From contig CP182352.1 of NCBI GenBank assembly GCA_048571215.1, positions 928,001 through 992,000 on the forward strand: 64,000 nt of DNA, given 5' to 3'. Positions within the stretch are counted from its first letter, which is position 1; the number at the start of each line of letters is the position of its first letter. Positions 1 through 64,000 of the stretch are shown here, one piece after another. Origin of the DNA: Halarcobacter sp. (lineage in GTDB: Bacteria; Campylobacterota; Campylobacteria; Campylobacterales; Arcobacteraceae). Below the pieces are notes generated by a model that was given only the letters and a program-made list of their open reading frames with translations, did no database searches and was not told the DNA's origin. The translations under genes were made by a program, and so were the position numbers.

Positions 1-42
1 TTCATCAAGGGGAATATATAGTTGTAACGAAAGTGGTTTAAT

Positions 43-681
43 ATGAAATATAATTTTATTCATGTAACAAATAATGAGATTTTAGACAAAGTTCATCGAT
101 TTAGATACAAAGTTATGCACAATGAATTATCTTGGATTAAAGCCAATATTGATGGAAAAGAAACTGATATATATGATAATTATTGTAATCAGTTTGCTAT
201 TTTGAATAGTGATGGTGAGATTTGTTGTACTATGCGCCTAATTCATCATTCTCCAATAGGTTATCCTACTGAAAGGTTTTTGGATATAAAAGAGCATTCT
301 TTTCAACATAATAGGGATAAGTTAGCAGAAATGTCAAGAATATTTATAGATCCTAGATATAGAAATATGCGTGAAACTAAAATTTTTATTACTACTATTG
401 TTAAAAGTCTTGCATATGAAAAGATTAAACAACATGGTATCGAACATTGTTATGGGATGTTGGAACAAAAGTTTTTGAAGCTTGTTAATATGTTCAAAAT
501 ACCATATAAACCTATTGGAAAACTTGAACAAGATTATGATAAGTTTAAATATCCTAGTATACTACATGTACGTGAGTTAGAAAAACAAAATCCACAGCTT
601 GAAAAATACTGGAATGAAAATAAAAATATCTCTGATTTACATTTGGACACAAAAATTAAACCAGAGCAAGTTAGTATATAA
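43..681 (+). CDS. GNAT-fold acyltransferase (AHL-synthase/N-acyl amino acid synthase-like)
   Basis: RFRYKV, ETDIYD, TMRLI and AEMSRIFI motifs typical of LuxI/FeeM-like acyltransferases. Confidence 0.7.
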   Translation: MKYNFIHVTNNEILDKVHRFRYKVMHNELSWIKANIDGKETDIYDNYCNQFAILNSDGEICCTMRLIHHSPIGYPTERFLDIKEHSFQHNRDKLAEMSRIFIDPRYRNMRETKIFITTIVKSLAYEKIKQHGIEHCYGMLEQKFLKLVNMFKIPYKPIGKLEQDYDKFKYPSILHVRELEKQNPQLEKYWNENKNISDLHLDTKIKPEQVSI

Positions 682-811
682 ATGATTTATAAATAATCAG
701 ATATTATTTATTTATTAAGAACAATTAAAGCAGTGAACAGTTTAGTTATGTTAATATAAATTATTAAGTACTTAATAAGCGTCAAGTACACATATATTTT
801 ACTTATTTTAT

Positions 812-3079
812 ATGTTATTTATGAAAAGAAGACTTTTAAGCTTTTCAAATTTAGGGAGAAATAGTTTGCATCATAAGTTTTTTCGGAATTTTTTTAGTTC
901 TAGCTCACTTTTATTCTTAAGCTTCACAAGTTTAAATGCTCAAAGTAATGATGTCTTAAACTCTATTTCTAACAATATAATTAATAGATTTAATAGGCTT
1001 GCAAGTATAACAAAACAAAATGAACACTATCCTCGCAATGATATTTTGAGTTCTATTACTAGTGATATGGATAGGTTTAATAGTGTTGCAACTATTACAA
1101 AACAAAATGAGCAGTATCAACCATATATTATATCTGTTTTTAAAGGAAAAGAGTTAGAAAAATTAGGTATATCAAATCTAAAAGAAGCACTTATGCTTGT
1201 TCCTGGAGTTGATATGGCTACTGATAACTTTAACAATCAAACCTCTATTTTTCGTGGTTCAAATTCCCTTGCTTATGGTCAAACAAAACTTTTTATTGAT
1301 GATGTATTAGTTAATAACCTTTTTTTTGATGCATATTCTGAATATCTTGCAATGCCAGTTGAGATGATAAAAAGGATAGAAGTTGTAAGGGGTCCTGGAA
1401 GTAAAACCAATGGAGTAAATGCTTATGCAGGATCAATAAACATAATAACTTATGCAGAAGATTTTGAAGGTTTTGAATCAAAAGATAAACTGATTTTTAA
1501 ATATGGTTCATATGATTATAGAATGGGTGGCTTTATTAAAAAATTTAAAACCGAAAATCTTGATGCTATGGTAGATTTTTATTATCAACAAGATAATAAG
1601 AAGCTTTATGCTGGTCCAGATGGTTATTCTCAAGGTTCTATGAGTATTCCAGCTCTTGGTTATGATAATACTGGTTTATCTCAAACAGGTGATGCACCAG
1701 TTTGGTTAAAAGATTACTCTTTAGGGCTTAATCTTAAATATAAAGACTTTTCTTTAAAGGGTCGCGTACTTGAACATTCTCAAGGTAGTGCATATGGTAT
1801 CAATTATTCTTTACCTCAAGATGATGATAGATTAAAATTGCCAAATTATTACCTTGAACTAGGTTATGATAAAAGTTTTGGTGATTATGAGATTGATATA
1901 AAAGCTGGGCTTAAATATGACTCCTTTGATTCTAAAGCAAAATTAGGTCCAGATGGTGTAGTTTTTATGGATTATCCTTTATATATTAATAGTAATAAAA
2001 CAATTATTAATGATGTTCAATTTCTTAATGGTATTTATGGAGAGCATTTAGCAAAACAAAGAACGCTATACCAATCAACTTATCTTACCTATAGTGGGTT
2101 TGAACAACATATTATTACTACAGGCTATAGGTTAATAAGAGAGGAGACTATAGATATGGTTTCAAAATTATCAAATTGGACCACAGGTGATGCTGCACTT
2201 GTGGATTATACAAATACTTTTCCTTTTTTTGATAAAAATGCAAAACGAAACATTCAAATACTCTCTTTGCAAGATGAATTTCAATACAGCAATAATTTAA
2301 GTTTTATCTATGGTTTTAATTATGAACAAACCTCTTATAAAGATGCAGGAATTGAACCTAGAATCTCAATGGTATATCAACAAGATTCAGAAAATATATA
2401 TAAAGCGATTTATAGTAGATCACACAGAAATCCATCATGGCAAGAGATGTTTACTGCAAACAATGAAGCAAGGACTGGTAGTACAGATCTAAAACCAGAA
2501 AAAGTAGATGCCTTTGAATTAGCATATATTAAGAAGTTTTCAAGTGATATATCCTTACAAACAAATTTTTTCTATTTGCAAAATAAAGATCAGATATATA
2601 ACTCTGCTACAGCCCCTTTATATAGAAATGCACTAGATACCGATATTTATGGTTTAGAACTTGAGTACTCTGGACATATAACTTCTTCAGATAAATTGTA
2701 TTTAAATTATTCTTATGTAACAGGTGATTCTAAGATTAAAACAACTGGTGTAGAAACAGATTTAACAAACGTGGCACATCATTTGGCAAAAGGATATTAT
2801 ATCTATAATTTAGATGATGATTTAAGTCTTAGTGGTATTTTAAAATATGTTAGTTCAAAAGATAGAATACCAGGGGATACTAGAAAAAAAGTACCTGCAT
2901 ATACTACTTTAGATACAACACTAAATTATGAAAACCATAAATATGATTATGATATTACATTTAGTATAAAAAATATTTTTGATACAAATGTTGTTTATCC
3001 ATCTACCCCAAATACTTATATTGAAGATTATGCCCAAGAGGGTAGAACCTTTTTAGTAAGTATAAGAAAGGAGTTTTAA
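812..3079 (+). CDS. TonB-dependent outer membrane receptor (true start possibly TTG at 866)
   Basis: Plug motif IKRIEVVRGPGS..G.INII, barrel-like C-terminus ending in F, signal peptide ending SLNA. Confidence 0.9.
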   Translation: MLFMKRRLLSFSNLGRNSLHHKFFRNFFSSSSLLFLSFTSLNAQSNDVLNSISNNIINRFNRLASITKQNEHYPRNDILSSITSDMDRFNSVATITKQNEQYQPYIISVFKGKELEKLGISNLKEALMLVPGVDMATDNFNNQTSIFRGSNSLAYGQTKLFIDDVLVNNLFFDAYSEYLAMPVEMIKRIEVVRGPGSKTNGVNAYAGSINIITYAEDFEGFESKDKLIFKYGSYDYRMGGFIKKFKTENLDAMVDFYYQQDNKKLYAGPDGYSQGSMSIPALGYDNTGLSQTGDAPVWLKDYSLGLNLKYKDFSLKGRVLEHSQGSAYGINYSLPQDDDRLKLPNYYLELGYDKSFGDYEIDIKAGLKYDSFDSKAKLGPDGVVFMDYPLYINSNKTIINDVQFLNGIYGEHLAKQRTLYQSTYLTYSGFEQHIITTGYRLIREETIDMVSKLSNWTTGDAALVDYTNTFPFFDKNAKRNIQILSLQDEFQYSNNLSFIYGFNYEQTSYKDAGIEPRISMVYQQDSENIYKAIYSRSHRNPSWQEMFTANNEARTGSTDLKPEKVDAFELAYIKKFSSDISLQTNFFYLQNKDQIYNSATAPLYRNALDTDIYGLELEYSGHITSSDKLYLNYSYVTGDSKIKTTGVETDLTNVAHHLAKGYYIYNLDDDLSLSGILKYVSSKDRIPGDTRKKVPAYTTLDTTLNYENHKYDYDITFSIKNIFDTNVVYPSTPNTYIEDYAQEGRTFLVSIRKEF

Positions 3080-3712
3080 ATGAAAAAAATTGTTTTTCTT
3101 TATTTAATTCTCATTAGTATTGCTTTTGGCTATAACTATGATGATGTTGTACTAAAAGCCCAAGCCTCTATTTTCCCCAAAGTTATTCTTTTAGATAAAA
3201 AAATAGAAGATAAACTTATTGATGGTAAAATAGTTTACACTATAGTTTATGATAAAACAGATTATATTACAGCTTTATCTATTAAAGAATTTATTAATAA
3301 AAACTTTCAAGGACATTTAGATACTTATGATTATAAGGTAAATTTAGTAGATTTTAGAGATTTTACACTTGAAACAAAAACCTCTGCAATTTATGTACTT
3401 AATCTAAGTAAAAATGTTGAAGAAATAGCAAATATAGCTAACGAAAAAGGGATTATCTCTTTTTCATATGATATTAATAATCTAAAAAAAGGTTTGATGT
3501 TTTCTTTAGTGATTGAGAAATCAACTGTGTTGTATCTAAAAAAAGAGATTTTACTTACTAAAAAAATAGATTTTGTAGATGCTTTATTGCAAATGGTTCA
3601 ATTTGTTGAAAAAGATTATACAGATCAAATAGATAAACAATATTATAACAATATCAATGCAAAAAAATATTATGCAAGTTTATTTTATAATCAAAAAAGT
3701 AGTATTGAGTAA
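3080..3712 (+). CDS. YfiR/HmsC-like periplasmic protein
   Basis: Signal peptide, LKAQASIFPK resembles the YfiR N-terminus, lies between TonB receptor and GGDEF/EAL gene. Confidence 0.6.
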   Translation: MKKIVFLYLILISIAFGYNYDDVVLKAQASIFPKVILLDKKIEDKLIDGKIVYTIVYDKTDYITALSIKEFINKNFQGHLDTYDYKVNLVDFRDFTLETKTSAIYVLNLSKNVEEIANIANEKGIISFSYDINNLKKGLMFSLVIEKSTVLYLKKEILLTKKIDFVDALLQMVQFVEKDYTDQIDKQYYNNINAKKYYASLFYNQKSSIE

Positions 3713-3720
3713 GTTTAATA

Positions 3721-5658
3721 ATGCCAAAAGAAACAAAATCACTTTCTAGTAAAATTGTTTTTTTAATAACAATTATAACTTTAGTCTCTTTTTTACTTAT
3801 TTTTAGTGTTTTTGAAAAAATAAATAAAGAAGCATTTTACAATGTAGAAACTGAAAAAGCAAAATTGGTACTAAATACTGTTGAACCTCTAATAGCACTA
3901 AATATTTATTTAAATCTAAATAATAAAATTGAACAACTAACTAAACAACTTGTTTCAAATCCAAATATATTAGCTATAAAAGTACTAGCAGGTGATAAGA
4001 TAATCAATGAAAGAAAATCAAAAGAGTATGAAAGTAATATTGATGATTCTTTTATTGTTGAAGATCTTATTTATCAACCTAATTCTAAAAAAGAGATAGG
4101 GAAGTTGATTCTTACTTATTCTAATAAGAACTATAATGAATTGATAAATAAATATACTACACTTTTAATGAAGGTGCTTATTTTATTTGGGGTAGTTTTT
4201 ATAATTTTTAGTTTATATGTAAAAAGATTACTTTCCCCTTTACGACAAATTGCAAAGTTACTTAGGGACTATTCTCCTGATAATAATATAAATATACCAT
4301 TTGATGATCAAAATAATGAGATAGGTTTTATTTCAAATGCTTTAAATAATATGCATCATAGAATTGCTCAGTATTCAAAGCAACAAAAAAATATCAATAA
4401 GTATCTTGAAGAAAAAGTGGATGAAAAAACTATTGAGTTGCGTAAACAATTATATACAAATTCACTTACGGGGCTACCTAATAGAAGAACTCTTTTAGAA
4501 GATATTAATCATTATGATGATGGTGCCTTGTTGATAATTAATATTGATGATTTTAAAGAGATTAATGATTTTTTTGGGCATGCTGTAGGGGATAAAATTC
4601 TTATAGCTTTTTCAAAAAAACTATCAGAGATTAATATAAAAGAAGATAATACTAACTTGATACATTTATCTGGTGATGAGTTTGCTTTATTTTTTTTAAG
4701 AAAGCCTTCAAAGAAAGAGTTTATAAAGTTTGCACAAAAACTTATTGAAAATATTGAAAAAATAGTTTTTCACCATGAGTCTAATGAATTATCATTAAGA
4801 GTAACTATTGGAGCTACTTATCAAGCACAAGAGGCTTTAGAAAAAGCTGATATTGCTTTGAAGTCGGCAAAAAAACAAAATAAAGATTTTTTACTATATG
4901 ATGAGACTTTTAATGTAGAACAACAATATAGAAATAATATGGAGTGGACAAAAAAACTTAACTGGGCTATTGAAAACGATAAAATTGTACCTTTTTATCA
5001 ACTTATATTTGATAATAAAACAAATAAGATTACAAGTGCTGAATGTCTGATTCGTATGATTGATAAAGAAGATAATATAATCACTCCTTATCATTTTTTA
5101 TTGATTGCAAAAAAAAGTAAACTTTATTATAAATTGACAAAAATTATGATTCAAAAATCTTGTCAATATTTTCAACATTTAGATTGTGATTTTTCTATTA
5201 ATTTATCAGTTGAGGATTTATTGGATAGAGAGATAGTAGAATTTATTACATATAATATAAAAAAATACAATGTAAATAGAAAAATTGTATTTGAACTTCT
5301 AGAAACAGAAGGTATTGAAAATTATGAAGAGGTTTCCTCTTTTATTAATGAGATGAAATTTTTGGGTTGTAGAATTGCTATAGATGATTTTGGTTCAGGA
5401 TATTCAAATTTTGAGTATCTACTACAACTTAATATAGACTATATTAAAATAGATGGTTCTTTGATAAAAAATCTTGATAAAGATAAAAATGCTCAAATTG
5501 TAGTAGAAACAATTGTTAGTTTTGCTAAAAAACTTAATATTATTGTTGTGGCAGAGTATGTTCATAGTGAAGCTGTTTATGAAAAAGTAAAAGAGTTGAA
5601 TATCGATCGTTCACAAGGATTTTTACTTGCTAAACCTGAAGAAAGTATTACTTTATAA
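3721..5658 (+). CDS. Membrane HAMP-GGDEF-EAL c-di-GMP signalling protein
   Basis: Two TM segments, LTGLPNR, SGDEF, AECLIR, IDDFGSGYS. Confidence 0.92.
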   Translation: MPKETKSLSSKIVFLITIITLVSFLLIFSVFEKINKEAFYNVETEKAKLVLNTVEPLIALNIYLNLNNKIEQLTKQLVSNPNILAIKVLAGDKIINERKSKEYESNIDDSFIVEDLIYQPNSKKEIGKLILTYSNKNYNELINKYTTLLMKVLILFGVVFIIFSLYVKRLLSPLRQIAKLLRDYSPDNNINIPFDDQNNEIGFISNALNNMHHRIAQYSKQQKNINKYLEEKVDEKTIELRKQLYTNSLTGLPNRRTLLEDINHYDDGALLIINIDDFKEINDFFGHAVGDKILIAFSKKLSEINIKEDNTNLIHLSGDEFALFFLRKPSKKEFIKFAQKLIENIEKIVFHHESNELSLRVTIGATYQAQEALEKADIALKSAKKQNKDFLLYDETFNVEQQYRNNMEWTKKLNWAIENDKIVPFYQLIFDNKTNKITSAECLIRMIDKEDNIITPYHFLLIAKKSKLYYKLTKIMIQKSCQYFQHLDCDFSINLSVEDLLDREIVEFITYNIKKYNVNRKIVFELLETEGIENYEEVSSFINEMKFLGCRIAIDDFGSGYSNFEYLLQLNIDYIKIDGSLIKNLDKDKNAQIVVETIVSFAKKLNIIVVAEYVHSEAVYEKVKELNIDRSQGFLLAKPEESITL

Positions 5659-5788
5659 ATAAATAGTTTAATGGGTATTAATCCTTTATATCAAAATATT
5701 GGTGATGAATTAAACTTAGGTAAAATCCTTATTCTCAAAGATTAACAAACTAGGCATTAATTTATTTAAAAGCTAAAGTACTAGATGG

Positions 5789-6652
5789 TTAGATTTTAAG
5801 CTTATATTGTTTTATAAAAAAATGATGTAAGTATAAAGAGAAGGCTATAACAATACTTCCTAAAATCAATAAAAGATAATTTGTTTGTTTATCCCAAATA
5901 AAAAGATTTACAATAAGTCCTACTGGAACCAAAGCATTATTCATAATAGCTAGTACACCTGCATCAACTTCACATGCACCTTTATTCCATAGAAAATATC
6001 CTAGTCCTGATGCTACAACTCCTAACCAAATTAAAACAGCCCATTGGATTAAAGTAGGTGATAGTTTGTCAGGATTTGCAAACATAATAAAGGCAAGTAT
6101 ACTTACACATAAAGCACCCAAATGAAAATACCCAAATACTTCACTTTGTTTAATATCTTGATATGATTCCATAAGCTTTTTATATGAACTTTGACCTATA
6201 GCAAAACTGATATTTGCACCTTGTACCATCAAAAAACCTATGATAAAATCTTCATTTATGTTATGGTATCTAATAATATATGCCCCTAAAACTGCAAGAC
6301 CTGTACTGATTAGATATAAGGGTTTAAATTGACCTTTAAGTGCATCATAAATCAAAGTTATATAAATGGGAGTAAAAATTGTAAAAAGTAATACCTCTGG
6401 AACACTTAAAAATAAAAAAGATTTGTAGAAAAAAATATACATTATACCTATTTGGATACTACCTATAAACATCAATTTAAGCTTTAGTTTTGTGTCAATA
6501 CCTTTAAATTTTGTTAAAGGCAAAAAGATAAGTGAAGCTAAGATAACTCGAATCAATACTGCAAAATAACTATCAATTCGTCCTGCTAAAATCTCACCTA
6601 TAAAACTAAATGAAAATGCCCAAATAAGAGTTATAATAACTAAATAGCGCAT
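5789..6652 (-). CDS. EamA/DMT family transporter
   Basis: About 10 TM segments, LIWAFSF start, SGLGYFLWNKG. Confidence 0.85.
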   Translation of the reverse strand: MRYLVIITLIWAFSFSFIGEILAGRIDSYFAVLIRVILASLIFLPLTKFKGIDTKLKLKLMFIGSIQIGIMYIFFYKSFLFLSVPEVLLFTIFTPIYITLIYDALKGQFKPLYLISTGLAVLGAYIIRYHNINEDFIIGFLMVQGANISFAIGQSSYKKLMESYQDIKQSEVFGYFHLGALCVSILAFIMFANPDKLSPTLIQWAVLIWLGVVASGLGYFLWNKGACEVDAGVLAIMNNALVPVGLIVNLFIWDKQTNYLLLILGSIVIAFSLYLHHFFIKQYKLKI

Positions 6653-6730
6653 ATATATCCTTCAAAAAAATAAAGCTGACACTATACCATGGATATTATT
6701 AAATAGTCAAAATTATAATAGAATATTACA

Positions 6731-8641
6731 CTATTTAGGAATATATATACTAAAACACGCGCCATCTTTCATATTATTAACGCAGATTTTTCCATTCATA
6801 TATTTTTCAATAACTATTTTACTCATGTAAAGTCCAAGTCCTGTACCATTTAATTCATTTTTTGTACTAAAATATGGGTTAAAAATATTATTTATAATAG
6901 CATTGTCTATACCACCTGCATTATCACAAATTTTTATCTCAATATTTTCATTTTTCTCTTCAATCAATATTATGATTAGTTTTTTTTCTTTTTCATTCTT
7001 TTGGAAAGCTTCTTTTGAATTATTTATTAAGTTAAGTAACACTTGCATCAACTCTTCTTTATGGGTGTAGATTGTTGATTCACATCTATTTTTTATGACT
7101 AGTTGAATATCGTTATCTTTTAGGTTTAAATCTATAATCTTTTTTGTATTTTGTATTATAGTTTCAATAGATATTTTCTCTTTATCTTTTTCAGGAGTGA
7201 AGTAGTTTCTAAAATCATCTATTATTTGAGATAAACTTGATGATTCTTCTAAAATAGATTTAACATTTTTAAGCATACTCTCTTCATCTAAACAGTCAAG
7301 TTCTACATCTGCTATGATATTATTTGCATTCATTGAGATTAAGTTTAGAGGTTGTCTCCATTGGTGGGCAACCATATTTAGTATCTCACCCATTGCTGCA
7401 TTTCGTGATTGTGTTATCATAATCTCATCTTTTTCTTGAAGCTCTTTTGTTGAAACATGAATTAGGTGAGATAATGCTTGTACTGTTGAACTTTCATTTT
7501 CCCCAATATCAGCTATAATCTTTTTTTTATTTAAAGTTGGAGATTCACTTATGGCTAGTATTGTCATACTTTGGTTTAGAAGCTCTTTGTTTTCATAAGT
7601 GGAAAAAAATTCACCATAGGTATAAAAACCGCTTGTTGGTGCAATTTGATTATACATAAGTGTTTCACTTTCAATTTTATCAGGCATAAATCTTCTTCTT
7701 GCCATACAAGAATAGATAAATATACTTTCAATAGCTTGATTATATAGTTTATCAATATGGTGTTGTGTATTACCAAGTATTGCATCTGCTTGACCATAAC
7801 CAAATCTTACTTCATCTTCCTCTTCTAGGTTACCTGCAAATATCAATGAGCCATCATCATTTTTCCCGATTACTGCCCTTGCGATAGTGATACCATTTTT
7901 TTCTAAAATCAATGGAAATTCAATACCAATATGTGGTAGATTTTTACTTATATCTCCACCAAGATAATAGTTATATGTTTCTAAGGCTGTTTTATTATTT
8001 ATTGTATAGACTCTATTTTTATCAGCTTTTGTGATTTTTAATTTTTGACCAATTGGGTGCCAGTTAAAACTATAATCAGTAAATACTTTTAATTCAAAGC
8101 TACTTAAAGATATTCCAACAACTCCATTTAAATATATTGTATCTTTTGTAAACACATAAGTTTGTGTAAACATAGCATTATCACCAGCTAGACCACCCGC
8201 AACTATAATTGTTTTATTAATGGAATGGATCCCTTTAAGATACTCTTCACCATTTCCTAAAAGTCCATCAATAAAAGAGATAATTACTTTACTATCTTCT
8301 TTAATAATATTAGTAGCTAAATTGGCTCCAGCTTCAAAATAATTATCAAATTTATTAGAGATATATGTGTTTAAGCTTACTTTTTCAAATATTGTAAAAC
8401 TAATTACAGCTGAATTAATACTTACTTCACCATCCTTAATCTCTCCATCTGTAGTTGAACCTATCAAAGATGCTAAAGGGAAATTCATTGAAAAAAATTC
8501 TGTTAAATTTTTGATAAAAGTATAATCATTTTTAGAGGTAAATACTTGAATTAAAAGTTTTGAAGAGTCTTGAATATTATTTTTTTTTATAAAATTATTT
8601 AAATCATCATTTGAACTATAATAAGTATTTATCGTTTTCAT
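6731..8641 (-). CDS. FIST-domain sensor histidine kinase
   Basis: GSTTDGEI, GGLAGD, SCMAR, GFYTYGE (FIST); AHQWRQPL, DNAGG, GTGLGL (kinase). Confidence 0.9.
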   Translation of the reverse strand: MKTINTYYSSNDDLNNFIKKNNIQDSSKLLIQVFTSKNDYTFIKNLTEFFSMNFPLASLIGSTTDGEIKDGEVSINSAVISFTIFEKVSLNTYISNKFDNYFEAGANLATNIIKEDSKVIISFIDGLLGNGEEYLKGIHSINKTIIVAGGLAGDNAMFTQTYVFTKDTIYLNGVVGISLSSFELKVFTDYSFNWHPIGQKLKITKADKNRVYTINNKTALETYNYYLGGDISKNLPHIGIEFPLILEKNGITIARAVIGKNDDGSLIFAGNLEEEDEVRFGYGQADAILGNTQHHIDKLYNQAIESIFIYSCMARRRFMPDKIESETLMYNQIAPTSGFYTYGEFFSTYENKELLNQSMTILAISESPTLNKKKIIADIGENESSTVQALSHLIHVSTKELQEKDEIMITQSRNAAMGEILNMVAHQWRQPLNLISMNANNIIADVELDCLDEESMLKNVKSILEESSSLSQIIDDFRNYFTPEKDKEKISIETIIQNTKKIIDLNLKDNDIQLVIKNRCESTIYTHKEELMQVLLNLINNSKEAFQKNEKEKKLIIILIEEKNENIEIKICDNAGGIDNAIINNIFNPYFSTKNELNGTGLGLYMSKIVIEKYMNGKICVNNMKDGACFSIYIPK

Positions 8642-8843
8642 CTTATTAGCCTTTGTAATATTTTATAAAAAAAATCATTTAAGTTTAATTATTATTAGAA
8701 GCTTACTAAATAGTTAAGTTTTAGTAGATTTATAAATTTTTTAAAGGAATCATATAAAAAAAATATTTTTTATTTTATACACAAAAATAAAAAAAGATAC
8801 TATAATAATTTATATAGTTATTCTTATATCAAAGGAGTAGAAA

Positions 8844-9914
8844 ATGGCTAAGTTAATATTTTGTTTTGATGGGACATCAAATGATCCCTCAGATTCTGCA
8901 GATTTTTTTGAAGATAGTAGCATTAGTAATATTTTAAAACTACATGCTTTATTTGGTGGTACTTTAAGTACTAAGTGTAGTAATAAGATAAATCAACAAG
9001 AGCAAAAAAGCTTTTATTATAGTGGTGTTGGTACAAGGGGAAATTGGCTGAGACAAAAACTTAATGCTATGTTTTCACCTCCACATGGTGAGATGAATGA
9101 GATTATAAAACAAGCAAAAGAGGATTTAAAACAGTTTAAGTTAGGTGATGAGATATATATATTTGGTTTTAGTCGTGGTGCTGCTATTGCTAGAATGTTT
9201 GCAGCAAAACATCTTGATGGCAAAAAGGTTAAGTTTTTAGGAGTATTTGATACTGTTGCAGCTATTAGAGGTTCTTTAGATTTGGATAGATCAACATATC
9301 CAGCTAGTGGAATATTATTTGAAAATGGTACTTTAGGAAAGCAAGTTGAAAAGGCATTGCATCTTCTTTCTATTGATGAAAAACGTTTAGCATTTCAACC
9401 AACATTATTTAATAAAGATGAAAGAGTAACTGAAATTTGGTTTTCTGGTGTTCACTCTGATATAGGAGGAGGGTATTGGTTTGATGCTCTTTCAGATATA
9501 ACACTGGATTTTATGTGCAAGGAAGCTAAAAAACAGGGTTTGAGTCTACTTAAAGCTGATGAGATTGAATATGATATATTTAATGAAGAGGATATAGAAG
9601 ATGAAAATAAAATCTGTATAGATGATATAGAAATAACACCTTTATTAAAAGGAAAATTACATGAACAATTACGCTCTACTATTGTAAATAAAACATTAGC
9701 TCCACGTTTTGTTCGGGTAAATGTTGATGATAAGTATTCAAAGGATCACTTACCAATTATTCATCACAGTGTTTATGAACGGTTTTTAGATGTAACAAGT
9801 TATAGACCATACTCTTTGAGAAATTGTAGATATAAAATCATTTTTAATAATGGAAAAATTGGTGAAGAAAGTTATCTAGGTATAAATGGCTTAAGAAATA
9901 TAAAAGTAGAATAA
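8844..9914 (+). CDS. DUF2235 / Tle1-like alpha/beta hydrolase
   Basis: CFDGT, GFSRGAA, GVFDTV, GVHSDIGGG. Confidence 0.85.
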   Translation: MAKLIFCFDGTSNDPSDSADFFEDSSISNILKLHALFGGTLSTKCSNKINQQEQKSFYYSGVGTRGNWLRQKLNAMFSPPHGEMNEIIKQAKEDLKQFKLGDEIYIFGFSRGAAIARMFAAKHLDGKKVKFLGVFDTVAAIRGSLDLDRSTYPASGILFENGTLGKQVEKALHLLSIDEKRLAFQPTLFNKDERVTEIWFSGVHSDIGGGYWFDALSDITLDFMCKEAKKQGLSLLKADEIEYDIFNEEDIEDENKICIDDIEITPLLKGKLHEQLRSTIVNKTLAPRFVRVNVDDKYSKDHLPIIHHSVYERFLDVTSYRPYSLRNCRYKIIFNNGKIGEESYLGINGLRNIKVE

Positions 9915-9992
9915 TTGCCTTTATAAACATCCAAATAAAGGACAGTTATTTTTTATTTCAAATAGGATAAAATCAAAACAAAAAAGATAGAC

Positions 9993-10559
9993 ATGTTTAA
10001 AAGTGATGATTATTGGGAAGAAGAGTTTATTGAGTTTGATGATAAGAATTTAGATTCTATCTATTTTGATAACTGCACCTTTATAAAATGTGATTTTTCA
10101 AAAAGTCTTATGCAAGGCTGTAAGTTTATTGAGTGCACTTTTATATCTTGTGATTTATCTTTGAGTGTATTAAAAAATTCCACTTTCAATGATGTAATTT
10201 TTGAAAAATCAAAACTGTTGGGGATTAGTTGGAGCTCCTGTGATGAACCTTTTGACGTAGTTTTTGATTCTTGTAATATTTCACAAAACTCTTTCCATCT
10301 TTTAGATTTACGTCAAATGAAGTTTATTAATTCACTTATAAGAGATACAGGCTTTGAAGAGTGTAATCTTGAACGAGCAATTTTTGATAACTGTAACTTA
10401 GAACAAACAGTTTTTATAAAGAACAATCTACAAAAAGCCAATTTTGAAACTTCAAAAAACTATTTAATTGACCCAAAACAAAATGATATAAAAAATGCTA
10501 TATTTTCTCTTCCTGAGGCTTTGAGTTTTTTAACTCTTCTTCCTATAAAAATAAAATAG
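9993..10559 (+). CDS. Pentapeptide repeat protein
   Basis: Tandem pentapeptides such as CTFIK/CDFSK/CKFIE. Confidence 0.85.
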   Translation: MFKSDDYWEEEFIEFDDKNLDSIYFDNCTFIKCDFSKSLMQGCKFIECTFISCDLSLSVLKNSTFNDVIFEKSKLLGISWSSCDEPFDVVFDSCNISQNSFHLLDLRQMKFINSLIRDTGFEECNLERAIFDNCNLEQTVFIKNNLQKANFETSKNYLIDPKQNDIKNAIFSLPEALSFLTLLPIKIK

Positions 10560-10672
10560 CTTCTTTATTAGATGATAATCTTTTTCCTTTAATAAAATTT
10601 ATTAATTTTACTTTAAAACTTTTTATATATACTTTCACTATCAAAAAATTAAAAAGAAAAAAAGGAAATAAA

Positions 10673-11269
10673 ATGATAGTAACAAAAAAAGCTCCAGATT
10701 TTACAGCAACAGCAGTAACAGCAGATGGTCAAATCGTAGAGGATTTTAATTTATATGAAAATATTGGTGAAAAAGGTGCAGTATTATTTTTCTGGCCTTT
10801 AGATTTTACATTTGTTTGTCCATCAGAGATTATTGCTTTTTCAAAAAGAGTAGATGATTTTAAAGAGAGAGGTATACAAGTTATTGGTTGTTCAATTGAT
10901 TCAGAGTTTGCTCACTTTGCTTGGAGAGAGACAAAAGTAGAAGAGGGTGGAATTGGAAGAGTTAAATTCCCAATGGTTGCAGATATTACAAAACAAATTG
11001 CAAAAGACTATGATGTATTATTTAATGAATCTGTAGCACTTAGAGGATCATTCTTAATTGATAAAGATGGAACAGTAAGACATGCAGTAATCAATGACTT
11101 ACCACTAGGAAGAAACATTGATGAAATGGTTAGAATGGTAGATACAATGATATTTACAAATGAAAATGGTGAAGTTTGTCCAGCAGGATGGAACAAAGGT
11201 GATGAAGGTATGAAAGCAAATAAAGAGGGTGTTGCTGAATACTTAGGAAAAAATGAAAGTAAATTATAG
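10673..11269 (+). CDS. ahpC: 2-Cys peroxiredoxin
   Basis: DFTFVCPSE and GEVCPAGW. Confidence 0.95.
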   Translation: MIVTKKAPDFTATAVTADGQIVEDFNLYENIGEKGAVLFFWPLDFTFVCPSEIIAFSKRVDDFKERGIQVIGCSIDSEFAHFAWRETKVEEGGIGRVKFPMVADITKQIAKDYDVLFNESVALRGSFLIDKDGTVRHAVINDLPLGRNIDEMVRMVDTMIFTNENGEVCPAGWNKGDEGMKANKEGVAEYLGKNESKL

Positions 11270-11278
11270 GAGATAAAA

Positions 11279-11596
11279 ATGGCAAAATATTTAGAATTAG
11301 ATCAAAGTAATATAGAAGATACAGTAAAAGAGGGTGTGACATTAGTTGACTTTTGGGCACCATGGTGCGGACCTTGTAGAATGATTGCTCCTGTTATAGA
11401 ACAGTTAGCCCAAGAGTTTGAAGGAAAAGCAAAGATATGTAAAGTAAATACAGAAGTTGAGCAAGACTTAACTGTAAAATATCAAATAAGATCAATACCT
11501 ACTATTCTTTTCTTCAAAGATGGTGAAATAGTTGACCAATTAATTGGAACAACTACAAAAGGTGCTCTTGAAGAAAAAATAAATAAATATTTATAA
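11279..11596 (+). CDS. trxA: Thioredoxin
   Basis: WCGPC active site. Confidence 0.95.
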   Translation: MAKYLELDQSNIEDTVKEGVTLVDFWAPWCGPCRMIAPVIEQLAQEFEGKAKICKVNTEVEQDLTVKYQIRSIPTILFFKDGEIVDQLIGTTTKGALEEKINKYL

Positions 11597-11601
11597 TATA
11601 T

Positions 11602-11631
11602 AAAAAGCAAGGTCTCTCCTTGCTTTTTTTT
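11602..11631 (+). terminator. Intrinsic terminator after trxA
   Basis: AAAAAGCAAGG-tctct-CCTTGCTTTTT hairpin plus T run. Confidence 0.85.
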
Positions 11632-11750
11632 GCACTACTAAAATTTTCTAAATCCAACTACAATATTTATAAAATAAATATCTTTTTATTTTCTAAACTT
11701 AAAGATAATTTAGTTAATATTAAATAAGTCATAAAAGAAAAGGATCATAG

Positions 11751-11993
11751 ATGAATATATTAGTTTTTTTATTAATAGGTGCAATTGCAGGTTGGTTAGC
11801 AGGTAATATAATGAGTTCAGGAGGTTTTGGTCTTATAGGAAATATAGTTATTGGAATAGTAGGTGCTGTAATTGGTGGTTTTGTATTTGGCTTACTTGGA
11901 TTATCAGCTGGTGGATTTATTGGTTCAATAATAATGTCAACTGTTGGGGCTGTACTTTTATTGTATGTTGCAAAACTAGTAAAAAAAGCGTAA
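11751..11993 (+). CDS. GlsB/YeaQ/YmgE family membrane protein
   Basis: IGAIAGWLAG...GIVGAVIGG Gly-rich helices. Confidence 0.9.
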   Translation: MNILVFLLIGAIAGWLAGNIMSSGGFGLIGNIVIGIVGAVIGGFVFGLLGLSAGGFIGSIIMSTVGAVLLLYVAKLVKKA

Positions 11994-12209
11994 TAAAAAC
12001 ATGTCTTGATATTGATTATATAAAATATAATCTTTAATTAAATTTTTTGATACATTTTTTTAAAGTAACAAAGGTGAAGCTAATTCTTGAAATATATACA
12101 GAGTCTTCATCTATAATAATAAGATTATTGACAACTTATTTATACTGCAATAATGTACTATGTCTAAAAATTTTTAAAATGTATAATTTACCAAAAAGAA
12201 GGGTAAATT

Positions 12210-12794
12210 ATGAATTTTGTATTTTTTCTACTATATTGTAGTTTGATGATAATAACACCAGGCCCCACTAATATTATGATTCTTACAACAGTGCATAATT
12301 ATGGAGTCAAAAAAGCTTTTGAGTTTTCTATTGGTGCATTATTCGCTTTTTTTGTATTATTAAGTGTATCTGTTATTTTTAATTCTATATTAATGAATTA
12401 TTTGCCAAATATTATAGTTGTCTTACAAATAATTGGAGCTATTTATATGTTGTATTTAGCATATCAAATTTTTAAGATAAACAATACTTCAAAAAAAGAA
12501 AATCAATTTTCATCTTTTAAAACAGGTTTTCTTATGCAATTTGTTAATCCCAAACCAGTATTGTTTACATTGACTGTTTTTCCAAGTTTTATTTTGCCCT
12601 ATTATACCTCTTTTTGGTATTTGACACTTTTTGTGTTATTGATTACAATTATTGCTTGTCTTGCTTTTTTATCATGGATTTTATTTGGAAAAGTACTAAA
12701 ATCTTTTTTGGATAGATATAATAAACTAGTAAATAACATAATGGCAATATTTTTAATAATATGTGCTATTGCAATTTCAGGGATATTTAATTAA
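12210..12794 (+). CDS. LysE family exporter
   Basis: TPGPTN and FVNPK motifs. Confidence 0.9.
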   Translation: MNFVFFLLYCSLMIITPGPTNIMILTTVHNYGVKKAFEFSIGALFAFFVLLSVSVIFNSILMNYLPNIIVVLQIIGAIYMLYLAYQIFKINNTSKKENQFSSFKTGFLMQFVNPKPVLFTLTVFPSFILPYYTSFWYLTLFVLLITIIACLAFLSWILFGKVLKSFLDRYNKLVNNIMAIFLIICAIAISGIFN

Positions 12795-12804
12795 ATGAGT
12801 TATT

Positions 12805-13584
12805 ATGGATAAGTTCACTTATAAAAATAGAGTAGATATAACAGCACTAAAAGCAAAAATGGAAAAGTTTTCATATAAAAAACACTCCCATGAAGAGTAT
12901 GCTTTGGGTGTGACTTTAAATGGAGTTCAAAAATATAATTTAGATGGGGTTTCCCAAGCCTCATATAAAAATGGAGTAATGCTTTTCAATCCGGAACAAC
13001 TACATGATGGAGAATCAGGATGTAATGATGAGTCTTTAGATTATGTTATGTTGTATATTAAGCCAGAACTTTTTTTGGAAGCATTAGGTAAAAAAGATAT
13101 GGTAAAGTTTTCCTCTTCTATTGTATATAATGAAAAACTAAAGCAAGATATTATCAATCTATCATCTGCTATTTTATTTGAAAGAGATGAATCTTTATGT
13201 TCCGAATTATTGTTAAATATTACAGATAATTTCTCTACTAATGATTTTATTTTAGATTATAAAAAAGAGAATTTAATTGTCAAAAAAGCTAAAGAGATGA
13301 TTTATTATGAGTTGGATGATGTTTTAAATATAGATGAAATAGCAAAAGAGCTAAGCTTAAGTAAATTTCAATTTATAAGAATGTTTAAGGCAAATACAGG
13401 AATAACTCCCTATCAATTCTTTTTAAATTGTAAATTGATTCATGCTAAAATATATTTAGAACATACAAAAGATTTATATGCTGCTGTTGTGGAGTATGGT
13501 TTTACTGATTTGTCCCATTTTAATAGGCACTTTAAAAGAGTATATGGAGTGACAGCTTATGAGTATATTCAATCTTTAGTTTGA
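12805..13584 (+). CDS. AraC family regulator
   Basis: KHSHEEY cupin; C-terminal GFTDLSHFNRHFKRVYG. Confidence 0.92.
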   Translation: MDKFTYKNRVDITALKAKMEKFSYKKHSHEEYALGVTLNGVQKYNLDGVSQASYKNGVMLFNPEQLHDGESGCNDESLDYVMLYIKPELFLEALGKKDMVKFSSSIVYNEKLKQDIINLSSAILFERDESLCSELLLNITDNFSTNDFILDYKKENLIVKKAKEMIYYELDDVLNIDEIAKELSLSKFQFIRMFKANTGITPYQFFLNCKLIHAKIYLEHTKDLYAAVVEYGFTDLSHFNRHFKRVYGVTAYEYIQSLV

Positions 13585-13606
13585 GTAAAAGGGAAGAGGG
13601 AAATTA

Positions 13607-14365
13607 ATGGGAATTTTTAAAATAATTATTTTGTTAAGTTTGTTTTTTAATTTACTATGTGCCAATGATAAAGAGTTGAAAAATATATTTGATAAAACAC
13701 AAGTTAATGGGACCTTAGTTATTTCATCATTAGATGGTAAAAAAGAGTATATCTATAATAAAAAAAGAGCAATGACTAGATATATCCCAGCTTCTACATT
13801 TAAAATACCAAATACACTTATTGCACTTGAGGAAAGAGTGATAAAAGATGAAAATGAGGTTATAAAATGGGATGGAGTTGTAAGGTCTTATGTGGCTTGG
13901 AACAAAGATCAAACTTTACAAAGTGCTATTTCAATATCTTGTGTCTGGTGTTATCAAAGATTTGCAAAAAAAATTGGTAATGATAAATATTTAGCTTATC
14001 TAAAAGAATTACATTATGGTAATGAAAAGACAGGTTCAGATGTGACAACTTTTTGGTTGGAAGGCGATTTGAAAATATCTACATTTGAACAGATAGATTT
14101 TTTAAAAAGGCTTTATAATAATGATTTGCCTTTTAAACAAAAATATATAAATATAACTAAAAAAATACTAACAGTAGAAAAAACAAAAGAGTATACAATC
14201 AAAGCAAAGAGTGGGTGGTCAGGAAAAATTGGCTGGTATGTTGGTTATGTGAAAAGTAAAAAGGGTGTTTGGTTTTTTGCCTTAAATGCTGATATCTCAA
14301 ATAAGCAATTAAAATATAGAAAAGAAATAGTATTGCAAGCTTTAAGAGTAAAAAAAATCTTATAA
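13607..14365 (+). CDS. blaOXA: Class D (OXA-type) beta-lactamase
   Basis: Signal peptide, PASTFK, SCV, YGN, FWL, KSG, WYVG. Confidence 0.88.
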   Translation: MGIFKIIILLSLFFNLLCANDKELKNIFDKTQVNGTLVISSLDGKKEYIYNKKRAMTRYIPASTFKIPNTLIALEERVIKDENEVIKWDGVVRSYVAWNKDQTLQSAISISCVWCYQRFAKKIGNDKYLAYLKELHYGNEKTGSDVTTFWLEGDLKISTFEQIDFLKRLYNNDLPFKQKYINITKKILTVEKTKEYTIKAKSGWSGKIGWYVGYVKSKKGVWFFALNADISNKQLKYRKEIVLQALRVKKIL

Positions 14366-14432
14366 ATAAGTTCAATTAGTTATAGAGTTGTAATCTTTAG
14401 TTAATATTCTTTTTGATACACTTTTTCTAAAT

Positions 14433-14572
14433 TTATTTCTCAGGGCAAGGTGAAATTCCTTACTGGTGGTAACTATACTTAATAGAAGTCCACGAGCGCT
14501 TTATTTTATAAGGGTCAGCAGATTTGGTGTAAATCCAAAACCAACCGTAAAGTCGGGATGGAAGAGAAAATA
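14433..14572 (+). ncRNA. FMN riboswitch (RFN element)
   Basis: CTCAGGGCAAGGTGAAATTCCTTACTGGTGGT...CAGCAGATTTGGTG...AGTCGGGATGGAAGAG directly upstream of ribB. Confidence 0.95.
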
Positions 14573-14661
14573 ATATGTCTTTTTATTGTTAGATGATAAG
14601 GATAATATATTCTATTAGCCCTGATTCAATAAGTTTACTTAAAAACAAAGGTATAACTAAA

Positions 14662-15297
14662 ATGAATCAAATTATGAAAAATAGTGATTTTAAATTAAAA
14701 GTTGATGGTGCACTAAAAACCTTAAAAGAGGGAAAAGGTGTTATTGTTGTTGATGATTATGATAGAGAAAATGAAGCAGATATTATTTTTTCTGCACAAC
14801 ATATAACAAAAGAACAGATGGCTCTTTTGATAAGAGAGTGTAGTGGTATAGTTTGTTTATGTCTACCTAAACAAAAAGTTGATGAACTTCAATTACCAAT
14901 GATGGTTCAAGATAATAATTCTAAATTTCAAACTCCCTTTACTATTTCTATAGAAGCAAAAGATAATGTCACTACAGGTGTGTCAGCACAAGATAGAGTT
15001 ACAACAATAAAATCAGCTATTTCAAAAGATGGTATATCAAAAATCGTTTCACCAGGACATATCTTTCCATTAAGGGCACATGATGAAGGGGTTTTGAAAC
15101 GTGCAGGTCATACAGAATCTAGTGTGGATTTAATGAAATTAGCAAAATTAGAGCCTTATGCAGTCTTATGTGAAATAACAAACCCTGATGGAACTATGGC
15201 AAAAGATGATGATATCAAAAACTTTTCTATAAAATATTCTATGCCTATTATCAGTGTTGAAGATATAATTAATTATAGAAAAACATTCAAGTGTTAA
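14662..15297 (+). CDS. ribB: 3,4-dihydroxy-2-butanone 4-phosphate synthase
   Basis: DRENEAD, TTGVSAQDR, PGHIFPL, RAGHTE; start moved to MNQ after the riboswitch. Confidence 0.95.
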   Translation: MNQIMKNSDFKLKVDGALKTLKEGKGVIVVDDYDRENEADIIFSAQHITKEQMALLIRECSGIVCLCLPKQKVDELQLPMMVQDNNSKFQTPFTISIEAKDNVTTGVSAQDRVTTIKSAISKDGISKIVSPGHIFPLRAHDEGVLKRAGHTESSVDLMKLAKLEPYAVLCEITNPDGTMAKDDDIKNFSIKYSMPIISVEDIINYRKTFKC

Positions 15298-15328
15298 AGT
15301 TTTTGTATTTACAAAGTAAAGGGGTAGA

Positions 15329-16246
15329 ATGGAGATTTTAGAGGTATATAAAATTTGGGATAAAGCAGTACACAATGCTTTTACAGACTTGATTTGGTTT
15401 AATAATAGTTGGTATTGCACCTTTAGAGAGGGTGATAATCATGTTTGTGATGAGGGTAAAATACGAATTATTTGTTCTAAAGATACAAAAGAGTGGAAAT
15501 CTGTAGCCTTGATTAAATTTCCAAATGGAGACCTCCGTGATCCAAAACTTTCTATAACAAAAGATAATAAATTAGTACTAAATGCAGCAGCTCGTTTAAT
15601 TCAACCAATTAATGGAAATAAACATCAGTCTTTGACTTGGATCTCTACTGATGGAATAGATTTTGATAAACCTTTCACCTGTACCACTGGACTTGGAACT
15701 TGGCGTTGGAGAATTACAATAAAAGATGATTTAGCTTATAGTATAGCTTATGGTGGAAAAGATATCCAAGGGTGTTTATATAGTTCAAAAGATTGTAAAA
15801 GTTGGGAGATAGTAAAAAACAAGATTTATCCAGATGTAGAGTCTTTTGGAAATGAGAGTTCATTAGTATTTCTTGAAAATGGTGATGCTTATACTCTTTT
15901 GCGTAGAGATAAGGCTAGTTGTACGGCGATGTTAGGTTTTTCTAAACCACCATATACAACTTGGGAATGGAGTGATTTAAAGGTTCGTATTGGAGGACCA
16001 AAGATGATTACTATTCCTAATGAAAAATGTTTTTTAGCAGGTGTTCGTTTAAATGATAAAAGATTACGTACCTCTTTATGTTGGATTGATCCTGAAATGA
16101 GTAAAATAACTGAAGTTTTGACTCTTCCTTCCGGTGGTGATACTAGTTATACTGGACTTGTTTACCGGGAGGGATTCTTATGGGTTAGTTATTATTCATC
16201 CCATGAGGGTAAAACAGCAATATATTTTGCTAAAATAAAAATATAA
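15329..16246 (+). CDS. Sialidase/BNR-repeat beta-propeller protein
   Basis: HNAFTDL, DLRDPKL, SxDG.W-type Asp boxes, GDTSY. Confidence 0.7.
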   Translation: MEILEVYKIWDKAVHNAFTDLIWFNNSWYCTFREGDNHVCDEGKIRIICSKDTKEWKSVALIKFPNGDLRDPKLSITKDNKLVLNAAARLIQPINGNKHQSLTWISTDGIDFDKPFTCTTGLGTWRWRITIKDDLAYSIAYGGKDIQGCLYSSKDCKSWEIVKNKIYPDVESFGNESSLVFLENGDAYTLLRRDKASCTAMLGFSKPPYTTWEWSDLKVRIGGPKMITIPNEKCFLAGVRLNDKRLRTSLCWIDPEMSKITEVLTLPSGGDTSYTGLVYREGFLWVSYYSSHEGKTAIYFAKIKI

Positions 16247-16268
16247 ATCAAAAAAAGGATTTAATACT

Positions 16269-17570
16269 TTGGATAATACTAGAACAGTTGGATTATGGGG
16301 TGCAATAGCTATTGGTGTTGGTGGAATGGTAGGAGGTGGTATCTTTGCTGTTTTAGGTGAAGCTGTATCTTTGGCTCACGGTGCAACTGTTATTGCTTTT
16401 GTTTTAGCTGGTATTGTGGCTTTATTTACCTCCTATTCTTATGCAAAACTATCTGTTAAATTCCAAACAAAAGGTGGAACTGTAAGTTTTATTGATGAGG
16501 CATTTGGACATAATTTCTTGTCAGGGAGTGTTAACTTTTTACTTTGGTTAAGTTATTTAGTTACTATCTCTTTATATGCAGTTGCATTTTCCTCTTATTC
16601 CCAAGCTTTATTAGGTTCTTCAAGTACATTATTAAGTCATATATTTGTTAGTGTAGCTATTATTTTACCTTTAATCATAAATCTTATTAGTGCTTCATTC
16701 GTAAGTCGTTCGGAGACTATTATTGTGATTATAAAAGTGGTATTATTGCTTGTTATTATTGCAGTTAGTATATCTTTTTTAGATATGCAAAGATTATCTC
16801 CATCTAAGTGGGAAGGTAGCTTTTCTATTTTGGTTGCAGGGATGATAATCTTTGTTGCATATGAGGGTTTTGAACTTATTGCAAATGCAGCAGAAGATAT
16901 AAAGAATCCAAAATCAAATTTACCAAAAGCCTTTTATGGCTCTGTTTCTTTAGTTATTATCCTTTATATTTCAATTGCAATTATTACAACTGGAACTGTA
17001 AGTGAAGCTCAATTATTAGAGGCAAAAGATTATGCTTTGGCAATTGCAGCTAAACCAGCCTTAGGAGACTTAGGTTTTACTATAGTTTCTATTGCTGCTT
17101 TGTTAGCAACATTTTCAGCTATAAATGCAACTATATACGGAAATGGTAGGTTAGGGTTGATTTTAGCAATAGATGGGGAATTGCCCTCTTATTTTAAAGA
17201 TGAAAAAAATAAAATTCCCACAAGAAGTGTTTTGATAACAGCTATATTTAGTCTAATAATGGCTAATAGTATCGATTTATCACAAATTGCTATTATAGGA
17301 AGTGCAAGTTTTTTATTGATTTTCTTTATAGTTAATATTGCTGCATTTAAACTATATAAACAAGTAGGAGCAAATAAAATTATTGTATTTTTATCTTGCA
17401 TTATTAGTCTTATTGCTTTAATAACTTTACTTGTACATACTTTTTTTACCAATAAACAATCAATAATAATATTTTTGGCTTTTATTGGTGTTTCTATATT
17501 ATTTGAGTATTTTTATGGACGAATGGTGCGAAAACATATGTTTAACAGACCATATGAAGAAAAAGAGTAA
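16269..17570 (+). CDS. APC family amino acid permease
   Basis: GGMVGGGIF, AYEGFE, about 12 TM segments. Confidence 0.9.
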   Translation: MDNTRTVGLWGAIAIGVGGMVGGGIFAVLGEAVSLAHGATVIAFVLAGIVALFTSYSYAKLSVKFQTKGGTVSFIDEAFGHNFLSGSVNFLLWLSYLVTISLYAVAFSSYSQALLGSSSTLLSHIFVSVAIILPLIINLISASFVSRSETIIVIIKVVLLLVIIAVSISFLDMQRLSPSKWEGSFSILVAGMIIFVAYEGFELIANAAEDIKNPKSNLPKAFYGSVSLVIILYISIAIITTGTVSEAQLLEAKDYALAIAAKPALGDLGFTIVSIAALLATFSAINATIYGNGRLGLILAIDGELPSYFKDEKNKIPTRSVLITAIFSLIMANSIDLSQIAIIGSASFLLIFFIVNIAAFKLYKQVGANKIIVFLSCIISLIALITLLVHTFFTNKQSIIIFLAFIGVSILFEYFYGRMVRKHMFNRPYEEKE

Positions 17571-17571
17571 C

Positions 17572-18948
17572 TTACTCTTTTTCTAAGTTATATTTCTCAA
17601 TCTCTTTGATTGTTTTAACAGCTGCAGAAAGCAATGATTCACTAAGTGCTGGATGAATATATAACATCTCTTTTAGGTGTCTAATATCATTGTCTATATG
17701 CATTATAGTTAAGACCTGATGTATCATTGTTGAACTTTCAGGTCCTATCATATGACATCCTAGTATCTCATAATTTTTAGGGTTTATTATAAACTTTGTA
17801 ACAGGGTATTTTAATTTTGTAGACATCGCTTTTGAACTAGCTAGCCAATTTGTAGTTGTAGCTATATACTCTAGGTTTTTCTCTTTAGCTTCTTGTTCAG
17901 TTATTCCAACACTAGCAATCTCAGGATCTGTAAAAACAGCATGGGGCATATATTTGAATTTTAGTGGGTCCTTACAATCTTCAAATAAAACTTTTCCTAG
18001 GTGATTTATCTCATATGCTGCTGCATGTTGTAACATATATTCCCCTGTAGCATCTCCTACTACATAAACACCTTTTGCATCAGTTTCAAAGAATTCATTT
18101 TTTTGTATAAAGCCTCTTTTATCTGTTTTTATTGAGGTGTTTTCCAATTTTAGGCTAGGGGAGTTTGATTCTCTTCCTATAGCATAAAGTACAGCATCAC
18201 AATTATGTTTTTTATTTGTACCATCTTTGTTTTCTAGTATTAAGTCAAATTGATTGTTTTTATAATCGATAGTTTTGATTGTTGTATTAAACTCAATATC
18301 AACTTTTTTACTAAATTGCTCTTTAAATATTTCAGAGATCTCTTCATCCTCTTTATTTAAGATATTTTCACTTCTTACTAAGAGTTTTGTTTTTATTCCA
18401 ACAGCTGAGAAAAAACCAGCTAACTCACAAGCTATAAAACCAGCACCAACTATTGTGATAGATTTTGGAATCTTTCCTTCTAGTGGAAATATATCATCGC
18501 TAGTCCAAGCTTTTTCATGTTCTGGCTCTTTTGGTTTTGTTCCTGTAGCTATTACTATAAGTGGAGCTGTTAGTTGTTCATTATTGACTTTTACAATGTT
18601 GTTTGATACAAAAGAACCTTCACCTCTAAAAACTTCAACATTTTCATTAAATTTATTTTTATACATTTGATCAATTTCTGAAATAAATTCATTTGTTTGT
18701 TTAAATATCTCTTTTGTATCAATATTGTTTATTTTAGAGTCTATAAAATGTCTACTTGATTCTTTTATAGCATTTGCAACATGGGCATACCCTATTAAGA
18801 GTTTTGAAGGGGTACAACCTCTATTTGAACAAGTACCACCTAATGCTGATTTCTCAATAATTGCAATTTTTTTACCTTTTTTTCCAGCACTTGCAGCTAA
18901 ATTACTAGCTCTTCCTGCTCCAATAATTATTAAATCAAATTTTTTCAT
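17572..18948 (-). CDS. Pyridine nucleotide-disulfide oxidoreductase (dihydrolipoyl dehydrogenase family)
   Basis: GGTCSNRGCTPSK, GAGFIACE, HPALSE. Confidence 0.88.
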   Translation of the reverse strand: MKKFDLIIIGAGRASNLAASAGKKGKKIAIIEKSALGGTCSNRGCTPSKLLIGYAHVANAIKESSRHFIDSKINNIDTKEIFKQTNEFISEIDQMYKNKFNENVEVFRGEGSFVSNNIVKVNNEQLTAPLIVIATGTKPKEPEHEKAWTSDDIFPLEGKIPKSITIVGAGFIACELAGFFSAVGIKTKLLVRSENILNKEDEEISEIFKEQFSKKVDIEFNTTIKTIDYKNNQFDLILENKDGTNKKHNCDAVLYAIGRESNSPSLKLENTSIKTDKRGFIQKNEFFETDAKGVYVVGDATGEYMLQHAAAYEINHLGKVLFEDCKDPLKFKYMPHAVFTDPEIASVGITEQEAKEKNLEYIATTTNWLASSKAMSTKLKYPVTKFIINPKNYEILGCHMIGPESSTMIHQVLTIMHIDNDIRHLKEMLYIHPALSESLLSAAVKTIKEIEKYNLEKE

Positions 18949-19035
18949 TTTGTAACCTTTAATATATAGTATATAAAAATATATAAAACCTTTATTTAAT
19001 ATCATACTAATTAAAATCTTGGTAAAACTATATTT

Positions 19036-19725
19036 ATGAAAGAAAAAATTTATTTAATTCCCGGACTTATGACAGATCAAAGACTTTGGTCAAGATTAGA
19101 TACATATTTAGAAGAGTTTGATTTAGTACATTTACCTATACCAAAGAGTGAACATTTTGATGAGATAATTGAGATTATAGATGATCAAATTGAAGATGAT
19201 AAAATCAATCTATTAGGTTTCTCTTTAGGTGGTTATATCGCTTCTTATTATACTTTAAAGAAATTAGATAGAGTAAAAAAACTATTTTTATTGAGTTCAA
19301 CTCCATCTAATACTGAGCAAAAAGATATTCCAAGAAGAGAAAAAAAACTTCAAGAGGCAAAAAAAAGTGATTCTATTTTATTGGATGAAAACAAAGCTTT
19401 AGATTTACTTGAGATAAAAGATGATGAAGAGCTAGTACAAATAACTTGTTCTATGTTTAACGACTTAGGGAATGAATACTTTGTTCCTCAACTAGCTTTA
19501 ACCTTAAAAAGAGCAGATCTTATGGATGATTTATATAAGTTAAATATACCAGTAAAGTTTTATTATAGTACTAAAGATCGACTTCTAAATCATGATTTAA
19601 TATCTAAAATAAAACAAATAAAACATAACTTTGATTTAGTTTCAAGGGAGGGGATTAGTCACAATATTTCATTAGAATTCCCAAAAGATTTAAGTTTTGA
19701 GATTAAAGAGTGGATGAAAACATAA
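19036..19725 (+). CDS. Alpha/beta hydrolase
   Basis: GFSLGG nucleophile elbow, C-terminal His. Confidence 0.85.
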   Translation: MKEKIYLIPGLMTDQRLWSRLDTYLEEFDLVHLPIPKSEHFDEIIEIIDDQIEDDKINLLGFSLGGYIASYYTLKKLDRVKKLFLLSSTPSNTEQKDIPRREKKLQEAKKSDSILLDENKALDLLEIKDDEELVQITCSMFNDLGNEYFVPQLALTLKRADLMDDLYKLNIPVKFYYSTKDRLLNHDLISKIKQIKHNFDLVSREGISHNISLEFPKDLSFEIKEWMKT

Positions 19726-19728
19726 AAC

Positions 19729-19747
19729 AGTTTCATATTGTGAAACT
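19729..19747. promoter_or_regulatory. Palindromic operator candidate upstream of the DJ-1/PfpI gene
   Basis: AGTTTCAtattgTGAAACT. Confidence 0.45.
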
Positions 19748-19828
19748 CTAAAAAACTACTTCTTTTAGTAAATTTTTTATTAAAATCTATTGGAATATTA
19801 TATAAGAAATATTACAAAAGGAGTGAAA

Positions 19829-20389
19829 ATGTCGAAAAAATTATTGATTATTGCTGGAGATTTTGTAGAAGATTACGAACTTATGGTTCCTTTTCAGTGT
19901 TTGAAAATGTTAGGTCATGAAGTTGATGTTATTTGTCCAGATAAAAAAGCTGGTGAACAAATAAAAACTGCAATCCACGACTTTGAGGGTGATCAAACTT
20001 ATAGTGAGAAGCCTGGTCATAACTTTACTTTAAATGCTTCATTTGATGAAATTGATGAGAGTACTTATGATGCCTTAGTTATTCCAGGGGGTAGAGCGCC
20101 TGAGTATATAAGATTAAATCAAAGGGTTTTAGATATTGTAAAAGATTTTAATGGTAAAAACAAACCAATAGCTTCTATTTGTCATGGTATACAAGTTTTA
20201 GTTGCAGCAGGAATTGTAAAAGATAGAACTTGTTCTTGCTATCCTGCTTGTGCTCCCGATGTAAATATAAATGGTGGAACATGGGTTGATATTGGGGTTG
20301 AAGATGCTTATGTTGATGGAAACCTAGTAACAGCTGCAGCTTGGCCAGCACATCCAGCATGGCTTGCTAAATTTAATGAAATTTTATAA
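19829..20389 (+). CDS. DJ-1/PfpI family protein
   Basis: [25 protein letters not shown] before MSKK. Confidence 0.92.
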
Positions 20390-20412
20390 AATTCTTTGAT
20401 AGATAATTATTA

Positions 20413-20447
20413 ACTATAGAAGATATAATTTTTATATCTTCTATAGT
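20413..20447. terminator. Long hairpin between convergent genes
   Basis: ACTATAGAAGATATAA-ttt-TTATATCTTCTATAGT. Confidence 0.6.
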
Positions 20448-20491
20448 ATTATGCAAGAATAGAGGCTAAAGAGGGGACTTTTTTAGCAATT

Positions 20492-21226
20492 TTAGATTTT
20501 TGCATAGTTCAAAAGCTTAGAGTTTGTAATCCATCCTAAAACTTCACTATTTTTTGTTCCATCTTCAGTGATAAATACATCAGAACACAATTTATTCTCA
20601 TCCATTAATCTTTTTATTAAAGATAAATTATCAGTAGGTTTTGCTGTTTCAAAACTTTTAGTAGCATATGTTTTATAGTATTCTTCATTTAATAGCTGTT
20701 TAAGTGTAAGATCTTTCATTGAAGTACCATCCTTTGTATAATTTACAAGGAAATCATCAATTATACTTTTGTGAAGAATATATACTATTTTTGAGTCTTT
20801 GATAAAAGGGATTCTATTAATTTTATTATCTAATTTTTTTATGATATCATCTTTTAGTGAAAGAGTATCTTCATCTTTATTTTCATCAAGCGTAATATAT
20901 GATATCTTTGAAACTAAAGTCATTATATCTTCTGCTTTAGTCGATAGAAGTTTTTCTTGAGGTGTTAATTGTTTTATTAGAGATTCGTTTGTTTTTGCAG
21001 CAGTTTCAAAATTGTCTTTTGAAAAATAGTAAGCAATTACTGCACCGACCCAAGTACTAATAACAGGTAAGATAATTGTAAATAATTCTTTTACATCATC
21101 TGCATCTGTACTTTTAAATATAATAACTAAACTAAATAATACTATTATCCCCGAAGAGATAAAAACCAAATTTTTTGCAATAGCAAATCTATCATCCCCA
21201 CATTCAATATCTTTACTTGTACTCAT
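20492..21226 (-). CDS. Hypothetical membrane protein with CBS-like C-terminal domain
   Basis: Two N-terminal TM (TWVGAVIAYYF); VFITEDG...LGWITN. Confidence 0.6.
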   Translation of the reverse strand: MSTSKDIECGDDRFAIAKNLVFISSGIIVLFSLVIIFKSTDADDVKELFTIILPVISTWVGAVIAYYFSKDNFETAAKTNESLIKQLTPQEKLLSTKAEDIMTLVSKISYITLDENKDEDTLSLKDDIIKKLDNKINRIPFIKDSKIVYILHKSIIDDFLVNYTKDGTSMKDLTLKQLLNEEYYKTYATKSFETAKPTDNLSLIKRLMDENKLCSDVFITEDGTKNSEVLGWITNSKLLNYAKI

Positions 21227-21545
21227 TGTAACTCCTTCTATGAGACACTTATACCATATTGTGGTAAATCAAATTTATTAGCTTTTAATGCAACATGAAA
21301 CTTGCAAGAAATTTATTTAATACTTCATTTCCTTTATTTAAGACTGTGTTTTTAACTTACGGCTTTGTATTCTCAAGGTTATTCACCTTTTGGAATAAAT
21401 TTTAAAGAAATACTATAATCATAGTTTTACTTTATCATATAGTAACATATTTAATTATAAAATGGAATAAAAAATAATGTCATTAATTGGTATTATTGAA
21501 AACTGTTTATTCAAACTAAAACTAAAAATTATAAAAAATCCGATC

Positions 21546-21607
21546 ACAGTTGCATCTTGGCAAGTTTATCCCCAATCTTTTGCTAAATTTAATGAAATTT
21601 TATAAAA
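21546..21607 (+). repeat. Degenerate duplicate of the pfpI 3' end (20330-20391), 28 bp identical
   Basis: TTGCTAAATTTAATGAAATTTTATAAAA at 20364-20391 and 21580-21607. Confidence 0.85.
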
Positions 21608-21649
21608 ACTTATGCAAGACTAAGTAATTAGTTTTGCATAGGGGCTTTT

Positions 21650-22381
21650 ATGTCTGAATTAAAATCTTTGACAAAGGGTTTGCAAGTTTATAAAGAGATT
21701 GTAAATTATGGTAAACCTATTTTAGCTATTACTTTATGTGAAAGACTAGGTATAAATAAAAGTACCATGTCTAGAATCCTACAAACATTAAAAGATGAAA
21801 ACTATATAAGTTATATAGAAAATACAAATGAGATTATTCCCAATAGTTTAGAAAAAGAAACAACAAAAAAAACAAAAATACAACTACTTGTAGAAAGAAC
21901 AAAACCTTTACTTGAACAGATACATAAAAAGACAAATGAGTGCTCATATTTAGGTATCTTTACCAACAATAAAGTACTTTATTTAAACCAAATTGATAAC
22001 TCATCAAGAAAGGTAAAAACTAGAAATAGTATAGGCTTACAAGCCCCTGCACATACAAATGCCTTGGGAAAATCTATTTTGGCTTTTGGAAATTATGATT
22101 TAGATAGTTTAAAATTAAACTACTATACCCATAATACAATAACAAATATACACGAGCTCAAAAATAGCCTTGAAGAGGTTTTAAAAAATGGCTATTCAAT
22201 TGATAATAGTGAATATGAAGATAATATGTGTTGTGTTGCAGTTCCCCTTTTCAATCATGAAAATATACTTATAGGCTCAGTTGGTATCTCCGGAAGTAAA
22301 AATAGATTAAGTGTTGAAAAATTAAAAAATCTAGGTATGGAAATATCAAAAATAGTAGATAATTATAAACTTATTTGTTAA
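21650..22381 (+). CDS. IclR family regulator
   Basis: N-terminal HTH, HTNALGKSILA, CVAVP, VGISG. Confidence 0.92.
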   Translation: MSELKSLTKGLQVYKEIVNYGKPILAITLCERLGINKSTMSRILQTLKDENYISYIENTNEIIPNSLEKETTKKTKIQLLVERTKPLLEQIHKKTNECSYLGIFTNNKVLYLNQIDNSSRKVKTRNSIGLQAPAHTNALGKSILAFGNYDLDSLKLNYYTHNTITNIHELKNSLEEVLKNGYSIDNSEYEDNMCCVAVPLFNHENILIGSVGISGSKNRLSVEKLKNLGMEISKIVDNYKLIC

Positions 22382-22431
22382 TCTTTTTTTAAATTAATTC
22401 TAATAATATAAACTATTATAAAGGATAAATC

Positions 22432-23544
22432 ATGCTAAAACTTATCATTATATTATTTTTACCAATAGTACTTTTTTGCCAATCTATTTTAGAGTTTGAA
22501 AATGAAGGGATGAATATAAAAGTTGAAAAACTAGCTTCAAATCTTGGAGTTATTTGGGGGATGACCTTTGTAGATAAAAATAGATTACTCTTCACTACAA
22601 GAGATGGGAAATTTGGATTATTTGATACTAAAACTAAAAAGTTCAAGTACTTAGATAGTCCTTTAAAGGTTTTTGCAAAGGGTCAAGGTGGACTTCTAGA
22701 TGTTCAAACCTCCCCTTATTTTAAAGAAGATAATACAATCTACTTTACTTATGTAAAAACTATTAATGGTTATGGGGCAACTACCCTTGCAAAAGGAAAA
22801 TTTGTAAAAGATAAACTTACAAATATAGAAGATATTTTAGTAACAGATTCAAGAACAGATACAACTAGACATTTTGGAAGTAGAATAACTTTTGATGAGG
22901 ATGATCATATATATTTTTCTATTGGGGATAGGGGAGTTAGACCAAATGCACAGAACCTAAATAATCATGCTGGTTCAATTATAAGACTAAATCTAGATGG
23001 AACTGTACCAAGCAATAACCCTTTTATAAACAAAAAAAATGCCAAAATAGAGATATATAGTTTTGGACATAGAAATCCTCAAGGTTTGTATTATGATAAG
23101 TTGAATAAAAAACTTGTAAGTTGTGAGCATGGACCAAGGGGTGGTGATGAGATTAATATTGTAGAAAAAGGTTTAAACTATGGTTGGCCTACAATATCTT
23201 ATGGTAGAGAGTATTGGAATCCTTTAGCAGTTGGGAAAGGTACACACAAAGAGGGGATGGAACAACCAATACATATTTATGATCCTTCTATTGCACCTAG
23301 TTCACTTCTTGTATACAAAGGTAAAGAGTTTAAAAAGTGGAATGGAAACTATTTTTTAGGGGCATTAAAATTAACTCATCTGAATCGTATAGTATTAAAC
23401 AATAGGGGTGAAGTTATAAAAGAACAAAGATTATTAAAAACACTAAATGAAAGAATTAGAAATATTATACAAGATAAAGAAGGAAAACTTTACCTCTCTA
23501 CAGATAGTGGAAATATATATTTGCTATCACTAAAAGAGAGGTAA
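22432..23544 (+). CDS. PQQ-dependent glucose/sorbosone dehydrogenase family protein
   Basis: GQGGLLD, HFGSR, GHRNPQG, EHGPRGGDE. Confidence 0.92.
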   Translation: MLKLIIILFLPIVLFCQSILEFENEGMNIKVEKLASNLGVIWGMTFVDKNRLLFTTRDGKFGLFDTKTKKFKYLDSPLKVFAKGQGGLLDVQTSPYFKEDNTIYFTYVKTINGYGATTLAKGKFVKDKLTNIEDILVTDSRTDTTRHFGSRITFDEDDHIYFSIGDRGVRPNAQNLNNHAGSIIRLNLDGTVPSNNPFINKKNAKIEIYSFGHRNPQGLYYDKLNKKLVSCEHGPRGGDEINIVEKGLNYGWPTISYGREYWNPLAVGKGTHKEGMEQPIHIYDPSIAPSSLLVYKGKEFKKWNGNYFLGALKLTHLNRIVLNNRGEVIKEQRLLKTLNERIRNIIQDKEGKLYLSTDSGNIYLLSLKER

Positions 23545-23553
23545 ATCAAATAA

Positions 23554-23754
23554 TTATTCAGTTTTTAAATTTTTAGGTGTACATTTTTTAGAGATGATAC
23601 ACAATGGACAAAAGTCTACAAGTCCTGCTATCAAAGGTATTACACCTAAATAAAACCATACTATTCCTGTAAAAAACCCAATAGCAATCAATACTAATCC
23701 TAAAACAATTCTAAAAGGTCTACAGAAAGCTCTTATTTTATCAAACTTATTCAT
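23554..23754 (-). CDS. DUF2892-type small membrane protein
   Basis: RIVLG...GLVDFCPL. Confidence 0.75.
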   Translation of the reverse strand: MNKFDKIRAFCRPFRIVLGLVLIAIGFFTGIVWFYLGVIPLIAGLVDFCPLCIISKKCTPKNLKTE

Positions 23755-23916
23755 TATAACTATCCTTTATAATTTTTTCATAATTATAACTTATGAAACT
23801 TAGCTTTTTTTTAAAATTTAATATTAGAATTTCTTATACTATAAATAAAATATTTTTTAATGCTACGATTTATTGTTATACTTACAATCATAAATATTTA
23901 TTATAAAAGGAATTTG

Positions 23917-24219
23917 ATGGCTAATAAAAAAGATAATAGTGCAGATATTAAAAAACAGTTTGCACAAGTAATATTATATGCAAAAATAAGTGCAGGGATA
24001 TTTTTTGTACTTTTAACGCCAAGTATAGTTATGTTGATTAAGGATAAAACTGAGGTTTTTGGTCAAGACCAAGATTTTTGGTTTAGAGCTGGTATTGCTG
24101 GATTTATAATATATATGGGTTTTACTTTGTTTTTGTGGAAATGTCCTAGTTGTGGAAAATTTCCTGGCCGTGGGTGGTTTAGGAAAAATTGTCAAAGTTG
24201 TGGAGTTGAATTGAGTTAG
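23917..24219 (+). CDS. Hypothetical membrane protein with C-terminal Zn ribbon
   Basis: Two TM, CPSC...CQSC; RBS AAGGA. Confidence 0.6.
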   Translation: MANKKDNSADIKKQFAQVILYAKISAGIFFVLLTPSIVMLIKDKTEVFGQDQDFWFRAGIAGFIIYMGFTLFLWKCPSCGKFPGRGWFRKNCQSCGVELS

Positions 24220-24902
24220 AACTCAATTTTTTTCTCCACAAATATCTCTTCCAATGTAATATTTGATTGATAAACTAAAACTTCAACACCACTTTTTCTA
24301 GCTTCTAAAAATTTTTCATAATATTTTTTATCAATATTTTTTGCTATATCAAAAGCTAAGTTATCTGTTCTTTGGATTATATATAACATAACAGCTCTAT
24401 GTCCTTGTTTTACCATATCCATTAACTCTTCAAGATGTTTTAATCCTCTTGTTGTAACAGCATCTGGAAAGGCTAGAGTATCTTCAAGTTTTAAACTCAC
24501 ACTTTTTATCTCCACATAACATTTTTGTTCTTCATTTTCTAAAAGTATATCTATTCTAGAATTTTTACCATATTTTTGTTCAGGTTTAATTAAGCTATAA
24601 CCTTGAAGCTCTTTGATGATGCCATTTTCTATTGCTTCAATTGCAATCTTGTTTGCTACACCTGTATTTGTGCAGATTAGATTTTTACCAATTTTAGTTA
24701 GCTCTAAAGTGTATTTTAGTTTTCTTTTTGGATTATCATGAAAAGTTACCCATACAGGACAGTTTGCTTCAATACAACTAGTCATTGCTCCGCTGTTTGG
24801 AACATGGGCAGTTATCTCTTGCTGATCATCTAAGATTATATCAGCTAAAAATCTTTTATATCTTTTTATAAGTTTACCACTATAAAGTTTTTCAAATTTC
24901 AT
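24216..24902 (-). CDS. sfsA: DNA/RNA nuclease SfsA
   Basis: KRYKRFLAD, HVPNSG, SRID, EIKSV, FPDAVTTRG. Confidence 0.95.
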   Translation of the reverse strand: MKFEKLYSGKLIKRYKRFLADIILDDQQEITAHVPNSGAMTSCIEANCPVWVTFHDNPKRKLKYTLELTKIGKNLICTNTGVANKIAIEAIENGIIKELQGYSLIKPEQKYGKNSRIDILLENEEQKCYVEIKSVSLKLEDTLAFPDAVTTRGLKHLEELMDMVKQGHRAVMLYIIQRTDNLAFDIAKNIDKKYYEKFLEARKSGVEVLVYQSNITLEEIFVEKKIEF

Positions 24903-24948
24903 TTAAACTCCTTATAGAGCTTTTATCAAAACTACACTTATAAAAAAC

Positions 24949-24966
24949 TTGGAATAAAAATTGCAT
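24949..24966 (+). promoter_or_regulatory. Sigma54 (-24/-12) promoter candidate
   Basis: TTGG-AATAAAAATT-GCAT, GG-N10-GC spacing. Confidence 0.7.
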
Positions 24967-24976
24967 ATAATTGTAA

Positions 24977-25378
24977 ATGAAAAAATTAAAAGAGTTCAAT
25001 AAAGAAAAACACCTACTTAATTATGAAAAAATGGATGATTTACATAAAGAGTTTTTAGATATTTATAATAGTGTAGATTTAAACTCCATAGAATCAATTA
25101 TAACAAAATCATATGAACTATTTGAACAAAGTAAAAGACACTTCAATGATGAAGAGATTTTAATGGAACAGCATAATTATTCAACCATGAAAGAACATAA
25201 AGATGAACATTCTAAAGTATTAGCTGAGATGGATTATTTCATTAAAAATTCTCAATCTATGTTTGGTAAAAAGATGTTAAAAGCTTATTATGTGGAAAAA
25301 CTACCTGATTGGTTTGATTTACATTTACTTAGTATGGATAGTGATTTAGCCTCTTTTTTAAAAAAGAGTGAAAACTAA
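24977..25378 (+). CDS. Hemerythrin family protein
   Basis: MDDLH, HFNDEE, HKDEH, HLLSMD. Confidence 0.9.
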   Translation: MKKLKEFNKEKHLLNYEKMDDLHKEFLDIYNSVDLNSIESIITKSYELFEQSKRHFNDEEILMEQHNYSTMKEHKDEHSKVLAEMDYFIKNSQSMFGKKMLKAYYVEKLPDWFDLHLLSMDSDLASFLKKSEN

Positions 25379-25393
25379 TTTAAGGGGAGCTAT

Positions 25394-25582
25394 ATGGGGC
25401 TTTTTGAAGAGAAAATTAAACAAGATATTATGCAGACAATTTTTGCAGACAACTTAAAAATGTATGAGCTTATCGAGGGTAAGTTTGCCCTAAAAGATGA
25501 AGATAAACAAAAACTTTTAGAAAAAATCTCAAATTTTAATGGTGACTTAAATGAACTATTAAAAGATATAAAACTTTCATAG
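25394..25582 (+). CDS. Hypothetical protein
   Basis: RBS GGGGAG, within operon. Confidence 0.65.
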   Translation: MGLFEEKIKQDIMQTIFADNLKMYELIEGKFALKDEDKQKLLEKISNFNGDLNELLKDIKLS

Positions 25583-25590
25583 GATATTAG

Positions 25591-26598
25591 ATGATAACAC
25601 CAGCAATAGGAACACAAGAACTTTATAAACAATTACAAACTTTAATAGACACGGATATACCTGTTTTTATACATGGAAGTCCAGGGATTGGTAAGTCATA
25701 TATAGTAAATGATATTGCAAAACAAAACGATTTGCAGATAATTGATGTAAGATTATCTCAACTTGATGCTGTTGACTTAAGGGGAATTCCTACCATTGCA
25801 AATGAGCAAACAAAATGGATGCCACCTGTTTTTTTACCAACAGATCAAAACTCAAAAGGGATACTTTTTTTAGATGAGTTAAATTCAGCTCCACTTTCAG
25901 TACAAGCTGCTATCTATCAGCTAGTACTTGATAGAAAAATTGGTGAATATACTATGCCAAAAGGGTGGAGAATAGTTTGTGCTGGTAATAAGATAAATGA
26001 CAAAGGTATTGTTTTTAAACTACCTAGTCCACTTATAAATAGAATGGTTCATATAGTACTTGAAGCTAAATATGATGATTTTAAAATTTGGGCTATAAAA
26101 AATGAGATACACCCTTTTATAATAGGTTTTTTAGGCTTTAGACCAGATTTATTAAGTACAGAAGTTCCAAGCTCAACAGAGACAAATCCTGCATTTTGTA
26201 CCCCAAGAGCTTGGAATATGTTATCAAATATCTTAAAACAAACAGAAGATATAAAGAGTATAAATCCCATTATTTATGGAAGTGTTGGATATGGAGCTGG
26301 TATTGAGTTTATCTCTTTTGTAAAGGTTTATAAAACTCTTCCAGATATTGATGCTATCTTAAGTGGAAACTCTGATATGGTTCCCCAAGAGCCAAGTGCT
26401 TTATATGCACTTTGTGCAGCAATAATTGAAAAGTATAGTGATACCAAACAAGCAAATAATCTTTTTGAGTATTGTAAAAAACTGCCAGTTGAGTTTAATG
26501 TGATGTTGATTAAGGACTTAATTGTAAAAGATGAAGATATAGCAGAACTTGATAGCTTTGATTCATGGATGGAGCAGTATGGACAATACATCATTTGA
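25591..26598 (+). CDS. MoxR-like AAA+ ATPase
   Basis: GSPGIGKS, LFLDELN, CAGN, TPRAW. Confidence 0.88.
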   Translation: MITPAIGTQELYKQLQTLIDTDIPVFIHGSPGIGKSYIVNDIAKQNDLQIIDVRLSQLDAVDLRGIPTIANEQTKWMPPVFLPTDQNSKGILFLDELNSAPLSVQAAIYQLVLDRKIGEYTMPKGWRIVCAGNKINDKGIVFKLPSPLINRMVHIVLEAKYDDFKIWAIKNEIHPFIIGFLGFRPDLLSTEVPSSTETNPAFCTPRAWNMLSNILKQTEDIKSINPIIYGSVGYGAGIEFISFVKVYKTLPDIDAILSGNSDMVPQEPSALYALCAAIIEKYSDTKQANNLFEYCKKLPVEFNVMLIKDLIVKDEDIAELDSFDSWMEQYGQYII

Positions 26599-27808
26599 TG
26601 AACTTTTTCAAAAGATAAGAATAAATTTTTTATTTAATCATCCTTTTCTTTCAGTATTGGCACTATCTATCCCCACACAATTCGGGGAAAATGAAAATAG
26701 TGCCTTTCAAACAAATGGAAATAGAATAAATATTGATTTAAAAAAACTGCAAAAATATAGTGAAGATGAAATAACTTATCTTTATGCTCACACTCTTTTA
26801 CATGTCGTTTTAAAACACCCATATAGACAAAAAACACGGGAGAAAAAACTTTGGAATCAAGCTTGTGATTTGGTTATAAACTTAGTTATGTCAACTTTTT
26901 CAAATGTTGGTTCTATGCCAAATGATGAGGTTTTGGATAGTGATTTAGAACACAAGTGTGTTGAGGAGGTTTATGAGATTCTCCAAAAGCAAAAAGAGGA
27001 ACAAGAGAGTGAATCTTCACAAAATCAAGAGCAAAAAGATGAAGAGATAAAAACAAAACCAAACGAAAAAGGAAAACTAAAATCTTATATCTATGATGAT
27101 TCTAAATTAGATATTGAGGAGGTTGAAAATGAAAAAACTTCCCAAGGTGATAGGGAAAAGCTTGATGGTATTATTATTCAAGCTTTATCTATAGCAAAAA
27201 GAACTACAAATAAATACGCAGGTTTACAAATAGAAATAGATACCCTTATAAAACCAGAAATCTCACTGCAAGATACCTTAAAAGAGTACTTAATAGCCTC
27301 TTTATTTGAAAAAACAACAACATATAATAGACCAAATAAGAGGTTTATCCACAGTGGTTTATATCTTCCTGGAAATAAAAAAAGTGATGAACTTATAGAG
27401 GTATATATTGCCCTTGATAGTAGTTCTAGTGTAACACTTGATGAGTACAAAAAGTTTTTAGGTGTAGTAAAAGATGTGTGTGATGGTTTTTATGAATATA
27501 AAGTAACTGTTTTGCCCTTTGATATAAAGGTAAAAGAGAATCATATTATCAATTTTGATAGTTTTAATCCTTTAGTTGAGGATGATTTATTTATCCCTAA
27601 AAGTGATGGGGGAACTAATTTTGATGAGGTGCTTAGATATTTAAAAAAATCAAGTGATATAAAAAATGATAATCTACTTATGGTTTTAACTGATGGGGAG
27701 TTTGAATTAACAGAAACTTTAGTTTGCAATACTGTTTTTATTATTAGTGAGAAGAAAAATATACAAAGGTTTGAAAAATTTGGAAGAGTTATTCAATTTA
27801 ACCTATAA
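26579..27808 (+). CDS. DUF2201-type metallopeptidase-like plus VWA domain protein
   Basis: HTLLH...H, WNQACD, LDSSSS MIDAS-like, GGTNF, LTDG; follows AAA ATPase. Confidence 0.8.
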   Translation: MDNTSFDELFQKIRINFLFNHPFLSVLALSIPTQFGENENSAFQTNGNRINIDLKKLQKYSEDEITYLYAHTLLHVVLKHPYRQKTREKKLWNQACDLVINLVMSTFSNVGSMPNDEVLDSDLEHKCVEEVYEILQKQKEEQESESSQNQEQKDEEIKTKPNEKGKLKSYIYDDSKLDIEEVENEKTSQGDREKLDGIIIQALSIAKRTTNKYAGLQIEIDTLIKPEISLQDTLKEYLIASLFEKTTTYNRPNKRFIHSGLYLPGNKKSDELIEVYIALDSSSSVTLDEYKKFLGVVKDVCDGFYEYKVTVLPFDIKVKENHIINFDSFNPLVEDDLFIPKSDGGTNFDEVLRYLKKSSDIKNDNLLMVLTDGEFELTETLVCNTVFIISEKKNIQRFEKFGRVIQFNL

Positions 27809-28481
27809 AGAGGAAGTAGAACTTCTAAAAGATGAAGAAAATTTTGAAATCTTAGGTGATGAAAAATATTTAAATCATCCTGATATGGAGGCTAGACTCT
27901 ATTGGGCTTTTTGTAGACCCAATGGTTCAAGACAGGAGCAAATAGCAGATAGTGAACCTCTTGTATCTATAATGGCATTTAATCACTCAAAATTAAACCC
28001 TTTAAAAAGGTTTGAGTTACTACATAAAGATGTTATAGAAAAAGAAAATTTACGAGTAAAAATTAGAAATAGAACAAGAATGCTTTTTAGAAGTTTAATT
28101 GATGATGACTTTACTGAGTTAAATCAAGTACTAGATTTAGTTCCTGTATTTCTACCCGTAGCTATAGACCAACTAAAAAATGGAAGAAAATGGAATGACA
28201 TAAAAGCTTGTGAGATAGAAGCTACAAAATTCTTAAATCGAGCTAGTGAGTTTATAGATGAAGATTTTAAAACAGCATTATATATAAAGTTAGCAGATTT
28301 TGAAGAGATGGATAATAGTGAACTAAAAGAGCTTTTAGAAAAAACTATTGAAAAAAAAGATTCTATTCATAGGATAATTTTAGATTATTACAAAGAAAAG
28401 AGTATGGAGTGGATTGAGGATAGTGATTTACATATTTTGCAGAAAAAAGGGTTGGAGAAATTGGTAGCTAAGTTGGGTTAG
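27780..28481 (+). CDS. Hypothetical protein (start uncertain; ORF track starts 27747)
   Basis: Long ORF continuing the operon; AAGGT before TTG at 27780. Confidence 0.7.
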   Translation: MEELFNLTYKEEVELLKDEENFEILGDEKYLNHPDMEARLYWAFCRPNGSRQEQIADSEPLVSIMAFNHSKLNPLKRFELLHKDVIEKENLRVKIRNRTRMLFRSLIDDDFTELNQVLDLVPVFLPVAIDQLKNGRKWNDIKACEIEATKFLNRASEFIDEDFKTALYIKLADFEEMDNSELKELLEKTIEKKDSIHRIILDYYKEKSMEWIEDSDLHILQKKGLEKLVAKLG

Positions 28482-28513
28482 TCAAGTTTTAGAGTGTTTT
28501 GGTGGGGTGGTAG

Positions 28514-28577
28514 TTATAACGTTGAGTTCTGCGGGAGCCGCGCTTTTTGCGGCTTCCGTAGAAACGATTTGTTAACT
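28514..28577 (-). other. attC site 1
   Basis: Minus strand AGTTAAC-AAATCG...GAAGCCGC AAAAA GCGCGGCTCC...TCAAC-GTTATAA, just after the ORF stop. Confidence 0.85.
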
Positions 28578-28580
28578 TAA

Positions 28581-28952
28581 TTATTTTTCTTTTATAAAGT
28601 CCCTAATGGCCTTTTCAAAAGCTTTTAATATCTTCGGACGTTGCTTGTTGCTTACCAATCCTTTAGGTAATTTTTCAAACCACCTTTGCATTTCGCCATG
28701 GTCTCCACCGTATTTCCACAATTCACTTTCTGGTATCTTGGTGCTCGGCTGAATTTTTCGGTCAAAGTGCTCTTTGCAAGCTAGTAATTGTTCAACGCAA
28801 TGAAATTCAAATGTGAAACCGCATTCTTTGACAAAATAAACATCGTAGGGGTCAATTATTTTGTCTCTGCCTTCTGGCGGATTAATTCCTTCACCCCACA
28901 TTTTATTTTTGTGTTTTATCTCGTCATATTTTTCAATCCAATGCTTTGACAT
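28581..28952 (-). CDS. Cassette-borne hypothetical protein
   Basis: ORF bounded by GTTAACT (29002-28996) and complementary AGTTAAC in attC 1. Confidence 0.75.
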   Translation of the reverse strand: MSKHWIEKYDEIKHKNKMWGEGINPPEGRDKIIDPYDVYFVKECGFTFEFHCVEQLLACKEHFDRKIQPSTKIPESELWKYGGDHGEMQRWFEKLPKGLVSNKQRPKILKAFEKAIRDFIKEK

Positions 28953-28995
28953 TCATTTTCCAATTTTTTGGTTTAGTTGTTCATTCAGTTATTAA

Positions 28996-29035
28996 AGTTA
29001 ACTACTTATTGTAATACATTATATATAAATAATGT
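28996..29035 (-). other. attI-like leader copy 1
   Basis: Minus TATAATGTATTACAATAAGTA-GTTAACT; homologous to 35104 and 38916. Confidence 0.55.
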
Positions 29036-29256
29036 ATAAATTCACATAATAATATAACACTTTTAATGTTAAGATATTAAATTAACTAAAATCCCTTAAA
29101 TAAGGCAATTTCAATAAAATATTCTATAATATATTTTAATAAGTGATGTTTTTTATCATTTTTTTATATATTTGATTTAGTTTTTAATGTTAGATTATCA
29201 CGGTATATCCTTAATATCTTAACATTTTGTATGACTATTGGATGAAAATCTTAATA

Positions 29257-30287
29257 GTTTAACAAAATGATAAATATATTATATTGTGATTGGCTAAAAC
29301 TATTATCGAAATATTTGAATGTAAATAAACTTTTACTGTACGTCTTGGCTTTCTCGACTTTTTTTTGTGAAAAAAAAAGTAGCAAAAAAATCATCCCGCA
29401 GATTTCGAAGGCGGAAGCTCCCCTCTCTTATTATTCATCCCTTTTGAGTGACTAAAAACTTACTAAAACGTGAGTTTGTCACGTTTCTTTACGCTTCAAA
29501 CAGTTTAGTCACTTGTTTTCAAAAGAGATAAATAAACACTCGGCTTCTCAAATGCGGGAAGATGGGAAACTGACCTTTGCATTTTTTGGTACCATTTTTT
29601 TTGAATTGGTGTAATACTTAATTTATACAAAGAAAGTTTGCAGCTAGTGTATTTAGTCCAGACTTTGTTGAAGCCGGAAGTTTTCTAATTATTTTCGGAG
29701 AAGACCGAGGACCGTTCAACTGGATAAAAGGTACTAGATGTACCTTTTAGGAAGGCGTTCCGCAGGTCAGAAGATAATTAGAAAGCTGTAGGGAACTTTA
29801 GCTTCAACAACCGTCTGGTTGCTTTTTGCCATACTTTTTACAATTAAAAAGTATGAAAGCGGAGAACTTTGTTCTTCAAGACAATTGCATACAATAAAAA
29901 CTATTATCAAAATATTTGAGTGTAAATAAACTTTTACTGTACGTCTTAGCTTTCTCGACTTTCTTTTGTGAAAAAGAAAGTAGCAAAGAAACCATCCTGC
30001 GGGTTTCGAAGGCGGAAGCTCCCCGAGCTTTTCATTCATCCCTTTTGTGTGCCTAAAAACTTGCTCTTGTGCTTGCACTCTCTGTGAGAAAACGTTCTCC
30101 CAGAACGTTTCTTTACGCTTCAAACAGTTTAGTCACTTGTTTTCAAAAGAGATAAATAAACACTCGGCTTCTCAAATGCGGGAGAGTGGGATATTGACCT
30201 TTACATTTTTTGATACCATTTTGTTTAAGTTGCTGTTATACTCAACAATTATTATAAAAGTGGAGATTCATTTTCTGGGGGTGTCAC
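29257..30287. repeat. Structured repeat block 1 (units A-B-A plus GGGGTGTCAC end)
   Basis: About 1 kb direct-repeat homology to 35350-36367; nested hairpins; A approx 29296-29620 and 29897-30245, B approx 29633-29880. Confidence 0.9.
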
Positions 30288-30765
30288 TTATTTTTGTTGA
30301 AAGTAGATTCCTAATATTTTCAAAATCATTTTTAGATTTAAATGTAGCTTTAGCAATTGAAGATTTTCCGTTTGTATGGTGTATATTTAGAAATATCCCA
30401 TTACCAGCTTTGAATTCCTCTATCTTGCTAATTTGTGAAAAAGGCAACTCTATATGCTTAACCCCAGACCAAGAAAACTTTGGAACTACTATAGATTGCT
30501 CGTTGACAATAATCTTGCGTTTACCCTGAAGTAATGCAAATATCAGGAAGAAACCTAAAAGTACAAAAGCGGCACTAATAAGAAATAATACCCCATAAGC
30601 AACACTAGATATTTCTGGTGATAACCTAATTGATTTAAATAAAACCAAAACTGTATTGCCAGCTACGGCTTTAAGGAAAAAATGTTTTGCCGCTAACCCA
30701 AAGAAAATAATTACTATGGGAGGAACCCATAACATTTTTTTTAACTCAAATACTTGTTGGCTCAT
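30268..30765 (-). CDS. Cassette-borne hypothetical membrane protein lacking its attC
   Basis: Two TM, RBS AGGAG; last residues DTPRK come from the repeat-block end. Confidence 0.7.
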   Translation of the reverse strand: MSQQVFELKKMLWVPPIVIIFFGLAAKHFFLKAVAGNTVLVLFKSIRLSPEISSVAYGVLFLISAAFVLLGFFLIFALLQGKRKIIVNEQSIVVPKFSWSGVKHIELPFSQISKIEEFKAGNGIFLNIHHTNGKSSIAKATFKSKNDFENIRNLLSTKISDTPRK

Positions 30766-30779
30766 TTGAAACTCCTTTT

Positions 30780-30850
30780 AGCTAATGTTTAAAATGAGCA
30801 ATCAGTAACCCTTGCGTGGGTTACTAATTGGCTCCTCTGATTTGTTAAAT
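30780..30850 (-). other. attC site 2 (R' core reads ATTAGCT)
   Basis: Plus AGCTAAT-GTTTAAAATGAG-CAATCAGTAACCC...GGGTTACTAATTG-GCTCCTCTGATTT-GTTAAAT. Confidence 0.8.
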
Positions 30851-30854
30851 TTCT

Positions 30855-31130
30855 TCATAAATCATCGACCTCGACTTTTCCAAATTCTCCAGTGAGTCTT
30901 TCCAGTAATAGACCCAGAACTTCAAAGTACTCACCTGCTCGATGTGTACATAGTCCATATTCCTCTACTGCTAATTCGAATCTCATTGTTTTTCTATTGT
31001 ACTCACGAATTACCCAAAGTTGTCCATCGTAATCATATTTGCATGAAGTACAAAATTCAGCGAGGAATGCTTTAATTTCATTTGTATTGTTGTGTTCGAA
31101 TTTGAAGCTTTGTGCAAGACCCAATGTCAA
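30855..31130 (-). CDS. Cassette-borne hypothetical protein
   Basis: ORF filling the interval between attC 3 and attC 2. Confidence 0.65.
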   Translation of the reverse strand: MTLGLAQSFKFEHNNTNEIKAFLAEFCTSCKYDYDGQLWVIREYNRKTMRFELAVEEYGLCTHRAGEYFEVLGLLLERLTGEFGKVEVDDL

Positions 31131-31140
31131 TCCTTTTGTA

Positions 31141-31212
31141 GTTTAACGTTTGAAATGAGCAATCAAAAAGCCGCTCGCAGGTTTTTGATTGGTCTCCTCT
31201 AATTTGTTAGAC
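31141..31212 (-). other. attC site 3
   Basis: Plus GTTTAAC...CAATCAAAAA...TTTTTGATTG...GTTAGAC; ORF stop TAA lies in R''. Confidence 0.88.
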
Positions 31213-31767
31213 ATTGGGATTTTGATCATTTCTAAACTCTCTCACTATTTGTGGAGAACGAAGTTTCCAGATTATCCATCCGAAAAGTGCAGTAAATATT
31301 AAGACGAAAATAACTGAAGCGATTGACATCACGGTCATCATCGTCTCCATTTGAGACTGAAACTCTACGGGAGTATCAGGGGGCAATGGAAAGTCTTGAA
31401 TCATTGCTTCTTGGAAAACGAGACTTGCCAGATTTCAAATAATCCCAAGTGCCAGTAGTGCAATAAATGCAATTCGGGCCCAGTTTTTTCGTTTGAGGAG
31501 ACCAATTGATGCAATGAGAACAAATAAAGAAACCAGAAATACTGCTAGGAAAATTAAATCAAAATGCTTGAACATAAACTGGGCTATTTCAGGAACTGGG
31601 ACTGAACTGTTACTTTCATTCATTAGTTCTTCCACTGGCAGTTTAGGCATAATAAATTGAAACATGATATTTTGCAAGGCAGTAATAAATGTTCCAAATC
31701 CTGCAAATACGATTCCTATCCATGCTAATGCTGTAATAAATGTTGATTTTGAATTTTCTGCTGCCAA
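31207..31767 (-). pseudogene. Cassette membrane protein split by an in-frame TGA
   Basis: 31435..31767 and 31207..31404 are in one frame: ALGII*NLASLVFQEAMIQD. Confidence 0.75.
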
Positions 31768-31780
31768 CTTATTTTCCTTT

Positions 31781-32370
31781 GTCTAACGTTTAAAATGAGC
31801 CGATGAATTGCCCGCAGGGTAATTTATTAGCTCCTCTGAGATTGTGAAAGAACTCAGTCTCAATTTATATAAATATTCTACATAAAAACACTTAAAAATA
31901 ATCATCCTAAAAATACTAAAATGTTATAATATATTATATTTTAATAGATGAGAATAATATAGCAAGAGCAATTGATTCTTATGTTGAGATATTAAATATT
32001 CATAAGCTAAATATAAAAACTAAAAAATCATTAATAACAGATGGTCAAGCTGCATTTCATCCAAAACTACTATTAAAAATATATATTTATGGATATTTAA
32101 ATCTTGTAAAGCCAAGAGGTGCTTTAGCATCACTCTCTTTGAAAAAAAGTTATGTATAGCAATAAAAAACAAAGATTTAACTCAAATTACAAAAGATATA
32201 GAGAAAAATATATCTTAGTGTTTGGACTTTATCTGGTTTATTATTTAGAATTTATTTTTTATTTTCAAATTTTTGTCAAAAAGTTAAGATATTTGGAAAA
32301 CTAATTGAGATTTTTACTGTAAATTTAGTTTATTTGGAACTAAATTCACAGTTTGACTGATTTGTTATCT
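31781..32370 (-). other. attC site 4, interrupted by IS remnant
   Basis: GTCTAAC...CTCCT-CTGA [insert] CTGA-TTTGTTATCT; removing the insert and one CTGA restores the family consensus. Confidence 0.8.
31840..32356 (+). mobile_element. IS1182-family remnant (internally deleted)
   Basis: Fragment DENNIARAIDSYVE...GQAAFHPKLLLKIYIYGYLN (31944-32102); imperfect IR ends GATTGTGAA / TTCACAGTTTGA; 4-bp CTGA duplication. Confidence 0.75.
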
Positions 32371-33196
32371 ATTTTTTTGTATTTAAATTCAATTCCTTAA
32401 CGGCAGTTATATAAGGTTCAAATTTTGTTCCATATTTTAGTGTAACTATATATCTAGGTTTGATTACTTTTTTATTATTATAATTTCTTATTGGTCGTAA
32501 TGACTTAAGAAAGTTACTATATTCAAGGGGAACATAAATCTCTTTTATACTTAAACCAGAAATATAACCATCAATTCCTTCGTCTGTATGTCTAACATTG
32601 ATTAGTCCTTTTGCAATAATATATTTTGATTTATCTTGATATTTAGATCTTAATATTTTTGGATTAATATTTGCATCAATTGCAAAAAGTCTAGAACGGT
32701 TAAATTGCTCATCTTTCAAGTCTTTTATTGCATGTTTTAACTTTTGTTTATCTTTTTTTTCTGTAGAGTTTAGTTCTTGTAATTCTTTGACCTTATTTTT
32801 TGCTAATGCTAATGAATCTTGATATGACTTACCGTCATATTCTAGAACAATAAACACTTCTTTTTCAATACTTCTAAAAAAATTAAAACCATTATTTTTT
32901 TTAAAGTTATTTTCAATATCAAAACCAAGACTTTTTAGTTTTTGCGTTGTAAGCCATAGTGTCTGGTTATTATAAGAAAAGTTATTTTGAATTCTCCAAT
33001 TAAGTTTTAATGAAATGGCATTATTTTCATTTCTATTTCGATATGGAAGTTTTAACTCTCGTTCCGTAAGAGATACTTCTGAACTAGGTAAGTCTGCTCT
33101 ATTAATAAAAACTCCATATAAAATTACAATATTTGAAATGATAATTAAAGCAAAAGCTAAAATAAATAACTTATTTGAATTAAAAAAATATTTCAT
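32369..33196 (-). CDS. DUF4824-like protein (cassette gene 2)
   Basis: LTERELKLP, WL...KL..LGF, SRLFAIDA, YG..FEP. Confidence 0.7.
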   Translation of the reverse strand: MKYFFNSNKLFILAFALIIISNIVILYGVFINRADLPSSEVSLTERELKLPYRNRNENNAISLKLNWRIQNNFSYNNQTLWLTTQKLKSLGFDIENNFKKNNGFNFFRSIEKEVFIVLEYDGKSYQDSLALAKNKVKELQELNSTEKKDKQKLKHAIKDLKDEQFNRSRLFAIDANINPKILRSKYQDKSKYIIAKGLINVRHTDEGIDGYISGLSIKEIYVPLEYSNFLKSLRPIRNYNNKKVIKPRYIVTLKYGTKFEPYITAVKELNLNTKK

Positions 33197-34269
33197 GAGA
33201 ATACCTTTTCATCATTTTCAATAACAGATAATCGTAATTTTTTAAATACAAATAATACAATTAGTGCCGATAAGCCTATTAAGAAAAAGAAAATGTATTT
33301 TGGCATCCAATCCCACCACCAATCAAAAAACTTTGTGTATAAAAATATAGTAAAAAATATATTCCCAGTATTTACTACATCTGATAAGTTCTTTTTTATT
33401 CCAAACCAAATCATCAAAGCACTCATACTAAAACCAATCATTTGATACATTGCTTCAATATAATCTATTTCAAAATTTAAATAACTTATCATTCCCCAAT
33501 TCGATAGAATCAATACAGGAAGAAAAAATATAATCATCCCAAAAACTCTATAAATAACATCAAAACCATCATAACGATGATGTTTAATAAATGAAATAAA
33601 AAACAATAAAATGGCAACAGGTAAAAAATGTTCAGGTCTTTCTCCAAACCCAATCCAGTACATACCACTCCATGTTCCAATTTTTGCCGATAGAAAAGCA
33701 GAAAAGCTTAAAATTGCAAATGCTAGCAGTAACCTCGCATTAATAGCGTACGCTAATAATAATGCAAATATTGACCATACCAACAAAGCATTTGCAGATG
33801 GAGTAATATTAAATATTTGTCCAAGCATGGAAATATTAAGTACAAAACAAACGAAACTTAGTAATCCAAATATTTTTGAAAAATAGCTTGTTTTCTCCTT
33901 TTTAGAAAGATACATAGCTACTATCAAAGTAATAATTGGTGTTATTACCAATATTATTACTTGAATTGTAGTAGATAATACACCCCAAAATTGATAAAAA
34001 AGAAAAAATACACTTGCAGATAACCCAAGAGCACCTAAGAACGATGCTATTTTCATCCCTAAACTTAATTGTTTTTTGTGATGATTTGAATCGATATCAA
34101 ATGTTGATATAAGCTTAGTAATAAGGCTTTTGTGATAATTCTGTATATTGGTATATTGTGTTTTTTCAAGAGTAACAATATTTTCTTTTTCAAGTATTTG
34201 TAGTTCTTTTTGAAATTGATTGATTTGATCAACTCTTTGTTGTGCTTCAATTTTAGATTTTATATTCAT
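33193..34269 (-). CDS. DUF2157-like membrane protein (cassette gene 1)
   Basis: AQQRVDQI, LGQIFNI, FFDWWWDWMPKY; overlaps next gene by 4 nt. Confidence 0.75.
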   Translation of the reverse strand: MNIKSKIEAQQRVDQINQFQKELQILEKENIVTLEKTQYTNIQNYHKSLITKLISTFDIDSNHHKKQLSLGMKIASFLGALGLSASVFFLFYQFWGVLSTTIQVIILVITPIITLIVAMYLSKKEKTSYFSKIFGLLSFVCFVLNISMLGQIFNITPSANALLVWSIFALLLAYAINARLLLAFAILSFSAFLSAKIGTWSGMYWIGFGERPEHFLPVAILLFFISFIKHHRYDGFDVIYRVFGMIIFFLPVLILSNWGMISYLNFEIDYIEAMYQMIGFSMSALMIWFGIKKNLSDVVNTGNIFFTIFLYTKFFDWWWDWMPKYIFFFLIGLSALIVLFVFKKLRLSVIENDEKVFS

Positions 34270-34300
34270 TATTTATTGTAACTCCTGAGAATATTTATTT

Positions 34301-34372
34301 AGATAATGTTTGAAATGAGTAATCAAAAAGCCGCCCGCGGGTTTTTGATTGGTCTCCTCTGATTTATTATAA
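34301..34372 (-). other. attC site 5 (both cores mutated)
   Basis: Nearly identical to attC 3 but ends read AGATAAT and ATTATAA on plus. Confidence 0.8.
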
Positions 34373-34612
34373 GTCTGGTGTGTGTTGCAAGAAATTGATT
34401 TCATTTGCTTTCTCAATATCTCCAATTCTTAGGTAGTGAATCAGCTTTTTCAATTCATTGTCTTGGAATATTCTATAGTCAATGTCCTTTGCACGAATAT
34501 CTTCATCAGAAAAATAATGGGGGAGATATGCAAATACACCATCCAATGAGTTGTCATAAAGCTCTTCAACAGTACATTCAGTGTGTTTTACACTCTCTTG
34601 ATGGTTTAACAT
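34367..34612 (-). CDS. Cassette-borne hypothetical protein (5' end uncertain)
   Basis: ORF between attC 6 and attC 5, stop in R''. Confidence 0.6.
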   Translation of the reverse strand: MLNHQESVKHTECTVEELYDNSLDGVFAYLPHYFSDEDIRAKDIDYRIFQDNELKKLIHYLRIGDIEKANEINFLQHTPDL

Positions 34613-34666
34613 TCTTTCCAGTAAATCAGCTAGTTGAAGATATTGGATAGCGAACCCCTTTTTGAC

Positions 34667-34735
34667 TTATAACGTTTGAATTGAGGAATATTTGAGCCGC
34701 AGGGTCAAATATTCCTCTCCAATGATTTGTTAGCC
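34667..34735 (-). other. attC site 6
   Basis: Plus TTATAAC...GAGGAATATTTGA gccgcaggg TCAAATATTCCTC...GTTAGCC. Confidence 0.88.
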
Positions 34736-35097
34736 ACACCAGTATATATTTCAGAGGGAGGGTAACCTTCTGACTCTGCATAAAACTTATTTCCATTCTT
34801 CTCAATCACCAAATAACCTCCTCCCCCATGAGCCATCATACTTTTTGAGGCTTGATCCCATGTCAGTTCTTCCATTCGACCTGTCAAATCGAAAAAAATA
34901 CAATCATCTTGATCCACAAAGCCGATTTTTTCATATGCAAACTGTTTGGGAAAAACATCTGAAATACTATGACAAATTTTTCTCATCAATTTTTCGGGCT
35001 TTTTTAACGCATCAACAACACATCGTGATTGGTAGTCTTTGAGGACAAAATTTGAAGCAAATCGTTCAATACTTTGTTGTGTAATCATATAATCCAC
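34705..35097 (-). CDS. Cassette-borne hypothetical protein reading into attC
   Basis: Starts after GTTAGCC (35110-35104); C-terminal NKSLERNI is attC-encoded. Confidence 0.7.
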   Translation of the reverse strand: MDYMITQQSIERFASNFVLKDYQSRCVVDALKKPEKLMRKICHSISDVFPKQFAYEKIGFVDQDDCIFFDLTGRMEELTWDQASKSMMAHGGGGYLVIEKNGNKFYAESEGYPPSEIYTGVANKSLERNI

Positions 35098-35103
35098 CTC
35101 ATA

Positions 35104-35150
35104 GGCTAACTATTTATTGAATATACATTATATAAATAAAGTACTTAAAT
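35104..35150 (-). other. attI-like leader copy 2
   Basis: Minus TATAATGTATATTCAATAAATA-GTTAGCC. Confidence 0.55.
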
Positions 35151-35349
35151 ATGCTACTTTATTATATATTTATCAAGAAAACTTATTTTATGCATGTTTA
35201 TAGAAATAATATTATGTAATATAATATTTATTCTATATATCTTTATTATAAGTTATAATCTTTATGTATATTTTATGTCGATATTTAGAACTTTAATATA
35301 TATAATGTATGTTAAAAGTAAGAATTTAACTTTAAATAACATTTTGATT

Positions 35350-36367
35350 GTTTAACAAAATGATAAATATATTATGTGTATTTGGATAATACTATTATCA
35401 AAATATTTGAGTGTAAATAAACTTTTACTGTACCTCTTGGCTTTGTCGACTTTCTTTTGTGAAAAAGAAAGTAGCAAAGAAACCATCCCACAGGTTTCGA
35501 AGCCGAAGGTTCCCTCGCTTATTATTTCACTTTTCTATTTTTTAAAACTCGCTAAAACGTAAGTTAGTTACGTTTTTGACACTCAGACAGTTAAAAAACT
35601 TTTGCCTGCAAGCAGGATTACATCCGAAAAGCAAAATAAACACTCGGCTTCTCAAATGCGGGAAGGTGGGATAATGACCTTTTCATTTTTTGGTACCATT
35701 TTGTTTGGATTTGTGTAATACTCAAATAGTATGAGAAAGTTCAAGGCTAGGGTATTTTAGTCCAGACTTTGTTGAAGCTGGAAGTTTTTTAATTATTTTC
35801 GGAGAAGACCGAGGACCGTTCAACTGGATAAAAGGTACTGAATGTACCTTTTAGGAAGGCGTTCCGCAGGTCAGAAGATAATTATAAAACTGGAGGGAAC
35901 TTTAGCTTCAACAACCGTCTGGCTGCTTTTTGTCTTACTTTTTACAACTAAAAAGTGAGAAAGCGGAGAGCTTTGCTCTACAAGAGGGTGTATACAATTA
36001 AAACTATTTTCAAAATATTTGAGTGTGAATAAACTTTTACTGTACGTCTTAACTTTACCGACTTTCTTTTGTGAAAAAGAAAGTAGCAAAGAAACCATCC
36101 CACAGGTTTCAAAGCCGAAGGTTCCCTCGCTTATTATTCATCCCTTTTGAGTGCCTAAAAACTTGCTAAAACGTGAGTTAGTCACGTTTTTTTACGCTTC
36201 AAACAGTTTATTCACTTGTTTTCAAAAGAGACAAATAAACACTCGGCTTCTCAAATGCGGAAAGGTAGGAAATTGACCTTTGCATTTTTTGATACCATTT
36301 TATTTGAATTGGTGTGATACTCAACAATTATTATAAAAGTGGAGATTCATTCTCTGGGGGGTGTCAC
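35350..36367. repeat. Structured repeat block 2 (A-B-A plus GGGGTGTCAC end)
   Basis: Homologous to 29257-30287, including a 26-bp identical start GTTTAACAAAATGATAAATATATTAT. Confidence 0.9.
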
Positions 36368-36663
36368 CATTAAATTGCAATGGATATTTCTATATTTGAG
36401 CTATGCTTTTTGTGAGTTTTCAAATTGCTTTGCATCATCTATTGAACGCTTTGATATGTTTTATAAATAATTTTATATAGTCTATTCATCTCTTTTTTTG
36501 CAAATGTAGATGTATTTTCACTGCACATAGCAACAACCGTATTATTTATTTGACCTTCTTTATGAATACGATCATTGTAAATTTTCTCATATTTATTTTT
36601 TGTTTCAGTAAATAAAATAAAAGGCATTAATGCAATAAGTAATAGTAAATTTGTGACCTTCAT
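36368..36663 (-). pseudogene. LprI/DUF1311-like cassette gene, frameshifted and truncated
   Basis: AKKEMNRLYK, then in another frame FENSQKA*LKYRNIHC (SQxAWxxYR..C motif). Confidence 0.65.
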
Positions 36664-36682
36664 AGATTACTCCTTTGTATCA

Positions 36683-36734
36683 ATATAACGCCTGCCTCAG
36701 CCGCTGAAGATCGGATTAGAGTCTCTTGTTAGCC
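36683..36734 (-). other. attC site 7 (short/degenerate)
   Basis: Minus GGCTAACAAG...CAGGC-GTTATAT, 52 bp. Confidence 0.55.
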
Positions 36735-37107
36735 ATTTTCTAGTTATTATAGGCAACCATGTAGCCCCTATAGCACACAGCTGAAAATAGGTTAACCGGT
36801 ACGGGTGAGCCCAGCCACCCGAGTAGCCAACATCAAAAGCCAGCCACACAACAAATGTGGAACTTGAAGCCAAAGCCACAATCAGCACCCTTTCTGGAAA
36901 TCTCAGTACAGCAAAACCCTCTAATACCGCCAATACTCCGAACCACGCTGTAAAAAAGCCTAAGGTTAGCCCCCAGGAATACCCACCTCTGTATTCTCTA
37001 CCTATAGCTTCCGCCACGAAGTGGCCGACTCCATATATCGCGGTCAGAAGAAGCACCCTGATTATTGGCCGTAACAAAAGCAGATAAACTATGCGCTTTG
37101 TCATCAC
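36697..37107 (-). CDS. Cassette-borne membrane protein, GC-richer than host
   Basis: About 4 TM segments, between attC 8 and attC 7. Confidence 0.7.
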
Positions 37108-37143
37108 GATTAACCTTTGAAATAAGCCGATAAATTGTTATTC
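37108..37143 (-). other. attC site 8 (internally deleted)
   Basis: GATTAAC-CTTTGAAATAAGCCGATAAATT-GTTATTC matches both ends of the attC 4 type with the centre missing. Confidence 0.6.
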
Positions 37144-37144
37144 A

Positions 37145-37387
37145 TTAGAAGTCAGAGAGTACAGAGATTATCACGTGTGGCTCAGAACTTTCAGATTTTC
37201 CAAATTTTAAGGAAGATTGACCATCTGATGTACGAACTTTTGTAGCCTCGGAAATACTTATATCATTAATTTCAAGAATACGAAACATATGTCCTTTAGC
37301 TTGGAAAATCTCATCTTCTGTATAGCAAAGTACATCAGAATTTGATGGTAAAGACTGAAGCTTAGTTAATAAATCGGAAACTTTCAT
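37145..37387 (-). CDS. Cassette-borne hypothetical protein
   Basis: RBS AAGGA, between attC 9 and attC 8. Confidence 0.65.
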   Translation of the reverse strand: MKVSDLLTKLQSLPSNSDVLCYTEDEIFQAKGHMFRILEINDISISEATKVRTSDGQSSLKFGKSESSEPHVIISVLSDF

Positions 37388-37411
37388 GTAAATCCTTCTT
37401 ATAATTTTAGT

Positions 37412-37480
37412 GTATAACGTCTAAGTTGAGAAATATTTGAGCCACAGAATCAAATATTTCTCCCCCATGATTTGTTATAT
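37412..37480 (-). other. attC site 9
   Basis: Plus GTATAAC...GAGAAATATTTGA gccacagaa TCAAATATTTCTC...GTTATAT; same family as attC 6. Confidence 0.85.
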
Positions 37481-38892
37481 AGTTTAATCATTATGATACT
37501 TTTACCTATCAGTCCTAATAATGATATAACAATTGAACTTAGCATTAAATAGCCGATATCTGGTACAAACATTAAAAATCCGCTAAATGTTAAATTATAC
37601 AACTTGGGTATAATAAAAAATAGTGAGATGATAATTGAAATATCAAATATAAATGATACTATTGTTCTATACTTTTTGACATCTTTATGCTTTTGAATAA
37701 ACTGTTTCATTAAAAATAATTGAACTATTAATAAACTGATAAAAAATACATATGCAGATATAGAGATAATATCTATAGTGGTATCTTTTAGTTCTTTATT
37801 TCTAATTATATCAATAATACCACCTGCTAGAGTGTTTAACTCATTACTGCCTAATGTATATGAAGTAGCATTTGTAAGCATAATAAGACCTAGTTTTTCT
37901 TCTGGAAATATAATCATTGAAGCTGTATATCCAGGGGCTGTTCCTAAATGATTTAAATAAAGTTTTTCACTAGTATCCACAAACCATCCAAAGCCATAAT
38001 GGATTTTACCCTTGACTATCGTAGCACTTGGTGTTTGTATTTGTTTAATAATAGAAGATGAAAATATCTGTTCTTTCTTATATTTTCCTTTATTTAACTG
38101 TGCAATTAAATAGTTGCTCATATCTTCAACATTTGAAATAATATATCCAGCAGGAAGTAAAACTTTACTAAATGGAAAATCACTTTTTATAGCTTGACCA
38201 AACCAAAGTCTATGTCCTTGTGCTATATTTTTTTTGTCAATATTCTCTAAAGAGGCATAACTATTTTTCATATCAAGTTTATTAAATATATTTTCTTTTA
38301 TATATTGATTATAAGAAAGCCCAGTTACTTTTTCTATAACTAAACCTAAAATTTGATAATTTATATTTGAATAATAAAAAGTGGTTGATGGCTTTGAAAT
38401 AAGTGAGACATCTTTTAACGCCCGAATAGTTTTTTCTAAAGCAAAATTACTACTATCCCAATCATCAAAATTTTTCAATCCATCATAAGTAGAAAATCCG
38501 CTGGTTTGGTTTAACAGTGTTCTAATAGTTATATTGTTGACATCTTTTTCATCTTTTATTTTAAACCAAGAAAGATACTTATTTATTGAATCATCCAAAT
38601 TAATTTTCCCATCTTCCACTAATTGCATAATTGCTAAGGCTATAAATGACTTGGTTAATGAGCCGATATAAAATAAAGATTTTGTATTTATATCTTTATC
38701 TTTAGAATAACTATTTTTATAAATTAAACTATTATCCTTTATAACCCCTATTGATATAGTAGGAATATCTGCTTGATTTTGCATTTTTTTAACATAGTTA
38801 TCAATTTTATTAAAAGTTTGAGTATCTATATTTTTAGCATTTAATTCAAAACAAAGAAATATAATAAAAATTAGTATAAATTTTATTTGCAC
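37450..38892 (-). CDS. Serine hydrolase (beta-lactamase class C/CubicO fold) with C-terminal TM helices, cassette-borne
   Basis: GSLTK, LLNQTSG, YSN, HLG; ends NKSWGRNI inside attC 9. Confidence 0.85.
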   Translation of the reverse strand: MQIKFILIFIIFLCFELNAKNIDTQTFNKIDNYVKKMQNQADIPTISIGVIKDNSLIYKNSYSKDKDINTKSLFYIGSLTKSFIALAIMQLVEDGKINLDDSINKYLSWFKIKDEKDVNNITIRTLLNQTSGFSTYDGLKNFDDWDSSNFALEKTIRALKDVSLISKPSTTFYYSNINYQILGLVIEKVTGLSYNQYIKENIFNKLDMKNSYASLENIDKKNIAQGHRLWFGQAIKSDFPFSKVLLPAGYIISNVEDMSNYLIAQLNKGKYKKEQIFSSSIIKQIQTPSATIVKGKIHYGFGWFVDTSEKLYLNHLGTAPGYTASMIIFPEEKLGLIMLTNATSYTLGSNELNTLAGGIIDIIRNKELKDTTIDIISISAYVFFISLLIVQLFLMKQFIQKHKDVKKYRTIVSFIFDISIIISLFFIIPKLYNLTFSGFLMFVPDIGYLMLSSIVISLLGLIGKSIIMIKLYNKSWGRNI

Positions 38893-38915
38893 TTATTGCA
38901 CCTCATATATTTTAT

Positions 38916-38962
38916 ATATAACTATTAATTAAATATACATTATATTAATTTATTACTTAAAT
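38916..38962 (-). other. attI-like leader copy 3
   Basis: Minus TATAATGTATATTTAATTAATA-GTTATAT. Confidence 0.55.
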
Positions 38963-39220
38963 AGCCTGATAACATAACATAATTAAACTAAGCCTTCAAA
39001 TAGGCTATTTGTATAAAAAAATATTCTAAAATGATATATCTTTTAAGTAAATTATAATGTTATATTATCATCTATATGTATAGTTTTTATCTAAATAACA
39101 GTAATAAACATGCAATTTGCATGTTATTTGGAATAAATCGTGATAATACTACATTTTAAGAAAATATAAAATGAGTGAAAAATTATTTGATATAATGAGA
39201 GATAAATTCTAAATATTCAC

Positions 39221-39673
39221 TTTTTTGCCTGCAAGCAGGATTACATATTGAAAAAAGTAAAACAAAAAGCAACCCGCAGGTTTCGAAGATGAAACTAGCC
39301 TCACTTATTATTTATTGCTTCTCAAATGCGGGAAGGTAGTATAAAGACCTTTGCATTTTTTGGTACCATTTTATTTAAGTTGGTGTTATGTTAAATTTAC
39401 ATCAGGAAGTTTGTGGCTAGTGTATTTTAGTCCAGACTTTGTTGAAGCCGAGTGCTTTGCTTTTTAAAGCGGAAAAAGCCGAAACTGTTTGAAGAAAGAA
39501 AAGTGACTAACTCACTTTTTCGAGGAGTTTTGCAGGCTAGCTTTAAAAAGTGAAGTGGGAGGGAACTTTAGCTTTAACAACGCGTCTGGTTGCTTTTTGT
39601 CTTACTTTTTACAACTAAAAAGTGAGAAAGCGGAGAACTTTGTTCTACAAGAGAGTGCATACAATTAAAACTA
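39221..39673. repeat. Structured repeat block 3 (partial A plus B)
   Basis: CCCGCAGGTTTCGAAG...GCTTCTCAAATGCGGG, then TAGTCCAGACTTTGTTGAAGCC...GTCTGG. Confidence 0.85.
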
Positions 39674-39717
39674 TCTATAAATCTATTTAACTATTTACTT
39701 AAATCATATTTTTCATA

Positions 39718-40161
39718 TCAATCAATCTCCAAAAAGTTTTCTTTTACTCTTTCTAATAGTTTACATAAAAGTTCTTTTTCCTCTTGAGTAAAATTTTTAT
39801 ATGTAATATCTAAAAGTTTTGGTGAGATAATATCCATAACTATAGGTTTTGTGCCAAGTCCTTTTTGTGTTAGTTTTACCATTGTACTTCTACTATCTTT
39901 TTCATTTTTAAATTTTATTAAAAGTTCCATTTTTTCAAGCTTGTTTACCAAAGCTGTTACTGTTGATTTATCTTTATTTATTGATTGGGTTATTTGACTC
40001 ATGGGAACACCATCTTTATTTTTATAAAGTAGATTTAAAATATTTCCATGGGAAGGGGCAAGTCCTATTAGGTCGTGTTTTTTTAATTCATCCATGATTA
40101 GTTTATTTGTACTATTGTGAATATGTCCTATAGTTGAGATTATTTCATTTGTATTTTTCAT
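39718..40161 (-). CDS. MarR family regulator
   Basis: DKSTVTALVNKLE...DSRS...LTQKG. Confidence 0.9.
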   Translation of the reverse strand: MKNTNEIISTIGHIHNSTNKLIMDELKKHDLIGLAPSHGNILNLLYKNKDGVPMSQITQSINKDKSTVTALVNKLEKMELLIKFKNEKDSRSTMVKLTQKGLGTKPIVMDIISPKLLDITYKNFTQEEKELLCKLLERVKENFLEID

Positions 40162-40227
40162 TAGTTTTATATCCTACTATTTTCTATTGAAAGGATAACT
40201 ATATTTTGTTTAAAGTAATGAAAAGTA

Positions 40228-41088
40228 TTAAAACTTTCCATTACTATTTGCCCATTTATCTTTGGTAGGAATCTCTTGAATAGTATCCCAATGCTCTACA
40301 ATTTTGTCATTTTCAATTCTAAACAAATCGTAAAATGAATAAGGTTTTCCATGCCATGAACCTTCACTAATGGTTAGTACAAAATTACCTTCACCTAATA
40401 CTTTATGAAGTTTTTTATAAGTAAACATATCGTTTTTAGAGATTAGATAAGTGATTGCCTCATTTAAACCTGCCAAACCATCTTTTATATAAGGGTTATG
40501 TTGATCATATTTTTCAGTTGAGATATAATCTGTAATTTTATTTGGATTTTTACCAAAGAATATATCTTCAAAAAGCTTTTTAACTAAAGTTTTATTTTCA
40601 TCAGTTTTATCTAAATCTGTAATCTTAGTTTCCCCATCGATTTGAGTTCTTCCACTTGCTGTATTTTTAACTATATCTTGTAGATTATCCCAATGTTCTA
40701 CTATTTTCCCATCTTCAAATCTAAAGATATCAAACCCAACTTTTGCCCCAAAGAAGTTATACTTTGTATGGGTAAAAACATAATTTTCATCCTCAAAAGC
40801 TCTAACTACTTTTACACTTGAACTTCCTTTTGGCAACATTGCAACAACTTCACCAAAACCTTTCAAACCATCTTTTATTGATAAGTTATGTTGTATATAT
40901 TTATCTGGATTAATATAATTTATAGGCTCAGTTGCTCCTGTTTCTATTGAATTTAGTAGTTCAATCACTTTTTGTTTGTTTGTAAGCATTTTTGGCTCCT
41001 TTTTTTGTTCTGCTGTATATGCACATCCTGAAAAAATTGAAGCAGTTATAACTCCTGCTAGTAGCTTTTTTATATCGATTGTTTTCAT
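40228..41088 (-). CDS. SnoaL/NTF2-like tandem-domain lipoprotein
   Basis: Lipobox FSGC; duplicated Y.QHN and D.FR.E..KIVEHWD. Confidence 0.85.
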   Translation of the reverse strand: MKTIDIKKLLAGVITASIFSGCAYTAEQKKEPKMLTNKQKVIELLNSIETGATEPINYINPDKYIQHNLSIKDGLKGFGEVVAMLPKGSSSVKVVRAFEDENYVFTHTKYNFFGAKVGFDIFRFEDGKIVEHWDNLQDIVKNTASGRTQIDGETKITDLDKTDENKTLVKKLFEDIFFGKNPNKITDYISTEKYDQHNPYIKDGLAGLNEAITYLISKNDMFTYKKLHKVLGEGNFVLTISEGSWHGKPYSFYDLFRIENDKIVEHWDTIQEIPTKDKWANSNGKF

Positions 41089-41103
41089 TTTTGATCCTTT
41101 AAA

Positions 41104-41161
41104 AGTTTGATATCAAACTAAATATTAAAGGAATTATAGTTTGATATCAAACTAAAGTCAA
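41104..41161 (-). promoter_or_regulatory. Sigma70 promoter with two perfect palindromic operators
   Basis: AGTTTGATATCAAACT at 41104-41119 and 41138-41153; minus TTGACT-17 bp-TATAAT. Confidence 0.8.
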
Positions 41162-41257
41162 GAGTTTTTGAAAAGAATTGTGAAATTTTTAATATTATTG
41201 ATTTTTATTTTTGTATGAATTGATTGTTGTGCTAGATTCTATTTGTTGTTATGTCAT

Positions 41258-41345
41258 TTATTTTTTCTCAAACGCAAGCTTTATCCCTAAACAAATCAAA
41301 ACTGTACCACTTGTACGATTGATTCATTTTAGTACAGATTCATTA
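41258..41345 (-). pseudogene. LysE/RhtB-like C-terminal remnant
   Basis: SVLK*INRTSGTVLICLGIKLAFEKK*. Confidence 0.5.
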
Positions 41346-41583
41346 TTCAGGACCTTTGGATTTTTTATACCATTTTATTCGAATTGGTGTAATACTTAAA
41401 AAGCATTCTAAAAGTTTGAGGCTAGGGTATTTAGTCCAGACTTTGTTGAAGCTGGAACTTTTTCTTTTTTTATGGTGAAAAGTGAGGACGTGTTTGAGCG
41501 TAAAAAAGAGTGACTAACTCACTCTTTTAGCGAGTTGCCACCTTAAAAGAATATAAAAATTCCATATAAAATTTATAATAAAA

Positions 41584-42555
41584 TTAAATTTTTTCTGAAT
41601 CATATGGTACATTATTTTTATATACGGCATGAGCAATAACTAATAGTTTTCTCATAATTGCTACTTGTATAACTGTAGTATGTTTTCCATTTTCTTTTAG
41701 TCTATCATAAAACTTTCTTAATCTTTCGTTATTTCTTATTGATGTCATTGCTGGCATAAACAAAGTACCTCTACATATTTTTGAACCTGCTTTTGATATT
41801 TTTGTTTTTCCATTAACTGATATACCTGAACTTTTTTCTATTGGATCTAATCCTGCTAAAGATACTATCTGTTTTTGATTAGCATTTTTATATTGAATAA
41901 AATGTATAAGTAATACAATTGAAGATATTTCTCCTATACCATCAATTGTTTGCAAATTATTAAATGATTGTTGAAGTTTCTCATCTTTTTTTATGATTGA
42001 TTTTATTTTTTTGATAATTTTTTGTTCTTGTTTTTTTAAAAATTGATTTTGTAATTCAAACTCTTTTATCAAATAGCTTTTATCTTTTTTTGCTTTTAAA
42101 GCAGCTATATGGTTTTTAGTTATAACTTGTTGTTTAATAATTAATTTATATCCAGAAATAAGCTCTTTTAATTCTTCTTCTATGGTATCTACAATAGGTA
42201 TTTTAATATCTTTATCTTTAGCTGTAACAATCATTTTAGATAAAAGCTGTGCATCTTTTATATCATTTTTATTTCTATATCCCATTACTTTTGCAAAGCT
42301 AGCACTTTTTTTAGGATTTACTATAAAGCTTTTTATATTTTTGTTTGCACAAAACTGTTTTAAAAGAAATGAATAATTAGCTGTTGGTTCATAAACAAAT
42401 ACTAATTTATCTATCTCTTTTTTATAAAGCTTTTTTAGTTTAGAGTACAAACTTTTTATTCCATTTAAACTATTATCAATAATTAAATCTAAATCATTTA
42501 TTGGAATATAAACATTAATTGTTGACTTACTTACATCTAATCCGATAGAATACAT
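41584..42555 (-). CDS. IS110 family DEDD recombinase/transposase
   Basis: IGLDVSK, YEPT, KND..DA, GIG, AGLDP...SSG, MRKL. Confidence 0.95.
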   Translation of the reverse strand: MYSIGLDVSKSTINVYIPINDLDLIIDNSLNGIKSLYSKLKKLYKKEIDKLVFVYEPTANYSFLLKQFCANKNIKSFIVNPKKSASFAKVMGYRNKNDIKDAQLLSKMIVTAKDKDIKIPIVDTIEEELKELISGYKLIIKQQVITKNHIAALKAKKDKSYLIKEFELQNQFLKKQEQKIIKKIKSIIKKDEKLQQSFNNLQTIDGIGEISSIVLLIHFIQYKNANQKQIVSLAGLDPIEKSSGISVNGKTKISKAGSKICRGTLFMPAMTSIRNNERLRKFYDRLKENGKHTTVIQVAIMRKLLVIAHAVYKNNVPYDSEKI

Positions 42556-42614
42556 TTCTAGAACCTTTATTTTAGGATAAAGAGTTCGTTAGGGTAGGAT
42601 TTCTCCTACCTGAT

Positions 42615-42805
42615 AATTGTTATACAAACTTTAGACTTATAAAATACGAACTAGTTATAAAACTGTTCTTGTTGCCACTCAAATTTAAAGTATAACTATC
42701 AAACTCGCCATCAAGCTAATTATAAATTATTTTTTATAATTGCTTTAGTTCCGCAACGATATATTATCTTTCAAACTCTTTGGAAATATATTAACTATAT
42801 TCCCT
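42615..42805 (-). ncRNA. Predicted IS110 bridge RNA
   Basis: 5' hairpin, then two internal loops whose segments match the reconstructed target and donor junctions. Confidence 0.8.
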
Positions 42806-43587
42806 TAAATGTATTATATAAGTCCCGCAACGCAATAAAAAAATAGAAAGTGGAAGGTAGCTTTGCCTTCAACAACGCGTCTGGTGGCTTTTGTTTTACT
42901 TTTACCACTAAAAGTAAAGAAAGCGAAGAACTTGTTCTTCAAGACAACTGCATACAATAAAAACTATTTTCAAAGTATTTGAATGTAGTTAAACTTTAAC
43001 TGTACCTCTTGGTTTTTTCGACTTTTTTTATGAAAAAAAAGTAGCAAAAAATCACCCGCGGGGTTTCGAAGGCGGAAGCTCCCCTCGCTTATTATTTATT
43101 ATTTCTGTTTTGTCTTGTGCTTGCACTCTCTTTGAGAAAACTCACATAAAAATATGCTCCCAGCATATTTGTTCTGTTCAAACAGTTACAAAACTTCTCC
43201 GAAACAATAAATAAACACTCGGCTTCTCAAATGCGGGAAGGTGGGATAATGATCTTTGCATTTTTTGATACCATTACATTCAAAATTACTGTGATACTCA
43301 ATATCTATTTTAAAAGTTTGTGGCTAGTGTATTTAGTCCAGACTTTGTTGAAGCCGGAAGGTTTTTAATTATTTTCGGAAAAGCCTGAGAATGTTTGAGG
43401 AGAGAAAAGTGACTAGATGTCACTTTTTCGACGAGTTTCGCAAGGCAGAAAATAATTAAGAACCTGTAGGGGACTTTAGCTTTAACAACCGTCTGGTGGC
43501 TTTTCTCAAAGAGAGTGTAAACACAGGTTTTACTTTTACCACTAAAAGTAAAGGAAGCGAAGAACTTTGTTCTTCAAGATAAAAAAC

Positions 43588-44775
43588 CTACTTGTTTTTC
43601 ACTTCCACCCCATTATATCCCAACACCTTTTGCACATATCTTTTATCTCTCATACCAACTAAGATTCTAGTTATATATTCTTGTTCTTCTAAGAATTTAA
43701 GTGCAGCAAAGTCTATTGGTTCTTTTATCCCTAGTTTTTCTGATACTTTTTTTGAAATTCTATGTTTTACATTGTTTTTATAACAATTTAAAAAGCTGTC
43801 AAAAAGTTGGAAATATATGGGGTCTAGTTTTATTTGTTGTACTGCATATGGTATAACTTGATATTCTATTAAGTCATCCACATCTCCAGCCCATTTATAT
43901 TCACTTTCAAGGGAAAGAAGTTGAGTTATTAATTCTTGAAAATTATCATTTGGTATCTCTTTAACTTGTTCTAAAAGTTGCTCAAAATTGATACACTCAC
44001 TATAACTTGCAAGTCTTATCATCTCATCATCTTTTATGGCATTTAAAGGTCTATTAACATGAACCTCTAAGCCATTTTCATGTGCCCATTTTGCAGCTGG
44101 TATTCCATTTAGCTCAAACATATTCATAGGCAGTTGTATAACCTTAAAGTGATGGTTTTCCCCTGCAATTTCTTTTGCATAAGAGATTAGATGTTTATAT
44201 TCTAAAAAGTGTAAATCACTTCTTTTTTTAGCAAAGGAGTTTGAACTAATCCCATAAGCTTTTATTTTTCCCTCTTTTACTCTTTCTTCTAAAAGTGCAA
44301 AGGCATTTTTGATTCTTAGTTGCATTGTTTTGTGATGGTGTAGTACTTGTTCTTCACTCATCCCAGCTTTTACCTCTTTCATTAAGTAATACTCTGGATT
44401 ATGAAGTAGATATACATCAATATAATCTGTGTTTAATCTTTTTAAACTCTTGTGTATCTCTTCATCAATAAATGATTGTGATATTGAGTGGTAGCAGTTT
44501 TCATCATATTTTACTAATTCATCTACTTCATAGCCATTTTGAACTTTTTTTAGAAGCTCACCTTGAATATAACCACCTTTGGTGATAATAGTATAATCTT
44601 CTCTTTTTTTATTCTCTAATACTTGTCCTATCATTAGCTCAGCTTCACCGTGCATATAGTTTGAGGAAGTATCAATATGAGTAATACCATTTTCAAGTGC
44701 AAAGTTTAAAGCATCTTTATGAATAGGATTTTGATAAGTTGTTCTGTAAGTTCCGAATGAATATTTTGATAGCAT
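43588..44775 (-). CDS. Aldo/keto reductase
   Basis: FGTYR, IDTSSNY, SLKRL..DYIDVYLLHNPE, YGISSN. Confidence 0.88.
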   Translation of the reverse strand: MLSKYSFGTYRTTYQNPIHKDALNFALENGITHIDTSSNYMHGEAELMIGQVLENKKREDYTIITKGGYIQGELLKKVQNGYEVDELVKYDENCYHSISQSFIDEEIHKSLKRLNTDYIDVYLLHNPEYYLMKEVKAGMSEEQVLHHHKTMQLRIKNAFALLEERVKEGKIKAYGISSNSFAKKRSDLHFLEYKHLISYAKEIAGENHHFKVIQLPMNMFELNGIPAAKWAHENGLEVHVNRPLNAIKDDEMIRLASYSECINFEQLLEQVKEIPNDNFQELITQLLSLESEYKWAGDVDDLIEYQVIPYAVQQIKLDPIYFQLFDSFLNCYKNNVKHRISKKVSEKLGIKEPIDFAALKFLEEQEYITRILVGMRDKRYVQKVLGYNGVEVKNK

Positions 44776-44836
44776 ATATAACCTTGAAAAAAATTTTAGA
44801 AATAATTATATACAAAAAGCATACCTTTGGCAATAA

Positions 44837-44854
44837 AAGGTATAAAAATTGCAT
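44837..44854 (+). promoter_or_regulatory. Sigma54 promoter candidate
   Basis: GG-TATAAAAATT-GCAT. Confidence 0.6.
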
Positions 44855-44865
44855 ATATTTTATTT

Positions 44866-45429
44866 ATGGAAAAAAAATACGATTTAGAAACATATGATAG
44901 ATTTTTGGGTGACTTTAAAAGTGATGGTGGTCACTGGGAAAAGATAGAAAAAAGAACAGCTACTTTATTTCAAGTTTTAATAGATGGGGACTTAAAAGAG
45001 CTTGTTTTTGTATTAAAACATTATCCTAAGTATGTTGAGATAGTTTGTGACCATTTTAGATATCTATATAATTATTCAGGGGAAGAGGCTGATATATATG
45101 CAGCTTCAAAGCTTTTAGATATGAGTGAAGGGTACCATCAAAAACAATTTGTTCGAAATCTTGTTAGAAAATTAGAAAAGGTTGATGAGTTTGATATATC
45201 AAGCTTAAAAAACTTTTTAGATAATCTAATAAATAATCAAACAAAAATACACCCTATAATATTAGCTTATTACAAAAGTGAAATACAAAACAATATTGAA
45301 AGTAACAATTACCATAAACTTCAAATAAAGGTTTTAGAAAAAAATCTTTCTAAATTGATAGTTGATAATAGTTTTGATTTTAGTGCAAAAGATAGGGATG
45401 CAAATTTAGATATTCCATATATGGATTAA
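44866..45429 (+). CDS. Hypothetical protein
   Basis: ORF; ATG at 44866 preferred because the upstream extension overlaps the sigma54 motif. Confidence 0.7.
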   Translation: MEKKYDLETYDRFLGDFKSDGGHWEKIEKRTATLFQVLIDGDLKELVFVLKHYPKYVEIVCDHFRYLYNYSGEEADIYAASKLLDMSEGYHQKQFVRNLVRKLEKVDEFDISSLKNFLDNLINNQTKIHPIILAYYKSEIQNNIESNNYHKLQIKVLEKNLSKLIVDNSFDFSAKDRDANLDIPYMD

Positions 45430-45442
45430 GAGGAGTAGTTAT

Positions 45443-45868
45443 ATGAAGTTTTTTACAAAAAAAGAGGTTGTTTTTTATGAAAAACCTGGATGTGCAGGAA
45501 ACAAAAAACAAAAAGAGCTTTTAACAAGTAATGGGGTAGAGTTTGAAGTAAAATCTATGCTTGATACTAAATGGAGTGTTGAGAGTTTGAATAGTTTTTT
45601 TAAAGATTTAGATAAAGAAAAAATAGTAAATCAGTTTGCACCGCAAGTAAAAAGTGGTGAGATAGATATATCAAAACTTTCAAAAGATGAATTAGTAAAC
45701 CTGATGATAAAAGAACCAATTCTAATAAAAAGACCACTTATTCAAGTAGATGATGAAAAAATTTGTGGCTTTGATATCCCAAAACTAAACAGTGCATTAA
45801 GTTTAGACCTTGATTCAAAAAAAGAGATTGGCACTTGCCAAAGTAGTGATTCATGCAAAACTGTTTAG
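45443..45868 (+). CDS. ArsC/Spx family, nitrogenase-associated type
   Basis: FYEKPGCAGNKKQK, PILIKRPL. Confidence 0.75.
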   Translation: MKFFTKKEVVFYEKPGCAGNKKQKELLTSNGVEFEVKSMLDTKWSVESLNSFFKDLDKEKIVNQFAPQVKSGEIDISKLSKDELVNLMIKEPILIKRPLIQVDDEKICGFDIPKLNSALSLDLDSKKEIGTCQSSDSCKTV

Positions 45869-46152
45869 TAGAAATATGTAAAGAGTTTGAAACCTTAAAA
45901 GGTTTTTTAAAAACTCCAACAAAAGAGCAAGAAGAGACTGTAAATAGACTTTTTTATAAATTCATGGAGTGTTTTCCTACAATAAAAGAGGAGAAACTTG
46001 AATACCCTCGTGAGTTCATTGATGATGTAAGATTATATAATGAAGGTTTAGAGATAGTTCATAAAAAATTTGAGGATACTCAAATTAGATATCTAATGCT
46101 TAGCGATTTTTATGATTTTGCAAGAGTAACAAAAAAATACAAGAAAATATAG
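45853..46152 (+). CDS. Hypothetical protein
   Basis: ORF overlapping the upstream gene end. Confidence 0.6.
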   Translation: MQNCLVEICKEFETLKGFLKTPTKEQEETVNRLFYKFMECFPTIKEEKLEYPREFIDDVRLYNEGLEIVHKKFEDTQIRYLMLSDFYDFARVTKKYKKI

Positions 46153-46198
46153 TTTTATATAAGTTTTATATATTATAATAAATCAAAAAGAGATTTAT

Positions 46199-47761
46199 AT
46201 GCCAAAACTTTTTAAAGACTTCATTATTATAGGTGCAATTTTACTAATTGTATTATCTATTTTAGAACCAAGCTTTTTATGGCTGGCTTTAGTTTATGTA
46301 GCAATTGTTGCCCTTGGGCTTTATGATATAAAACAAACAAAACACTCTTTGTGGAGAAACTTCCCTGTTATTGGTAGACTAAGGTGGGTCTTAGAAGAGT
46401 TAAGACCTCCTATAAGACAATATTTTATTGAGTCTGATATAGATGGTGTTCCTATAAATAGACAACAAAGATCACTTGTATATAGACGTTCTAAAAAGTT
46501 GCCTAGTACTATTCCTTTTGGTACTAAAATTGATGTTTATGAACCAGGTTATGAATGGATAGGGCACTCTTTGAGTGCTCAAAAAGCTTCCACTTTAGAT
46601 AATTCACCAAGAGTTTTAATAGGAGGAAAGGATTGTAAACAACCCTATGAGGCATCTTTATTAAATATATCAGCAATGAGTTTTGGTGCCCTTAGTGCCA
46701 ATGCAGTTTTAGCTTTAGGTAATGGGGCAAAGATTGGAAACTTTGCTTTAAATACAGGGGAGGGTGGACTAAGTAGATACCACTTAGCTACAAACTGTGA
46801 TTTGATTTGGCAAATAGGAACTGGGTATTTTGGTTGTAGAGATGAAGATGGTAATTTTCACGAAGATAAGTTCACAAAAAAATCAAATGTTGAAAATGTA
46901 AAAATGATTGAGATAAAACTTTCTCAGGGGGCTAAACCAGGGCATGGTGGTATTTTACCTGCAAATAAAAATACTCCAGAGATTGCAGAAGGTAGAGATG
47001 TAAAACCACATACAAGGGTTGATTCTCCCCCTACACATAGTTCATTTCATACCTTTAAAGGTTTATTGAATTTTGTTAAAAAATTAAGAGACTTAAGTGG
47101 TGGTAAACCAACTGGTTTTAAGCTTTGCATTGGGAGAAAAGAGGAGTTTATAGATATTTGTAAAGCTATGGTAGAAACAGGGATTAAACCTGATTTTATA
47201 ACTGTAGATGGAGGTGAGGGTGGTACTGGTGCTGCACCTTTAGAGTATACAAACTCTGTTGGGATGCCTTTTAGAGAAGCCTTGGTTTTTGTTGTAGATT
47301 GTTTGATAGGATTTAATCTAAAAGATGATATAAAAGTTATAGCTTCTGGAAAAATTTTAAATGGTATGGATATTACAAAAGCCTTAGCAATTGGTGCAGA
47401 TTTATGTGCAAGTGCTAGGGGTATGATGTTAAGCTTAGGTTGTATTCAAGCTTTATTATGTCACAAAAATACTTGTCCTACAGGTGTTGCAACACAAGAT
47501 CCACGCTTAGCTAAAGGTTTAGTTGTAGAAGATAAAAAACAAAGGGTTGCGAATTTTCATGAAGTAACTTTGGAGAGTTTTACTGAGATGTTAGCTTCAG
47601 CTGGACTTCATACCCCAAGTGAACTCAATAGAACTCATATTTTTAGAAGACTTGATGAAACAAGTTACAAAAGATATGATGAAATATTTACACCTATGAG
47701 AAAAGGGGATTTGTTAAGTGAGCCATATCCTAAAGAATATGAGCTATTTATGGACAAATAG
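46199..47761 (+). CDS. FMN-binding glutamate synthase family protein
   Basis: SAMSFG, NTGEGG, KLSQGAKPGHGG, DGGEGGTG, C..ALLC...CPTG. Confidence 0.92.
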   Translation: MPKLFKDFIIIGAILLIVLSILEPSFLWLALVYVAIVALGLYDIKQTKHSLWRNFPVIGRLRWVLEELRPPIRQYFIESDIDGVPINRQQRSLVYRRSKKLPSTIPFGTKIDVYEPGYEWIGHSLSAQKASTLDNSPRVLIGGKDCKQPYEASLLNISAMSFGALSANAVLALGNGAKIGNFALNTGEGGLSRYHLATNCDLIWQIGTGYFGCRDEDGNFHEDKFTKKSNVENVKMIEIKLSQGAKPGHGGILPANKNTPEIAEGRDVKPHTRVDSPPTHSSFHTFKGLLNFVKKLRDLSGGKPTGFKLCIGRKEEFIDICKAMVETGIKPDFITVDGGEGGTGAAPLEYTNSVGMPFREALVFVVDCLIGFNLKDDIKVIASGKILNGMDITKALAIGADLCASARGMMLSLGCIQALLCHKNTCPTGVATQDPRLAKGLVVEDKKQRVANFHEVTLESFTEMLASAGLHTPSELNRTHIFRRLDETSYKRYDEIFTPMRKGDLLSEPYPKEYELFMDK

Positions 47762-47777
47762 GGAATAGTTATTGCAT
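47760..47777 (+). promoter_or_regulatory. Sigma54 promoter candidate
   Basis: GG-AATAGTTATT-GCAT. Confidence 0.6.
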
Positions 47778-47807
47778 ATATAATTAAAAATATATTAAGG
47801 AATAACA

Positions 47808-48374
47808 ATGGCAACTCCTATTGAGTTTATTAAAGAAAATGAATTAGCATGGCAACCATCTTTTAGTGGTGAATTAAGTGATGGAACTTATGGATATAGA
47901 GGAGCTTTGATTATAGAGCCAGGAAAACAAATATCTCCTGATAGAGTATTACCTCCAAAAAGTCAAGCAAAACAAGTTATTATGATATCTGAGGGTAAAA
48001 AAATCAAATTTTTTGCTTGTGAATTAGAAAGTTTTCATCATTTTGCACCAATGATTGAAAAATATAAAGATTTTTTTGATGCTTCTGGATTAAATCTATT
48101 ATATGTTACTGATTTAGAAAAAGCTGGTACATTTGAGTATGAAGGTGTAAAATATACTGCAATTCCATTGGATGAAAGTTCAGTTTGGAATGAATTATTA
48201 GAATTAGCATCTTTAGAAAAAAGTGATATGAAAAGACTAAAAAAACAAGAAGAAAAAATAGAAGCTGTATATGAAGAATTGGCAGATACTGATGTTGAAG
48301 AGGCTTCAAAAACTTATGATGAGATGTTAACTTTTGTAGGAGAAAGTTCTAAACAACTTATGGGAGCAGTTTAA
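47808..48374 (+). CDS. Hypothetical protein
   Basis: Acidic 188-aa ORF with RBS AAGGA. Confidence 0.75.
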   Translation: MATPIEFIKENELAWQPSFSGELSDGTYGYRGALIIEPGKQISPDRVLPPKSQAKQVIMISEGKKIKFFACELESFHHFAPMIEKYKDFFDASGLNLLYVTDLEKAGTFEYEGVKYTAIPLDESSVWNELLELASLEKSDMKRLKKQEEKIEAVYEELADTDVEEASKTYDEMLTFVGESSKQLMGAV

Positions 48375-48420
48375 TAACTGCTTTCACAACATATTCAAGC
48401 TTTTTAAACTATAATAGTTT

Positions 48421-48903
48421 ATGAATAAAGAGTTAATAACAGAGTTTGGATATAAAAAAATTGTAAAAGAGTTTAAAAATCTTTTAGAAGTAGAAAAACC
48501 TTATTGGGTAAAAGAGAAAGAGATAGCTGCCCAACACGGAGATAGAAGTGAAAATGCAGAATATATTTCTGCAAAAGAGATGCTTCGTAATATTGATAGA
48601 AAATTAAGATTTTTAGAAAAGATTATTAATAATTCTACTGTGATTGATACCACAAAAATTCCCCATAACAAAGTAAATCTTGGTTCAGAAGTGAGCATTT
48701 TAGATTTGAAAACCAATTTTCAAAAAAAATATATAATTGTTGGAACCTTTGAAACTAATCCAAATGAGAATAAAATATCAAATAAATCTCCTTTAGGAAT
48801 GACACTTTTAGGAAAAGAATTAAATGAAGAGTTTGAATTTTCTATAGATAACAAATCTTTTGAATATGAAGTTATTGATATACAAATGCATAGGTTTTAC
48901 TAA
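48421..48903 (+). CDS. GreA/GreB family elongation factor
   Basis: GDRSENAEY, ISNKSPLG. Confidence 0.92.
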   Translation: MNKELITEFGYKKIVKEFKNLLEVEKPYWVKEKEIAAQHGDRSENAEYISAKEMLRNIDRKLRFLEKIINNSTVIDTTKIPHNKVNLGSEVSILDLKTNFQKKYIIVGTFETNPNENKISNKSPLGMTLLGKELNEEFEFSIDNKSFEYEVIDIQMHRFY

Positions 48904-48979
48904 TTATTAATAATTTTAAATATAAAATTAATGTATTATAATAAGATTTGATTTTGATTATTTTTAAGGAAATATATAT

Positions 48980-49657
48980 ATGCATAATAAAATATTAAAA
49001 CAAATAAAAGTTTTATTTGTAGAAGATGAAGAGTTAATTAGAAAAAAAACAGTCTCATCTTTAGAGTATATTGTAGCTGAAGTTGAAGAAGCTGCAAATG
49101 GTGTAGAGGCATTAGAAAAATTAAAAAACTTTACTCCAGATTTAATTATCACTGACTTAGAAATGCCAGATATGGATGGTATAGAGTTTATAAAAGAACT
49201 TAGACAAAAGAATAATGATATATGTATTATTGTTGTAACTGCTCATACAAGTGAAAAATATTTGTTAGAATTAATTGATATGCATATAGAAAAATATATT
49301 ATAAAACCAATAAATTTAGAAAAACTTATTAATGCTTTAGAGGATTGTCAAAAATTATTTTCTGATTCAAAATTTTATTTAAAAGAACTTCCTTATGGTT
49401 ATAAATATGATTGGAATCAAAAAATATTGTTACATAATGAAGAGTTGATCTCTTTGACAAAAAAGGAAATACTTTTTTTAGAGTTACTATTTAAAAATAC
49501 AAATAATATAGTTTATTACGAACAATTACAAAATGAAGTATGGCAAAATAGTGTAATGACAGATAATGCCTTAAGATCATTAGTGAAAAATTTGAGAAAA
49601 AAATTGCCAAAGGATTTTATTTCAAATCTTTCAGGAGTAGGGTACAAATTTGTTTAG
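48980..49657 (+). CDS. OmpR family response regulator
   Basis: VEDE, TDLEMP, KP, winged-helix GVGYK. Confidence 0.92.
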   Translation: MHNKILKQIKVLFVEDEELIRKKTVSSLEYIVAEVEEAANGVEALEKLKNFTPDLIITDLEMPDMDGIEFIKELRQKNNDICIIVVTAHTSEKYLLELIDMHIEKYIIKPINLEKLINALEDCQKLFSDSKFYLKELPYGYKYDWNQKILLHNEELISLTKKEILFLELLFKNTNNIVYYEQLQNEVWQNSVMTDNALRSLVKNLRKKLPKDFISNLSGVGYKFV

Positions 49658-51281
49658 ACTTATTGTTTTATTTTATTTAACAAGTAATTTTTTATTTGCT
49701 CTTGAACCAATAAGTTATAAACATGATGATTCAAAAAGTATTGCAATAAACCATAGAGTTAAAAATTCCCATCTAAAAGTATATATGCCAACACTTCCTT
49801 ATTTTAATATATTAAGTTTGATTAATGGAACTTTAGTGCGTTTGAGTGATTCTAATAAAGGATGGGAGTATTATTTAGCTTATAAACACAAAAAAATTGA
49901 TGATTTGACATATGATTTTTGGCTAAGAAAGAATGTAAAATATCAAGATGGCTCAAAATTTGATGCTGATTCTGTAGTTGAGAATTTTAAACACTTTATG
50001 AAAGGACCTTTTTTATACAGTAATATACACAATGCTTTAAGTTATGTTGAGAAGATAGATGATTATAAAATAAGAATTCATCTAAATGAACCTTATGGTA
50101 TGTTATTAAATGACTTGTGTGTAATAAATTTTTATACAAAAGCCTATTATAAAAAATATAATTGGAGACCAAGTTATACTGCACAAAATACTAAAGGGGC
50201 AGGTTTGTATGGGGCAGGACCTTATATCTTAGAAGAAGGATATGCAACAGGATTAGAACAAAGTGAAAAAATAGTTCTAAGGGCAAACCCTTATTATTTT
50301 GAAAAAGATAAACCCTATATAGAAAAAATAACAATATATACTCAATTAACTAATGAAGAGGTTATTAATAAAATATCAAAAAAAGAGGGTGAGTTAGATA
50401 TAGCTTATATCCCTTTTAATAAAAAAACAGAAATAGTTAACTCAAAATATGCAAAACTATTAATCTTGCCATCAAATGGAAATCTTTTAGTACATTTTAA
50501 TTTATTAAAAAAAGACTCAAAGCTAAAGGATGTAAAAGTTAGAAGGGCATTAAATGATGCAATTGATCAAGAGCGATTAATAAAATTCATTTTTAAAAAT
50601 GAGGCAAAAAAAGCTGCTTTTTTATTATCTAGTAATGCTTATTATTCGAAAGAAATATCCAAAAAGTATATAAATAGAAAGTCAAGATTTTCCCAAAAAG
50701 AGTTAAAAACTATATTAAATGGTTTAGTTTTAAATGTTGTTACACAAGATAGGTTTATGTTTATGTGGAAAGGGATTGAGTATCAATTATCAAAATATGG
50801 TGTTAGATTAAAATATTATGTTACAAATGATGAAAAAGTAGTACTAAATAGGCTCTTTGAAAATAAACATAAAAAATATGATTGGGATCTTCTTATTTGG
50901 GGAGATGAGGATTGGAATGGACATCCTTGGACGGGATTTTTTACCTTGTATCCTGATTCAGGTTGGAGCTCTATTTTAAAAGACAAATATTTAGACAAGG
51001 AGTTTCATAAACTTTTTAAACTGGATGTTTCATCTAAAGCATTTCAAAAAGAGGTTGATAAACTTTTATTATACTCTTACGATAAGGCATATACCTTAGT
51101 TCTTCCTTCTGTAAATACAGTAATTGCACTAAATAAAGAGGTGATTTACAAACCATCTAAAATGGCACTTTTCCCCTTGTGGAATGCAAAAATTACACCT
51201 TATCATTGGTCAATTAGAAAAGAAAAACTTCCAAAAGAAAGATTAAAATATCTATATCCTATAAGGTTAAAAAATGATTAA
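49650..51281 (+). CDS. Family 5 extracellular solute-binding protein
   Basis: LRKNVKYQDGSKFDA, GAGPY, VRRALNDAID. Confidence 0.85.
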   Translation: MFRLIVLFYLTSNFLFALEPISYKHDDSKSIAINHRVKNSHLKVYMPTLPYFNILSLINGTLVRLSDSNKGWEYYLAYKHKKIDDLTYDFWLRKNVKYQDGSKFDADSVVENFKHFMKGPFLYSNIHNALSYVEKIDDYKIRIHLNEPYGMLLNDLCVINFYTKAYYKKYNWRPSYTAQNTKGAGLYGAGPYILEEGYATGLEQSEKIVLRANPYYFEKDKPYIEKITIYTQLTNEEVINKISKKEGELDIAYIPFNKKTEIVNSKYAKLLILPSNGNLLVHFNLLKKDSKLKDVKVRRALNDAIDQERLIKFIFKNEAKKAAFLLSSNAYYSKEISKKYINRKSRFSQKELKTILNGLVLNVVTQDRFMFMWKGIEYQLSKYGVRLKYYVTNDEKVVLNRLFENKHKKYDWDLLIWGDEDWNGHPWTGFFTLYPDSGWSSILKDKYLDKEFHKLFKLDVSSKAFQKEVDKLLLYSYDKAYTLVLPSVNTVIALNKEVIYKPSKMALFPLWNAKITPYHWSIRKEKLPKERLKYLYPIRLKND

Positions 51282-52926
51282 CTTGAAAATTAGACAAAAG
51301 TTTTTAATATTGGGTTTTATAGCACTAGTATCTTTACTTTTTATAGGATGGTTGTCTTTAAAAATAAATAATGAAAGTTTTAAAAACTCTAATAGTGTAG
51401 TTGTAAATTTTCAAGATACACAGAAAATTCAAACTTTATATATAGAAGATTTATATATGTTACGTGAAACAATCTTATCTTTAGTTATATCACCTAATGA
51501 TGATTTCAAAAAAGAAATAGATAAAAAGATTTCACCTATAATAAAAAAATTAGATGAAAATTTTGATAAGAATCTTAATATGGATAAAACTTATTGGAAC
51601 GAATATAAGAAAATAGCCCTTACTACAAGAGAGTATTCTTTAAATGGTTTTGATGAAGGTGCTTTTATGAATACTTCTACTGTAGAAAGAGATAGTTTTT
51701 ATAGATTAATCAATCAATTAAAGCTTTTACAAAAACAGAAACTAAAAAGTTCTGAATCAAAATTGATTCAATTAAAAAATAATGTTGATAAGAATAATCT
51801 TTTTATAATTATTGGAATATTATTTATAGGAGCAATAGGATTAGTTCTTGATATGACAGTTATTCTTAAAATTATAAAAGGTATTGAATCAATACAAGGA
51901 GGATTAAGAAAATTTTTTAATTATTTAAATAATCCTATGGCTTACAATAATGAGTTACATATTGATATAGATAGTAAAGATGAATTAGGATTAATGTCAG
52001 AGGCAATTAATAGAAGAGTAAAACTAATAAAAGAGAATCTAAATGATGATTATAAATTAATTCAAGAAGCAACATTAACCTTAGATAATTTAAAAGAGGG
52101 TGTATTTGGTAAAAGACTTAAAGAGGAAGGAAAATCAAAAGAATTAAATGTATTAAAAAATGTAATGAACCAAATGATTGATAGTTTGGAAAATAAAATA
52201 CAAGAAGAGATAAACCAAAGAACAAATCAAGAAAAACTTATGATGCAACAATCAAAACTAGCTGCAATGGGAGAGATGATTGGTAATATTGCTCACCAAT
52301 GGAGACAACCTATAAGTGAAATCAATGCTGTTTTAATGGAGTTAGAGACAATCACAAGATATGATAAGTTAGAAAAAGAACACCTTTTAGAAAATATTAG
52401 AATTTGTAATGAAATAACAGAACATATGTCAACAACAATTAGTGATTTTCAAAACTTTTTTAAACCAACAAAGAAAAAAGAGGATTTTTCTGTATTAACA
52501 GCTTGTAAAAAAGCTTTAGCAATTATAAATGCCTCATTAACAAATAATAAAATCAATTTGACATTTGATATTCAAGAAGACAATATAATAAATGGGTATT
52601 CAAGTGAATTTTCACATGCTGTATTAAATATAATCTCAAATGCAAAAGATGCCCTTGTATTAAGAAAAATTAAAAACCCTGAAATAAAAATCAGTATAAA
52701 AATTGGTAAAATTTACACAGTAATTAAAATATTGGATAATGCAGGAGGAATTAAACTCGAAGATATTGATACAATATTTGAACCTTACTTCACAACAAAG
52801 TATGCAAAACAAGGTACAGGAATTGGTTTGTATATGACTAAAATGATTATTGAAAATAATATGGAAGGCTTTGTTTATGCTAAAAATGTCAAAAATGGAG
52901 CTTTATTTACAATAAAAGTAAAATAA
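51274..52926 (+). CDS. Sensor histidine kinase
   Basis: Two TM, HAMP (DELG), AHQWRQP, DNAGG, GTGIGL. Confidence 0.92.
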   Translation: MINLKIRQKFLILGFIALVSLLFIGWLSLKINNESFKNSNSVVVNFQDTQKIQTLYIEDLYMLRETILSLVISPNDDFKKEIDKKISPIIKKLDENFDKNLNMDKTYWNEYKKIALTTREYSLNGFDEGAFMNTSTVERDSFYRLINQLKLLQKQKLKSSESKLIQLKNNVDKNNLFIIIGILFIGAIGLVLDMTVILKIIKGIESIQGGLRKFFNYLNNPMAYNNELHIDIDSKDELGLMSEAINRRVKLIKENLNDDYKLIQEATLTLDNLKEGVFGKRLKEEGKSKELNVLKNVMNQMIDSLENKIQEEINQRTNQEKLMMQQSKLAAMGEMIGNIAHQWRQPISEINAVLMELETITRYDKLEKEHLLENIRICNEITEHMSTTISDFQNFFKPTKKKEDFSVLTACKKALAIINASLTNNKINLTFDIQEDNIINGYSSEFSHAVLNIISNAKDALVLRKIKNPEIKISIKIGKIYTVIKILDNAGGIKLEDIDTIFEPYFTTKYAKQGTGIGLYMTKMIIENNMEGFVYAKNVKNGALFTIKVK

Positions 52927-53017
52927 ATACAAAATTACATTTTTTCCCCACTTTTTTACAATTATTTAAACTCATATTTCCTTTATACTATAAATATAGA
53001 AAAACTAAAGGAGCAAT

Positions 53018-53605
53018 ATGAAAACGAATTTAATTCTTGGAATGACTTTATTGACAGTTTCATTATATGCAAGTGAAACAATGTACAGTAGCAGTGTAAA
53101 AAACCTATATGAAGCTTCAGATAGCAATGCTGTTAAAGGTAGACTTTTACCCACATCAGAAGTTAAAGTGGTAGAAAAAAATTCAGATAAATCTAAAATA
53201 GAAATTGAAGGGTTTATGAAAGCTGGAGTATCTAATGCCATTTACTTTACAAAGGGGAAAAGAATTTTAGTTGCTGGACTTAGTAAAAAAGGAAAGTTTG
53301 ATATAAAAAAACTTTCATCAAGTAAAGATGAAAATGGTGTAGAGTGGGATAAAGTAGTTTTAACTGCATATACAAAAAATGAAAATCTAACTAAAGATTT
53401 AAAACCCCTATATGATAAAGCAGAAGATTTATTTAAAAATAACTGTTCTATCTGTCATCCTATTCATCCTGTAAGTGAGTTTACAGCTAACCAATGGCCA
53501 AGTATGTTTAAAGCGATGGTGAATAGAACTGCTATTCCAAAACAAGAAAGATATTTAGTAACACAATATTTGCAAAAACATGCAAAAGATATGAAAGGTG
53601 AATAA
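53018..53605 (+). CDS. Monoheme cytochrome c (TorC C-terminal-like)
   Basis: CSICH, FTANQWP, QYLQKHA. Confidence 0.85.
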   Translation: MKTNLILGMTLLTVSLYASETMYSSSVKNLYEASDSNAVKGRLLPTSEVKVVEKNSDKSKIEIEGFMKAGVSNAIYFTKGKRILVAGLSKKGKFDIKKLSSSKDENGVEWDKVVLTAYTKNENLTKDLKPLYDKAEDLFKNNCSICHPIHPVSEFTANQWPSMFKAMVNRTAIPKQERYLVTQYLQKHAKDMKGE

Positions 53606-53606
53606 T

Positions 53607-56090
53607 ATGAAAAATATTGATCAAAAAAGAAGAGGGTTTTTAAAAGTTGCTGCATTATTTAGTACGGTTCCATTTATTGATGCAATTACAAAAAGAGGTG
53701 AATTACTTGCAGGTACAATTGCAAAATTTTCTTCAAAACTAGTTGTAAATGGTGAAGTATTAACAGCCGCTCACTGGGGTATGTTAAAGTTAACTATAAA
53801 AAATGGGAAAGTTGTAAAATCTGAACCTTATCAAAAAACTTCAGATATTAAAAATTCATTACAATATTATACTCAAGATTTAGTATATGCAGATGATAGA
53901 ATAAAATATCCAATGGTAAGAAAATCTTATTTAGAAAATCCAGATAGTCCTAAACCTGAATTAAGAGGTAATGATGAATGGGTTAGAGTTCCATATGAAA
54001 AAGCAATAAAATTAATAGCAAAAGAGCTTAAAAAAACAAGAAAAGAGAAAGGTGCAGAGGGGGTTTTTGCCGGAAGTTATGGTTGGAAAAGTAGTGGTAG
54101 TATCCATAACTGTAGAGTTTTATTACATAGATTTATGACTGCAACAGGTGGATTTACTGGTACTGTTGGTGATTATTCAACTGGTGCATCGCAAGTAATT
54201 ATGCCACATGTATTGGGTACACTTGAAGTGTATGAACAACAAACTTCATGGCCTGTGGTATTAGAAAGTTCAAAAGTTATCGTAATTTGGGGTGCAAATC
54301 CACTTGCAACTCTAAAAATTGCTTGGACTTCAAGTGATGAAAATGGATTTAAATATTTTGAAGAGTTAAAAAAATCTGGTAAAAAAATCATTTGTATTGA
54401 TCCATATAAAACAGAAACTTGTGAATACTTAGATGCACAATGGGTTGCACCAAATCCAAATACAGACGTTGCAATGATGATGGGGATGGTACATACACTA
54501 TTAGAAGCAAAAAAATATGATGCAGACTTTTTATCTGATTATACTGAAGGTTTTGATAAATTCAAAGAGTATTTATACGGAAAAGAAGATGGTATTGTAA
54601 AAAGTGCTAAATGGGCATCTAAAATTTGTGGAGTTGATGAAAAAACTATTAATTCATTGGCTAATCTATTCTATGATAATAGAACTATGTTTATGTCTGG
54701 ATGGGGAATGCAAAGAGCTCATCATGGGGAACAACCTCACTGGATGTTAGTAACTCTTGCTTCAGTTATTGGACAAATTGGACTTCCTGGTGGTGGATTT
54801 GGATTATCTTATCACTATGCAAATGGTGGAGTTCCTACTGCAAAAAGTGCTATTATTGGTGGTATTACTGCAAATGTTACTCCATCTAAAGATGAGGGTG
54901 GTGCAGCTTGGCTAAAAAATGCAGCTAAATATTCTTTCCCTGTTGCTAGAATTGCTGATGCTTTACTAAACCCAGGAAAAACAATTGATTTTAATGGTAA
55001 AAAAGTTACTTATCCAGAGATTGATTTTATCTATTGGGTAGGTGGAAATCCATTAGTTCATCATCAAGATACAAATACCTTATTAAAAGCTTGGAGAGTA
55101 CCAAGAACTGTTGTTGTTAATGAAGCATTCTGGACACCAACTGCAAGAATGGCAGATATTGTAATGCCAACAACAACTTCATATGAAAGAAATGATATCA
55201 CTGCAACAGGTGATTATTCAAATTTAAATATTGTTCCTATGAAACAAGCAGTTAAAAAACAGTTTGAAGCAAGAGATGATTATCAAATCTTTAGTGACTT
55301 ATCAAAAGAGTTTGGTGTATTTGAAAAATATACTCAAAATAAAACTGATTTGCAATGGGTAGAAGAGTTTTATACAAAAGCTTATAATCAAGCACAAAAA
55401 ATGAAATTACCAATGCCAACATTTAGAGAGTTTTGGAGTAAAAACCAACCAATAACTTTTGATGTTCCATATGAAAATACACAATTTGTAAGATATGCTG
55501 ATTTTAGAGAAGATCCAATCTTAAATCCACTTGGAACGCCATCTGGAAGAATAGAGATATATTCTAAAACAATAGAAAAAATGAATTACAAAGATTGTAA
55601 AGCACATCCAACTTGGTTCGAACCAGCTGAGTGGGTAGGTATGAAAGAAAAACCTGCAGAGTTTGCATTAATCTCTCCACACCCAAGTGATAGACTGCAC
55701 TCTCAACTTAACAATACAAGTTTAAGAAAAAAATATGCAGTTGCAAATAGGGAACCAATCTGGATTAATACAAAAGATGCAAAAGCAAAAGGTATTAAAT
55801 CTGGTGATATAGTAAGAGTATTCAATAAAAGAGGTGAAATCTTAACCGGTGCCATTGTAACGGATGGATTAAAACCTGGAATTGTAAGAGTTCAAGAGGG
55901 TGCTTGGTATGATCCTTTGGAGAAAGGAAAAATTGGAACATTATGTAAAAATGGTTCAGCAAACCTTTTAACAAAAGATATTCCAACTTCAGAATTAGCT
56001 GATGGAAATAGTTCAAATACAGCTTTAGTAAATATTGAAAAATATACAAAAAAAGCACCTGCCTTAACTATCTTTAAACAACCAAGTTAA
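53607..56090 (+). CDS. Molybdopterin TMAO/S-oxide reductase (TorA/TorZ/BisC family)
   Basis: Tat motif RRGFLK, AHWG, GSYGW, GDYSTGA, RLHSQL. Confidence 0.93.
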   Translation: MKNIDQKRRGFLKVAALFSTVPFIDAITKRGELLAGTIAKFSSKLVVNGEVLTAAHWGMLKLTIKNGKVVKSEPYQKTSDIKNSLQYYTQDLVYADDRIKYPMVRKSYLENPDSPKPELRGNDEWVRVPYEKAIKLIAKELKKTRKEKGAEGVFAGSYGWKSSGSIHNCRVLLHRFMTATGGFTGTVGDYSTGASQVIMPHVLGTLEVYEQQTSWPVVLESSKVIVIWGANPLATLKIAWTSSDENGFKYFEELKKSGKKIICIDPYKTETCEYLDAQWVAPNPNTDVAMMMGMVHTLLEAKKYDADFLSDYTEGFDKFKEYLYGKEDGIVKSAKWASKICGVDEKTINSLANLFYDNRTMFMSGWGMQRAHHGEQPHWMLVTLASVIGQIGLPGGGFGLSYHYANGGVPTAKSAIIGGITANVTPSKDEGGAAWLKNAAKYSFPVARIADALLNPGKTIDFNGKKVTYPEIDFIYWVGGNPLVHHQDTNTLLKAWRVPRTVVVNEAFWTPTARMADIVMPTTTSYERNDITATGDYSNLNIVPMKQAVKKQFEARDDYQIFSDLSKEFGVFEKYTQNKTDLQWVEEFYTKAYNQAQKMKLPMPTFREFWSKNQPITFDVPYENTQFVRYADFREDPILNPLGTPSGRIEIYSKTIEKMNYKDCKAHPTWFEPAEWVGMKEKPAEFALISPHPSDRLHSQLNNTSLRKKYAVANREPIWINTKDAKAKGIKSGDIVRVFNKRGEILTGAIVTDGLKPGIVRVQEGAWYDPLEKGKIGTLCKNGSANLLTKDIPTSELADGNSSNTALVNIEKYTKKAPALTIFKQPS

Positions 56091-56121
56091 AAAAGAAAGG
56101 AGATTTTCTCTCCTTTTCTTT
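56091..56121 (+). terminator. Intrinsic terminator
   Basis: AAAGGAGA-ttttc-TCTCCTTT plus T-rich tail. Confidence 0.7.
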
Positions 56122-56181
56122 TCTTCCTTAAAGCTTAGCTTACTTTTGATAAAATCTAAAAAAATTTAAGGGAATTAAAAA

Positions 56182-57102
56182 TTGTTAGAAACTCTTGAGT
56201 CTTGTATAAACAAAAATATGGAAACTAAAACAAAAGAGTTTAAAAGACTTTTTCATGGAAGAGGTAATTTTTATGCTGATTTTGAATATCTAACAGTAGA
56301 TAGTATAGATAATATTTTATTAGTAGTTTTTTATAAACAAGTAGAAATAGAAGAAGAGATTTTAAAACTTATGAAAACTATTTTTGATAAACACTCTTTT
56401 AAATCTTTAGTTCTTCAAAGAAGATATTTACCAAATCAACCCCATGAAATTTTAATAGGCAATTTAAATGATAACTTGTATCTAATAGAAAATAATTTGA
56501 AATTTTCTATAAACTTTCAAAATAGAAATCTAGGAATATTTACTGATATGAAAATAGGGCGTGAGTATTTAGCTTCTATTTCAAAAGATAAAAATGTATT
56601 AAATCTTTTTTCATATACCTGTGCTTTTTCTGTATATGCTCTATCACATGGTGCTAGGCAAGTTGTAAATGTAGATATGTCAAAGGGTGCTTTAAGTACA
56701 GGGAAACAAAACCATTATATAAACAACCTAGATGTAAGAAAAGCAAAGTTTCTACCTTTGAATATTTTAAAATCATGGAGTAGAATAAAAAAGTTTGCCC
56801 CCTATGATGTGATAGTTGTAGATCCTCCATCTTTTCAAAAAGGAAGTTTTGCAGCAACAAAAGATTATGAAAAGATTATAAAAAGACTTGAAAGTTTAGC
56901 AAGTGATGATTGTATAGTTATCTCTTGTTTAAATGCTCCAGAGTTAGATACTGATTTTATAAAAGAACTATTTGCAAAAAATGCACCTGAGTTTGAATTT
57001 GTAAAACGATTAAAAAACTTAAATACTTTTCCAAGTAATGATGAACAGAAGAGTTTAAAAAATCTTATTTTTAAAAGAAAAACAGATGATAGCAAATCCT
57101 AA
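56182..57102 (+). CDS. Class I SAM methyltransferase (RlmI/RlmK-like)
   Basis: VLNLFSYTCAFS, VDMS, DPPSF. Confidence 0.88.
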   Translation: MLETLESCINKNMETKTKEFKRLFHGRGNFYADFEYLTVDSIDNILLVVFYKQVEIEEEILKLMKTIFDKHSFKSLVLQRRYLPNQPHEILIGNLNDNLYLIENNLKFSINFQNRNLGIFTDMKIGREYLASISKDKNVLNLFSYTCAFSVYALSHGARQVVNVDMSKGALSTGKQNHYINNLDVRKAKFLPLNILKSWSRIKKFAPYDVIVVDPPSFQKGSFAATKDYEKIIKRLESLASDDCIVISCLNAPELDTDFIKELFAKNAPEFEFVKRLKNLNTFPSNDEQKSLKNLIFKRKTDDSKS

Positions 57103-57310
57103 AATCTGCCCCATTTGTAAAAAAGAAAATAAGTGTGAAGCCCATATCCCAAACAATGATTGCTGGTGCAATCATATAAAAGTACCTGCAAAACTAAGGG
57201 AGTTTATCCCTGAAGAGTTTAAGATGAAAGCTTGTATTTGCAAAGATTGTGTAGAGCTTTTTATAAAAGATGAAGATAGTTTTATAAAAAGGTATTTTAA
57301 ATATCTCTAA
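57086..57310 (+). CDS. Cysteine-rich CWC family protein
   Basis: CPIC..N.C...CWC...CIC..C. Confidence 0.85.
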   Translation: MIANPKICPICKKENKCEAHIPNNDCWCNHIKVPAKLREFIPEEFKMKACICKDCVELFIKDEDSFIKRYFKYL

Positions 57311-57995
57311 CATCTATAAACTCTCCACTTTCAAATTGATCAATTTTTTCAATTAGATTATGTAGCCTTTCAGCTGCATCAAGTGGTTGTTGTATTTCAC
57401 CTTGTTTTAAAACCTTTGCAGAGGTGTAAATATTATCATCAACTTCAAATCTTATAACATCAGTCATTGGTGTTTCAATAACACCTGGTGCAACTGAGAG
57501 GAGTTTTGTATTTGTCATCTCTTTTGAATATAGATTGATAAGCATATTTAGTGAAGATTTTGATAAAGAGTAAGCTCCCCAGCCTTTTGAACCATTTTTT
57601 GAAGCTCCAGATGAGATAGCTATGATATTTTTTACATTTTTTAGGTTTAATATATCCAAAAGCTCTTTATTTGCGTAAACATTAAGATTCATTACCTTTT
57701 GTATCTCATCTAAAGATAGTTTTCCCATCTCTTTTATTTCACCTAACATTCCTGCATTTAAATACACAGTATTTATATTGCCAATACTATCTATAAAAGG
57801 TGTTAAACTATTTTTAATATCGTAAGTTTTACTTAAATCAAAGCTTTTATATATAAGGTTTTTATCTTTTATATTTGGCTTATTTCTACTTATGCCATAT
57901 ACTATATAGCCTTCTTCTAGATAAAAGTTTGTTAATGCAAGTCCAAGTCCTGAACTGCATCCTGTAATTAATATTTTTTTATTTAATTTTTCCAT
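57297..57995 (-). CDS. Short-chain dehydrogenase/reductase
   Basis: TGCSSGLG, NAG, YSLSK, PGVIET. Confidence 0.9.
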   Translation of the reverse strand: MEKLNKKILITGCSSGLGLALTNFYLEEGYIVYGISRNKPNIKDKNLIYKSFDLSKTYDIKNSLTPFIDSIGNINTVYLNAGMLGEIKEMGKLSLDEIQKVMNLNVYANKELLDILNLKNVKNIIAISSGASKNGSKGWGAYSLSKSSLNMLINLYSKEMTNTKLLSVAPGVIETPMTDVIRFEVDDNIYTSAKVLKQGEIQQPLDAAERLHNLIEKIDQFESGEFIDVRDI

Positions 57996-58106
57996 GATAA
58001 AGATTATCATCTTTTTTATTTAAATTACTTTACAAAATAGAGCACTTTGGGTATAATCCAGCTAATTTAGACAATGGGAGAAAAGTATTTTTACTTTTAA
58101 AATAGT

Positions 58107-59222
58107 TTGCAGCAGTTAAAAATATCAAAAGAGATTAAAAATTTAGAGATAAATAAGATAAAAGAACATCTTTTTTATTATAAATATTACACAAAAAATA
58201 TTAGATCAATTTTAAAAAATAGTAATGAAGAAGAGTTAGATTTAGAAAGTCTTGCCACTTATAATAGTTTTGTAGGTGAAGTATATGAAAATATCATATA
58301 TGAGTTCTTACTTGATTATGCTTTACATAATGATTATATTACAAAGTTTGTTTTAAAAGGTCCACATCAAAATAGAGTTGACAAGTTTTATAAAACTGGT
58401 TTGATGATAGATAGGTCTTTACAAATAGTTTACAAATCAAACTTTAAAGATATAAGTGAATTTGATGCTTTATTTTTCACAAAAGATTCATTATATTTTG
58501 TAGAGATGAGTACTTCTAAAAAAACTGCAAGTTTAAATAAAAGATTAGATAAAAAATATGCACTATTAAAGGTTTTATTTCCAAGTTTACATATAAAGGC
58601 TTTGATAGTTTTAACTGAAGGTTCAACAGGACTAAGAAGATTTCCCTCATATTGCACTATTTGGATAACAAAAGATTTAACAAATAAAGATTTATTAAAT
58701 AAAGTGATATATTCCCACAAAAGAAAAAACTTTGAGACCCCATATACTCAAAAGAAGTTTATTGAGGCTTATACTATAAGACATAAGAGGTTTATATATT
58801 TTCAAACTTTAGATTGGATATTTAAAAATGCAAATAAAAAAGTTGAAGGAATAACAAATTTAGAGTTTTTTAAATCATCAAAGGTTTCTTTATATTTTGA
58901 TATCTATACAAAACTATATATAGGGTTTTTAAAAGCTGAAGAGTTTTTAACTTTAGTTCCAAGTTATGATAGCCAAATAGAAAATGTATTTGTAAGTATC
59001 GAAAAGATAAATAGCAAAGAGTTTGATTTGGTTTATTATGTTAAAAATGTAAATGGAAAACTAAGAAGAGTTAGAATCACAAGAGAAATCTCCATAAAAG
59101 ATAAAGAGTTAGATGGCTTTACAAATGCAGAAGTTAGGTTTATGAAATATTTAATTGAAGATAAATATTTTATGGGTTTAGATGAGATATCAACTCTTAG
59201 TTTAAAGCTGAGAGAGTTTTAG
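58107..59222 (+). CDS. Hypothetical protein, possible PD-(D/E)XK-like fold
   Basis: GEVYE...EFDALF...VEM spacing; weak. Confidence 0.6.
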   Translation: MQQLKISKEIKNLEINKIKEHLFYYKYYTKNIRSILKNSNEEELDLESLATYNSFVGEVYENIIYEFLLDYALHNDYITKFVLKGPHQNRVDKFYKTGLMIDRSLQIVYKSNFKDISEFDALFFTKDSLYFVEMSTSKKTASLNKRLDKKYALLKVLFPSLHIKALIVLTEGSTGLRRFPSYCTIWITKDLTNKDLLNKVIYSHKRKNFETPYTQKKFIEAYTIRHKRFIYFQTLDWIFKNANKKVEGITNLEFFKSSKVSLYFDIYTKLYIGFLKAEEFLTLVPSYDSQIENVFVSIEKINSKEFDLVYYVKNVNGKLRRVRITREISIKDKELDGFTNAEVRFMKYLIEDKYFMGLDEISTLSLKLREF

Positions 59223-60945
59223 TTTCTAACTCTTTTTTCTCATAATTTGGGTTATATAAAACATCAGCTTGTATTTTATCTAAGTCATAAATATCATCCC
59301 TAAAGTTTATTTTTTTATTTTCATCTATCCAAGTTGTTAAATATACTATATGCACAGGAACTTTTTGTTCTAAATCTAAATCAACTTCAACTTTTAGATT
59401 CAATAATTGTGTATAATCCATCCCATCGTATATCTTTTCATCTTTAAGTATATCTAGAAGTAGTTGTTTGGGATTATTTACTCTTATACAACCATGGGAA
59501 TAGGCTCTTTTTGTTCTATTGAAGTATCTTTTATATGGGGTGTCATGTAGATAAACAGAATATTTATTGGGAAACATAAATTTCATTTTGCCAAGGGGGT
59601 TTTTATTGTCAGGAAATTGTATAAACCTCATAGGTGCTTCTTTATCATTACCAATTATGTTATTGTCTAAATACATACTCCAATCTACAAATGAAACATC
59701 ATATTCTATAGAATTTATATCCCAATTCTCAAAAACCTTTATATTTTTTTCTTTTAAATAGTTTGGATTTTCTATAAGTTTTGATATAAGCTCTTTTTTT
59801 ACAATATTTTGTGGGATTCTCCAATAAGGATTTACTATTATCTCAGACATTCTGTGACTAAATATAGGTGTTGGATTCTCTTTTTTACCTACAATTACAG
59901 CTGTTTCAAACTCTAAATTGTTTTTATTAAAAAGTTTTAATCTATAATCAGGAATATTTACATATATAAATTTTTCACCAAAATTACTTGGAAGAAGTCT
60001 TATTCTTTCAAGATTTACTCTAATCTTTTCTATCTTTTTTTCCACTGGAATGTTTAATGCTTTTATAGTATTGTTTCCAATTATTCCATCAATCTCTAAG
60101 CCATATCTTTTTTGAAAGCTCTTTACAGCTTCAAAAAGTTCTTTATCAAAATTCATATCACAATAGCTTTCATCAAAAGAACATGCAAAATCATCTAAAT
60201 CTTTACTTTGTATCAATCTTCTTCTTATATCTTTAATCTCTTCGTATGAGTTACCTTTTTTTAAAGAGATATTTGATTTACTTACCTTTACAAAACCACC
60301 CGTAGATAATATAGTTTTATACTCTTCTATCTTTTGTTTTAAAAGTGATGTATTATAAAAGGGATTTTCTATCTTTTCTTCAATAATTGATAAGGAATTA
60401 TTTTCTACAACTTTATAAAGTAATTTTCTAAAGTTTATATATTTTTTATATTTTTGCCAATTTAAATCTAAATCCTCTTGTTCTTTTAGGTATAAAAGTT
60501 CATTTTCAAAACTTCCCCAATCTATTACACCATTAGATAAATAGCTTATATATTGATGATAGATATTTGTTAATTTTATATCCAAATCTATAATCTCTGA
60601 AACTGGTGAATTTTCATTAAGTTCTGATAACTTTATTTCAATGTCTTTTAAATCAAAAATTTTTTTATCAAGAATTGGTTTTAAAACTTCATCTTTTTTT
60701 ATTGTTTCAATTAGTTTGCTTGTGATACTTTTGGGAATATTTTCATCAAACCAAAAAAGTTTATAGTCAAAATTTTTATAGTATTTATTCATTAAAGTTT
60801 TAGAAAAAAAGAAAGGTTTACTTTTTTTTATAGTTTTTTTAATATCAGATTTTAATATATCTGGTGTATTTTTAATAAGCTTTATTGAATCTGCCTCTAA
60901 AAATAGACTAAATATAAATATCTCAAAAATTATTTTTTTATACAT
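59197..60945 (-). CDS. L,D-transpeptidase with peptidoglycan-binding domain (YcbB-like)
   Basis: AVKSFQ..GL..DG, VYLHDTP, SHGCIR. Confidence 0.92.
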   Translation of the reverse strand: MYKKIIFEIFIFSLFLEADSIKLIKNTPDILKSDIKKTIKKSKPFFFSKTLMNKYYKNFDYKLFWFDENIPKSITSKLIETIKKDEVLKPILDKKIFDLKDIEIKLSELNENSPVSEIIDLDIKLTNIYHQYISYLSNGVIDWGSFENELLYLKEQEDLDLNWQKYKKYINFRKLLYKVVENNSLSIIEEKIENPFYNTSLLKQKIEEYKTILSTGGFVKVSKSNISLKKGNSYEEIKDIRRRLIQSKDLDDFACSFDESYCDMNFDKELFEAVKSFQKRYGLEIDGIIGNNTIKALNIPVEKKIEKIRVNLERIRLLPSNFGEKFIYVNIPDYRLKLFNKNNLEFETAVIVGKKENPTPIFSHRMSEIIVNPYWRIPQNIVKKELISKLIENPNYLKEKNIKVFENWDINSIEYDVSFVDWSMYLDNNIIGNDKEAPMRFIQFPDNKNPLGKMKFMFPNKYSVYLHDTPYKRYFNRTKRAYSHGCIRVNNPKQLLLDILKDEKIYDGMDYTQLLNLKVEVDLDLEQKVPVHIVYLTTWIDENKKINFRDDIYDLDKIQADVLYNPNYEKKELETKTLSALN

Positions 60946-61072
60946 GTATACATTTCTTTGTTTATTTTATTATAACCAATGAAGCTTTAATATATATTTG
61001 TTAATTTTATAAATTTAAACTAATTTTAAGAATTGTATTGATATCATTAGATATTATAATAAGGAGTCTATT

Positions 61073-61735
61073 ATGGGTACTTTAGATATTAGTATGATTA
61101 ATAATCAATACTTAAATAATGACAATAATATAACATCTGATCAGATGAAACCATATGGTTTATCAAAAACAGAAAAATCTGATGAAACCAAAGCAGTTGA
61201 GAATAAAATACATAATTCTGCTGTGAATGTATCAATCTCCATGGAGAGTATAAAAGTTTTTTTAAACATTAAAAGTGTTGAAATGACTCAAAATAATACA
61301 AATGCACAAACTACATTGATGAATATTATTAATAATACAGATTTGTATGATTTCTTATCTGGCAAAGAATTAGATGGTGGACTTAGTTTATCTTCTATTG
61401 GTTATAATGGAAAACCAATCACTGAGTTAAATCCAGATGAAGCTAAACAATTAGTTTCAGATGAAGGTTTTTTTGGAATAGACAAAACCTCACAAAGAGT
61501 TAGTGACTTTGTTATATCTTTAGCAGGTGATGATGTTGAAGCCTTGCAAGAAGCTAGAAATGGTATTGTACAAGGTTTTAATGAAGCTGAAAAAATGTGG
61601 GGTGGAGAATTACCTGAAATCTCATATAAAACTCAAGAGAAAACTTTAGATATTATTGATAAAAAAATTGCTGAATTATTAAAAACTGATTCACAAAAAG
61701 AGATTGAAGATACAGAAAAAGCACAGACTGAGTAA
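61073..61735 (+). CDS. Hypothetical protein (DUF5610-like)
   Basis: EAKQLVSDEGFFG...GFNEAEKMWGGELP. Confidence 0.65.
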   Translation: MGTLDISMINNQYLNNDNNITSDQMKPYGLSKTEKSDETKAVENKIHNSAVNVSISMESIKVFLNIKSVEMTQNNTNAQTTLMNIINNTDLYDFLSGKELDGGLSLSSIGYNGKPITELNPDEAKQLVSDEGFFGIDKTSQRVSDFVISLAGDDVEALQEARNGIVQGFNEAEKMWGGELPEISYKTQEKTLDIIDKKIAELLKTDSQKEIEDTEKAQTE

Positions 61736-61748
61736 AAGAGTTGATACT

Positions 61749-62378
61749 TTATTTATACCTAATAGTATTTAACTCTTTTGCACACTCTATTTGATATTCA
61801 ACCATCTTAGTAAATGGTTTTATAAATTCTTTTAATATATTTTCATTTATATTTTCAATCTTATTTTTTTCTAATAGTTTTAAAATCTCTAGCGTCGATT
61901 CTATAGTAGATAAGCAATATTCACTTGGCTGGGTTTTTATAAAAAAATTAGAGCTAATAGTATTATCAAAACTAATTTTTTTTAACTCTTGCAAGTTTTT
62001 ACTTAATCTTAAGATCTTTTTAGAACAAGGCCAAGTTGAATCTATAATAAAAACTACTAGGTTTTTTTTAGATTTTAAAGGTGTTGTGGATAGGTTTATT
62101 GAGTCTTTTCCAGGATAGAGTAAAAAACACTCATTGTTCTTGTTGTTAATAATACTATTGATAGTACTATTTTCACTAAAGTTTATTCCTATAAACAATT
62201 TAGAATTTGTTAGGGATTTGTTTGTAAAGTGACCAGTGCCATTTTTAGTCTTTCTATACTCTTTTGGGTGCATCAATATAATAAACTTTGTATTTGTATT
62301 TATAGGGCTTATATATTGGCACATACAGCTGCTTTGTGGTCTATAACAGCTATAACAAATTTTTCTACTATCCATCAA
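61749..62378 (-). CDS. DTW-domain tRNA aminocarboxypropyltransferase
   Basis: N-terminal CxxC...CxC, HPKE, DSTW, LSTIE. Confidence 0.88.
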   Translation of the reverse strand: MMDSRKICYSCYRPQSSCMCQYISPINTNTKFIILMHPKEYRKTKNGTGHFTNKSLTNSKLFIGINFSENSTINSIINNKNNECFLLYPGKDSINLSTTPLKSKKNLVVFIIDSTWPCSKKILRLSKNLQELKKISFDNTISSNFFIKTQPSEYCLSTIESTLEILKLLEKNKIENINENILKEFIKPFTKMVEYQIECAKELNTIRYK

Positions 62379-62855
62379 TTATTTTTGATGTCCTTTGATA
62401 TTTTTTCTTTCTAGTAGCTCTTCACAATTTTTTCCACCCACATCATATGCTTTTCCAAAACCAAAGACTGCTTCCCCTTTTAGAGGGGTGAATTCATATA
62501 TAGAAAAATCTTTCATTTGTTTTAAAGTATCTATTGTGGAACCATGTTTTTGTTTAAAAAGATCCATTAATCTTTCAAACTCATCATTATCTCTTTCAAG
62601 CTTTTTACTAGTGCTTTGTAAAACAACTCTTTTTCTAGCAAAAATATTTTCGCACTCTTTTTCATCTTCTATAAAAAACAATGAGGCTTTTTGATGCAAA
62701 TCTAAGTTTTGTGTATGTTTAGCGATTGCACTTATGTAAACATAGTATTTAAAATCATCTTTGATAAAAGGTGCATAACTTGTAAAAGGTAAGTTATCTT
62801 CATCCTTTGATGAGATAACTACACTTTTAAAATTTTTTAGGAAATCATTTAACAT
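62379..62855 (-). CDS. HugZ/pyridoxamine 5'-phosphate oxidase-like protein
   Basis: SYAPF, HTQNL, FARKR, GFGKAY. Confidence 0.85.
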   Translation of the reverse strand: MLNDFLKNFKSVVISSKDEDNLPFTSYAPFIKDDFKYYVYISAIAKHTQNLDLHQKASLFFIEDEKECENIFARKRVVLQSTSKKLERDNDEFERLMDLFKQKHGSTIDTLKQMKDFSIYEFTPLKGEAVFGFGKAYDVGGKNCEELLERKNIKGHQK

Positions 62856-62867
62856 ATATTTTCTTTT

Positions 62868-63929
62868 TTAAGCAGAAGGATTAAGCTCTTTTGATGCTTT
62901 TTTCTTTCTTTTTGCTTTCATTTTATTTAAAGCTAATCTTCTCATATCAGCTGTTGTATCCGATTCATCCATTATTTCTAAACCTAAAAGGGTTTCAATA
63001 CAATCTTCTAATGTAACTAAACCTTCTGTTTGATCATAGTTATCTAATACAATAAAAAGATGTTCTCTTTTTTGGATAAACTTATTTAAAGCTTTTCCAA
63101 CAGGTATGTTTTCATTTAAAGCAAAAACAGGAGTCATAATATTCTCCATTGTTGCATTTTCATCTTTAACAGCTTGTTTAAATAGTTTTTTTGTAAGAAC
63201 AATACCTACAATATTATCTATTGTTCCTTCATATATAGGAAGTCTTGAAAATTTGTATGTTCTCTTATCTTCTAAGATATCTTTTATAGGGGTATCTTTT
63301 TCAATAGAATACATTACTGATCTTGGTGTTAGTATATCTTTTATTTTTATCTCGTTTAAAGTAAGAGTATTTTCAATAATATCTGACTCTAAGTCACCAA
63401 TAACTCCCTCTTCTTCACTTAAAAGAGTGGTATGTATTAACTCTTCTCTAGAAAAATTATCAGAATTCTCTTTCCCTTTTATTTTATTTGTTATAAATTG
63501 CGTAAGTAAAATAATAGGGTATGTAATAATGACAAAAAATCTTATCAATGTTGCAGCAGTTGCTGCTAACTGTTTCCAATATACAGCACCAATAGTTTTA
63601 GGAATAATTTCAGCAAAAAATAAAATTGCAAAAGTTAAAACTATAGAAACAAGCATAACTAGAGGACCATTACCTGGAAATACATGTTCAGCTTGAACAC
63701 CAATTGCTGTTGCTCCTAATGTATTTGCTATTGTATTTAAAATCAAAATTGAAGCAATAGAACTGTCTATATCAGTTTTTAGTTTTTTGAGAAGTTTTCC
63801 TGCTTTTGGATCATTTTGTTCAATAACAGGTATATAAGAAAAGTTTACCGATAGAATTACAGATTCTAAAACAGAACAAAGAAACGAAACACTAATCACA
63901 AGTATAAATAAAAATATTAACAGTTCCAT
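62868..63929 (-). CDS. CNNM (DUF21)-CBS domain protein
   Basis: SFLCSVLE, EIIPK, FSRLP, GLVTLED. Confidence 0.92.
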   Translation of the reverse strand: MELLIFLFILVISVSFLCSVLESVILSVNFSYIPVIEQNDPKAGKLLKKLKTDIDSSIASILILNTIANTLGATAIGVQAEHVFPGNGPLVMLVSIVLTFAILFFAEIIPKTIGAVYWKQLAATAATLIRFFVIITYPIILLTQFITNKIKGKENSDNFSREELIHTTLLSEEEGVIGDLESDIIENTLTLNEIKIKDILTPRSVMYSIEKDTPIKDILEDKRTYKFSRLPIYEGTIDNIVGIVLTKKLFKQAVKDENATMENIMTPVFALNENIPVGKALNKFIQKREHLFIVLDNYDQTEGLVTLEDCIETLLGLEIMDESDTTADMRRLALNKMKAKRKKKASKELNPSA

Positions 63930-64000
63930 AAAGAACCTTTACTTGTAAAGCTGCACCTCTGGGAATTATCTTCCAATAACCACTCCTTAATTTTACCAAA

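Follow-up and report, generated by a model that had tools for sequence, protein, structure and literature searches.

The DNA stretch analysed here (the window, 64,000 nt of contig CP182352.1 of Halarcobacter sp.; positions are those of the window unless indicated otherwise) carries three integron cassette arrays (A, B and C) on the minus strand, each headed by a leader that is backed by a block of repeats. Nine minus-strand attC sites in arrays of 1, 6 and 4 cassettes had been proposed in a first-pass annotation; all their coordinates were correct, and the cassette counts were reasonable.

Cassette arrays and attC sites

Array A has a single cassette (A1, 28578..29001, minus strand) with a 123-aa ORF, for which no Pfam family was found. 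The first letters of the cassette, TTAACT, are complementary to its own R'' box, and the array terminates at its attC (28514..28577, minus strand; R'' AGTTAAC, R' GTTATAA), which forms a hairpin (z -4.53; nhmmer E 9e-8) and abuts core DNA. Array B (30268..35107, minus strand) has cassette ORFs of 130, 81, 358+275, 110/65 (interrupted, at 31207-31767), 91 and 165 aa, of which the 358+275 aa pair corresponds to DUF2157+DUF4824, as well as a segment with a transposase fragment (31849-32296). Its attC sites are located at 34667-34735, 34304-34369, 32296-32378, 31776-31848, 31144-31213 and 30783-30850. Array C (36401..38921, minus strand) contains ORFs of 480, 80, 136 (GC-richer) and 74 aa, the first having the PF00144 serine-hydrolase/beta-lactamase fold, together with one good attC (37411-37480) and one doubtful attC (36680-36736). 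The final cassettes of arrays B and C are without an attC and adjoin the next repeat block.

The attC sites combine the boxes R''(RYYYAAC) and R'(GTTRRRY) with an imperfect bottom-strand hairpin. When the bottom strand was folded, seven of the nine proposed sites formed strong single-stranded hairpins (z -3.2 to -5.65), which were matched by 0 of 200 shuffles. These were the site of array A, the good site of array C and all sites of array B except 31776-31848, which was weak (z -1.43, equalled by 15/200 shuffles) and had no proper R''. The doubtful site of array C showed R''/R' boxes only and no fold (z +1.55), and no fold was detected for a candidate tenth attC at 37108-37152. At the sites starting at 30783 and 34304, R' is ATT rather than GTT. 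The window attC are mutually homologous, with compensatory changes at 4 of the 6 alifold pairs of the stem. The complementarity of R' and R'' within cassettes, which had been noted previously, was exact for GTTAACT/AGTTAAC, GTTAGCC/GGCTAAC, GTTATAT/ATATAAC and GTTAGAC/GTCTAAC, and in three more window cassettes it extended to 6 of 7 positions by eye.

Leaders, integrase and the distribution of attI

The leader motif reported for the three array heads was recovered at each of them, with the crossover GTT G at 29002, 35110 and 38922 (minus strand) preceded by TATAATGTAT..AATAA(A/G)TAG. As described, each leader comprises AT-rich DNA (260-300 nt) and then gives way to a repeat block. The leaders, previously called attI-like, are real attI with their promoter region, since the motif is accompanied by ~190-230 nt of homology to regions adjacent to intI, both in the same genome and in relatives.

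Orphan platform A (29000..29295, minus strand) consists of the attI core TATAATGTATTACAATAAGTAG|TT and ~290 nt that align lengthwise with the intI-attI intergenic region native to the relative G093. In platform B (35108..35387, minus strand; attI core TATAATGTATATTCAATAAATAG|TT), the leader likewise aligns over its length and is near-identical to the native region of G087 and G095. Platform C (38920..39170, minus strand; attI core TATAATGTATATTTAATTAATAG|TT) is followed by an intI remnant on the plus strand (39171..39209, first ~13 codons, MSEKLFDIMRDKF), which runs divergent from the cassettes and is fused to repeat-unit sequence. The remnant is 86% identical over 36 nt (BLAST) to the 5' end of native intI, whose product has the N-terminus MGKKLLDIMKDKIRF. 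The ~13 codons are also kept in the copies at genome positions 1803470 and 1717925, and the junction with the repeat unit is identical. On sequence grounds, an orphan platform is what remains of an integron after removal of the integrase gene, with the Pint/Pc/attI intergenic region complete. In all copies, a TATAAT box is conserved 13 nt ahead of the crossover G; a promoter scan was uninformative in this AT-rich DNA (61 sites versus 64 expected).

The sole intact integron integrase gene of the genome (C1:895245-896189) lies 60 kb from the window arrays. Its full-length, stop-free product, IntI, matches TIGR02249 with 398 bits (cut-off 265) over profile positions 1-313 of 315, and RHRY-type motifs are present by eye. 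The native intI-attI intergenic region terminates in TATATAATGTATGTTCAATAAATA|GTTGTTC, so that an attI with a G|TT crossover adjoins a divergent intI in this genome, and the first native cassette follows the complementarity rule (GTTGTTC/GAACAAC). A genome-wide search for the leader motif found it adjoining native intI and at orphan sites. In the genome under study (G000), 22 attI-like sites were detected at E<=0.002, 21 of them without intI. All 22 attC detected by the HMM (E<1e-3) lie <=4.3 kb downstream of such a site on the same strand. For 10 of 13 sites, the GTTRRRY of the first cassette was exactly complementary to R'' in the first attC that the HMM detected, compared with 13 of 156 mismatched pairings; the 3 misses each have an earlier, non-family attC that does match. 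In a wider look at first cassettes, 15 of the 22 sites were exact and one more matched save for a G>A change; no matching first attC was found at the other 6. As judged from the sequences, the G|TT of the leaders has been used as a crossover point. The arrays are dispersed over 2.4 Mb and have 1-6 cassettes and an attI each, and the orphan platforms comprise at least four sequence types, with the resident IntI native to just one of four attI types.

In a sedentary chromosomal integron, such as the Vibrio cholerae superintegron, intI, Pint/Pc and attI are followed by a long array. The arrays described here share with such integrons the species-specific, similar attC, the G|TT crossover, the R'/R'' complementarity within cassettes, and cassettes mostly of unknown function in one orientation. 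Whereas the sedentary type has one platform and one long array, the present genome has many short arrays, and most of its platforms are without intI.

The annotated module was found to be repeated, recurring at 21 orphan sites in this genome and in 20 of the 25 genomes of the genus; a reversed-pattern control gave 1 match over all 25 genomes. The motif lies beside intI in 9 of 10 intI-bearing genomes of the genus (G000 counted), the exception being G108. It is located 236-283 nt upstream of a divergent intI in G087, G092, G093, G095, G100, G103 and G105; in G090 the distance is 742 nt, and the intI there is N-terminally truncated. Eight relatives without intI (G085, G086, G088, G094, G096, G098, G104 and G106) have 2-7 copies of the motif.

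In G100, the same core genes (82% identity) enclose the island. This relative retains the orphan attI_A and the flank GTTATAAC-TACCA, along with the array A R' GTTATAA and its flank, while the intervening cassette and attC differ. The platform was thus seen with a different cassette in a relative, and cassettes have turned over at an orthologous orphan site. This is a between-species comparison, and homologous recombination from a third lineage could be the source of the swap. Over 4 kb of array B the two genomes are 97.9% identical (core flanks 82%), and G100 is without array C between two unit copies.

The repeat block

Block 1 (29296-30290, minus strand) consists of a full ~610-nt unit and a distal partial unit, and the end of a 165-aa ORF runs into its distal end motif TAACACCCCCAGAAAATGAATCTCCAC. 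The same arrangement was found in block 2 (35388-36400, minus strand; full unit 35388-36020), with the distal end motif at ~36370-36400. Block 3 (39210-39681, minus strand) is a partial unit that has alpha and beta parts along with a stub derived from gamma. Further units, without an attI, are located at 41351..43580 (minus strand), upstream of a SnoaL-MarR gene pair, and are split by an IS110-family element. This element encodes a 323-aa transposase (ORF 41584-42555) matching PF01548 (DEDD) and PF02371; four identical 338-aa copies elsewhere were assigned to IS110 by eye and by their likeness to this ORF.

Short-read assembly has difficulty with repeats of ~610 nt that exist in dozens of copies, and contigs from public runs break inside them, so mis-joining of the repeated modules was considered. 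It is hardly credible, since the genome is one closed 3.6-Mb contig with no N and other genomes of the genus show this architecture as well. In addition, attI_A, attI_C and both distal block ends were bridged by public-run contigs with 0 differences, the repeats themselves not being spanned; these contigs possibly derive from the same sample as the genome assembly.

There was no support for regarding the repeat block as a component designed into a capture module. The block is a mosaic repeat found across the family and equally frequent with and without intI (units in 19 of 62 intI-bearing and 36 of 122 intI-less genomes), and it is missing at 5 of the 21 orphan sites. The module reading stands for the attI, the promoter region, the recurrence and the differing cassettes in a relative, but not for this component. 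The 5' part of alpha and gamma are inverted copies of one another, and sub-blocks occur singly and in either orientation in other genera. From these comparisons the block is best described as family-wide, mosaic and MITE-like, and not integron-specific. Mosaic intergenic repeats or MITEs such as BOX, BIME and Correia-type elements are likewise modular, hairpin-rich, multi-copy and non-coding, with shuffled sub-modules and long inverted repeats. The units here differ in being much longer, as composites of ~610 nt, in frequently lying in tandem and in being regularly joined to an integron platform.

Since the blocks occupy the intI position downstream of Pint, they could alternatively be one or more functional structured RNAs from the former intI promoter, which replace IntI as the product of the platform. 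The hairpins show many compensatory changes among copies, and the alpha part folds better antisense to the cassettes (alifold -33.8 versus -22.0); its antisense helices have 105 G-U versus 10 A-C cells, a count that is partly circular as the structure was predicted on that strand. This explanation is nevertheless improbable. Strand preference varies among sub-blocks, being absent or reversed in the beta, gamma and delta parts, and no Rfam match was found at E<=5 on either strand. The inverted relation of alpha and gamma, the solitary sub-blocks, the equal frequency of units with and without intI, and the units at 41351-43580 that exist without attI also argue against it. A regulator of cassette expression or recombination would be an example of such an RNA. 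Group II introns were considered as an identity for the units and rejected, as there was no Rfam match and hairpin I misfits domain V by eye.

It is also doubtful, if rather less so, that the module is an attI-carrying mobile element moved by IntI or by a transposase at the repeat ends. The distal end motif (TAACACCCC.GAG.ATGAATCTCCAC) has unrelated upstream flanks at >12 loci and adjoins a truncated attC 5' half at two loci (genome positions 1711888 and 1467238), one copy sits inside the leader of another platform (1717848), and the high identity of array B across species, against 82% in the core flanks, would fit mobility. Against this, the upstream junctions are off the canonical attC G|TT, the end motif is also solitary away from units, and the only transposases associated with units belong to the interrupting IS110 elements. 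No unit transposase, target duplication, empty site or parent transposon of the units was identified; one locus, a variable hot spot, was tested. In the route involving IntI, an attI-bearing circle would recombine with attC sites.

IS1111-attC insertion sequences and group IIC-attC introns target integron attC sites. The present arrays are similar in that mobile or repeated DNA is found within them, transposases of the IS110 family occur, and two unit ends adjoin truncated attC halves. In contrast to IS1111-attC, the IS110-family elements here insert into repeat units and not into attC.

Proposed capture of cassettes in trans

The favored reading, to which we give a probability of about 70%, is that these are real integron cassette arrays headed by orphan platforms, with capture by IntI in trans at many loci and with repeats in the place of intI. 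IntI from the single intact gene would recombine the folded attC of cassette circles with any attI at G|TT, and cassettes would therefore be captured and exchanged at many loci. Recognition of the other attI types by the resident IntI is assumed, and the enzyme may still be acting in trans today. First cassettes would be transcribed via the TATAAT box. The repeat block appears to have replaced intI from its start or from slightly inside it. Serving as dispersed homology, the repeats would probably enable homologous recombination to add, remove and duplicate whole [unit-leader-attI-cassettes] segments, and they may terminate read-through from array to array.

Platforms evidently persist without service and could be relics, because relatives without intI still carry motif copies. 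They would then be integron stumps or copies, with cassettes loaded before intI was lost, in decaying CALIN-type arrays that keep their attI, and no recombination would be taking place at them now. Several attC and cassettes of the window do look decayed (ATT at 30783 and 34304, the interrupted ORF, the transposase fragment, and the non-folding 36680 and 37108), intI remnants lie beside some leaders, and debris of IS110-family and other IS elements is found within and around the arrays. Dead relics are nonetheless unlikely, since decay is otherwise slight (7/7 complementarity at 10 of 13 first cassettes) and the orthologous orphan attI_A of G100 has a different cassette between identical crossover flanks. 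Moreover, several copies share an identical junction of unit and intI, which indicates that they multiplied once intI had been lost, and later cassettes at orphan sites would therefore need IntI in trans.

Capture in trans can be extended, more tentatively and at somewhat less than an even chance, to a distributed integron, in which one IntI serves ~twenty dispersed attI/promoter platforms of several sequence types and the intI-replacing hairpin repeats copy, move and delete platforms with their cassettes. If this is true, each captured cassette would occupy the first position, or one close to it, downstream of a promoter of its own and would not be buried in a long silent array, repeats may insulate neighbouring arrays, and many CALINs of other bacteria may have unrecognised attI heads.

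In the usual description, an integron combines a single integrase with a single attI, promoter and array, and expression is limited to the first cassettes. The ~twenty orphan attI for a single recombinase depart from this picture of one docking site per integron. With as many attI/promoter heads and short arrays, many cassettes could be expressed simultaneously and capture could be chromosome-wide. A partial precedent comes from Salmonella genomic island 1, whose complex class 1 integron In104 has a second attI1 next to a fusion of groEL and intI1. There too, a second attI beside a truncated intI heads its own cassette, and it is served by the one intact integrase, as is proposed here, but In104 is a single partial duplication in a mobile resistance integron, whereas the present platforms are genus-wide and chromosomal, with ~20 copies and repeats replacing intI. 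A literature search found no paper on orphan-attI systems. Recognition in trans among attI types is directly testable, because the attI motif, its variants and the cognate IntI are all defined here.

Clusters of attC, or single attC, without an integron integrase have been termed CALIN and SALIN, respectively (Cury et al. 2016, PMC4889954). According to the method as set out in that paper, attI were searched solely by exact match to classes 1-3 and CALINs were defined without attI; as the origins of CALINs it proposes integrase loss, rearrangement or secondary-site insertion. The present arrays resemble these in that their attC have no intI for several kb around them, with IntI encoded elsewhere in the genome. 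They differ in that all are headed by a complete attI/promoter region of several types, multiplied ~20-fold. Platforms that keep attI after intI loss would provide a concrete origin for integrase-less attC clusters, and software blind to attI outside classes 1-3 will label all such arrays as CALINs. Under the IntegronFinder definition (>=2 attC, no intI nearby), array B is a CALIN, with 6 attC and the nearest intI at 60 kb; array A (1 attC) would count as a single site, and array C has 1 good and 1 doubtful attC.

attI sites at the head of the cassette arrays

The leaders at the head of cassette arrays A, B and C, all on the minus strand of the window, are attI sites. The genome is closed (3.61 Mb, 28.5% G+C), and the first-pass annotation had described in it three integrase-less arrays with attI-like leaders and repeat blocks, and had inferred service by an integrase in trans. 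Its crossover Gs were found where it had placed them (29002, 35110 and 38922), each after TATAATGTAT..AATAA(A/G)TAG and followed by TTRRRY, and the three repeat blocks and the similarity of the leaders were confirmed by direct repeats. The genome carries a single integron integrase gene (contig C1:895245-896189, minus strand; TIGR02249, 398 bits against a cut-off of 265), which is full length, open and located 60 kb to the left of the arrays. The intergenic region upstream of this native intI ends TATATAATGTATGTTCAATAAATA/GTTGTTCG. The pattern TATAATGTATNNNNAATNANTAGTT, with at most one mismatch, was present in 20 of 25 genomes of the genus, and the reversed control gave one hit in all of them. 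A search for the leader motif next to intI, as proposed in the first-pass annotation, was positive: it lay 236-283 nt upstream, divergent, in the genus members G087, G092, G093, G095, G100, G103 and G105. In G090, intI had no N-terminal part and the pattern was 742 nt away; G108 was the one intI-bearing genome of the genus with no adjacent hit.

The first native cassette, which keeps the rule of complementary ends (GTTGTTC/GAACAAC), is gene-less and consists essentially of one very stable attC of 162 nt (dG about -40 kcal/mol). This cassette (C1:896496-896682) recurs 1.9 kb further on (898385-898569) with 99% identity, and only within the native array. A palindrome was also observed in mid-leader, e.g. 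at C1:896340-896365 (AATATTGCAAATTGCAATATT) and at about 35215-35240 of the window; it is conserved in position across several types of leader, native and orphan, and may be an operator of the former intI promoter.

Nine attC sites had been proposed for the three arrays. Seven of these folded as single-stranded DNA far better than shuffled sequences (z -3.2 to -5.65; 0 of 200 shuffles as good), whereas the site at 31776-31848 was weak (z -1.43) and that at 36680-36736 had no fold (z +1.55). A possible additional attC at 37108-37152 showed no folding in the same test. The good sites are mutually homologous, and their stem covaries (AATATTTGA/TCAAATATT, AATCAAAAA/TTTTTGATT, AATAAATTA/TAATTTATT). 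The generic scan by motif and folding yielded 206 candidates genome-wide, which was too noisy, and was applied inside the arrays only; an earlier strict scan had found only four, and a covariance model (R1) was left unused, RNAalifold having given only six pairs. Terminator-like sites were in excess (14 against 4.8 expected) and were mostly attC hairpins, while the promoter scan was uninformative (61 sites against 64 expected).

Most cassette ORFs had no Pfam family, except for one DUF2157 and DUF4824 pair and one protein with a serine-hydrolase fold (PF00144), and such contents are typical of a chromosomal integron. The segment at 31849-32296 is antisense to the cassettes and reads by eye as the N-terminal part of a DUF772-type transposase. 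Similar segments were seen at C1:1937021-1937541, 631584-632355, 900562-900752, 1471485-1471644 and 2825941-2826088, i.e. in six arrays including the intI-proximal one, with 80-99% identity and a constant orientation with respect to the array. An FMN riboswitch (14432-14573, 121.9 bits, Rfam RF00050) placed the first part of the window in ordinary core genome.

Orphan attI sites and the crossover signature

An HMM built from the 63 nt at the end of the leader detected 22 sites in the genome (E<=0.002), one of them native and 21 orphan, that is, an attI and leader without intI; 14 of the 22 belonged to the training set. An HMM of the seven window attC sites likewise gave 22 sites (E<1e-3), 15 of them outside the window. 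Each of the 22 attC sites had an attI-like site on its own strand no more than 4.3 kb upstream, and therefore no attC cluster without an attI head was found in the genome.

For the 13 attI-like sites with an HMM-detected attC within 4 kb, the leading 7-mer was the exact reverse complement of the first attC R'' in 10, compared with 13 of 156 mismatched pairings. At each of the three misses, an attC of a different type comes earlier and matches. On this wider view of all attI-like sites, 15 of 22 were exact, one more would be exact but for a G>A change at the crossover, and no match was seen at six. This complementarity at orphan leaders therefore indicates that their G/TT has been used as a crossover point; the signature arises when a circular cassette, opened at its own attC, joins the G of the leader. 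We infer IntI activity in trans and use of a promoter. Contig joints at attC and attI places were not taken as excision products, because their sides were only 21-27 letters long and fell within mutually similar attC sites.

Contigs of public sequencing runs bridged attI_A (28200-29283), the distal block 1 end (30243-31811) and, in one stretch (36330-38968), attI_C plus the distal block 2 end, all with no differences. attI_B was bridged by more than 31 letters only in a contig of a relative from another study (34684-35150). The repeat units were covered 10-30 times as deeply as the cassettes, in line with a multi-copy repeat, and none of the public-run contigs spanned a block. The matching public runs listed included none of RNA. 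The best-matching runs may represent the sample from which the genome came.

In the passages of Cury et al. 2016 (PMC4889954) that deal with integrase-less attC clusters, the term CALIN is defined, attI is sought only by exact match to classes 1-3, and the origins discussed are loss of the integrase, rearrangement and insertion at secondary sites. Literature searches on Arcobacter integrons, CALINs, sedentary chromosomal integrons, and multiple or orphan attI yielded no account of chromosomal attI platforms in multiple copies; the hits concerned attI x attI assays and SGI1 complex integrons.

Origin of the platforms and cassette turnover

Alignment with native platforms of relatives showed orphan leader B to be nearly identical, over about 230 nt, to its G087 and G095 intI-attI counterparts, and leader A to match the native intI-attI region of G093. 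The orphan at contig position 1803470 matches the native region of its own genome, and the match runs on into the first ~13 codons of intI. An intI stub with the same junction to the repeat unit (ending ..AAAAAAGTGAATATTTA) was found in leader C (39171-39209, MSEKLFDIMRDKF) and at contig position 1717925. In types A and B, the boundary between unit and leader falls approximately at the intI start codon. The orphan at contig position 1940120 has no unit: some 15 nt short of the start codon, it gives way to the end of an unrelated gene. The alignments and the stubs therefore identify the platforms as integron heads from which intI was removed, and the junctions common to several platforms argue for multiplication after intI loss. 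For an isolated platform at 2.745 Mb, no empty site was found among the relatives, the region between the conserved flanks differing in every one, and the plasmid collection gave no match to unit plus leader.

The island was also present in G100, bordered by the same core genes, and the flanks share 82-83% identity. G100 agrees with the window in orphan attI_A and in what follows the last attC (GTTATAAC TACCA..), and between these two crossover points lies a different cassette of ~0.9 kb with a different attC, a comparison of sequences that points to cassette turnover at the orphan site. G100 has neither array C nor its platform; its MarR gene pair is followed by one unit and then directly by platform B, so that the array C difference is bounded by unit copies. 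Array B was 97.9% identical over 4.07 kb, much above the core flanks, suggesting recent exchange between lineages.

The repeat unit behind the leaders

Dozens of genomic positions carry the unit (~610 nt). Of 23 attI-like sites examined, 17 were preceded by its sub-blocks, which began 211-369 nt upstream and kept one order and orientation; the six sites without it included the native one. The unit is a mosaic: alpha (query 35-260) and gamma (420-575) were found separately in other genera, and the 5' part of alpha is an inverted copy of gamma. In the family Arcobacteraceae, the unit was present in 62 of 184 genomes (14 of 22 genera) and intI in 55 of 184. Comparison of the two lists gave intI in 19 of the 62 genomes with the unit and in 36 of the 122 without it, and therefore no association between unit and intI; in one genus, 13 of 44 genomes had the unit and not one of the 44 had intI.

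The hairpins of the unit covary, with inconsistent strand preference, alpha favouring the strand antisense to the cassettes and beta and gamma-delta not doing so. We infer that the block is a MITE-like repeat complex that replaced intI and may now supply dispersed homology, and the predicted hairpin-plus-T-run modules make a terminator or insulator role plausible. An Rfam search of the unit gave no match. A 1.3-kb insert in four copies raised the possibility of a group II (IIC-attC) intron, which was rejected since the insert is an IS110-family element, no Rfam intron hit was obtained, and the candidate hairpin was by eye unlike domain V. An oversized attC or non-coding cassette was also rejected, as the long-range stem carries GTT in its 5' arm and AAC in its 3' arm, opposite to the arrangement in attC.

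The distal end of a block is marked by TAACACCCC.GAG.ATGAATCTCCAC, and the DNA upstream is unrelated. This motif abuts a truncated attC 5' half twice and once lies inside the leader of another platform. The two parts of an apparently split attC (5' half at 1711922, 3' at 1693700) were considered as the ends of an 18-kb insertion, a reading dismissed because they derive from different attC sites. Solitary copies of the motif, (T)AACACCCC.GAGGATGAATCTCCAC, were seen at C1:548517-548544, 549384-549414, 3395550-3395573, 3396737-3396764 and elsewhere, often after TTACACCCC iterons and upstream of paralogous divergent genes. The motif may itself serve as a site of binding or recombination; the reading as a miniature attC was dropped, since solitary copies have no GTT and diverge right after CTCCACTTT. 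At C1:2203001-2210000, a phage-type integrase of 366 aa and an AAA-ATPase-like ORF (416 aa) lie beside unit fragments and a copy of the motif, and together they may represent an island that integrated at a unit.

Units are the insertion site of two different IS110-family elements. The first, of ~1.3 kb, was found in four copies with identical 338-aa transposases, each at unit position ~538 (C1:1467501-1468805, 1704965-1706359, 2521355-2522659 and 2826474-2827774), and the second (323 aa, window 41584-42555) in the alpha part of a unit. These insertions suggest sequence-guided targeting of the repeats. It was also found that two copies of the palindrome TAGTTTGATATCAAACT, probably a MarR operator, precede the SnoaL-MarR gene pair (window 41120-41200).

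Follow-up and report, generated by a model that had tools for sequence, protein, structure and literature searches.

The repeats of alternating orientation that punctuate a 64,000-nucleotide stretch of a Halarcobacter genome (the window: contig CP182352.1, positions 928,001 to 992,000, with coordinates below counted from its first letter) raise the question of what has multiplied here: a structured RNA, a mobile DNA element, a chromosomal site serving the host or a component of the integron cassette arrays amidst which the repeats lie.

Repeat units and their shared fold

The window harbors five full A units, one partial A unit and five B units, as counted in the first-pass annotation, four of the B units being full and one being split by an IS110 element. 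A1 (29296-29621, plus strand; folded core 29350-29558) is faced by B1 (29631-29885, minus strand; core 29658-29861) and followed by A2 (29897-30249, plus), which bears an insert of about 23 nt near its tip. Further downstream, A3 (35388-35728, plus; insert of about 20 nt), B2 (35735-35995, minus) and A4 (36000-36328, plus) succeed one another, as do A5 (approximately 39216-39390, plus), which has lost its central rod, and B3 (39404-39662, minus). A MarR regulator and a SnoaL-like gene (39718-41088, minus) lie between repeat groups. Thereafter, an A-tail fragment (approximately 41351-41405) precedes the distal half of B4 (41410-41537, minus), which is separated from the proximal half (42821-42947, minus) by the IS110 element (41537-42820, minus; ORF 41584-42555), which interrupts the unit at its most highly conserved motif. 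A6 (42960-43302, plus) carries an insert of about 23 nt and B6 (43312-43581, minus) one of about 23 nt in its linker. The family is not confined to the window: the genome-wide count, proposed as a check at first pass, amounts to 79 non-overlapping unit hits, 50 of them near-full, in 28 clusters, which show no clear replichore bias. Contigs of public sediment runs, two of which (X1 and X2) may derive from the source sample, contain the unique parts, and the summed depth on the repeats is about tenfold or higher.

In each half, an A-rich linker connects a small hairpin to a long rod, and this rod bears a side hairpin, internal loops that are conserved and a tip that varies. The hexamers CCCGCA/TGCGGG (29395, 29553) and CCAGAC/GTCTGG (29658, 29813), quoted at first pass, are found at these positions. 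On the other hand, the initial unit length of 250-330 bp has to be corrected to a conserved core of about 200 nt, and what was taken for an AAG(T/C)TCCC bulge turns out to be a three-way junction, from which a small side hairpin that also covaries branches off. A units and reverse-complemented B units indeed form one family with one fold, as a covariance model made mostly of B-type copies detects both alike.

With DNA parameters, A1 and B1 fold better than every shuffle (z -4.05 and -7.97, respectively). Across 26 aligned copies, 86.8% of the cells are paired, compared with 71.4% in shuffles and at most 62.3% when the partners are slid. Two-sided changes occur at 43 of 57 pairs in this alignment, a count to be read with the proviso that the structure was chosen on the same alignment and that the copies are related; in an independent alignment of 29 GC-rich rows they occur at 26 of 49 pairs. 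In both alignments none of 500 shuffles reached as high a covariation. The earlier observation that stems differ in sequence yet still pair is thereby upheld, and so is the covariation predicted from it. The selection on the fold deduced at the time fits its conservation across sequence change, but part of the stem compensation may have arisen from templating between arms or copies rather than from selection alone, and stem modules have been exchanged between copies, which yields mosaic stems. A search of Rfam, likewise proposed at first pass, placed no family at its gathering score in the repeats, and the matches below this score were at chance level.

Inward-facing doublets across bacterial phyla

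The family is far wider than a single sequence could reveal. Covariance model R2, built only from GC-rich copies of Proteobacteria and Nitrospira and from none of the bacterial family of the host, gives its top eight ranks to window units, all of them oriented as expected (E 3.2e-12 to 1.2e-5), whereas a sequence-only profile of GC-rich copies misses them. Full copies are present in several phyla, with units mostly in Beta- and Gammaproteobacteria and many copies per genome. Among 70 loci, many pattern matches in Patescibacteria, Myxococcota, Deltaproteobacteria and gut taxa cover the tip only; these are not counted as full members, since the tip is common to the pattern by construction.

The basic element resembles a giant REPIN, being a pair of units that face each other. 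In five Betaproteobacteria, 50 of 80 hits form 25 close pairs, all of which face inward, and in genome G311 this holds for 14 of 14 hits. Other inward pairs were found in Bacteroidota (L212), Planctomycetota (L218) and Saccharibacteria (L150). In the genome studied here (G000), adjacent units are of opposite sense, A against B, in 40 of 42 cases with 24 inward junctions, and the pairs are amplified to tandem A-B-A-B arrays of up to six units. Doublets are not a feature of every host, as none of 14 hits in two genomes (G312 and G313) lies in a close pair. In some pairs (L187, L194, L172 and L305), one or two accessory ORFs lie between the halves. The outer arms are inverted homologues, while the outer ends vary from host to host. 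Neither a target duplication nor a sharp end was discernible in 16 Betaproteobacterial pairs or at two Ralstonia sites, the short forms of which resemble decay or old loss rather than clean pre-insertion sites; the sites may be too old to retain a duplication.

With moderate confidence, we regard A and B as the two parts of one doublet, about 450-600 bp long, which faces inward, contains no gene and is found in several phyla; it is likely a non-autonomous selfish element that an enzyme encoded elsewhere would recognize as folded single-stranded or cruciform DNA. The least improbable alternative, a domesticated, BIME-like chromosomal site to which a host protein binds when the DNA is extruded, or which acts on read-through mRNA, and which ordinary recombination and gene conversion multiply without a dedicated transposase, appears unlikely. 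Orthologous intergenic positions are kept across species, one locus being filled in 6 of 14 members of the genus and another in 1 of 13, and units reside in metabolic operons, between genes that run in the same direction. Mosaic stems and inversions within the element would also suit such a site, and so would the low occurrence on mobile replicons: the window pair as a query matched no plasmid or phage, a Gallionella unit matched 9 plasmid records and no phage, and a Dechloromonas pair matched 130 records, 124 of which belong to Ralstonia; small plasmids and phages almost entirely lack the element. However, copy numbers within one family range from none to 16 or more (55 of 151 genomes positive), and model R1 found the element absent from all 144 sampled genomes of other families in the phylum, yet it exists in distant phyla. 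Moreover, it has collapsed at sites in some strains; Ralstonia chromids comprise present, absent, internally inverted and collapsed forms.

That no enzyme was found also accords with a host site. The link to a RAYT or HUH transposase considered at first pass did not emerge: a unit lies near 1 of 25 Y1 transposase loci in relatives, 0 of 9 in Betaproteobacteria and 0 of 1 in this genome, and a Y1 match is lacking in 9 of 24 repeat-rich relatives as well as in G311. Hence, the RAYT/Y1 link is rejected on the evidence at hand, the lone Y1 locus with a unit (L342) being about what we estimate for chance in a genome with 16 or more copies. A search for IS91-family Y2 transposases gave 0 of 28 genomes, with control genomes equally silent. 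A possible resemblance between the B tail and the origins of IS91-family elements was set aside, since the tail is not common to distant copies. As a spreader, IS110 is not needed at present, given that six genomes (G065, G084, G126, G027, G165 and G173) lack any IS110 match at E 1e-6 and nevertheless hold 12 or more units.

Pfam searches of 22 window ORFs and of 73 of the 90 ORFs beside clusters elsewhere (10 lie outside the fetched loci, and six IS110 copies and one unit-overlapping ORF were dropped) revealed cassette-type and housekeeping genes and no recurring mobilizer. One phage integrase lies beside a unit fragment in this genome. Among 464 ORFs beside distant copies, there is no recurring neighbor gene.

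DNA or RNA, and the relation to known repeats

Of 141 distinct pattern hits, 60 have a tip loop of the form C[TNC]G and none has C[GNA]G, which amounts to C-G-closed GNA triloops on the other strand. The side hairpins obey the same rule (32 of 55 versus 0); both counts take in related genomes. GNA triloops are described as especially stable in DNA in the available text of PMC3201870. Departures of the G·T and A·C kinds are balanced, with 179 versus 190 cells and pair types of 19 versus 25 and 18 versus 13. From an RNA made from one strand, a preference for G·U would be expected. Taken together, the GNA triloops and the balanced mismatches lead us to favor folded DNA over RNA. The one-strand loop rule fails in the family of this genome, where most tips have loops of 5 nt and GAA or AAA is frequent on the A strand of the side hairpins. 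Folding energy does not separate the two substrates, since RNA parameters, too, give the better fold to the strand opposite to A, in 59 of 59 cores of the family and in 112 of 130 distant copies.

Somewhat more improbable than a host site is a free-standing structured RNA that spreads or acts as RNA and for which the strand complementary to A would be the most likely source. It would explain the strong covariation in both alignments and the better RNA folding of that strand, and it matches a proposal in PMC6429828, where ffRNA-1 and ffRNA-2 were considered to be either RNAs able to diffuse or components of a selfish element. It sits poorly with DNA-typical triloops that tolerate any middle base, with the lack of a G·U excess on either strand, with inverted pairs that are obligatory in some genomes, with outer ends that differ between hosts and with the absence of a reverse transcriptase among the Pfam-scanned neighbors in this genome. 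Of the two options entertained at first pass, a structured ncRNA or an ssDNA-folding element of the REPIN/MITE type, the REPIN-like single-stranded DNA branch fits best on account of the inward doublets, their intergenic and gene-less nature, their patchy occurrence between relatives, their use as IS110 targets and the DNA-type loops, and the RNA branch is less likely.

The motif is probably that of ffRNA-1/2 (Stav et al. 2019; PMC6429828), a comparison made by description only. Hence, the designation of the repeat as an unclassified family is probably not fully right. According to the available parts of that source, ffRNA-1/2 were seeded from intergenic regions of about 750 nt in an Arcobacter genome and comprise thousands of copies, several per genome, mostly in Beta- and Gammaproteobacteria with some in Epsilonproteobacteria, Deltaproteobacteria, Bacteroidetes, Actinobacteria and Firmicutes; they feature a long P1 stem and conserved internal loops, have no common neighbor gene and were suggested to be a 'selfish element'. 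The repeat shares the long P1 stem, the conserved internal loops and an extra stem with the wording of the supplement, as well as the many copies per genome, the missing gene neighbor and the prevalence in Beta- and Gammaproteobacteria besides other groups. In contrast, ffRNA-1/2 are described there as single RNA motifs, with inward pairs, DNA-type loops and IS110 targeting unmentioned in the available text, and the word 'integron' has 0 occurrences in 11 supplements of PMC6429828. Neither literature listings nor the available text of PMC8632094 and PMC2864571 yielded an account of the doublet, of its being DNA or of its targeting by IS110, although subscription papers, bioRxiv supplements and figures may bear on the point.

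As far as REPINs and BIMEs are portrayed in the available text of PMC3337134, they resemble the repeat as gene-less, intergenic, inverted doublets with a variable spacer that are mainly chromosomal, targeted by IS110, built up to tandem higher-order arrays and prone to decay to single units or collapsed forms. Unlike a short REP palindrome of tens of bases, however, each half is a branched rod of about 200 nt that folds on itself; in addition, a repeat-flanked RAYT was not found, and the range covers several phyla.

MITEs are non-autonomous elements with inverted homologous ends, which they share with an autonomous IS, and a target-site duplication. The doublet is likewise non-autonomous, of 450-600 bp and bounded by inverted homologous ends, but no target-site duplication, sharp terminal repeat or transposase with the same ends was found.

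For the selfish doublet, the substrate would be DNA, and by analogy with the REPIN/RAYT pair its spread would require a strand-transfer enzyme encoded elsewhere and acting in trans. If so, a motif once catalogued as an orphan RNA would be a DNA element and rank among the most widespread unexplained bacterial repeat families. Should it prove to be a host site or an RNA instead, it would still be a large conserved fold without known function. The two models built here render both the enzyme search and the DNA-versus-RNA question directly testable.

Orphan attI sites, intI stubs and IS110 insertions

The leftmost repeat group adjoins an orphan attI-like site (29000-29036, minus), which has a -10-like box, shares its core with the attI beside the one intI of the genome and faces away from the repeat. 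Behind it follows a cassette with an ORF of 123 aa and no Pfam family (28581-28952, minus) and an attC (28513-28578, minus), the R'' end of which complements the bases after the attI crossover. The leader between attI and A1 (29037-29295) is a homologue of the spacer that separates attI from intI, matching the intI leader at 68% over 195 nt (E 6.5e-5); at one site the identity to the intI leader reaches 87% over 330 nt. A second orphan attI-like site (35108-35145, minus; score 29.9) borders a cassette array (30268-35097, minus) with attC sites at 30781-30849, 31143-31211, 31782-31849, 34302-34371 and 34669-34733. A third (38920-38957, minus; score 16.6) borders the array at 36335-38892 (minus; attC 36680-36751 and 37413-37479), the first cassette of which contains a beta-lactamase-family (serine hydrolase) ORF (37450-38892, minus). 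On the opposite side of this attI, a 5' end stub of intI (39171-39212, plus) that aligns with the start of the intact gene comprises 13 codons and a stop, and runs into the repeat.

Most orphan attI sites here lead in this manner directly into an A unit by way of a degraded intI leader, and an intI stub is often retained as well: the 5' end of an A unit lies within 340 nt of 17 of 22 attI-like sites (chance 0.002 per site), and the junction passes through the 13-codon stub at several sites, with five clear stubs elsewhere in the genome. The intI linkage is of another kind than that envisaged at first pass: units are joined to intI stubs and orphan attI sites, and intact intI genes are not flanked. 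An origin of the 5' arm of A from a decayed intI start is only suggestive (mean z 1.81; 9 of 22 above 2), and a derivation of the A tail from a decayed intI 3' end is not supported (mean z 1.28; 3 of 22 above 2). The attC profile found 24 sites, none of them a unit, so the units are neither attC sites, which form simple hairpins with R''/L''/L'/R' boxes behind an ORF, nor gene cassettes.

That the repeat is itself an IntI substrate or a component making orphan attI platforms is very improbable: despite the A units abutting attI-like sites, the attI in 17 of 28 clusters and the cassette arrays between repeat groups of the window, 11 of 28 clusters have no attI, none of 30 intact intI loci has a unit within 1.5 kb, four complete genomes (G006, G012, G018 and G023) possess units and no intI match, an IntI query found no relative among the 464 ORFs beside distant copies, and at the right flank of the window three relatives have the orphan attI and no unit, which shows the repeat to be dispensable for the attI module there.

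Under the selfish-doublet reading, insertion or deletion would have fused the element with the start of an intI gene, with more than one junction type, the resulting attI-leader-repeat module would have been copied round the chromosome, and the single intact IntI would load the copied attI modules with cassettes. The window holds eight attC sites and intI is about 60 kb away, which places the arrays among CALINs (two or more attC, no nearby intI). As in CALINs described in the available text of PMC4889954, the cassette arrays are far from the single intI of the genome; unlike these, they retain an attI-like site and the leader of intI, and a 5' stub of intI is often fused to the repeat. The authors of PMC4889954 searched for C-terminal intI pseudogenes, which were near 15 of 279 CALINs. 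If the proposed course of events is true, it provides a concrete route for integrase-less cassette arrays to arise and stay loadable.

IS110 copies insert in the conserved loops of the units: all seven copies of this genome lie inside units, and 20 of 27 fetched IS110 loci in repeat-rich relatives have a unit or unit halves. The non-coding end of the IS110 in B4 carries a match to its target. This resembles the bridge RNA targeting of REP by IS621, as given in the available text of PMC11208160, in that IS110 sits at a fixed point of a host repeat with the target match in its non-coding end; it differs in that two IS110 types (63% identical proteins) strike two points of a much larger repeat. 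If true, nature would here offer a collection of IS110 bridge RNAs that are directed at separate positions within a single safe-harbor repeat. Tentatively, and as a possibility we consider rather unlikely, the doublets may represent a cross-phylum class of large REPIN-like DNA elements driven by a transposase or recombinase family not yet tied to any repeat, whose pairs capture accessory genes between their halves and sustain a specialized clade of IS110 parasites guided by RNA. In the bacterial family of the host, they would have replaced intI and copied the attI module, and thereby turned one integron into a genome-wide network of some twenty live docking sites of the attI type. Terminal A units are followed by a short end motif (30257-30290, plus), which elsewhere in the genome also occurs apart from A units.

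Copies in the window and the conserved fold

The repeat is real, widespread and mechanistically unexplained. The five full A units, one partial A and five B units claimed in the first-pass annotation are all present where it had placed them. Full A units (A1, A2, A3, A4 and A6) lie on the plus strand together with A5, an A unit that is missing its central rod, while the minus strand carries the full B units B1, B2, B3 and B6 as well as B4, which is interrupted by an IS110 element (ORF 41584-42555). A1 and B1 fold with z values of -4.05 and -7.97, respectively, and both beat every shuffle. A genome-wide count, as suggested at first pass, yielded 79 non-overlapping matches in the host genome (G000; 3.61 Mb, 28.5% GC), comprising 47 A and 32 B units, which are near-full in 50 cases and grouped in 28 clusters, the largest with six units. 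In contigs of public runs, two of them possibly from the source sample, depth over the repeat is roughly ten times that of unique sequence or higher, so it is not an assembly artefact. In addition, inserts of 17-23 nt, of three kinds, occur within T/A tracts of units (A2, A3, A6, B6 and other G000 units). The genome has 14 exact copies (7, 6 and 1), every one of them within a unit or next to one, and one of the inserts matches many unit-less genomes of the same family and order.

The core common to A and B spans about 200 nt and consists of a hairpin, an A-rich linker, a closing stem of 5-6 bp, a second stem, a three-way junction and a long variable stem, followed by an internal loop, both sides of which are nearly invariant in sequence, and by a variable tip hairpin. 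Hence, the proposed shared architecture of hairpin, A-rich linker and long stem stands, while the supposed bulge is a three-way junction with a small side hairpin. Moreover, the covariance model R1, built from host-family copies, detects A and reverse-complemented B alike, confirming a single family. Across 26 aligned copies (G000 plus ten relatives), pairing extends to 86.8% of cells, compared with 71.4% in shuffles and at most 62.3% with slid partners, and 43 of 57 pairs show two-sided change, so that the stems indeed vary yet keep pairing. Since the structure was chosen on this same alignment and its rows are related, these pair statistics constitute strong support for a conserved fold, not a probability. 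The stems behave as whole-block alleles shuffled between copies, and part of their compensation may thus derive from templated repair or gene conversion. The constant unpaired loops, which templating would not preserve, point to recognition of the repeat by a protein.

Range, inward-facing doublets and possible mobilisation

R1-positive genomes amount to 55 of 151 in the host family, covering 12 of 22 genera with one to 16 or more copies each, while R1, which is AT-rich and narrow, found no unit in 144 sampled genomes from other families of the phylum. The exact tip pattern occurs in at least 127 stretches of the species-genome collection, and the matches listed belong to Beta- and Gammaproteobacteria, Nitrospira, Bacteroidota and others. 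GC-rich copies share the architecture, with two-sided covariation in 26 of 49 pairs (29 rows). A second model, R2, built from GC-rich distant copies only, ranked eight window units first (E 3.2e-12 to 1.2e-5), all correctly oriented; the weak scores of A5 and B6 are due to the deletion in the former and an insert in the latter. By construction the tip motif is shared, but the A units, which lack the pattern, are still detected by R2. Among the 70 loci given, full-length R2 matches occur in Bacteroidota, Planctomycetota, Nitrospira, Gastranaerophilales, Saccharibacteria, Lachnospiraceae, Eggerthellaceae and Ralstonia; tip-only matches, many among these loci, were excluded from the membership count.

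Adjacent units are mostly of opposite sense: 40 of 42 pairs in G000 are A/B (two are A-A), of which 24 face inward and 16, within tandem arrays, outward. In five Betaproteobacteria, 50 of 80 matches form 25 close pairs, and every one of the 25 faces inward. All 14 matches in G311 are paired, and none of 14 in G312 (a fragmented assembly) and G313 is in a close pair. Inward pairs also occur at L212, L218, L150, L157, L164 and L193. Doublet spacers are variable, enclosing one or two accessory ORFs at L187, L194, L172 and L305; in Niveibacterium and Sulfuricella they contain other small palindromic repeats (L296, L292, L295, L299, L304). Sixteen pairs inspected for a target duplication showed none, and outer ends are not sharp.

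Site occupancy varies between strains and species. A first site on Ralstonia chromids is completely covered in 101 of 135 records, with short forms in others (three of these were read). A second site carries the inner part in both orientations as well as two collapsed forms. Within the window's genus, 6 of 14 orthologues of one site hold a unit, as does 1 of 13 orthologues of the right flank of the window. Small plasmids and phages in general almost lack it. Ralstonia doublets are bordered by G/T-rich and C/A-rich low-complexity DNA (L318 2020-2140; flanks of L327-L333), and an 11-nt unit at one end of one doublet is expanded about twelvefold in one strain. The best reading, held at slightly better than even, is that the repeat would be a non-autonomous doublet of folded DNA, comparable to REPINs, which an enzyme supplied in trans would move. 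Its arrangement functions as in REPINs and BIMEs (PMC3337134), but two features that define them, unit size and a flanked RAYT, fail here. A domesticated host site is an unlikely alternative.

Regarding the enzyme of the REPIN-like reading, the suggested link to a RAYT/HUH transposase was not borne out: the sole Y1 transposase of G000 has no unit nearby, among repeat-rich relatives one Y1 locus out of 25 has a unit beside it, in Betaproteobacteria none of nine, and G311 as well as 9 of 24 repeat-rich relatives gave no Y1 match. A Y2 search matched none of 28 genomes, its control being silent too. The 464 ORFs beside the distant copies listed contain neither a recurring protein family nor relatives of the RAYT, IS110 and IntI queries, and Pfam scans of 95 ORFs near G000 units yielded cassette-type and housekeeping genes.

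All seven IS110 copies of G000 reside inside units. Three near-identical copies of a first type occupy the invariant loop of B-type units, and four of a second type (63% identical to the first) the linker of A. The non-coding end of the first type contains a target match, as in IS621, for which PMC11208160 describes a bridge-RNA mechanism and REP elements as targets. The unit or its halves occur at 20 of 27 IS110 loci fetched from repeat-rich relatives (two loci overlap). Six relatives with at least 12 units gave no IS110 match, which suggests that IS110 elements take advantage of the repeat and do not sustain it.

DNA or RNA, and relation to published motifs

Of the 141 distinct matches listed for distant copies, 60 have a tip loop reading C[TNC]G and none C[GNA]G; for the side hairpin, C[TNC]G is found in 32 of 55, again with no C[GNA]G. 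Both loops are thus C-G-closed GNA triloops on the strand opposite A, a motif unusually stable in DNA (PMC3201870). On the other hand, tip loops in host-family copies are mostly of 5 nt, and the side hairpin there often bears GAA or AAA on the A strand, which argues against a simple rule. G.T and A.C departures from Watson-Crick pairing are balanced (179 versus 190 cells), a further test being non-significant either way. The A strand folds better in 10 (DNA parameters) and 0 (RNA parameters) of 59 family cores, and in 21 and 18 of 130 distant copies; because the opposite strand is better under both parameter sets, this preference does not separate the two natures. No RNA run was found to contain the region, an outcome that favours neither side. 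Overall, the repeat quite probably acts as DNA rather than RNA.

The alternative of a free RNA, which is rather improbable, is bound up with the ffRNA-1 and ffRNA-2 motifs of Stav et al. 2019 (PMC6429828). These were seeded from two intergenic regions of about 750 nt in an Arcobacter genome; they comprise 4460 and 621 sequences, mostly from Beta- and Gammaproteobacteria, and feature a long P1, conserved internal loops and no common neighbour, with a possible role as part of a selfish element. Compared by description only, the repeat fits and likely belongs to ffRNA-1/2, and the motif is probably already in print as an orphan RNA. Hence, the label "unclassified" holds for Rfam, where no fitting family was found, but probably not with respect to the ffRNA motifs. 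No paper on the doublet, the DNA signs or IS110 targeting was found in the openly readable literature; the model test across phyla, the count of 25 inward pairs out of 25, the test of which strand bears the loops, and the inversion and collapse observed between strains are added here.

The integron link

G000 possesses a single intI and 24 attC sites (26 matches, two double). Of its 22 sites resembling the attI core, 17 lie no more than 340 nt from the 5' end of an A unit and face away from it, where chance would give 0.002 per site. The intervening DNA is intI leader (best site 87% over 330 nt), which in five places ends in a clear stub of the first 8-13 intI codons; a sixth, more decayed stub lies at window 39171-39212 (+). 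The window contains three attI-leader-repeat modules in a row, each with different cassettes. The suspected linkage to intI therefore holds for orphan attI sites and stubs and fails for intact intI, none of 30 having a unit nearby. Furthermore, at the right flank of the window three relatives have the orphan attI and no unit, 11 of 28 clusters in G000 have no attI, and four complete relatives have units and no intI. Accordingly, the repeat probably predates its joining to intI starts in the host lineage and is an element in its own right; that it is an integron part is very improbable. It may have driven the spread of attI copies or have been a passenger of that spread.

By the definition of PMC4889954 the cassette arrays are CALIN, but they retain attI. 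The first cassette behind one orphan attI (window 37450-38892) is a 480-aa beta-lactamase-family (serine hydrolase) gene, while TIR-Mrr, HNH, Mrr and kinase genes, candidate defence genes, follow orphan attI sites at L047, L044, L046, L054 and L055. An AT-rich stretch with a broken reading frame within a cassette array (window 31850-32300), multi-copy in public runs, looks like an IS remnant. An end motif of about 30 nt follows terminal A units at window 30257-30290 and 36336-36368, with further copies at G000:C1 385006, 388217, 548521, 549218, 809299, 810130, 2204763, 2554857, 2557866, 3395554 and 3396741. It also occurs without units, often as two copies separated by 0.7-3 kb. On the cassette strand its start resembles the first half of an attC, and two window ORFs take their C-termini from it. 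Immediately downstream of the intact intI (G000:C1 895070-895175, L017) lies a long palindrome of a different repeat family, relatives of which follow intI at L066, L081 and L085. The repeat of a CRISPR-like array at G000:C1 3254141-3257550 shares 11 letters with the attI core on which the site scan relied, and an FMN riboswitch occupies window 14432-14573.

Follow-up and report, generated by a model that had tools for sequence, protein, structure and literature searches.

An IS110-family element of Halarcobacter with a predicted IS621-type bridge RNA in its left end, inserted together with its relatives in one family of intergenic repeats

The described system closest to the element analysed here is IS621 of Escherichia coli, which has a bridge RNA of 177 nt (Durrant et al. 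2024, PMC11208160). RNAs of this type are presented in that paper as a 5' stem-loop and two stem-loops with internal loops, the first of them poorly and the second well conserved. In the account of Hiraizumi et al. (2024, PMC11208158) the catalytic residues of the recombinase are named D11, E60, D102, D105 and S241-G242, the top strand is cleaved after the core, and the two loops present in the synaptic complex are supplied by two RNA molecules. For CazIS110-1 of Caloranaerobacter azorensis, an abundant RNA with only the target loop is reported beside the full bridge RNA, as well as transfer of the top strand only (bioRxiv 10.1101/2025.10.25.684509). We have analysed a stretch of 64,000 nucleotides of the genome of Halarcobacter sp. 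(hereafter the window), which very probably contains an intact IS110-group element, designated IS-A, with a bridge RNA in its left end that directs insertion at a CT core within a family of repeats. The 265-nt left end would encode a bridge RNA of ~190 nt made up of a 5' hairpin, a target-binding loop and a donor-binding loop. The donor loop, through GUGGCAAC and UAUAAG, would recognise the junction at which the right and left ends of the excised element are joined, and a DEDD/serine recombinase bound to the bridge RNA would exchange strands at the CT core. Insertion would thereby take place at TGCGG(A/G)ACT followed by CG(C/T), just before a hairpin in intergenic repeats of ~560-600 bp. The basis here is sequence matches, site specificity, a conserved fold, covariation between guides and DNA, and conserved catalytic residues; we infer transcription, RNA binding and the chemistry from the work on IS621.

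The whole element, including the ACT (CT core) found at each end, lies at 41533..42823 on the minus strand (cores at 42823-42821 and 41535-41533). The genome (3.61 Mb, 28.5% GC, about 30%) contains three copies, 100% identical over the whole element, in each of which the two ACT cores are separated by 1285 bp. The minus strand reads GCGTTGCGGG-ACT-TATATAAT at the left junction (42833-42813) and AAGGTGGCA-ACT-CGCT at the right one (41544-41529), and the ACT is present at both junctions in 3/3 copies. We take the core to be the CT dinucleotide, the preceding A being a base that target and donor happen to have in common. Between the left end of 265 nt and the right end of 48 nt (41536..41583, minus strand, terminating in the left donor ...AAGGTGGCA(A)) is the sole long ORF of the element, a recombinase gene of 323 aa (41584..42555, minus strand). 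Two domains were identified in the protein above the curated cut-offs, PF01548 (DEDD_Tnp_IS110, E 4.2e-14, residues 4-152) and PF02371 (Transposase_20, E 9.8e-18, residues 200-283). It could be aligned over residues 4-321 to the solved IS621 recombinase chain 8wt6_A (E 1.3e-29), and also to ISCro4. In the former alignment, read by eye, D7, E56, D97, D100 and S243-G244 stand opposite D11, E60, D102, D105 and S241-G242 of IS621 (the numbering of chain 8wt6_A is shifted by +2 relative to the published residue names). The members of its 90% protein cluster are named 'IS110 family transposase [Halarcobacter sp.]', and the related loci in reference genomes were all from Campylobacterota (30/30). IS-A reads as an intact IS110-group insertion sequence. 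An earlier note on this DNA had considered the element probably intact, which agrees with the open ORF, the catalytic residues and the identical copies; it had also called the protein compact, a description that we drop, since the solved IS621 chain has 328 residues and size is no distinction.

The four guide segments proposed in that note are all present where it had placed them on the minus strand. In the target loop, the left target guide (LTG), GTTGCGGAACT (42747..42757), has the same sense as the left target plus core, and the 12-mer CGTTGCGGAACT (42758-42747) agrees in 12/12 positions with the left flank of the copy at G000:383455-384792 and in 11/12 with those of the other two copies. 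The right target guide (RTG) is GGCGAG, complementary to CT+CGCC and followed by UU (42702..42709, minus strand, with GCGAGT at 42708-42703). In the donor loop, the left donor guide (LDG), GTGGCAAC (42671..42678, minus strand), repeats in the same sense the final 8 nt of the right end, counted as far as the core C, and the right donor guide (RDG), UAUAAG, is complementary to CT+TATA of the left-end start and is followed by UC (42634..42641, minus strand, with TATAAGT at 42641-42635). Including the CT or AG, the guides measure 11-12 nt (LTG), 6-7 nt (RTG), 8 nt (LDG) and 6-7 nt (RDG). In the IS621-type layout, the bottom strand of target and donor is read over 8-9 nt by the 5' strand of the respective loop, and the top strand over 4-7 nt by its 3' strand. 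When the 268-nt left end was shuffled preserving dinucleotides, none of 5000 shuffles contained the four segments together; single segments were found in 1 (12-mer, allowing one mismatch), 2 (8-mer), 107 (6-mer) and 686 (7-mer) of them. The guide matches are not due to chance. Two candidate handshakes were also seen by eye, both with mixed fits among relatives: the UU after the RTG could pair with AA at donor positions 6-7, and the UC after the RDG with GA at target positions 6-7 of the window copy.

The remaining parts of the predicted RNA can be placed around these segments, all of them on the minus strand. At positions 3-8 of the left end, just inside the core as had been noticed before, there is a TATAAT -10 box (42813..42818), and (C/T)(G/A)TATAAT or a one-off variant of it is found at the left-end start in most rows of the alignments; this box is likely the bridge RNA promoter. 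A sigma-70 scan of the integrated copy revealed no -35 hexamer, none was seen by eye 16-18 nt away in the right end, and the same scan gave no minus-strand promoter at the left end. Promoters of Campylobacterota (Campylobacter-type) are usually devoid of a -35 box. The 5' stem-loop, first proposed at 42782-42803, folds at 42804-42782 in both the minimum free energy (MFE) structure and the centroid, and by eye relatives have a hairpin of differing sequence at the equivalent place. The target loop would be closed by S1 (ATAAT-A-TATC with a bulged A, 42758..42767), pairing with 42700-42692, and contains a distal hairpin at 42713..42745 that is present in the centroid. The strand S2, GATAGTTATAC (42690..42700), is shared: it provides the 3' side of the stem that closes the target loop and also the 5' side of the one that closes the donor loop. 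The donor loop has its own distal hairpin in the centroid (42648..42668) and its 3' closing strand is S3, GTATAAC (42619..42625); the closure of this loop by GTTATAC/GTATAAC, already recognised in the first reading of the sequence, is found at 42696-42690 and 42625-42619. Located 3' of the RNA is a conserved hairpin (GGTAGGA/TCCTACC, 42593..42610), then a conserved CUAACGAACUCU.

The fold of the single sequence is only a little better than that of shuffles (z -1.92), 8/200 of which fold equally well, and its centroid retains three hairpins, the 5' one and one within each proposed loop. In the single-sequence MFE structure GUUGC of the LTG is paired with GCAAC of the LDG (5 nt each). This structure has an ensemble frequency of 0.0005, the GUUGC/GCAAC pairing is absent from the centroid, and the target-guide strand of the sibling element IS-B (described below) differs and could not form it. 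The conservation of the fold was assessed in two MAFFT alignments of left ends, A1 with 16 sequences and A2 with 46, 30 of them added from metagenome contigs; the latter left out 5 of 35 candidates, namely L052 and L091, whose initial letters are the same as those of L051 and L082, and L059, L062 and L094, with the donor-guide motif at an odd offset. On A1, RNAalifold gave 39 pairs, 25 of them with double changes. Two structures with the two-loop fold, when applied to A2, had 97.4% and 97.7% of cells paired and 25 and 27 pairs with double changes; the structures tested derive in part from the same MAFFT alignments. As controls, sliding the partners by 1-3 columns left 27.6-39.7% of cells paired (slid controls overall, 28-41%), and 0/500 shuffles reached any of the observed measures. 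The S1/S2 stem of the target loop is paired in 97.2% in the 16 sequences of A1 and 95.2% in the 46 of A2 (double changes at 6/9 pairs), and the distal hairpin of this loop has 8 pairs, 6 with double changes, and 97.8% pairing in 46 sequences. In the donor loop, the S2/S3 stem (7 pairs) is paired in 99.1% in A1, with double changes at 5/7, and in 95.6% in A2, and the distal hairpin in 98-100%, with double changes at 6/7. The hairpin 3' of the RNA is paired in 97.8% and has double changes at 7/7 pairs. The four guide strands are all unpaired, within the internal-loop strands of this covariation-supported consensus fold. The earlier note had held that guides that are base-paired and not looped would speak against its reading, and the consensus fold of the 46 relatives leaves them unpaired. 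Rfam gave no bridge-RNA family, the E-value search of 41300-43100 returning only a sub-threshold SNORA16 (19.6 versus 35 bits) and the gathering scan of the whole window only an FMN riboswitch. As no Rfam family matched, the bridge-RNA assignment rests on the alignments made in the present analysis. Read from the sequence and the conserved fold, the left end appears to encode a genuine IS621-type bridge RNA.

The matches between guides and DNA could be followed among the relatives. For the right donor, the RNAalifold structure has the left-end start base-paired to the RDG strand, and double changes from CG to UA and from GC to AU are seen there in 3 sequences each; this pairing amounted to 99.0% in the 46 sequences of A2. 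For the left donor, the LDG is identical to the terminal 8 nt of the right end in 17/20 metagenome relatives, across five sequence variants; those matched include GTGGCAAC, GTGGCGAC, GTAGCGAC and GTGGTAAC. In the first set the match was 8/8 in 12/13 element types, including GTGGAAAC (by eye). The right target fitted its own RTG with a mean of 7.35/8, against 5.80/8 for other guides. In the metagenome set the fit was found by eye in 18/20, with L068 and L069 missing, and the pairs include GGGTCAG with GACCC, GGGACAG with GTCCC and AACTCAG with GAGTT to the right of the core. The right targets of L016 and of the copy in run X9 are a poor fit to the RTG if G-T wobbles are left out of the count. 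For the left target, a first score (best match anywhere in the loop region) gave 7.73 versus 6.75 of 11 and, as it was too noisy in AT-rich sequence, was replaced by a test anchored on the inner stem with three registers allowed for every pair. In this test the LTG matched its own left target in 6.38/9 positions versus 3.46/9 for non-cognate guides, a mean reached by 0/20000 type-level permutations, and the own LTG was top-ranked for 21/26 flanks. The exceptions (L019, L029, L031, L033 and L018) are single or paired copies of the ~54%-identity group, in part of which the match of left target and LTG is weak.

Two other explanations of the left end have to be weighed against these data. In the first, the matches would act as DNA, as subterminal protein-binding repeats, and there would be no guide RNA. 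In a search for sequencing runs that contain the stretch, no RNA run was listed, and the donor-matching segments, which repeat the ends of the element in direct or inverted orientation, could in principle be bound as DNA. However, the target-matching segments copy DNA outside the element and change with the target in the siblings, and in 46 sequences the pairing of five helices is preserved by double changes, a sign that selection acts on an RNA or a single-stranded fold; besides, within its structural family the protein is closely related to an enzyme whose need for RNA has been demonstrated (as described in PMC11208160). We consider this explanation very improbable. In the second, the conserved fold would be only a leader controlling translation of the recombinase, and the guide matches by-products of insertion beside similar sequence. 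A conserved stem, GAAC-U-CUUUAU/AUAAAG-GUUC (42561..42587, minus strand, by eye), does cover the recombinase ribosome-binding site just downstream, with GAGC/GCUC and AAGC/GCUU variants that preserve the pairing (by eye), and for this reason part of the leader may be regulatory. The guide matches, however, are located 90-200 nt upstream of the start codon and in loop strands, and they obey the strand rule of IS621 (5' strand same-sense, 3' strand complementary) and co-vary with DNA outside the element, so that we see next to no chance that the leader function is the whole explanation. A bridge RNA with guide segments that read target and donor is the reading that we retain.

The repeats in which IS-A is found are units of ~560-600 bp, intergenic and with several hairpins. 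A BLAST search with one unit gave 58 segments at ~25 genomic places, frequently arranged as tandem copies at intervals of about 600 bp; the copies in the window are at ~29350-30261, 35442-36340, 39317-39713 and 41349-43582. Rfam gave only sub-threshold sRNA matches to the unit and no family. In the fold of the natural empty site, a 3-bp hairpin, GCG-GGACT-CGC, holds the core in its loop, and immediately after it comes a 10-bp hairpin whose stem varies in sequence between copies with the pairing preserved (by eye). In the window, the left target within the flanking repeat unit is at 42824..42835 (minus strand, ..TTGCGTTGCGGG), and the right target CGCT, then the 10-bp hairpin AAAAGAGTGA/TCACTCTTTT (41527-41503), at 41500..41532 (minus strand). 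The left flank plus core reads cgttgcggGACT in the window copy, cgttgcggAACT in the copy at G000:383455 (12/12 to the loop) and ccttgcggAACT in the copy at G000:424824, and the core plus right flank ACTcgct, ACTcgct and ACTcgtc, respectively. All three copies are bounded by TGCGG(A/G)ACT at their left side and by CGCT or CGTC at their right side, and all are in the one repeat family. The target had originally been described as AACTCGC in a repeat family; the repeat family stands, and the motif is better given, from the three copies, as TGCGG(A/G)ACT followed by CG(C/T). Insertions at sites unrelated to the loops would have spoken against the proposal, and 3/3 of the element's own copies sit at loop-matching sites.

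Such sites also hold near-identical copies in runs X4, X9 and X14, and a relative, L016, in one MAG. On the contig of run X9 the element, at least 99% identical, lies between ..CCTGCGAAACT and CCTTCC, and on that of run X4, again at least 99% identical, between ..TGCGGAACT and CGCTAAAA; L016, with 83% protein identity, is inserted between GCGTTGCGGAACT and CCTAAA. The empty target that had been reconstructed on paper, TTGCGGGACTCGCT, exists uninterrupted in natural DNA at G000:2744284, and there is a near copy of it at about 635.6 kb. A contig of the wastewater metagenome X11 joins 41532 to 42821, skipping 1288 bases (41533-42820) with 3 ambiguous letters, and is a precise empty site. The motif TGCGG[AG]ACT is found 20 times in the genome, that is, in the 3 guides themselves, at the 3 occupied left junctions and at 14 unoccupied positions. 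Only one of the 14 is followed by CGCT; 2 are in repeat units and followed by TGAT, 3 are within 16S rRNA genes and followed by TAACCC, and 8 are elsewhere. Occupation therefore tracks the match on both sides of the core. Within the window, GCGGRACTCGC gave no further matches with up to one mismatch, and the unoccupied site reads CCTTGCGAAACTCGTC (43445-43430).

These data also bear on whether the bridge RNA gene, even if real, belongs to a relic that has lost its mobility. Homologous sites in repeat units without an insertion number at least 14, as might be expected of a relic, and a circle-type joint was not seen in the contigs of the four runs X4, X9, X11 and X14, which cannot show rare forms such as rare circles. 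Against this, the three genomic copies do not differ at a single position, the ORF is open with its catalytic residues kept, and other runs have copies at least 99% identical with other flanks; the identical copies and the empty sites also hint, indirectly, at mobility. A relic is in our opinion quite improbable, and IS-A has probably been active recently.

A natural change of the target loop is seen in the sibling element IS-B, of which the genome contains 4 identical copies and one fragment (75% DNA and 63% protein identity to IS-A). The two elements are identical at 10/11 positions of S2, 20/21 of the LDG strand, 21/21 of the donor-loop hairpin and 19/22 of the RDG strand; the differences in the last include two positions that mirror the left-end start, TA versus CG. 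In the target loop they share 6/13 positions of the LTG strand and 5/12 of the RTG strand. The copies of IS-B are flanked by ..GGGATGGTT or ..GGGATAATT on the left and by TCTTTGCTAC on the right. The site reads GGATGGTT and then TCTTTG, and is matched by the loop of IS-B, which reads GGGUGGUU and AAAGAAG. To judge from this comparison, IS-B keeps the donor loop and has its target loop re-aimed to another site of the same repeat. Several unoccupied GGATGGTTTCTTTG sites were found in repeat units (among the matches listed). Two pattern scans, with the IS-B 14-mer (up to 3 mismatches, 448 matches) and with TG[CT][GA][GA][GA]ACT (631 matches), were too loose and gave hundreds of matches by chance, and of the matches listed only those in repeat units were used. 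On the empty unit G000:2744100-2744760, the crossing point is 2744292-94 for IS-A and 2744660-61 for IS-B, and a five-copy element of Arcobacter iocasae (61% identity) crosses the same unit at about 2744238. The right flank of a further relative, L032 (69% identity), is 90-93% identical to the 41 nt with which the iocasae left flanks end, which places its site ~40 nt further upstream of the iocasae site. Four sibling elements, each having a loop that fits its site, are thus found at four different positions in one repeat family. In IS-B and L040 the left junction carries TT and the right one CT, and their LTG reads UU; by analogy with IS621, this would fit cleavage of the top strand after the core on a TT target.

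One feature of the predicted RNA deserves separate treatment. There is no linker between the two loops, and S2 pairs with S1 (9 pairs, with the bulged A) and with S3 (7 pairs), the two uses overlapping by 5 nt. Both pairings co-vary; in one column of S2, for example, C, U or A has as its partner G, A or U, in S1 as well as in S3. Given the overlap of the closing stems, the canonical two-loop fold closes the target loop by only 4 pairs. In 14/15 sequences, a fold combining a 4-bp loop-1 stem with the loop-2 stem was 0.7-9.4 kcal/mol more stable than one with just the long loop-1 stem. We put forward tentatively, as an idea that is rather doubtful, that the bridge RNA of this clade is two-state, with S2 closing either the target loop (with S1) or the donor loop (with S3) but not both fully, and that in parallel at least four siblings have changed the aim of their target loops alone, towards four positions within one conserved repeat that would serve as a shared landing pad. 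A two-state RNA is made plausible, by analogy, by the two loops of IS621 coming from two RNAs and by the abundance of the target-loop-only RNA of CazIS110-1. Were it true, each RNA molecule would present one complete module at a time, which would be a hard-wired version of the two-RNA synaptic complex of IS621 and a possible source of a target-loop-only RNA. The shared-strand stems, if functional, would bear on how one RNA can serve two DNA partners.

For the host genome, this analysis accounts for seven IS copies and marks the repeat family as what may be their safe harbour. More generally, IS-A provides a clean natural example of a putative bridge RNA from an AT-rich marine genome of Campylobacterota, and together with IS-B and two relatives it forms what looks like a natural reprogramming series, in which a constant scaffold and donor loop are combined with four target loops and four sites in one repeat. 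Such a series could be useful to learn which changes the scaffold tolerates and how far G-U wobbles widen the targeting.

The IS621-type layout recognised in the earlier note fits in the protein family, the RNA in the long left end, the hairpin and two loops, the senses of the guides and the CT core, as these are described in PMC11208160. IS-A and IS621 both have the two protein domains with aligned catalytic residues and a CT core read by the guides, and in both the RNA is in the long left end and would start just after a -10 box at the boundary. The 5' hairpin and two internal loops, each with a distal hairpin, are common to both, as are the same-sense 5' loop strands and complementary 3' ones, a first loop that varies and a second that is conserved among relatives, and a target in a repeated intergenic sequence adjoining a hairpin. 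There are also differences. The LTG match of IS-A is 11-12 nt long, versus the 9 given for IS621 (PMC11208160); its loops have no linker and their closing stems share 5 nt; there is no recognisable -35 at the junction, and the host is an AT-rich member of Campylobacterota. The target of IS-A is a multi-hairpin unit of ~560-600 bp, whereas that of IS621 is a REP of ~35 bp (PMC11208160).

The arrangement of repeat and hairpin recalls both the REP targets of IS621 and the stem-loop of ISPpu10 from Pseudomonas putida, the insertions of which are described as lying, without exception, in copies of one conserved intergenic sequence with a stem-loop beside the base-paired target (bioRxiv 10.64898/2026.03.19.712850). 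In that report the stem-loop of ISPpu10 is a GC-rich 5' extension shown to add specificity, whereas the hairpin of IS-A is 3' of the target and its role is that of a candidate only. With CazIS110-1 there are parallels only, drawn by analogy with what is reported for that element (bioRxiv 10.1101/2025.10.25.684509): the shared-strand stems of IS-A could yield a conformer with only the target loop, and the TT (left) and CT (right) cores of IS-B would fit exchange of the top strand after the core. The IS1111 group, with its seekRNA, has the same recombinase family and the same guide logic, but its members are described as carrying the RNA in a long right end and subterminal inverted repeats of 7-17 bp (PMC11208160). 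Membership of IS-A in this seekRNA-type group was considered and discarded, its right end being of only 48 nt and the structured RNA being in the left end. Within the collection of papers searched, none named both IS110 and Arcobacter. Since the bridge-RNA mechanism was described in 2024, IS-A would be a new example of it and not a new kind.

At least four sibling IS110 elements use a family of non-coding intergenic repeats as a landing pad. The units of this family are about 560-600 bp long, hairpin-rich and frequently arranged in tandem, occupying about 25 places across the genome; within the window the copies lie at 29350-30261, 35442-36340, 39317-39713 and 41349-43582. A search of Rfam gave no match for the repeat. 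A. iocasae and two Arcobacter(aceae) MAGs carry the same family, as seen in the flanks of relatives. The window also carries an FMN riboswitch (RF00050, 121.9 bits) at 14432-14573 on the plus strand.

An unoccupied site of the type used by IS-A (the IS110-family element of the window) was found at 43445-43430 (minus strand), where CCTTGCGAAACTCGTC is followed by a hairpin. This site belongs to the adjacent repeat unit, ca. 600 bp upstream of the unit that holds IS-A. Outside the window, all three 16S rRNA genes (G000:216107, 520681 and 3301811, host genome coordinates) contain CGTTGCGGGACT, identical to the left target and core of the IS-A copy in the window. There the next letters are TAACCC, not CGCT, and none of the three sites is occupied. 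It constitutes a natural half-site.

The predicted bridge RNA contains three stem strands, S1, S2 and S3 (42767-42758, 42700-42690 and 42625-42619, minus strand). S2 is complementary to S1 and also to S3, so that the stem that closes the target loop shares 5 nt with the one that closes the donor loop, and their full formation is mutually exclusive. Over 46 sequences, both pairings co-vary. In addition, the target guide GUUGC of IS-A (42757-42753, minus) and its donor guide GCAAC (42675-42671, minus) are complementary to each other, and the single-sequence MFE structure pairs the two. This pairing is probably incidental, because the target guide of the sibling element IS-B differs and is unable to form it.

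Directly 3' of the bridge RNA is a hairpin (42610-42593, minus) with double changes at all seven of its seven pairs among 46 relatives. The hairpin, which is followed by the near-invariant CUAACGAACUCU, may act as a signal for the 3' end or for processing. A second stem, GAAC-U-CUUUAU/AUAAAG-GUUC (42587-42561, minus), is kept in relatives through GAGC/GCUC and AAGC/GCUU; it covers the recombinase gene's ribosome-binding site and probably controls translation.

At G000:810157, outside the window, there is a lone right-end-like sequence, TTTTTAAGGTGGCAACT followed by GACCCC, and the protein search found no recombinase gene nearby. It looks like what remains of a third IS110 type, one that targets GACCC. 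On a 2185-nt MAG contig (L036:670-690), the left flank of a relative terminates in TAAGGTAGCGACT, 13 letters that recur identically in its own right end, so that a right-end-like sequence adjoins the left end; this could be the remnant of an earlier copy, or else a donor-donor event. In the four copies of IS-B (G000:2826477, 2521362, 1705059 and 1467508) and in the relative at L040, the left junction is TT whereas the right one is CT, and the left target guide reads UU, so that the element uses a target core unlike its donor core.
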